A stretch of DNA of 22,910 bases, taken from the IMG/VR virus record IMGVR_UViG_3300014203_000140. One strand, written 5' to 3'. Of this stretch, positions 1 through 22,910 are shown in pieces; position 1 is the first letter of the stretch; each line of letters begins with the position of its first letter. The DNA comes from a virus. The position numbers were made by a program, and so were the translations under genes. The notes below the pieces were generated by a model. The model was not told the origin of the DNA and did no database searches. It saw only the letters and a program-made list of their open reading frames with translations.

Positions 1-77
1 CTGATTTTAACGCAGCTAAAAATATTGCTTTTAGGGCAGTTGTCAACCTGCCTAATGTGCTCTGCTTAGGTAACTAA
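1..77 (+). CDS. tnpB: C-terminal fragment of an IS200/IS605-family TnpB (RNA-guided nuclease); 5' part lies outside the window
   Basis: The frame starting at nt 3 reads DFNAAKNIAFRAVVNLPNVLCLGN* (TAA 75-77). D-x-N-A-A-x-N-I is the RuvC-III motif that ends TnpB proteins. Not in the supplied ORF track. Confidence 0.85.
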   Translation, partial: DFNAAKNIAFRAVVNLPNVLCLGN

Positions 78-122
78 GACGTAGAAGCGCAAGCTCCACA
101 GCTTTAGCGTGGAGAAGTTGAC
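1..122 (+). mobile_element. Right end of an IS200/IS605 (IS1341-like) insertion sequence
   Basis: The tnpB tail is followed by a subterminal hairpin, CTCCAC(94-99)-A-GC-TTTA-GC-GTGGAG(109-114), then AAGTTGAC ending at 122. This matches the typical right-end layout of hairpin plus GTT(C/G)AC. The exact end could be off by a base or two. Confidence 0.8.
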
Positions 123-645
123 TTGTCAGTACTGTGGAAAATCAAGTCCAGAAGTAGTTCTTGAGGTAGATCACGTAACTCCTGTTTCAAAAGGAGGAAC
201 TAACGAATTTGAAAATTTAATAACCTCCTGTAGAGAATGCAACCGTGGCAAATCAGATCATGAAGTTATCCCCACCGAGTTAGATGTGGATTGGAATAAT
301 GTTTTCAGTATATGGGACAAACAGAAGGAAGTAGACGAAGTTATTGAAGATTGTAAAAACAAACTCAAAGAAGCGCTTGTCAAATTAAAAGAATTGAAAA
401 CCGGAGAAATTGACAACACCCTTAGGTATATAGATACCATTTTCAAAAACCCCTTAGAGGATTTAAATGTCCAGAATCAATTAGCTCAAGGTAAATCATT
501 GGAGCAAGTAATACAATATTATTGGGAATTGACGGGAGAATTAAAATATCAAAAATTATTGGAAGAAAATAAATACGAATTTGAAATTAAGATAAAATTA
601 GACGAGGGAGATCAAGGAGAAGCCAACTGTTTTTCAAAACGATGA
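123..645 (+). pseudogene. HNH endonuclease (CxxC...DH...GG...N...CxxCN) with a helical C-terminal extension, 5'-truncated by the IS insertion
   Basis: TCQYCGKSSPEVVLEVDHVTPVSKGGTNEFENLITSCRECNRGKSD is a canonical HNH/Zn motif. The residues normally upstream of the first CxxC are replaced by IS DNA, and the tracked GTG start (109) lies inside the IS hairpin. Confidence 0.75.
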
Positions 646-727
646 TACATGAAACGACACGGCAGATACATCGGACATGAAACCAACACCCTGGAAGAAA
701 ACGTAAGTAATTCTATGAGGTAGAAAA

Positions 728-1111
728 ATGAACTGCGAAGCATGTAAAACTGAAATAACAACTGAAATATGCCCAAATTGTGGATTAAAACAGCAGAAAA
801 CCTTGTGTAAAGACTGTCTTAAGAAGTTCCATAAAGACTATCTAAACATGGGTTTGTGCCCGTCCTGCTTTGAAATCGAGAAAGCAGCGCCCTTTAAGAG
901 CCCTTCAATTGCGTTGGTATTGTCTATCCTTCCGGGATTAGGGCAATATTATTTGGGACAGAAGGACAAAGGCGGGTTCTATTTAGGGCTGTTTTGCCTT
1001 TGTTGGGTTATCCCGGTAATTGGTTGGATTATGTTGCCGGCTGCAGTTGTGTTTCCGGCAGCTGATGCGTATAAGACAGCGAAGAGAATGAATACAATGG
1101 ACGAAGCGTAA
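728..1111 (+). CDS. Zinc-ribbon plus TM2-domain membrane protein
   Basis: Four CxxC pairs at the N-terminus, then KSPSIALVLSILPGLGQYYLGQKDKG (TM2-type motif) and a second hydrophobic helix. Confidence 0.75.
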   Translation: MNCEACKTEITTEICPNCGLKQQKTLCKDCLKKFHKDYLNMGLCPSCFEIEKAAPFKSPSIALVLSILPGLGQYYLGQKDKGGFYLGLFCLCWVIPVIGWIMLPAAVVFPAADAYKTAKRMNTMDEA

Positions 1112-1132
1112 AACCCCCGGGTCTTTAGCTTT

Positions 1133-1378
1133 GTGGCAGTTCACTTCAATTCTAGTTGTCAAGGACTGCTTGACAACTTAAAAAACGGAGATGATAACAT
1201 TCAAGTATGGCTCTGTTCCCTATGTTCTCCATCCTGGTCATGTCCATTACCTTGCTTTGACATGAAAGCCCCTGATTGGTGTCCTTATAATATCAGGCAA
1301 CCCGAATTCAATCTTATAAATCTGGACAAGCAGGAACTCTGTAAAATGATGGATAACATTATCAAAATAAACGACTAA
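1133..1378 (+). CDS. Small Cys-rich hypothetical protein (start uncertain)
   Basis: Fills the gap between the TM2 gene and terS. Contains CSLC...CPLPC...PDWCP. GTG start with no clear RBS. Confidence 0.45.
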   Translation: MAVHFNSSCQGLLDNLKNGDDNIQVWLCSLCSPSWSCPLPCFDMKAPDWCPYNIRQPEFNLINLDKQELCKMMDNIIKIND

Positions 1379-1394
1379 TATATAAGTGATATAA

Positions 1395-1871
1395 ATGGAA
1401 GTCCGGAAAAAAACGAAGCCTAGAAAAACAAAAGCTAAAGCTCCACCAAATCCGAACGTTTTTAATTGGACTCCGAAAAGAAAACTTGCTGCAAAACTGC
1501 TGTCAGAGGGGATATATAATTATGAGGAAGTTCAGGAACAGGTTCGGATAGGCAAAACTACTCTATGGGAGTGGAGGCAGAACCCAATCTTCCTCAAGGA
1601 AGTTGACCGGCTTACTCTTGAAAACGACCTTGTCACTCGGGCAGGACTGATCAGGGAATGCATGAAAGGTCTTAACCTGAAGAAAGATCACATAGAGACC
1701 GATAAGAATACTCACCTGCACTATGTCCAGGCCATAGCTGATCTTCAGGGGCTTCTCAAGCAGAAAGTAGAGCTTGACGGGAACATGAACCATACTGGCG
1801 GGGCTGTAACGATCTACATTCCTGATAACGGTAGGGACAAAAAACAAGATGAAAAGCAAGAACCTTCCTGA
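1395..1871 (+). CDS. terS: Terminase small subunit (HTH)
   Basis: Basic N-terminus, HTH-like segment (YEEVQEQVRIGKTTLWEWRQNPIF) and C-terminal IYIPDNGRD. Overlaps terL, with GTGAT upstream of the ATG. Confidence 0.8.
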   Translation: MEVRKKTKPRKTKAKAPPNPNVFNWTPKRKLAAKLLSEGIYNYEEVQEQVRIGKTTLWEWRQNPIFLKEVDRLTLENDLVTRAGLIRECMKGLNLKKDHIETDKNTHLHYVQAIADLQGLLKQKVELDGNMNHTGGAVTIYIPDNGRDKKQDEKQEPS

Positions 1872-3282
1872 AGAAGAAAAAGAAATCCGTCCCCAGCCAG
1901 GACCTCAGGAAGCTTTCCTTAGCTCCCCAGCTGATATTATCATATATGGAGGTTCAGCAGGCTCGGGGAAGTCTTTTGTACTCCTTATAGAGCCTCTTAG
2001 GCACATCAATGTCAAAGGATTCACATCTACTATTTTTAGGAGAACGTACCCTCAGATTATGAATGAGGGGGGGCTCTGGCATACTTCCCAGGAAATCTAT
2101 CCTTACGTCGGTGGAGTTCCAAGGGAGTCTGATGTTAGGTGGCAATTCAAAAACGGGAACTCTATTAAATTTGCTCATCTCGAACACGAGAAATCAAAGC
2201 TTGGATACCAGGGTTCCCAGATCTGCTATATCGCGTTTGACGAGCTCACGCACTTTAGCGAAGGCCAATTCTTCTATCTCCTCTCCAGGAATCGTTCAAC
2301 TTGCGGAGTCAAGCCATATATGAGAGCTACCTGCAACCCGGATCCTGACAGCTGGGTAGCCTCCTTCATAGCCTGGTGGATTAACCAGGAAACTGGATAC
2401 CCGATCTCTGAACGGTCCGGAGTGATCCGTTACTTTGTGAGGCATGGAGATAGTATCTACTGGGGCGATACCCCAGAGGGTCTCTGGGACCAGGTTCAAA
2501 ACCTAATCCCGGAGACAGACTTTCACCCCACTTCATTCACGTTCATTGCAGCCAAGCTTGAGGACAACCATGCACTCACGGATAAAGATCCGGGGTACCG
2601 GGGCAGGCTGTTGTCTTTACCACTTGTGGACAGGGAGAGGCTGTTGGGAGGGAACTGGAAGATCCGCTACCAGGCCGGGACGATGTTCAAGTACGAATAC
2701 TTCAAAGTGATCGAAGCCCGGGAAATTCCCTGCAACCCACGGGACCTCCGACTTGTCAGATGGTGGGATGCAGCTGCTACTGCTCAATCAAAAGACTCTT
2801 CCAATCCTGACTGGTGCTCCGGGGTCCTCATGGGAACGTACAAAGGAGAATACTTCATCATGGATGTCCAGCACTTCCGGGAGAACCCTGCAGGCGTTTA
2901 CAAGATGATAGAATATACCCGGGACCTTGACGGAAAGAGGGTAGACATCGGCATGGAGCAGGAGGGGGGAAGTGCAGCAAAGAGGGAGATCGACACTCTC
3001 AAGAAGTCCATGTTTGAAGGCTATTCTTTCCGAGGAGAAACAAGTTCAGGGAGCAAGGTTGTAAGGGCGAAGCTGTTTTCCTCAGCTTGCGAGAACGGAT
3101 TAGTGTATCTTGTAAGGGGGTCCTGGAACCACGAATTTGTATCCGAACTTGTGAACTTTCCGGATCCAAAGTTCCACGATGACCAGGTGGACTCCGCCGC
3201 AGCCGCGTTCAATTATCTTTCCGGGAAAAATTCGTCTAAAATTGAAGATTACCTGGGACTTTACCAGACAAAACCAAAATAA
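1849..3282 (+). CDS. terL: Terminase large subunit
   Basis: Q-motif PQPGPQEAFL, Walker A GGSAGSGKS, Walker B IAFDELTHF, coupling motif ATCNP, and RNase H-like nuclease residues (WWDAA...HDDQVDS). Confidence 0.96.
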   Translation: MKSKNLPEEEKEIRPQPGPQEAFLSSPADIIIYGGSAGSGKSFVLLIEPLRHINVKGFTSTIFRRTYPQIMNEGGLWHTSQEIYPYVGGVPRESDVRWQFKNGNSIKFAHLEHEKSKLGYQGSQICYIAFDELTHFSEGQFFYLLSRNRSTCGVKPYMRATCNPDPDSWVASFIAWWINQETGYPISERSGVIRYFVRHGDSIYWGDTPEGLWDQVQNLIPETDFHPTSFTFIAAKLEDNHALTDKDPGYRGRLLSLPLVDRERLLGGNWKIRYQAGTMFKYEYFKVIEAREIPCNPRDLRLVRWWDAAATAQSKDSSNPDWCSGVLMGTYKGEYFIMDVQHFRENPAGVYKMIEYTRDLDGKRVDIGMEQEGGSAAKREIDTLKKSMFEGYSFRGETSSGSKVVRAKLFSSACENGLVYLVRGSWNHEFVSELVNFPDPKFHDDQVDSAAAAFNYLSGKNSSKIEDYLGLYQTKPK

Positions 3283-3287
3283 TTCAA

Positions 3288-3294
3288 TTTTTTT
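3288..3294 (+). terminator. Possible archaeal oligo-T terminator after terL
   Basis: T7 run 6 nt after the terL stop, within a T-rich intergenic region. Confidence 0.35.
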
Positions 3295-3331
3295 CCAAAA
3301 ATACATACATTTTTATTCTTTTAAGCTGTTT

Positions 3332-3363
3332 TTTATATTGTTAACACTGTTAACTTTAAAAAA
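3332..3363 (+). promoter_or_regulatory. TATA box followed by a GTTAAC-N3-GTTAAC palindrome (copy 1), upstream of the portal operon
   Basis: TTTATATT-GTTAAC(3340-3345)-ACT-GTTAAC(3349-3354)-TTTAAAAAA. A near-identical copy lies at 9214-9245. Confidence 0.7.
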
Positions 3364-3376
3364 CGGCGGTGATCTT

Positions 3377-3700
3377 ACGGACTTTGCAGCAATCTCGGAA
3401 ACTATCTATTTTGTATCAGGTATCGGGGCAGCTATCGTCAGCGCATATGGCGGAATGAGGGCAAGCGGAAGAACTACGTATCCTGTCAAGAAGATTGAAG
3501 CTGGCAGGGAGAAGATCCAGGCACTCACAGAATCAAATAAACTCCTCGAGGGCATAGCTGAACTTATCAGTGAAGTCTCAGCCGACGAAGTCTCAGCCAT
3601 GATTGCGAAGAAGAAAGAGCTGGACGCAACTCCTGGGATTACCACTGAGCAGAAGGCCATCACCCTGGGTATAATGTTCATGAATGCAATGAAACAGTGA
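3377..3700 (+). CDS. 107-aa protein with one N-terminal hydrophobic helix; probable true start is ACG at 3377
   Basis: GGTGAT(3368-3373)-CTT-ACG has the same RBS spacing as ATG-started genes in the window. Product: (M)DFAAISETIYFVSGIGAAIVSAYGGM...; stop overlaps the portal RBS. The tracked 3179 start overlaps terL and runs through the promoter. Confidence 0.65.
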   Translation, partial: TDFAAISETIYFVSGIGAAIVSAYGGMRASGRTTYPVKKIEAGREKIQALTESNKLLEGIAELISEVSADEVSAMIAKKKELDATPGITTEQKAITLGIMFMNAMKQ

Positions 3701-3704
3701 TCAT

Positions 3705-4952
3705 ATGCCGGCAATTACAGCAGCGGTCCCTACATCTTCACAGCCATTTAAGCTGTTTGCAGCCGCAGAACCCCTCTCAAGGAAAAACAAATCGGCCATC
3801 AAAGGACCGTACATCAATTTTGATGAAAAGAACAGGTTCACGCTGTATCAACAGCTGAGCACATGCAATCCTTACGTTTCTACATCCTTGAACAAATTGG
3901 GGCTGTCCCTGGTCAAAGGTATGGCTTTTGACGGCACAAGCAAGCGGAACTCCAAAGAGTTCGAGGACTTCTCAAAGAAAACTAACTTCCTTAATCAAGT
4001 TCAGAGTCTAGCAAGAATCCTTTGTCGTGATGGAACTTATACAGCTCTCCCTGTGAGCGGAACCAATGGCGGAAACTTCAGGCTGGCTCCTCTGCTCATG
4101 CCTGCTCTGACCATCCTCCCCGAAGGAGTTGAACCCGGGGCGAAAGTTGACGAGGTGATGAGTCCAGGACAGAACATCGAAGGGATGCGGTTCTGCCTAA
4201 ACGAAGGTGACAAACTTCAGGAAGTATATGATTATTCACAGGTCGTCTACGGAGTCTACAACGAATGGGACTCTGTTCAGGAAGACCTGAAAAAACGCAA
4301 GACCTATGGGCTGTACGGGTCCTCCCTTCTTGTTCCAATCATTCCTTCAATTCAGAACCTTCTCGATCTTGACCAGGGCTATGTGAGCTACGTCAAGAAG
4401 TACGGACGGGGAAGGTATGCAATCAACCTGAGAGCTCTCGAAGAAGCAGTCAAGCAAGGGATCATATCACCTGCTCAAGCTTCAGAAGCCGTAGCGGCAT
4501 TTGCTGAAGAGCACAAGAAGCTGAGTGAAAACGAGGACATCATAGGAGCTGGACTCGAAGTCCTAACTCCGGACGCAAAGGGCAGTCTTGATACGTCCAC
4601 GTTTAAGGCTTCCCTCGAAACAGAAATAATGCTCGGACTGTTTCAGAGCCCTCTGACAATGGGAATGTCCTCTAAGAGTACTTACGCATCTGCCTACCTG
4701 GTAGAAGAGGATCGGATGCTTGTCCTCGAAGGCCTTCAGAAAATCACGGAGTCGATCACGAACCAGGCCATCAATGCCAGGCTCAGAGCGATTGGAAAAC
4801 CCGAAGATTCTGTCTGGGTTAAATTTGACGAGCTGAGCAAGCCTGTACTAGATTTCGACACACTTCTTGAGATGTGTAATACTGGCAAGATCACAGATGA
4901 CGAACTGAGACAAAGGGCAGGATTTCCTGCAAAGGCGGTGGATACTGAATGA
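3705..4952 (+). CDS. Portal protein
   Basis: 415 aa, located after terL and before MuF and the capsid genes. Portal-like segments include YGSSLLVPIIPSIQNLL, VWVKFDEL and the terminal GKITDDELRQRAGF. RBS GTGAT-CAT-ATG. Confidence 0.85.
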   Translation: MPAITAAVPTSSQPFKLFAAAEPLSRKNKSAIKGPYINFDEKNRFTLYQQLSTCNPYVSTSLNKLGLSLVKGMAFDGTSKRNSKEFEDFSKKTNFLNQVQSLARILCRDGTYTALPVSGTNGGNFRLAPLLMPALTILPEGVEPGAKVDEVMSPGQNIEGMRFCLNEGDKLQEVYDYSQVVYGVYNEWDSVQEDLKKRKTYGLYGSSLLVPIIPSIQNLLDLDQGYVSYVKKYGRGRYAINLRALEEAVKQGIISPAQASEAVAAFAEEHKKLSENEDIIGAGLEVLTPDAKGSLDTSTFKASLETEIMLGLFQSPLTMGMSSKSTYASAYLVEEDRMLVLEGLQKITESITNQAINARLRAIGKPEDSVWVKFDELSKPVLDFDTLLEMCNTGKITDDELRQRAGFPAKAVDTE

Positions 4953-5242
4953 TAACGGTAATTCTAAACGGAGCTTATACTCTTGATGCTTCAGCAAAAA
5001 CAATATTATTCACAGACACATCACTCAAAAAAGAGAACTTCCTCAAAATAATAGATGTAGATCATAATTGCCTTATCTATGACAGCAACAGGCCGTTGCC
5101 AGGGCAGAACATTTCACTTGATCCAGTGACTCCAGGACTGTTTCATTATGATTACAACGGGGTTGCAGCGGGGTCTACCCTGCAGATATTTGTTGATCTC
5201 CCTTACATCTCAGTCACAGGTATTGACGGAGGCTCGCCCTAA
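4949..5242 (+). CDS. Hypothetical beta-rich virion protein ending in IDGGSP
   Basis: ATGA overlap with the portal stop. Its TAA directly abuts the in-frame ATG of the next gene. Confidence 0.7.
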   Translation: MITVILNGAYTLDASAKTILFTDTSLKKENFLKIIDVDHNCLIYDSNRPLPGQNISLDPVTPGLFHYDYNGVAAGSTLQIFVDLPYISVTGIDGGSP

Positions 5243-6601
5243 ATGCCTCGTAGTGTCAAAATCCAGACTAGGAGAGGATCTGCGGCGTCTTGGTCATCAG
5301 CAAATCCCGTTCTCGAAGCTGGAGAGCCTGGGTATGAGACAGACACTGGAGTCCTGAAAATAGGAAACGGGGTGGCGGCATATAACTCTCTATACCCCAT
5401 TGCCAGTTATATGGAGGGGATGCCTACTGGCATCGAATGGGATACAGCTTCGAGTTCTCCCACCCTTACACGGATCGATATCAACGGAAACGTAATAACC
5501 CCTACTGTATCTTTTTTTGACAACCACGCGATTTGGGGGCGGATAAGGAGATGCGTTCGCAACAAGGCCACCGGAGCCATATCGTATGGCACTAATCCTC
5601 GAGGAGATGGACTCACACTCGATGGTTCTGTTGGAGATGTCCTGGTCGAAATTCCCAACGCGAAATATAAATACGAAGTTTCTGGCACAAAACGGCGTTA
5701 TTGGGTCGCTCCGTTAAACTCAAATTATCCTGGGTTTTCAATCCACCCAGCTGCCATGCAGCGAGGCGGGACAGCACGCTCAAAATTGTATTTGGGAGCT
5801 TACGAATCCTATGGATACCTCGACGGTTCTACCTTCAAGTTAGGGTCCGCAACAAACAAAACCCCGGTTATCGGAGCAGTGGCATACACCAACTTACCGA
5901 ATACAGGCCGGCTGACTCTCGATGATGCAGAGTTGTATGCAAAAAACGCAGGGTATTCAGGGATTGGAAATGTCTGGACTTACTCTTACATGCAGCTGCT
6001 CATGTACATAGAGTACGGTACGCTAGATATTCAGACTGCACTCGGGAAAGGAATAGTGGATCTCGCGTCTGGCACCAATTTTGCAGGAAAACTGACCGGA
6101 GCAGATTCTATCGATTCTCGTCTGGACACGAACGGAACGGGAACTGGATCAGGCACAGCTGGGCAAACGCCCGTCTGTTGGAGGGGAATTGAAAATCCAT
6201 ATGGGAACTGCTGGGAGTTCATAGCTGGATTGAATATGTTCCTGAGCGATGGCACATATAGAGTCCTGAAACGAGATGGGACTGGAACTCCGGCTGCTGC
6301 TCTTGCAGCAGGATCATACGAGACCGGAGTCGGGACAGTGCCGATCTCGGCTGATGGATACATCAATGGTATACAATCTGAAGAGCTCGGAGCATTGTCA
6401 TTTATTCCGTCTGTTGATGCTGGATCAAGCTCGACGTATCTATGCGACCAGTTTTATTACCCTCGCTACAGCCCGTCTATCGTGCTGTTCGGCGGCGTTT
6501 GGTCTCACGGCCTGAGTACGGGCGTCGGCTGCCGGCATGCGTATTACGCTCCTTCGTCTTCCATTCGGACTATCGGCGCCCGCCTTGAGTTCTTGCTGTG
6601 A
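5243..6601 (+). CDS. Mtd-like fibre/receptor-binding protein with a C-terminal C-type-lectin (FGE-like) fold; putative DGR target
   Basis: The N-terminus IQTRRGSAASWSSANPVLEAGEPGYETDTGVLKIGNG is the Mtd_N/hyaluronidase-N anchor motif. The C-terminus has WRGIENPYGNCWEF...VLFGGxWxxG...G...IGARL, typical of DGR-targeted CLec domains. Confidence 0.85.
   Translation: MPRSVKIQTRRGSAASWSSANPVLEAGEPGYETDTGVLKIGNGVAAYNSLYPIASYMEGMPTGIEWDTASSSPTLTRIDINGNVITPTVSFFDNHAIWGRIRRCVRNKATGAISYGTNPRGDGLTLDGSVGDVLVEIPNAKYKYEVSGTKRRYWVAPLNSNYPGFSIHPAAMQRGGTARSKLYLGAYESYGYLDGSTFKLGSATNKTPVIGAVAYTNLPNTGRLTLDDAELYAKNAGYSGIGNVWTYSYMQLLMYIEYGTLDIQTALGKGIVDLASGTNFAGKLTGADSIDSRLDTNGTGTGSGTAGQTPVCWRGIENPYGNCWEFIAGLNMFLSDGTYRVLKRDGTGTPAAALAAGSYETGVGTVPISADGYINGIQSEELGALSFIPSVDAGSSSTYLCDQFYYPRYSPSIVLFGGVWSHGLSTGVGCRHAYYAPSSSIRTIGARLEFLL
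6455..6592 (+). other. Putative DGR variable repeat (VR); 5' boundary approximate
   Basis: Nt 6481-6580 contain 9 A and 64 G+C per 100 nt. The scaffold codons are nearly A-free, and ten NNY codons sit where DGR templates carry AAY. Confidence 0.75.
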
Positions 6602-6610
6602 GGTGATAGT

Positions 6611-6664
6611 ATGAATAAATTTAGTGAGATTGAAAAAGATGATATCCATCTACTAGGAGCCTAA
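6611..6664 (+). pseudogene. 17-codon ORF MNKFSEIEKDDIHLLGA with a perfect RBS; probable truncated gene remnant
   Basis: GGTGAT(6602-6607)-AGT-ATG(6611), stop TAA 6662-6664. Its end overlaps the GGAG RBS of the next gene. Confidence 0.5.
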
Positions 6665-6666
6665 AA

Positions 6667-6945
6667 ATGCCAGAATCCACAATATACCCTCAAGAAATTG
6701 AAATCGACACAATCAAAAACGGAGTAGCTCGTCTACTCGCACATTGGGACATCGAGGCAGTACTACACGACGAATCGACCGTCTATACATACGAAGAATC
6801 GGTCATTAGATGGACCCTCCCTGATACCTTTGAAAGCGAGGGGCAAACAATCATAATAACCACCAGAGACGACGTCAAAGCCTACGTACAGGCCAACTCT
6901 GCTGAAATAATGTCTTTCGCAAAAGCAACAAAATTAACGATGTGA
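6667..6945 (+). CDS. Hypothetical protein, possibly a fibre-associated chaperone
   Basis: 92 aa, GGAG RBS, acidic, located directly after the fibre gene. Function is inferred from position only. Confidence 0.7.
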   Translation: MPESTIYPQEIEIDTIKNGVARLLAHWDIEAVLHDESTVYTYEESVIRWTLPDTFESEGQTIIITTRDDVKAYVQANSAEIMSFAKATKLTM

Positions 6946-6949
6946 TTAT

Positions 6950-7198
6950 ATGAAACTCTTGAAACCAGATGCAACCACAGATGGAAAGATCATCTTTAAC
7001 TTTGAATCAAAAGGCGAGGTGATAACAATAATCAAAGAAGTTGCTGACCTCAAAAAGGCAACTCTGAAATCTGCAAAAGATGCGGCAGTAACAGAGGCAA
7101 AAGCGAAAGCAAAAGAAAAAGAGGATAAGAAGGCTAAAAGAGAAACTGCTCTCGCTGCACTCGAGGCAGCTGGAATCGTAGCGGAAGAAGTGGCATAA
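6950..7198 (+). CDS. Ala/Lys/Glu-rich helical hypothetical protein
   Basis: RBS GTGAT-TAT-ATG; 82 aa, colinear with its neighbours. Confidence 0.7.
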   Translation: MKLLKPDATTDGKIIFNFESKGEVITIIKEVADLKKATLKSAKDAAVTEAKAKAKEKEDKKAKRETALAALEAAGIVAEEVA

Positions 7199-7234
7199 GC
7201 TCGATCTGCAATATCGAAAAACGGATGTCAAAAA

Positions 7235-8683
7235 ATGCTCCTTGATTCTACCGAAATCAACACAATAGAAAGTAATTTCATTTCTCTTTTTGAACGGACA
7301 TTCAAAAAAGGAATCAAGGGGCAACCCGGATCAAAGCTTCAAAAGTCAGTGAAATCAGCCTTCTCATCAAAAACTTTTGAAAAGCAGGTTGACTCCCTGA
7401 TTGATGACCTCTATCTCTACACAATAGACGCCACAGACAAGCTGATCAAGAAATCCTTGAAAGCCGGCTTACAGAGGACCCCCACAAAGCGACATCTCGG
7501 AGCAGCCGAAGAGGATACATCCGGAGAGCCACTGATCTTGACCAGGGAGGCCGTCCATGAAGCATCTGGATTATCTGATGAAGTTATGGAGTCAATCATC
7601 CGGGTCCTCAAGGACGAGGCTATCTATCAGGAACATCCTACAGTCCTGGCTCGCAGGATCCTAGACCTGTGGGGGGGAGAAAGGTATAGAGCCGTCAGGT
7701 GGGCTCGGACCTTCAGCGCAGACGTCGCTACGAATACTTCTCTCCACATATTCAAGCAGCAGGGAATTGAGGAGTGTCAGTTCTATGCTCGAATAGATGG
7801 CAAGACTTCTCCTCAGTGCCGGCTCATGCATGGGACTGTATACCAGGTTGGTTCTCCGGAAGTCAGGCAGTACTCTTGTCCTTTGCACCATCACTGCAGG
7901 AGCACTTGGATCCCGGTAACTCCTTACTCAGATATCGATGATTCCATGCGTTATGAGAACCGTGACTTTACAAAGCAGGTTGATCAGAACTTCAAGCCTC
8001 TTGACGAAGGCATAGACGAGAAGGCCACAAAGAAGATTTTCGAGGAAATCGATACTTTCAATGAAAAGTGGGCAGTTCCTTCATGGATTCTGGATGAAGA
8101 TGTGGAGAAGAGGATAGTTAAGCTGGGAGTTGAAGTCAAAGCCAAAGTGCCTAAGGCCAAAGCTCCAAAGAAAGAAAAGAACCCGGAGACAATAATAAGA
8201 GGCATTGAGGCGAAGATAAAGACAAGGAAAACTGAAAAGGCTTACGTCTTCGATTCAAAAGGGAACATTATCCTGGAGAAGGGCGGTACGAAGAACCAGG
8301 TATCGTTCACAAACGAAGAAGTGAAGCTTTTCAAAGGATCGATTCTAACTCACAACCACCCGGGAGCAAGCTCACTATCTCCTCAAGATATTCAGACGGC
8401 ATGCATGAACTCCATGAAGGAAATCAGGGCGACAGGAACATTCAGAACATATTCTATGAAAACGAAAGATGGGAGCAACTTAACTCCTGGTCTCTGGAAG
8501 GGCGAGATAAAAGCCATATACGAGATCCATAACTCAGGAGTTAGACGCGATCTCATGAGCAGGATCGACAAAGGGGAAATGAGTCTCCAAGACGCAGAAC
8601 TTCTCCATTTCCACGAGGTATGGACAAGGACAGCAAATGATATATCAAAGTTGGATTATTCATTTATTGAGGAAAAGAAATGA
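7235..8683 (+). CDS. MuF/SPP1 gp7-like head morphogenesis protein with a C-terminal JAB/MPN-like domain
   Basis: MuF motifs DGKTSPQCRLMHG and CPLHHHCRS (7877-7903), then a K/A/P linker, then an extension with E...THNHPGASSLSPQD (8348-8389). Confidence 0.85.
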   Translation: MLLDSTEINTIESNFISLFERTFKKGIKGQPGSKLQKSVKSAFSSKTFEKQVDSLIDDLYLYTIDATDKLIKKSLKAGLQRTPTKRHLGAAEEDTSGEPLILTREAVHEASGLSDEVMESIIRVLKDEAIYQEHPTVLARRILDLWGGERYRAVRWARTFSADVATNTSLHIFKQQGIEECQFYARIDGKTSPQCRLMHGTVYQVGSPEVRQYSCPLHHHCRSTWIPVTPYSDIDDSMRYENRDFTKQVDQNFKPLDEGIDEKATKKIFEEIDTFNEKWAVPSWILDEDVEKRIVKLGVEVKAKVPKAKAPKKEKNPETIIRGIEAKIKTRKTEKAYVFDSKGNIILEKGGTKNQVSFTNEEVKLFKGSILTHNHPGASSLSPQDIQTACMNSMKEIRATGTFRTYSMKTKDGSNLTPGLWKGEIKAIYEIHNSGVRRDLMSRIDKGEMSLQDAELLHFHEVWTRTANDISKLDYSFIEEKK

Positions 8684-8898
8684 TGGGCATAGACGATCGG
8701 GAATTAGACGAAGTAATCTATAGTCCTACCTGTCTTCCTTGCAAACATTTCAATAGAGAAGCTTATTCTGAAACTGGGAAAAAGACATGTGAAGCTTTTC
8801 CTGATGGCATCCCGGGTGAGATTTGGAAAGGTGACAATGTTCATAAGGCGCCTTATCCTGGAGATCATGGGATCCAGTTTGAACCAAGGGGGAAGTGA
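8680..8898 (+). CDS. Small Cys/His protein, candidate immunity or partner of the MuF C-terminal domain
   Basis: ATGA-coupled to MuF. Motif CxxCKH...CEAFPDGIPxxIxxGxxxHxxPYPGDHGIQFE, which I recall from small genes downstream of extended MuF genes (unverified). Confidence 0.75.
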   Translation: MMGIDDRELDEVIYSPTCLPCKHFNREAYSETGKKTCEAFPDGIPGEIWKGDNVHKAPYPGDHGIQFEPRGK

Positions 8899-9122
8899 CG
8901 CCCATGCCCACCATTCAAGACACACTTGAAGAACTCTCTGATAAGCTCTCTCAAATGACAGAAGAACAATTAAAAGATTGGGCTGATCAAATACTCAATA
9001 ACTCAAAGAAATATGTTCCTGTAAAGATGAACACGTCTGGCAGGATGTTGCCTCCGGGTGAGTGCGACAGACCAATTGACAAGTATCTTGATGAGACATG
9101 GGGAAAAGACTTTTTCCGGTAA
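8895..9122 (+). CDS. Hypothetical protein (start GTG 8895 or ATG 8904)
   Basis: GTGA overlap with the previous stop; 75 aa; followed by T-tracts. Confidence 0.6.
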   Translation: MTPMPTIQDTLEELSDKLSQMTEEQLKDWADQILNNSKKYVPVKMNTSGRMLPPGECDRPIDKYLDETWGKDFFR

Positions 9123-9137
9123 TTACTTTCACCCACG

Positions 9138-9152
9138 TTTTTTCTTTTCTTG
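9138..9152 (+). terminator. Possible oligo-T terminator of the portal-MuF operon
   Basis: TTTTTTCTTTTCTT shortly after the stop at 9122. Confidence 0.45.
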
Positions 9153-9213
9153 ACTTGCAGTACCAGAATATTCATTAACTGTTTTTTAATCTTTCTAAAT
9201 TTTAATAGATAAA

Positions 9214-9245
9214 TTTATAATTGTTAACAGCGTTAACTTTATAAA
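9214..9245 (+). promoter_or_regulatory. TATA box followed by a GTTAAC-N3-GTTAAC palindrome (copy 2); probable leaderless promoter of the capsid operon
   Basis: TTTATAATT-GTTAAC(9223-9228)-AGC-GTTAAC(9232-9237)-TTTATAAA-ATG(9246). The TATA ends about 25 nt before the ATG and there is no RBS. Confidence 0.7.
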
Positions 9246-10259
9246 ATGACTGTTTTTCTGGAAGGTTTAGCCTTCCCTCTGGGTGAAAAAAACATCAATG
9301 GATGGGGAATCCCAGAATCCGAAGCAGCGAGCGCCATCTCCTCATTAAAAGCATCTGTTCTAAAAATATGTCCAGGCGAAGCTCACGCATGCGATTTTTC
9401 CGAAGATCCTTACGGACGAATAGGAAGGATCGTTGATGCTTGGCAACAGGGTAATGGTATCTACGTGAAGGCTTCAGTCACTGACTCGGTTGCCTCGAGG
9501 AAGATCAAAGAAGGAACTTGGGATGAACATACATGGAGCGTATATGCGGATTCTTTGATAGACCCAAAGCTAAACAGTGGATGGGCTAAAGGCTTCACAG
9601 CAAAGGCTCTCACCCTCGTAAAAAAGCCCGCCTGGACTCAGGCACAATACACAGTTTCGGCAGCTGCTGATAATAAAGTTAAGCTGCACACATTTTCACA
9701 ATTTCATATAATTGCATCTCAAGAAGGTGATCCTATCACACCAGATCTCGAAAAACGAATTTGGGAGCTTGAAACACAGCTTGCAGAAAAGGACAAGCTC
9801 ATTGCAGAGCTTCAGCCGAAAGCTGATACCGTAGGCACACTGGAAACACAGGTCGCTGAATTGACAGCCTCAAAAACATCTCTTGAAAAGGAAATCGGAG
9901 AAAAGACTACACTCATAGCCTCTCTTGAAAAAGGGCAGGCCGGAAGCGTACCGATGGACAATGTACAGGCACTTATAGCCTCTGCAATCGCAGACCACGA
10001 CAAGGAGAAAGAAGCCAAGTCCATACTTGCAGCTGCCAGGGACAAGTTCGTAGCAGCCAGGAAAGAGCTCGGAATCGAGACCAAGCCGGAAGAATTCACA
10101 AGCTTGTCAGCTTCGGACTTCGAGGCAATGACTGGAACTCTGTCCGTGAAGCTCTCAGCGAGTCAGATGCCAAGGTATCCTGCGAACGGATCGAGTTCCG
10201 CATCCAAGCTTCAGGTGTATGATCCGAAGAGCAACTCTTACAATGAGCAGGTGATCTGA
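9246..10259 (+). CDS. Prohead protease/scaffold fusion
   Basis: The N-terminal ~150 aa resemble a head maturation protease (H in AHAC, IGRIVDAW, WSVY). The C-terminal half is a coiled-coil scaffold. Located two genes before the MCP. Confidence 0.7.
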   Translation: MTVFLEGLAFPLGEKNINGWGIPESEAASAISSLKASVLKICPGEAHACDFSEDPYGRIGRIVDAWQQGNGIYVKASVTDSVASRKIKEGTWDEHTWSVYADSLIDPKLNSGWAKGFTAKALTLVKKPAWTQAQYTVSAAADNKVKLHTFSQFHIIASQEGDPITPDLEKRIWELETQLAEKDKLIAELQPKADTVGTLETQVAELTASKTSLEKEIGEKTTLIASLEKGQAGSVPMDNVQALIASAIADHDKEKEAKSILAAARDKFVAARKELGIETKPEEFTSLSASDFEAMTGTLSVKLSASQMPRYPANGSSSASKLQVYDPKSNSYNEQVI

Positions 10260-10768
10260 TGGTCCAGCCAGGGTGGAGAGAACCTGCAAACAAGGTGTGT
10301 CAGAACGGCGGAGGACTCGACACAGAGCAGCTCCAGGTTGGAGCCAACGCCACGGCTGCAAAGATGCTCCCGGGGATCGTAGTAATCCGAGATGCAAATG
10401 ACTATTCCGTCATGGAATGGGCATCCGGTGGCCACATGATTGGATACCTTTCCTACGAAAACTCTACAGACAAACCTGAAACTATTGACACTGCTTATGC
10501 AGTTGGGGATTCTGTAGGGATCGAAATCGGAGCGAACAGAAGGCAGCTTGCCAGACTCACCACTTCTCAGACAATCGTGAAAGGCCAGCCTCTCAAAGTT
10601 ACTACCGATGGTTACCTCGCAGCTGCTGTCGTGAATGGGGTCGTCTCGATCGACCAGGCCGGGACCGGATCAGTAAGTACCGGAAACGACGACGTAGTAG
10701 CCGACGCAGAAGAATCTGTAACCACCACATCAAGCACGGCAAAAATCTGGGTAAGGACCAGGAAGTGA
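10259..10768 (+). CDS. Head decoration/cement protein
   Basis: 169 aa, beta-rich, between scaffold and MCP. Motifs YAVGDSVGI and TIVKGQPLKVTTDG. Confidence 0.65.
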   Translation: MVQPGWREPANKVCQNGGGLDTEQLQVGANATAAKMLPGIVVIRDANDYSVMEWASGGHMIGYLSYENSTDKPETIDTAYAVGDSVGIEIGANRRQLARLTTSQTIVKGQPLKVTTDGYLAAAVVNGVVSIDQAGTGSVSTGNDDVVADAEESVTTTSSTAKIWVRTRK

Positions 10769-10774
10769 TGAAAA

Positions 10775-11698
10775 ATGACATCTAACGCGCTTCTCGAATC
10801 TCTCAGAGAACAGTTCGATCCAACCATTGTCCCTGTTCTCAGGGCCAATTCTATCGGCAGGCAGCTGATGCCTATCAACACTGAGCTTTCCGGCAAAGGC
10901 CTCGGAGTTCTGACTGTTGAAACCATGCAGTATGTTGCCAGATCCGGAGCAACTACTAATTATGATGTCCAGCAGGACAACCAGGATACTGTAGATATCA
11001 AAAGGTTCCCCACAAGGGTCCCTGTTCAGCAGGACGACGTGCTGATTAAATTCCGTGACTGGCAGGCGTATCAGCTCAAAGGGGTCCCACTTGAGAACGA
11101 CCTCAGTCAGGACATGACAGCAAGCATCGTAAGAGCACAGGACACGCTTATTGTTGATGGCTGGAAACCAAACGGCTCAACCTACGAACTCAAGGGCCTT
11201 TATCAGGCTGCTGGAAATACCGTTTCTGCCTCAGATGGTGGGACTTACGGAAATCTGAAAGCAGCTGTTGTTTCCGGAATTTCCCTCCTCAAAACCAAAG
11301 GAGTCTATTCTAACGGGTACAACCTTTCCCTCGCTACTTTCAATTACCAAGAGCTTACGGATTCTGAAAACACTTACGGGAAAGAAGAGTACGACGCTGC
11401 CCTGAGAGCATTGAACACAAACATTCCAACTCCCATAGGCAGGATCTTTGAGTCTCCGGACCTCGCCGCAGGCACTGGTATGATTACGCCGGTGGCCACT
11501 CAGGAGAACAGGAGATTCTTCGACCTGATTGAAACCCAGCCAATCATGAACAACCTCTGGTATACCGACGGAAACGAGACCACCGGAGATATCAAGATGC
11601 AGCAGGTTGGAGCAATCGTGCCCAGGTTCAAGCACCTGAACACTGCCACAATGACTGATGTTTGCATCTGTTCCATCACAGGACTCGGTAGCAGCTAA
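10775..11698 (+). CDS. Major capsid protein, HK97 fold (encapsulin/Linocin-M18-like)
   Basis: 307 aa in the canonical position. IGRQLMP at the N-terminus, a backbone helix (...IVRAQDTLIVDG...LKGL) and a P-domain pattern. Confidence 0.85.
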   Translation: MTSNALLESLREQFDPTIVPVLRANSIGRQLMPINTELSGKGLGVLTVETMQYVARSGATTNYDVQQDNQDTVDIKRFPTRVPVQQDDVLIKFRDWQAYQLKGVPLENDLSQDMTASIVRAQDTLIVDGWKPNGSTYELKGLYQAAGNTVSASDGGTYGNLKAAVVSGISLLKTKGVYSNGYNLSLATFNYQELTDSENTYGKEEYDAALRALNTNIPTPIGRIFESPDLAAGTGMITPVATQENRRFFDLIETQPIMNNLWYTDGNETTGDIKMQQVGAIVPRFKHLNTATMTDVCICSITGLGSS

Positions 11699-11709
11699 GC
11701 GGTGGTGTC

Positions 11710-11901
11710 ATGGTCAGGGTCAAAGTAAAAATCAGCCAGGTCATTGTGATGGAAACACGCAAAGTCTACAAGACCGGAGAAGAATTTGAGTGTTCAGAAG
11801 AGACCGCATCCAATCTCAGAAACGCGGTAACGGTCCTCGGGGACTCTGAACCTCTCGAACCTCTCGAACCTGACCAACCTTCTGTCAGGAAACGCAAGTA
11901 A
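11710..11901 (+). CDS. Small post-capsid hypothetical protein
   Basis: RBS GGTGGT-GTC-ATG. YKTGEEFECSEE motif and a basic C-terminus, as in small genes that follow MCPs. Confidence 0.7.
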   Translation: MVRVKVKISQVIVMETRKVYKTGEEFECSEETASNLRNAVTVLGDSEPLEPLEPDQPSVRKRK

Positions 11902-11918
11902 TCCAGGTGGGTGGGAAA

Positions 11919-12314
11919 ATGGTCCTGTGTTCTGTTGAAGATGTCCAGGCTTATGCCAAGCCTGAATCCGTAAGCGATGCGGACATCACCGCAATTATCC
12001 AGCGAGTTTCTACCGACGTAATGACCAAAGCGGAAGCTACGGACGAAACCAACGCTTTCCTTGTTCAGGCAGGGATCCACGGGTCTGTAGCAGCAACCCT
12101 GAAAAAAGCTCGTAGTAATGGGGAGCTGGCGGCTTCGGTAGAGACCCCTGAGTACAAACAACAGAACACCGGGATCATTGATGAGATCAACTCTCACGAG
12201 AAAGAAATGGCTGGTTATATTCAACGGTATCGAGACGCTGAGAGGTACAAGAATTTCGCCATTCCATATGCAAGAGCAGGGATAGGGACCGTGAATGCAG
12301 AACTCGAGTCCTAA
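11919..12314 (+). CDS. Head-tail adaptor (SPP1 gp15/HK97 gp6-like)
   Basis: MVLCSVEDVQAY... helical start typical of adaptors. ATG 11919 follows GGTGGG and is preferred over the tracked GTG 11907. Confidence 0.7.
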   Translation: MVLCSVEDVQAYAKPESVSDADITAIIQRVSTDVMTKAEATDETNAFLVQAGIHGSVAATLKKARSNGELAASVETPEYKQQNTGIIDEINSHEKEMAGYIQRYRDAERYKNFAIPYARAGIGTVNAELES

Positions 12315-12336
12315 CGAATGTGTGTCATATTCTGCT

Positions 12337-12378
12337 GTTACGTTATCCGGACCAACACATATTACGTAACTTTATAAA
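12337..12378 (+). promoter_or_regulatory. Inverted repeat plus TATA box in a 133-bp gap; possible internal promoter
   Basis: GTTACGTTAT(12337-12346) and ATTACGTAAC(12361-12370) are 9/10 reverse complements, directly followed by TTTATAAA(12371-12378). Confidence 0.5.
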
Positions 12379-12447
12379 AACACGTCAAATCGTATCCTTC
12401 GCGGGTGCGTGTATTGAAATAATATTCCATATCGGGAACTTAGTATC

Positions 12448-12705
12448 ATGGCTCAAGACGCTCCGCAGATGATGTTGTATCGTTCGGAGTGTGAGCAACA
12501 TCGCAACTGTCTTAAGAATGATCTAAAGGAACTGATCACACAAGAGAGAAACGACAGGAGAGACGGCGAATTGGAAATGAGTAAAGGTATTGAAAAGGTC
12601 GATGGGAAGATGGATTCCCTCAACGCCAGGACCAATCAAGTTCTATTCGCCGTTGCTCTGGAGATGGGATTGCTAATACTTGGGTATATCATGGGAAAGA
12701 TCTGA
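12448..12705 (+). CDS. Coiled-coil protein with a C-terminal transmembrane helix (holin/XhlA-like candidate)
   Basis: Charged heptad region, then VLFAVALEMGLLILGYIMG. Confidence 0.65.
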   Translation: MAQDAPQMMLYRSECEQHRNCLKNDLKELITQERNDRRDGELEMSKGIEKVDGKMDSLNARTNQVLFAVALEMGLLILGYIMGKI

Positions 12706-12706
12706 A

Positions 12707-13018
12707 ATGTTCTATCCGTCCACAGTAACTCGATATCCGTATTTAAATAAAAATGCACACCATAAAGTTACGTACGGTACTGCAGTCACCCTCTCCTGTA
12801 AATACGCCGAGAAATCAGAAAAAATACAGGATCAAAACGGGGATGAAATTCTTACTTCTGCATGGCTGATGTTCCCTGCTGGTGCTGTAATAAATTTTGA
12901 TGACAAAGTGATTCTTCCAGATGGGGAGTCTCAGAAAGTTGTTACGGTTCACCGCATCAGAAACCACATGGGACGGGAAATCTGCGTGGAAGCCTACCTA
13001 ACAAAGGGGTCTTTCTGA
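12707..13018 (+). CDS. Head-closure protein (SPP1 gp16-like)
   Basis: ATG 12707 follows the upstream stop by 1 nt. Beta-rich, with INFDDKVILPDG...VVTV; consistent synteny. Confidence 0.7.
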   Translation: MFYPSTVTRYPYLNKNAHHKVTYGTAVTLSCKYAEKSEKIQDQNGDEILTSAWLMFPAGAVINFDDKVILPDGESQKVVTVHRIRNHMGREICVEAYLTKGSF

Positions 13019-13371
13019 TGCCTGGGGCTGCTAAGTGTCTGGCAAATCTAGCTCTCACAAAAGCAAGGTTTGAGAAGTTCGGCAGGCAGGGACTCCTTGA
13101 CTGGTGCAATGAGGTCATGCGGGAAAGCCAGGCAAAGTACTGTCCTGTCGATACCGGCACTCTTCGCAGATCCGGACGAGTTCAGATAATGAAGAATTCT
13201 CTTACGGACTTCAATGTTAGACTTTCTTACACTGCTAATTATGCGATATACGTTCATGAAATTCCGATGGCTCATGACGTTGGATCAATGAAGTTTCTGT
13301 CCACACCTTTCAATCTGATGTCATTTCGCCTTATGAAAAAGCTTGAATCCGAGATGGCAGGTGCAGTATGA
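13018..13371 (+). CDS. HK97 gp10-like neck/tail-completion protein
   Basis: CPVDTGTLRRSG...YAIYVHE...KFLSTP motifs. Confidence 0.85.
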   Translation: MPGAAKCLANLALTKARFEKFGRQGLLDWCNEVMRESQAKYCPVDTGTLRRSGRVQIMKNSLTDFNVRLSYTANYAIYVHEIPMAHDVGSMKFLSTPFNLMSFRLMKKLESEMAGAV

Positions 13372-13754
13372 CCTGGCTAGAGGATGTAGGAGAATGCCTG
13401 CAGTCCCGGGGAATTGGAACTCTTGCAACTGACATCTTCTATACCAAATTTCCTGCACAACCGTACAACTGTATTCTCCTCATGGGTCAAGCTGGACAGA
13501 GTACGAAAACTACTCTCCGGAAAACCATGACCCTTGAACGACCTGAGCTCGGGATAAGGGTAAGGAATCAGGACGACGAGACCGCTGATGCGAACGCAAA
13601 GGCAATTTATGACCTTCTAAATTTGACATTCAACGCCACTCTTGGCTCTACACGTTTCAAGAGCATAAAGGCGATTGCTCCGCATTTTTCCGTTGGCCAG
13701 GACAAGAACGAAAATTTCCTATATTCCATTAATTTCTCGCTTGAAATTGGCTAA
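13368..13754 (+). CDS. Tail terminator (SPP1 gp17-like)
   Basis: ATGA overlap. ERPELGIRVR...YSINF pattern, immediately before the tail tube gene. Confidence 0.75.
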   Translation: MTWLEDVGECLQSRGIGTLATDIFYTKFPAQPYNCILLMGQAGQSTKTTLRKTMTLERPELGIRVRNQDDETADANAKAIYDLLNLTFNATLGSTRFKSIKAIAPHFSVGQDKNENFLYSINFSLEIG

Positions 13755-13772
13755 AAAACAGGCTGATACACC

Positions 13773-14513
13773 ATGTCAAAAGAACACATCGATACGACAG
13801 AATCCACGATATCCATAGACGGAACCGTGATTGATGGAGTCACACCAGGTTCGCTTCCCTTCCCGAAGCCAAGCAGGGACACAAAAGACGTCACTACGAT
13901 GAAGGATACGGTCAGGAAGAAAGGTCTGAAAATCCTTGATCCCGGATCTGCTTCTTTCTCGGGGATTGCTATACCAGGAGATCCCGGACAGATAGCTCTG
14001 AAAGCTGCTTCAAACGACACGAAGGAACACACCTTCCAGATCTATGTTCCAGAAGGTGGACTGACATTTGAATACCAGGCTTACGTCAGCACAGACTATC
14101 CAAGCGAAGAGGACGAAAACACCCTGTATTTCAACTGTGACCTGGAGTGCACTGGTGGTTTTGTTGATTCTACGACCTTTGCAGGAATCACTTCTATTGA
14201 GGGCGTAGCTGTTGGCATTGCACATTCTCCAGCAGCGGCTAACACGGCTCTGCCTGCCACCGCGAATGATGTAATTTTCAAAGAGGCAACCGGAATCACC
14301 ACAGACACGGTTGAGGTCACTGCTGCAGCTGCGAGCTACATTGGCATTTCTTATGATGGTGGGAAAAACTGGACAGCACTTACCAGTGGGACAGCTGCAA
14401 CTATTTCCTCAACTATCTGGCCTGCAGCTGGTGGACTTTCGAAGGCCATCATCAAGGTCATGGAAACTGACAAGGCGACCAGGTTCGTCGATCTGTTCAT
14501 TGCAAGGGCTTAA
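13773..14513 (+). CDS. Tail tube (major tail) protein with a C-terminal ~100-aa beta-sandwich extension
   Basis: Tube motifs DVTT...KKGLKILDPGSASF, HTFQI and FEYQAYV, followed by an Ala/Thr-rich beta domain. Confidence 0.85.
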   Translation: MSKEHIDTTESTISIDGTVIDGVTPGSLPFPKPSRDTKDVTTMKDTVRKKGLKILDPGSASFSGIAIPGDPGQIALKAASNDTKEHTFQIYVPEGGLTFEYQAYVSTDYPSEEDENTLYFNCDLECTGGFVDSTTFAGITSIEGVAVGIAHSPAAANTALPATANDVIFKEATGITTDTVEVTAAAASYIGISYDGGKNWTALTSGTAATISSTIWPAAGGLSKAIIKVMETDKATRFVDLFIARA

Positions 14514-14522
14514 GGTGGTACT

Positions 14523-14984
14523 ATGGTAGGCAGAGAAACCGAAGTAATCCCAGGTAAGGACCTGCTCTTTACGTGGAAAGGGAAAAGGAAACTCTTTGAG
14601 CTTGTAGGGGCCCGGACAGAACAGCAGTTTGCAAACAAGATGGCAGAACTTGCAAAATCTGACGGGCTTGATGATGAACTGTTTGCTCAGATGTATTGCA
14701 TCGGGTTCAACTGGAGAAAGAACGGCACTGTCATTTCACAGGAAGAGACCGTGGACATCATTGAGGAGTTCTGCCAGGTCAATGGGTTTGGAAGCAACGA
14801 AGTCCGTGACAAGCTCATTGATGCGTTTTGCGAGTCTGGAATCTATGACAAGAACGTGATCATGGCCAGCAGGAAGCTCCAGGCACAGATGACTGAAGAT
14901 AAACTCCTTGAACTCTCAAAAAAGAAAGATTCCGTGGGGTCTGATACGGGGGAAGCTGGGCAGACATCGACATCGATGAACTGA
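14523..14984 (+). CDS. Tail assembly chaperone (gpG equivalent)
   Basis: Between tube and tape measure; RBS GGTGGT-ACT-ATG. Confidence 0.8.
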   Translation: MVGRETEVIPGKDLLFTWKGKRKLFELVGARTEQQFANKMAELAKSDGLDDELFAQMYCIGFNWRKNGTVISQEETVDIIEEFCQVNGFGSNEVRDKLIDAFCESGIYDKNVIMASRKLQAQMTEDKLLELSKKKDSVGSDTGEAGQTSTSMN

Positions 14985-15325
14985 TTGACAAAGTTCAGAG
15001 ACTATTCTACCAGCTTTGTGGAAAAGATCCTTCGGAATTCTGGGATTTCACCCCTGCTGAAACGGCTCAGATGATTGATGTAAAAATCAAAGACCGTGAA
15101 TTGCAAGACAAAATTGAGCTAGTGGGACGGGCAGATCTCAAATGCGGGATGATGAACGCTGCTATTGGCCCGTATCTTAAGAAGGGGGAAAAATTCCCCT
15201 ACAGAATCGAGGGTTTCCTTCCGAAGGACATGCGCCCGGAAAAACCAATTGTATCCGAAGCTGAAAAATCAAAACGCTGGCTGGCTGCAGGACATGCCAT
15301 GATGAAAGTTGTGAAAGAAAACTAA
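14945..15325 (+). CDS. -1-frame extension of the tail chaperone (gpT part of gpGT)
   Basis: The frame is open from 14945 and reads ...DELIDKVQRLFYQLCGKDPSEFWDFTPAETAQMIDVK... The PxEFWxxTPxE motif lies upstream of the tracked ATG at 15071. Confidence 0.8.
   Translation, partial: YGGSWADIDIDELIDKVQRLFYQLCGKDPSEFWDFTPAETAQMIDVKIKDRELQDKIELVGRADLKCGMMNAAIGPYLKKGEKFPYRIEGFLPKDMRPEKPIVSEAEKSKRWLAAGHAMMKVVKEN
14948..14954 (+). other. Candidate -1 ribosomal frameshift site G GGG GAA
   Basis: The best slippery candidate inside the 14945-14981 overlap of the two open frames, in the correct codon phase. Confidence 0.7.
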
Positions 15326-15343
15326 AATGGATGGGGGAATAAC

Positions 15344-17290
15344 ATGGCAGGGGTTGGAGAAGTGTGGGCAGATGCCGGGCTTCACGTCGATGGGTCTTCA
15401 TTTGCTCAGTATGGGGCAATGCTGAAGCAAGCCGAAGGCCAGGTTAGCAGTTTTTCTGATGGTACTAAAGCAGCTATGGCATCAGCTTTCATGATCCCGG
15501 CTGCAGCGGTGACTGGAGCAGCCGCTTACGGAGCTGCAATAGGGGCCTCTTATGAAACGGCGGGGATAAAACTTGAAACACTTTATGGGACTCAGCAAAA
15601 AGCAAACGAAGAATTCCAGTGGCTCTCCGACTTTGCTGCAAGTACTCCTTTTGAATTCCCTGAACTCCTCCAAGTAGACGGCCTCTTAAAAAATGCCGGA
15701 TTGTCTGCACAGGAATACATCAAAGGTGTAGGGGATGCATCCGCAGCACAGGGGAAAACAATAGAGCAGACAACAGAAGCAATAGTCGATGCAATGACAG
15801 GCGAGTACGAGCGTCTAAAGGAATATGGAATAACTTCTGTAGAAATCACAAGTAAAAACTATGAAAAACTCGGTGTAGCCGCCGAAGACGCAGGAAAACG
15901 CGCTCTGCTTGCAATAGATAAAAACGGGAAAGAGCAGGTAATGGTTGTTGACCAGAACAACAAACAGATGATTGCCTCCACTATCCTGGCATTTTGGAAT
16001 GACAAATACGCCGGAGCAATGGAAAAACAGAGCCAAACCATTACTGGGATGTATTCGACTATCAAGGACAATATCAAGAACGGCCTGGCTGAACTTGCAG
16101 GCTTTGATATGTCCTCGATGACAATAGAAACTTTTAGCATACTTGGGGCGCTTAAAGAGCTCGCCGGCGTTGCTATCGTTGTCTCGGATAAATTTGCAAA
16201 TATGTCTGAGCCAATGCAGACATTTGTTCTCGTGGCCACCATTGGAGGTGCTGCTGCCCTCGCTCTCGCGGGCGGGCTGATTGCTGCTCAGGTGGCTGGG
16301 ATCACAGCAACGGGTGTAATGGCTGCTTTAGGCTTTGCCGTAAATACTGTCATTTGGCCGGCTACTCTCATCGTTGGTGCTCTCGCTCTCGTGGCCGCTG
16401 GGCTGGTTTATCTTGATGAAAAAACCGGCATTGTAACATATTCATGGACACTGTTTAAAGACCTTTTTACTATTACAACTAACGGAATTATAACTGCTGC
16501 CGGTATTCTCTGGGACTTTATTACCCTCGCTATGGATGGAATCAAAACCGCCATCTCGGACATGTTCCCCCCCGGTTTTCTTGAGGGTGTAGGAAATGCA
16601 GTGAATGGAATTATTTCTCAGTTTTCTAATATGGGAGTCAACATCCACACGAAGGCCGAGGGAATCCGTGCGGATAATGGTAATATAGGGACCTCAGCAC
16701 AGACAGCTGGAGGTCAAGTCACCGGAGCAACCGGACAAATGATGGCAGGATTCACTGGTGCAGGTGCTTCTGCGTTGGGCATGGGTGCGAACACTCTAAC
16801 GGCAACTGGTCAGATGGTAAGTGGTTTCGGTGCAGCTGGGGGAGCTGCTACTACGATGGGGGGTAACGTAGCCGGAACTGTACCCGCAGTCAACTCCCTC
16901 ACCGGAGCAGCAGGCTCGGGTACAGCTGCAAATCAGTCCTATGCTGCGTCTTTTATCAACGTTTCAACCCAGGCAAGTGCAGCGGCTTCAGCTGCAATCT
17001 CTGCTGCTAGCAGGATAGGCTCTGCTATCAAGACGTCTATGGCACAGGTCGGCGAGCTTGAAGCTCTTGCTGGAAAGTGGAACACGAGAGCAAAATTAGG
17101 TATTACATCTTCGGGTGGAGCTGGAACTGGGGAAGGAAATGTCAAAGTCGTTGCAAATCCAAATAATTATACAGCGAGCGAAACGGCTACACGGTCCGCA
17201 AATCTCACGGTTTATAATAATAATAAACAGACGATAAATAACAACGGGGATAAACTCAGCGCATCTAAAGCAAAAGCGGCAGGAGTCTAA
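15344..17290 (+). CDS. Tape measure protein
   Basis: 648 aa. TMP motif FAASTPFEFPEL, a hydrophobic central segment and a G/A-rich C-terminus. GGGGA RBS. Confidence 0.9.
   Translation: MAGVGEVWADAGLHVDGSSFAQYGAMLKQAEGQVSSFSDGTKAAMASAFMIPAAAVTGAAAYGAAIGASYETAGIKLETLYGTQQKANEEFQWLSDFAASTPFEFPELLQVDGLLKNAGLSAQEYIKGVGDASAAQGKTIEQTTEAIVDAMTGEYERLKEYGITSVEITSKNYEKLGVAAEDAGKRALLAIDKNGKEQVMVVDQNNKQMIASTILAFWNDKYAGAMEKQSQTITGMYSTIKDNIKNGLAELAGFDMSSMTIETFSILGALKELAGVAIVVSDKFANMSEPMQTFVLVATIGGAAALALAGGLIAAQVAGITATGVMAALGFAVNTVIWPATLIVGALALVAAGLVYLDEKTGIVTYSWTLFKDLFTITTNGIITAAGILWDFITLAMDGIKTAISDMFPPGFLEGVGNAVNGIISQFSNMGVNIHTKAEGIRADNGNIGTSAQTAGGQVTGATGQMMAGFTGAGASALGMGANTLTATGQMVSGFGAAGGAATTMGGNVAGTVPAVNSLTGAAGSGTAANQSYAASFINVSTQASAAASAAISAASRIGSAIKTSMAQVGELEALAGKWNTRAKLGITSSGGAGTGEGNVKVVANPNNYTASETATRSANLTVYNNNKQTINNNGDKLSASKAKAAGV
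16727..16876 (+). repeat. Two 75-nt (25-aa) tandem repeats in the tape measure gene
   Basis: ATGQMMAGFTGAGASALGMGANTLT and ATGQMVSGFGAAGGAATTMGGNVAG. Confidence 0.6.
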
Positions 17291-17292
17291 AA

Positions 17293-20200
17293 ATGGTTAC
17301 TGTTTATGTTTCCAATCTTGGAACCGATGATTATACAGTTGATGGTACTGCTGATAATGTTCAGATAAATCAGGCTCTTGCATACGCGAACACAAACGGT
17401 ACACCTTCAGCCCCGATTACAGTTTATCTCCGTGGACCATTCACTTATGAAATTGCTGCACTCCTCTTAGCAGGGTCTAATACTATCCTCACCGGGGATT
17501 CCTCCGCAAAATGGAGGCTTAAAAATAGTGCATCATGGGCGGCAACCTCTGATACAACTGCTCCACTTATAGGACAGTTAGTTACTCCGATAATAAACTT
17601 TGAATGTCATGGTTTTGAAATCGACGGCAATGATGTAAATCAGCCATCTCCAGCGATAAGAGGCAAACTGTATTATGTCCTGATGTGGTTTGTCCAGTGC
17701 AATAATATAAAAATGCATGATATGTACCTGCATGACGCTCTCTCTGATGGGATGAGGATGGATCGTGGTGATGGACTCTATTTTTATAATAACCGCGTGG
17801 AGAGAATGGGGCACGAAGGCTCTTTTTTTATTCGCTCTACGAATTTTGAGGTTTACGGAAATACCACTCTTATTAGGTCGAATTCTGCTCACAGATTATG
17901 GAATACAGGAACGGGAAAAATATATGATAATGTAGCTCGCCCTTATGCGCTCACTTCTATTTCTGGAAATCCCGGTATTCAAATTGAACATTCTGATGTT
18001 TCATACCCTATGCAAAACGTAGAAGTGTATGGAAACACCTTGACCGATTGTTGGGGAGAAGGGATGTGGGTAATTGAGTATGGAACCGGTGGGCAGGCAT
18101 CCGCTAAAGGGTTGTATATCCATGATAATGTAATTACCGGAGCAGGCCGGATAACCACTATTGATTATAATGCAGGAATCGCTATTAGTGGGTGGAATGG
18201 CGCAAGAATAGAACATAACGTCATAAAAGATTGCTATAATGCTGGTATTCTTGCGTATGATTCTCCTTCTGTTTCGGGATCAAAAATATATTGTACTGGA
18301 AACACAATCACAGGAACAAAATTGACCCTGAACTCCACTAAAAAGAGCTATTCGGGATATGGTGTAGCAAACCCCTATACAAGTAATTATACTCTTGTAA
18401 TGTCTTCAAACGTTGTTTCTGGAAATGTAACCGGTGATTATCTCGGAGTTATATACGGAAATGATGTTCCCACGACAGTTCTTCCAAAAGTTCTGCCTTC
18501 CATCAGAATAAATGAAGTAGACGAATTAGTTAATTATTATATTGATAATTGGCCATCTTATGTCAATCAGTACCCAATAAAAATATTAGGGTACGGAATC
18601 GATACCGATCAATCCATAGGAACTGACAAACCCCCAGGTTTTGATGGATGGACATTGGGGGATTTTGGCAGTGATGGCACATCAATTAATTTTAGATGTT
18701 ACGGACTTGGGAAAGACGATGCCCGGAGAGCTTTAGCTTCGTGGAAAAGGAAAGGAAGAGTATACGTTGAAAAAGGCGAAGATCCTGGCTGGCAGGTATC
18801 CGGGATTGTCCGAAACCACAGTTCAAAACAGAATTTAGACGGCGGGGATTTGATCCTCGAAACCAATCCATATGAATACGATGTTAATTTTTATTGCGAT
18901 TCCCCATTCGAGGAAACTGTAAATAAACATAACCGAGCGAGAAAATTAACTTATTCAGGGGAAACATGGAGTTCAGATAATTGTTATGCAGGGAACATCC
19001 TTAAAAATCCCTCGTTCGAGGAATGGAGCCGAAGCGCAGTTCAGACATGGGAATCGAGAACCGCAGCTGCCTCCGTTAATTTTGAATGTGTAGGTGTCTC
19101 AGAAGATCTGGAACAATATTGTGCTGTAGCCTCTTCTGGAGCAAATAATCGTATTCAAATTTCAGCTAATGGGAACGCCTGGACTATCCCAACGTCACTT
19201 CCTGCAAATGTAAATATTGATTGGAAAGGTGTTACATGGGGACATACTGCTGGAATAGGCACTGTTGGAGATCCGAACCCATACGTAATGGTTTCTTCAG
19301 ATAATTTTGTCTTGGTTTCCTCTGATAATTATGTCCTGGTATCTGGGGATACACTCCCTGTGGAAATGCTCACGGGTAGATGGGTAGCAGTGGGGCACAC
19401 ATCAGGGACCGCAGGAGCAGCGCACTCGGAAGATGGAAATACCTGGATTGCAGGCGTTACGCCGACTGGTAATTTTGAGGACGTTTGCTATATTTTCGAT
19501 GAAGAAAACGATATCTATAGATATGTTGCATGTGGAGCAGGAATAATAATATATTCAGATACAGGCGGGGCAACGTGGATATCTGTAGCAGTCACCGGCT
19601 CTTTTGTGTCCATTGAATATGCAGCCGATATAAAACTACTTGTAGCAGTTGCATCCACAGGACAGATTATATATTCAGACGATTTTGCTGAAACCTGGCA
19701 TACTACAACCGCCCCGGTAAAAGTATGGAATGAGGTTAAGAGGGCTGAATACTTAGGATTATTCATTGTTCTATCTACTACAGGAGGACCACAGCAGGCC
19801 GCAACCTCACCATCTGGTATTACGTGGACCCTGAAAAATGTGCCTTATGGAAGTTCTGTGGTAATTCCGGGCGGTGGGGATGTTTCTACAACCGTTTATA
19901 CCTCCGAATCTGATTATCCGAGTAATGTTTTTACGTCTGCTGCAATCGCTTATAGTTCATCATCTACAAGTTTGGAACTTACAAAAGTTTTGCCGGCTCT
20001 AACAAATGGAAATAAGTATCGGCTGGATCAAGTTTCATGTCAGTTAAGGACACTGCTTGCCGGGAAAATAGCATATCTGAAAGTAACTATTCAGGCAGCC
20101 TCTTTGTACGGTGGAGTAGAAACTACCGTAAAAGAGTGGCAAAACAACACTATATCTTATGTCCCGTGTACGTTTGATTGTGCTATAGAATCAGCAACAG

Positions 20201-22107
20201 CGGAAACGGTAACAATAAGATACTACATGAAAACCTCGGATGCAGCTTATAGGGCAGCCGCTAAAGTTTTAGGGTATAAAGTAACAACTTTCAGCACAAC
20301 TTCTGGAAGTGTAACATATAATTATAATGAATTGTCAGGTCTTGCAGTTTCCGAAGAACTTGGGTATATCGTAGCAGTTTCTCAAACTGGAACCGGAAAC
20401 CGGGTTCTGAATACCACTGATGCGGAAACCTGGATTTTTGGAGAAAGTGCCTCGGATAGTGCATGGAAATCAATATGTCTCTATTCTGATAATCTCAAAT
20501 TTGTTTCGGTGGGAAGCTCAGGCGCGATAATGACCTCTGATGACTACGGAAAGTATGTCGCCGGTGGTTGGGATTTTGTAACAGAAGGACAGTCAAGATC
20601 TGAAACACCATACGAAGGCTCGGTTAACCTCCTTATATCAGGTGATGGTGTAACTGAGTTCCCCGGCATGACTACACAGTCGGTGCAATTCGAGGCAGGA
20701 ACTACATATTCATTATCCGGGTATGTTGGGAAAGTGGGCGCAGATGGATCTGCTATTATTGATATCTATGCAGGCGGGGAGATAGTATTATCCTTAGAAT
20801 GGACTGAAGAAGGCGAGTATACTCCACTTCTGGATACAATTCAGTTTGAGATACCTCCAAGTGATGCACTTCTTAGGGTGTATGGCTCAGGAACTCCATC
20901 TAATGCAACCGAAATTTATGTTGATAAACTTTGCTTGCAAAAACTTTCAGATTTTGACATTGATGAAATCGGAAATGACATTACAACCACCGGCACAGTG
21001 GATACCACTCCCGATATTTCGATTGAAGCTATGGGAACTCTCGCGGGATCTGTCGAAGGAAGAGAAACCGCAGGAGAAACAAAGGTACATTCAGACTTAG
21101 TAAATGTTGGGAGTACTCAGTATACCACTTATCAACTTCAGGACTTTTATAATTATACAGTTACGGGAGTAACCGGGAAGAAATTCAGAGTTGATAAAGT
21201 AGGAATTAAAGGATGTGTTGCCTCTGCCGGCGCGACGTGTGGATCGAAAATAGAGGTTTATTTCGGGATAGTTCTCGCAGGCACTTATACGTTTTCAGCA
21301 ACTACAGTATTATCCAGTTATACAACGCATTCCGCAGCCCCGGCGTTAACCTGTGCAGCAGGAGAATCAATCACATTCAAGTATTATTTGAAGTCTAGCA
21401 GTTCATCGGTGCGGGCTTACATAAGGGATGCGACCTCTACAATAACGGAAGTTTTGAGTACCCCTACAGTGGCTATCAATGCGGGAATTTCAATATATAA
21501 TACCACCGATCCTTTAACAGTGATAAGACTCTGTAATAAAATATGTCCTGGAATAAAGATAACAATAAATGCAGATGGGACAGGGAGCATGAGGTATTCA
21601 GAGGATTTCTCGGACTCGTCTTATCAGGCTGCTGTATTGTCAAGAACAGGGGATTCCTATCTGGAGGACTTAAAACAGGTACATCTTACAGGCTCTCTAG
21701 TATGGGAATTTGATTCCCTTAGTCCAATTACCGGCATCCCTTACGTTATAATGGACGTGGTTTCCGGCATCCCCAAGCTGCAGATATCAACGGATAACCT
21801 AACATGGTACGATTGTGATTCTAATACTCTTGATGTGTTGACATCCGAAAGAGTAACTAGAGAACTGGATAATATCTCAACTCCAATGAGATTATACGGG
21901 AAAACGAAATATTATCTCAAGTTGTCTCCTGCATCGGGTTCTCTGGATATAAATTATATGTATATGTTTACATACCTCATTACGATGGATGCAGAACATC
22001 CGGTGATTTCCCCCACGGGGTCCCCTGAAACTTTTGCCGTATTGATGACAAATGATGTCCCATGCATCATAAATCTAAAGTATGCAGACAAACACTGGAC
22101 GGTTTAA
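17293..22107 (+). CDS. 1604-aa multidomain tail-tip protein: parallel beta-helix, Dit-like core, BNR-type propeller, CBM-like domain and duplicated beta-sandwich
   Basis: Occupies the Dit position after the TMP. Beta-helix repeats (aa ~20-390), seven S/T-x-D-G-x-T-W-like boxes, NILKNPSFE...YVDKLCL, and a Dit-like GNDITTTGTVDTTPDISI. Confidence 0.8.
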   Translation: MVTVYVSNLGTDDYTVDGTADNVQINQALAYANTNGTPSAPITVYLRGPFTYEIAALLLAGSNTILTGDSSAKWRLKNSASWAATSDTTAPLIGQLVTPIINFECHGFEIDGNDVNQPSPAIRGKLYYVLMWFVQCNNIKMHDMYLHDALSDGMRMDRGDGLYFYNNRVERMGHEGSFFIRSTNFEVYGNTTLIRSNSAHRLWNTGTGKIYDNVARPYALTSISGNPGIQIEHSDVSYPMQNVEVYGNTLTDCWGEGMWVIEYGTGGQASAKGLYIHDNVITGAGRITTIDYNAGIAISGWNGARIEHNVIKDCYNAGILAYDSPSVSGSKIYCTGNTITGTKLTLNSTKKSYSGYGVANPYTSNYTLVMSSNVVSGNVTGDYLGVIYGNDVPTTVLPKVLPSIRINEVDELVNYYIDNWPSYVNQYPIKILGYGIDTDQSIGTDKPPGFDGWTLGDFGSDGTSINFRCYGLGKDDARRALASWKRKGRVYVEKGEDPGWQVSGIVRNHSSKQNLDGGDLILETNPYEYDVNFYCDSPFEETVNKHNRARKLTYSGETWSSDNCYAGNILKNPSFEEWSRSAVQTWESRTAAASVNFECVGVSEDLEQYCAVASSGANNRIQISANGNAWTIPTSLPANVNIDWKGVTWGHTAGIGTVGDPNPYVMVSSDNFVLVSSDNYVLVSGDTLPVEMLTGRWVAVGHTSGTAGAAHSEDGNTWIAGVTPTGNFEDVCYIFDEENDIYRYVACGAGIIIYSDTGGATWISVAVTGSFVSIEYAADIKLLVAVASTGQIIYSDDFAETWHTTTAPVKVWNEVKRAEYLGLFIVLSTTGGPQQAATSPSGITWTLKNVPYGSSVVIPGGGDVSTTVYTSESDYPSNVFTSAAIAYSSSSTSLELTKVLPALTNGNKYRLDQVSCQLRTLLAGKIAYLKVTIQAASLYGGVETTVKEWQNNTISYVPCTFDCAIESATAETVTIRYYMKTSDAAYRAAAKVLGYKVTTFSTTSGSVTYNYNELSGLAVSEELGYIVAVSQTGTGNRVLNTTDAETWIFGESASDSAWKSICLYSDNLKFVSVGSSGAIMTSDDYGKYVAGGWDFVTEGQSRSETPYEGSVNLLISGDGVTEFPGMTTQSVQFEAGTTYSLSGYVGKVGADGSAIIDIYAGGEIVLSLEWTEEGEYTPLLDTIQFEIPPSDALLRVYGSGTPSNATEIYVDKLCLQKLSDFDIDEIGNDITTTGTVDTTPDISIEAMGTLAGSVEGRETAGETKVHSDLVNVGSTQYTTYQLQDFYNYTVTGVTGKKFRVDKVGIKGCVASAGATCGSKIEVYFGIVLAGTYTFSATTVLSSYTTHSAAPALTCAAGESITFKYYLKSSSSSVRAYIRDATSTITEVLSTPTVAINAGISIYNTTDPLTVIRLCNKICPGIKITINADGTGSMRYSEDFSDSSYQAAVLSRTGDSYLEDLKQVHLTGSLVWEFDSLSPITGIPYVIMDVVSGIPKLQISTDNLTWYDCDSNTLDVLTSERVTRELDNISTPMRLYGKTKYYLKLSPASGSLDINYMYMFTYLITMDAEHPVISPTGSPETFAVLMTNDVPCIINLKYADKHWTV
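19282..19350 (+). repeat. Three 24-nt (8-aa) tandem repeats
   Basis: YVMVSSDN / FVLVSSDN / YVLVSGD. Confidence 0.8.
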
Positions 22108-22109
22108 TC

Positions 22110-22910
22110 ATGCTTTGGTATTTTAAGCCTCGTGTGATTATTCAGAAACCCTCCGGAGAGATGTATTATCCAAAAATGGTTGGAGCTTCGACGACAGAAA
22201 CCGCCAAATTCGGCAATACAGATAACGCAGAAATCGAACTAATCACAAACAGAAGCCCATATACATCCGAGTATATCAATCCAGTTGAAACTGATGATAT
22301 TGTCAGGCTCCAGGTATCCGTGAGGATGTCCCCAAAAGAAAAGTTCGTTTTTGTAGATCTTTTTGAGGGGAGAATCGAAGCCGTTTCGGCGAATTTCACG
22401 AATAAAAATAATACAACCTTGAAGTGCAAAGGGCATATTAACGCGGCATCAAAACATCTGATTCAAGAGAATAAAACGTGGACCGGGACAGTCGAAGCTC
22501 GCACTATCCTTGCATATTTTATTAATTCCTCGATTCCTCGACTTACATGGTCGAATGCGCTCCCGTATGTGGGAGCAAGCAGTGTGAATTTTACTGATGC
22601 TGAATCCGCTTATGCATCGAAAGCGGATCAAACTTATCTTACTCAGGTACTTCAAGACCTTGAAAAACAGTCTGCTTATACATATAGAATCGGTGCAAAA
22701 CCAGTTTACGCAACCGGAGGACTTCTCGATAAAGTTTATGTAACTTGGCTCCCCACAAATCAAACAGTTACAGATAAATACAAGTGTATAGAGGGGACTG
22801 CGCGTTATTTGGGGAGTACATTTGTGGTGTCTATCGAAAATCAGGCTACACAGTACATAATCAAGGGTGATACCCCATCCGGAGGAACACAGTACACAGG
22901 AACTGCAAGA
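22110..22910 (+). CDS. Baseplate hub/Tal-like protein, 3'-partial (267 codons, no stop in the window)
   Basis: ATG 22110, 2 nt after the previous stop. MLWYFKPRVIIQKPSG...DDIVRLQV...DLFEGRIEAV...TTLKCKG is hub-like. Absent from the ORF track. Confidence 0.75.
   Translation, partial: MLWYFKPRVIIQKPSGEMYYPKMVGASTTETAKFGNTDNAEIELITNRSPYTSEYINPVETDDIVRLQVSVRMSPKEKFVFVDLFEGRIEAVSANFTNKNNTTLKCKGHINAASKHLIQENKTWTGTVEARTILAYFINSSIPRLTWSNALPYVGASSVNFTDAESAYASKADQTYLTQVLQDLEKQSAYTYRIGAKPVYATGGLLDKVYVTWLPTNQTVTDKYKCIEGTARYLGSTFVVSIENQATQYIIKGDTPSGGTQYTGTAR

Follow-up and report, generated by a model that had tools for sequence, protein, structure and literature searches.

DGRs are, to our knowledge, the only natural system of targeted protein hypermutation known in prokaryotes and their viruses, and we know of few that have been described in archaeal viruses. 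In the DGR of BPP-1, the target gene, a small accessory gene, the TR and the RT follow each other in this order, the template codons are of the form AAY, the 3' end of the variable region (VR) is G/C-rich, and the target protein Mtd (PDB 1yu0-1yu4) has an N-terminal Mtd_N domain and a C-terminal C-type-lectin (CLec) fold with the VR at its extreme C-terminus. TaqVP of Thermus aquaticus (PDB 5vf4) is also a CLec-fold DGR variable protein, but it is a cellular protein without an Mtd_N domain and belongs to an intact DGR. ANMV-1, a putative ANME archaeal virus, carries a DGR that targets AdtA (Paul et al. 2015, PMC4372165); it is a tailed virus with an Mtd-like CLec target, about nine to ten AAY codons and an intact cassette with an Avd-like gene. 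RT-less VRs have also been described in Nanoarchaeota, either as 'fossils' or as remotely diversified sites (Paul et al. 2015, PMC4372165).

Here we analyse a stretch of 22,910 nt from a virus (IMG/VR record IMGVR_UViG_3300014203_000140), referred to below as the window. Our best explanation of the whole, to which we assign a probability of about 0.78, is that it carries an orphan and probably frozen VR left by deletion of the DGR cassette. The target protein has the domain arrangement of Mtd, the AAY template codons and the G/C-rich VR 3' end are shared with BPP-1, and the gene order of BPP-1 is found in the relatives of the window, whose system operates in the manner of that DGR. However, identity to Mtd is 13-14% in the structural alignment, the host is probably archaeal, the relatives have an accessory protein that cannot be recognised as Avd, and the window itself is without accessory gene, TR and RT. 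TaqVP, which is the best match by both structure and profile, is 15-17% identical to the window protein. In comparison to ANMV-1, made here by description, the kind of virus, the kind of target and the number of AAY codons are alike, whereas the window cassette is deleted and the accessory protein of its relatives is different. As in Nanoarchaeota, there has been adenine-directed mutagenesis in the past, no RT is nearby and the same fossil and remote readings apply; unlike there, the loss can be reconstructed from breakpoints, a gene stub and a complete genome with neither RT nor TR, and it has recurred in several virus lineages. The features of the locus can be seen in Table 1.

Table 1 Features of the locus. 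Positions are those of the window. Column Basis denotes the evidence used for each feature.
Feature	Position	Strand	Basis
Mtd-like DGR variable protein gene, 452 aa, putative virion receptor-binding protein	5243..6601	+	ORF, Mtd_N, PHROG 5302, AF2/Foldseek
Mtd_N domain, aa 7-44, presumed virion-attachment module	5261..5374	+	Pfam PF18454
Variable region (VR), 111 nt, aa 413-449	6479..6589	+	TR comparison, hypervariable in 56 homologues
C/T polymorphism between two samples, His422/Tyr422, first base of an AAC-derived codon	6506..6506	+	Assembly comparison
G/C-only run (6574-6584) and CTTGAG, 3' end of VR where VR/TR homology ends, IMH-like by position	6574..6589	+	Sequence
Accessory-gene stub, 17 codons, premature stop	6611..6664	+	tblastn, alignment, translation
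Deletion junction, about 1.58 kb of the relatives' sequence missing (rest of accessory gene, TR, RT)	6659..6663	.	blastn
Two small genes, 92 aa and 82 aa, after the RT in cassette-bearing relatives and directly after the target here	6667..7198	+	Synteny

The 452-aa product (P0001) matches Mtd_N (PF18454) with an E-value of 1.4e-14 and 54.2 bits against a cut-off of 26.3, and PHROG 5302, annotated 'tail protein', with an E-value of 2.6e-55. Its family has 12,138 representatives at E <=1e-3. The AlphaFold (AF2) model, which was built on an alignment of 56 homologues, reached a pLDDT of 92.5, and its best Foldseek matches were TaqVP 5vf4 (3e-10) and Mtd 1yu0-4 (6e-7), with formylglycine-generating enzymes (FGE, 2e-4) and TvpA 2y3c (0.03) as further matches; 5vf4 was also found in a sequence-profile search (hmmsearch, 3.8e-9). 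As modelled, the C-terminal part of the protein has a CLec/FGE-like fold, as a first-pass annotation of this DNA had expected, and the locus belongs to the DGR-target family of CLec-fold, Mtd-like variable proteins. The alignment of the 56 homologues shows a conserved GG.W...G.R.E scaffold on which about the last 35 residues are hypervariable; the entropy maxima are at the NNY codons, and GG.W, G.R and E are conserved. The protein probably serves in receptor binding. We also observed a second Mtd_N protein in the same genome beyond the end of the window (L012:16274-17425); it was considered as another DGR target and rejected, as it has a DUF2341/concanavalin-like C-terminus and no VR.

The first-pass annotation had been drawn to this gene by a string of codons, ten of them ending in T or C, in an almost adenine-free stretch closed by a G/C-only run, and the sequence bears out all three observations. 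The string lies at 6491-6583, in frame with the ORF. Adenine makes up 9% and G+C 64% of positions 6481-6580, whereas adenine accounts for 27% of the remaining gene and 30% of the window. T or C is the last base of every one of the ten flagged codons, but of only 52% of the other codons in the gene. The start given for the region, 6455, was 24 nt too early, since the VR homologous to the TR spans 6479-6589.

In order to compare the locus to its relatives, 24 related loci were collected from IMG/VR and from scans of JGI metagenomes, among which L018 and L019 are metagenome contigs. The closest clade to the window target has 72-81% protein identity. Directly after the target in L001, L018, L019 and L032 there follow, in this order, a 94-aa ORF (the accessory gene), the TR, a spacer and the RT. 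An intact set of target, accessory gene, TR and RT is also present in L082 and L083, which belong to a more distant group (about 50% identical) and were found by scanning with the inferred TR. The L001 RT matches RVT_1 with 5.8e-19 and has the motifs IGNYLSQ and YCDD. The VRs of L001 and L019 differ from their own TRs at adenine sites and nowhere else, with 27 such differences in L001 and 20 in L019.

The window VR stands in a similar relation to the templates of L018 and L019. Compared to the L019 TR it has 25 mismatches at template adenines and 2 others, and compared to the L018 TR 26 and 2, a fit equal to that of the VR of L018 itself. Template adenines, which number 35-36 in the 111 nt, thus account for 25-26 of the 27-28 mismatches (hypergeometric P about 1e-14). 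The ten AAT/AAC codons of the L018/L019 TRs correspond to the flagged codons one for one, exactly as had been predicted; in the window VR they read GTT, TCT, CAC, AGT, CAT, TAT, TAC, TCT, ATT and ACT, with the third base kept in all ten. The template reconstructed by the first-pass annotation is right at these ten codons, although it misses extra adenines elsewhere (AGC to GGC, and CAC to CGC in the G/C-only run). On this comparison of sequences, the VR has the mark of having been written by adenine-directed mutagenic retrohoming of a DGR, so that the past mutagenic homing proposed at first pass is borne out. In all relatives a VR G is opposite a TR A within the G/C-only run, and the homology stops after GAG; by its position this 3' end is IMH-like and may function as such. 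Non-adenine positions of the VR are 97% identical among the window, L018 and L019, and the 600 nt upstream only 77%. We considered this contrast as evidence for homing in trans and rejected it: TR and spacer are themselves 97-100% identical between the cassette-bearing relatives L018 and L019, where the flanks are 60-90% identical, and the conservation of the VR scaffold follows from that of the template RNA.

The window corresponds to positions 3528-26437 of the reversed contig ena:ERZ27249489:k141_340135 (41,499 nt), which was fully covered via L010, L012 and L014. The ends of a second sample's contig, ERZ27247361:k141_2692164, overlap by 141 nt, so that it forms a circular assembly of about 37.6 kb. 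No TR was found in the window by a direct-repeat search, by an 18-nt scaffold seed allowing 3 mismatches or by an ungapped scan, and an adenine-tolerant scan found none in the window or in the 41.5-kb contig. None of the 29 large ORFs of the window matches an RT family in Pfam, the RVT family is absent from every called gene of the 41.5-kb contig, and tblastn with the RT of a relative against window and contig gave nothing below E 2. The circular 37.6-kb assembly likewise contains no RT and no TR, and of the accessory gene, which lies between VR and TR in the relatives, only the 17-codon stub is left in the window. Because RT, TR and accessory gene were all tested for and are absent, the window locus is not a complete (cis) DGR. 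The statement made at first pass that the window has neither TR nor RT agrees with all of these searches; the near-copy beside an RT that was to be sought in the whole genome does not exist in the virus's own genome, while TRs near an RT do exist in the related ones, so that the first-pass reading does not fall by its own refuting criterion of no TR in either.

The place of the missing cassette is marked by a scar. By blastn, window positions 5429-6659 correspond to L001 10010-11240 and window positions 6663-7176 to L001 12818-13332, and nothing in the window corresponds to the intervening 1,577 nt of L001, in which the remainder of the accessory ORF is followed by the TR and the RT. The stub begins with an ATG with RBS at 6611 and runs for 17 codons to a stop at 6662-6664; in tblastn with the 94-aa accessory protein of L001, residues 1-16 match it at 87.5% identity. 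The two genes that follow are found in the same arrangement in L001 (12822-13354), L023, L031, L082 and the provirus L084, and neither the 92-aa nor the 82-aa product has a Pfam or PHROG match. Both breakpoints, one inside the accessory gene and the other at the RBS of the next gene, lie within similar purine-rich, RBS-like AGGAG...AAAA strings, and a short-homology deletion is a plausible mechanism.

Similar losses have occurred elsewhere in the family. The remnant in L031 consists of 19 accessory codons and about 45 nt of the RT 3' end, and that in L023/L025 of 49 accessory codons. Since the stubs of the relatives differ in their truncation points, repeated deletion is indicated and not one insertion. 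In the more distant group (about 50% identical), the target is followed by the downstream gene with no cassette in L003, L005, L007, L022 and L024, and these IMG/VR records contain neither RT nor TR. Among the contigs sampled, cassette-less genomes outnumber cassette-bearing ones within the family.

The history that we propose is as follows. The target protein consists of a presumed N-terminal Mtd_N anchor and a C-terminal CLec domain; the 37 codons that precede those of the C-terminal tail would encode the ligand surface. A DGR RT would have copied a TR nearly identical to those of L018 and L019 with randomisation of the template adenines, and the mutated cDNA would have replaced the VR. A deletion of about 1.58 kb then took away the TR and the RT along with most of the 94-aa accessory gene, leaving the 17-codon stub and bringing the target gene against the next gene. 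The orphan VR would keep a single fixed binding specificity, to be changed by ordinary point mutation only. As there are only 2 non-adenine changes in the VR, the deletion is recent relative to the divergence of these viruses. At first pass the VR had been described as either a remotely serviced target or a frozen variant; with the cassette deleted and no RT or TR in the complete genome, the evidence favours the frozen variant, and diversification of this VR has presumably ceased.

The most serious alternative is that the VR is still diversified in trans, either by cDNA from a co-infecting relative or by recombination through which cassette-bearing and cassette-less siblings exchange VRs. The TR of relatives matches the window VR at about 97% of the non-adenine sites, and the VR is almost pristine: with 2 non-adenine mismatches, it fits the TRs of L018 and L019 no worse than the VRs of these two contigs do. 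The conservation of TR and spacer noted above means that one TR RNA could fit several viruses, and the retained G/C-rich 3' end could still accept cDNA from a matching TR. Opportunity may also exist, as this virus and cassette-bearing relatives (L019 and L032) are found in one series of samples: L016 and L032 both come from Ga0172377. However, a near-cognate TR was found only in L018 and L019 among 84 loci, neither of them from the samples of the window, and an exact 46-nt pattern of the L018/L019-type TR had no match in IMG/VR. DGR-like RTs are present in 4 of 177 Methanosarcinaceae genomes, the best matches are 35-40% identical, and no cognate RT was found.

The comparison of samples bears more directly on this alternative. 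P0001 is carried by two contigs, and the contig of the second sample encodes a one-residue variant, P0152 (451 of 452 residues identical). Between the two fully compared assemblies there are three real SNPs genome-wide, of which two are adjacent in the tape-measure gene and the third is at 6506, the sole nucleotide difference within 7.4 kb around the target gene. The chance that one of only three SNPs falls on an adenine-derived VR site is about 0.003 if selection is left aside, and position 6506 could hint at continuing targeted change. A new homing event, however, should re-randomise many adenine sites, and homing has its anchor at the 3' end. The two samples agree at all 25 other mutated adenine sites, and the lone change is near the 5' end of the VR. 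In our reading, 6506 is a point mutation that selection at the binding surface may have favoured. The other two cassette-less pairs, L023/L025 and L004/L005, have identical VRs, so that three cassette-less lineages sampled twice have 0-1 VR differences, compared to 8 in the cassette-bearing pair L082/L083. These 8 are all at template adenines, and the rest of the target gene, the accessory gene, the TR and the RT of that pair have none. The pair has 9 further differences clustered at 6379-6409 (L082); this cluster was considered as a second VR and rejected, as it is at the end of the aligned block, where the contigs diverge. In run SRR6485349 the same virus is 100% identical elsewhere, but between 6279, where one part of its Logan contigs ends, and 6949, where they begin again, there is an assembly gap. 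Heterogeneity in this interval (6280-6948) would produce such a gap; the gap fits heterogeneity without showing it. With both sides considered, we regard ongoing diversification in trans as unlikely.

A broader form of the same idea would be a DGR shared by the community, in which co-infecting relatives would supply the DGRs that diversify, in trans, the homing-competent VRs of cassette-less viruses. The idea draws on the 97-100% identity of the TR-spacer RNA among viruses that are 60-90% identical in their other genes; if it were true, the cassette-less genomes would be free-riding after having shed a 1.6-kb cassette. We hold this to be speculative and rather improbable.

The orphan reading further requires that the deletion be real. 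An assembler confused by the imperfect VR/TR repeats could have collapsed them in a genome that in truth has its cassette, and assemblies of the target region are missing in two other samples. This is very improbable. The two independent assemblies, from different samples, agree in gene order and, to the base, in the junction; collapse of VR and TR would join VR to TR, whereas the join seen here is between codon 17 of the accessory gene and the RBS of the gene after it; and similar but non-identical deletions appear in unrelated assemblies (L031, L023/L025, L003, L005, L007, L022 and L024). One could also suppose that the locus has no link to a DGR at all, and that a lectin tip is here evolving fast in the ordinary way, with a composition biased by chance. 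This has nothing in its favour beyond the absence of TR and RT from the window, and is refuted by the adenine-specific mismatch to the TRs of relatives, besides the remaining accessory-gene stub and a fold and family that are those of DGR targets.

The window encodes an HNH protein, a large terminase, a MuF-like protein, a major-head candidate, a tail terminator, a tape measure and a 1604-aa beta-helix protein with Disaggr_assoc. When the full window was compared with GenBank phages by megablast, there was no match. Copies in Methanosarcina genomes share 79-92% identity with the TnpB element of the source contig, and a homologous provirus lies within a Methanosarcinaceae chromosome; on account of these two findings a Methanosarcina host is likely, and the virus is probably a tailed virus of Methanosarcina of about 37.6 kb. 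Together with the Disaggr_assoc domains, they support the archaeal label given to the virus at first pass. The provirus, L084, whose target homologue is 49% identical, represents an old state in which the target is followed by the 92-aa gene and shows no adenine depletion.

The locus gives a case of DGR loss that can be reconstructed, with the product kept and with both intact and independently deleted relatives available for comparison. What is new is the documented scar of a lost cassette and the recurrence of such loss across a family of probable methanogen viruses. The excess of cassette-less genomes fits either a successful receptor-binding variant that has been locked in or free-riding on the DGRs of relatives. 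With this family, a set of probable Methanosarcina viruses joins the hosts of DGRs.

A side observation, also new, concerns the 94-aa accessory protein of the relatives, a small protein which, as judged from its sequence, has no detectable similarity to Avd; it has no Pfam or PHROG match, and its AF2 model is weak (pLDDT 59). Its matches in the Atlas are unnamed viral clusters only, plus a weak lead to the phi29 SSB in one cluster.

The position of the target module, consisting of a small gene, the target, the cassette where present and two small genes, differs between the window and L001, a related locus with an intact DGR cassette. The module precedes the MuF gene in the window and comes after it in L001, an order based on the alignment of window 8175-8883 with L001 8161-8856. 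The module has thus been relocated inside the structural region.

In L018 and L019, two further cassette-bearing loci, the TR and the spacer ahead of the RT are 97-100% identical, whereas the flanking genes share 60-90% identity. This suggests that the DGR RNA is under strong constraint. The cassette-bearing loci L001, L018, L019 and L082 also encode an accessory protein of 94-101 aa (pI about 8) between VR and TR; its conservation, at 64-83%, exceeds that of the target, and it has no match in Pfam or PHROG. The structure predicted for it, at low confidence, mixes beta and alpha elements instead of forming a helical bundle, so this protein may be an accessory factor other than Avd. A weak Atlas lead for this protein was the phi29 SSB.

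The locus L084 belongs to a provirus within a Methanosarcinaceae chromosome. Its target is 49% identical, a homologue of the 92-aa gene follows directly, and the adenine content of its VR-equivalent is normal, so that L084 is an old, decayed orphan.

Besides the one in the VR, only two SNPs separate the genomes of the two samples; these substitutions lie 2 nt from each other, at window 16958 and 16960, within the tape-measure gene. Logan contigs of the same virus from run SRR6485349 (L087 and L089) break exactly around the VR, the stub and the 92-aa gene; outside this interval their identity is 100%.

Coordinates of features discussed in this part.
Feature	Coordinates
Target module	window 4949-7198; L001:9142-13354
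TR and spacer	L018:2250-2460; L019:1260-1470
Accessory protein gene	L001:11192-11473; L018:1924-2205; L019:938-1219; L082:4499-4801
Provirus homologue (L084)	G103:C1:1206728-1208077
Logan contig break	window 6280-6948
Second Mtd_N protein	L012:16274-17425 (about window coordinate 23566-24717, past its end)
TnpB element	window 1-142; L010:2408-3638
Region upstream of window	L010:1-2630
228-nt repeat	source contig 2403-2630 = 41272-41499
34-nt element	window 3337-3370; 9220-9253

A second Mtd_N protein (383 aa), encoded by a gene of the tail module, carries a DUF2341/concanavalin-like C-terminus and lacks a VR; both Mtd_N proteins may share one virion docking site.

The window's sample carries a TnpB (OrfB_IS605) element, about 1.2 kb long, whose nearest relatives (79-92%) are in Methanosarcina genomes. 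It lies immediately upstream of the HNH gene or within that gene's 5' end, and the circular contig from the second sample lacks it. The circular genome also excludes the initial 2.4 kb of the source contig, with a PAPS_reduct/DUF3440 gene and others. The 228-nt repeat in the source contig suggests that a foreign flank was joined by the assembler through the IS element.

Two copies of a 34-nt element (82% identical), each upstream of a gene block, contain GTTAAC-N3-GTTAAC followed by an A/T-rich box and represent a candidate operator/promoter.
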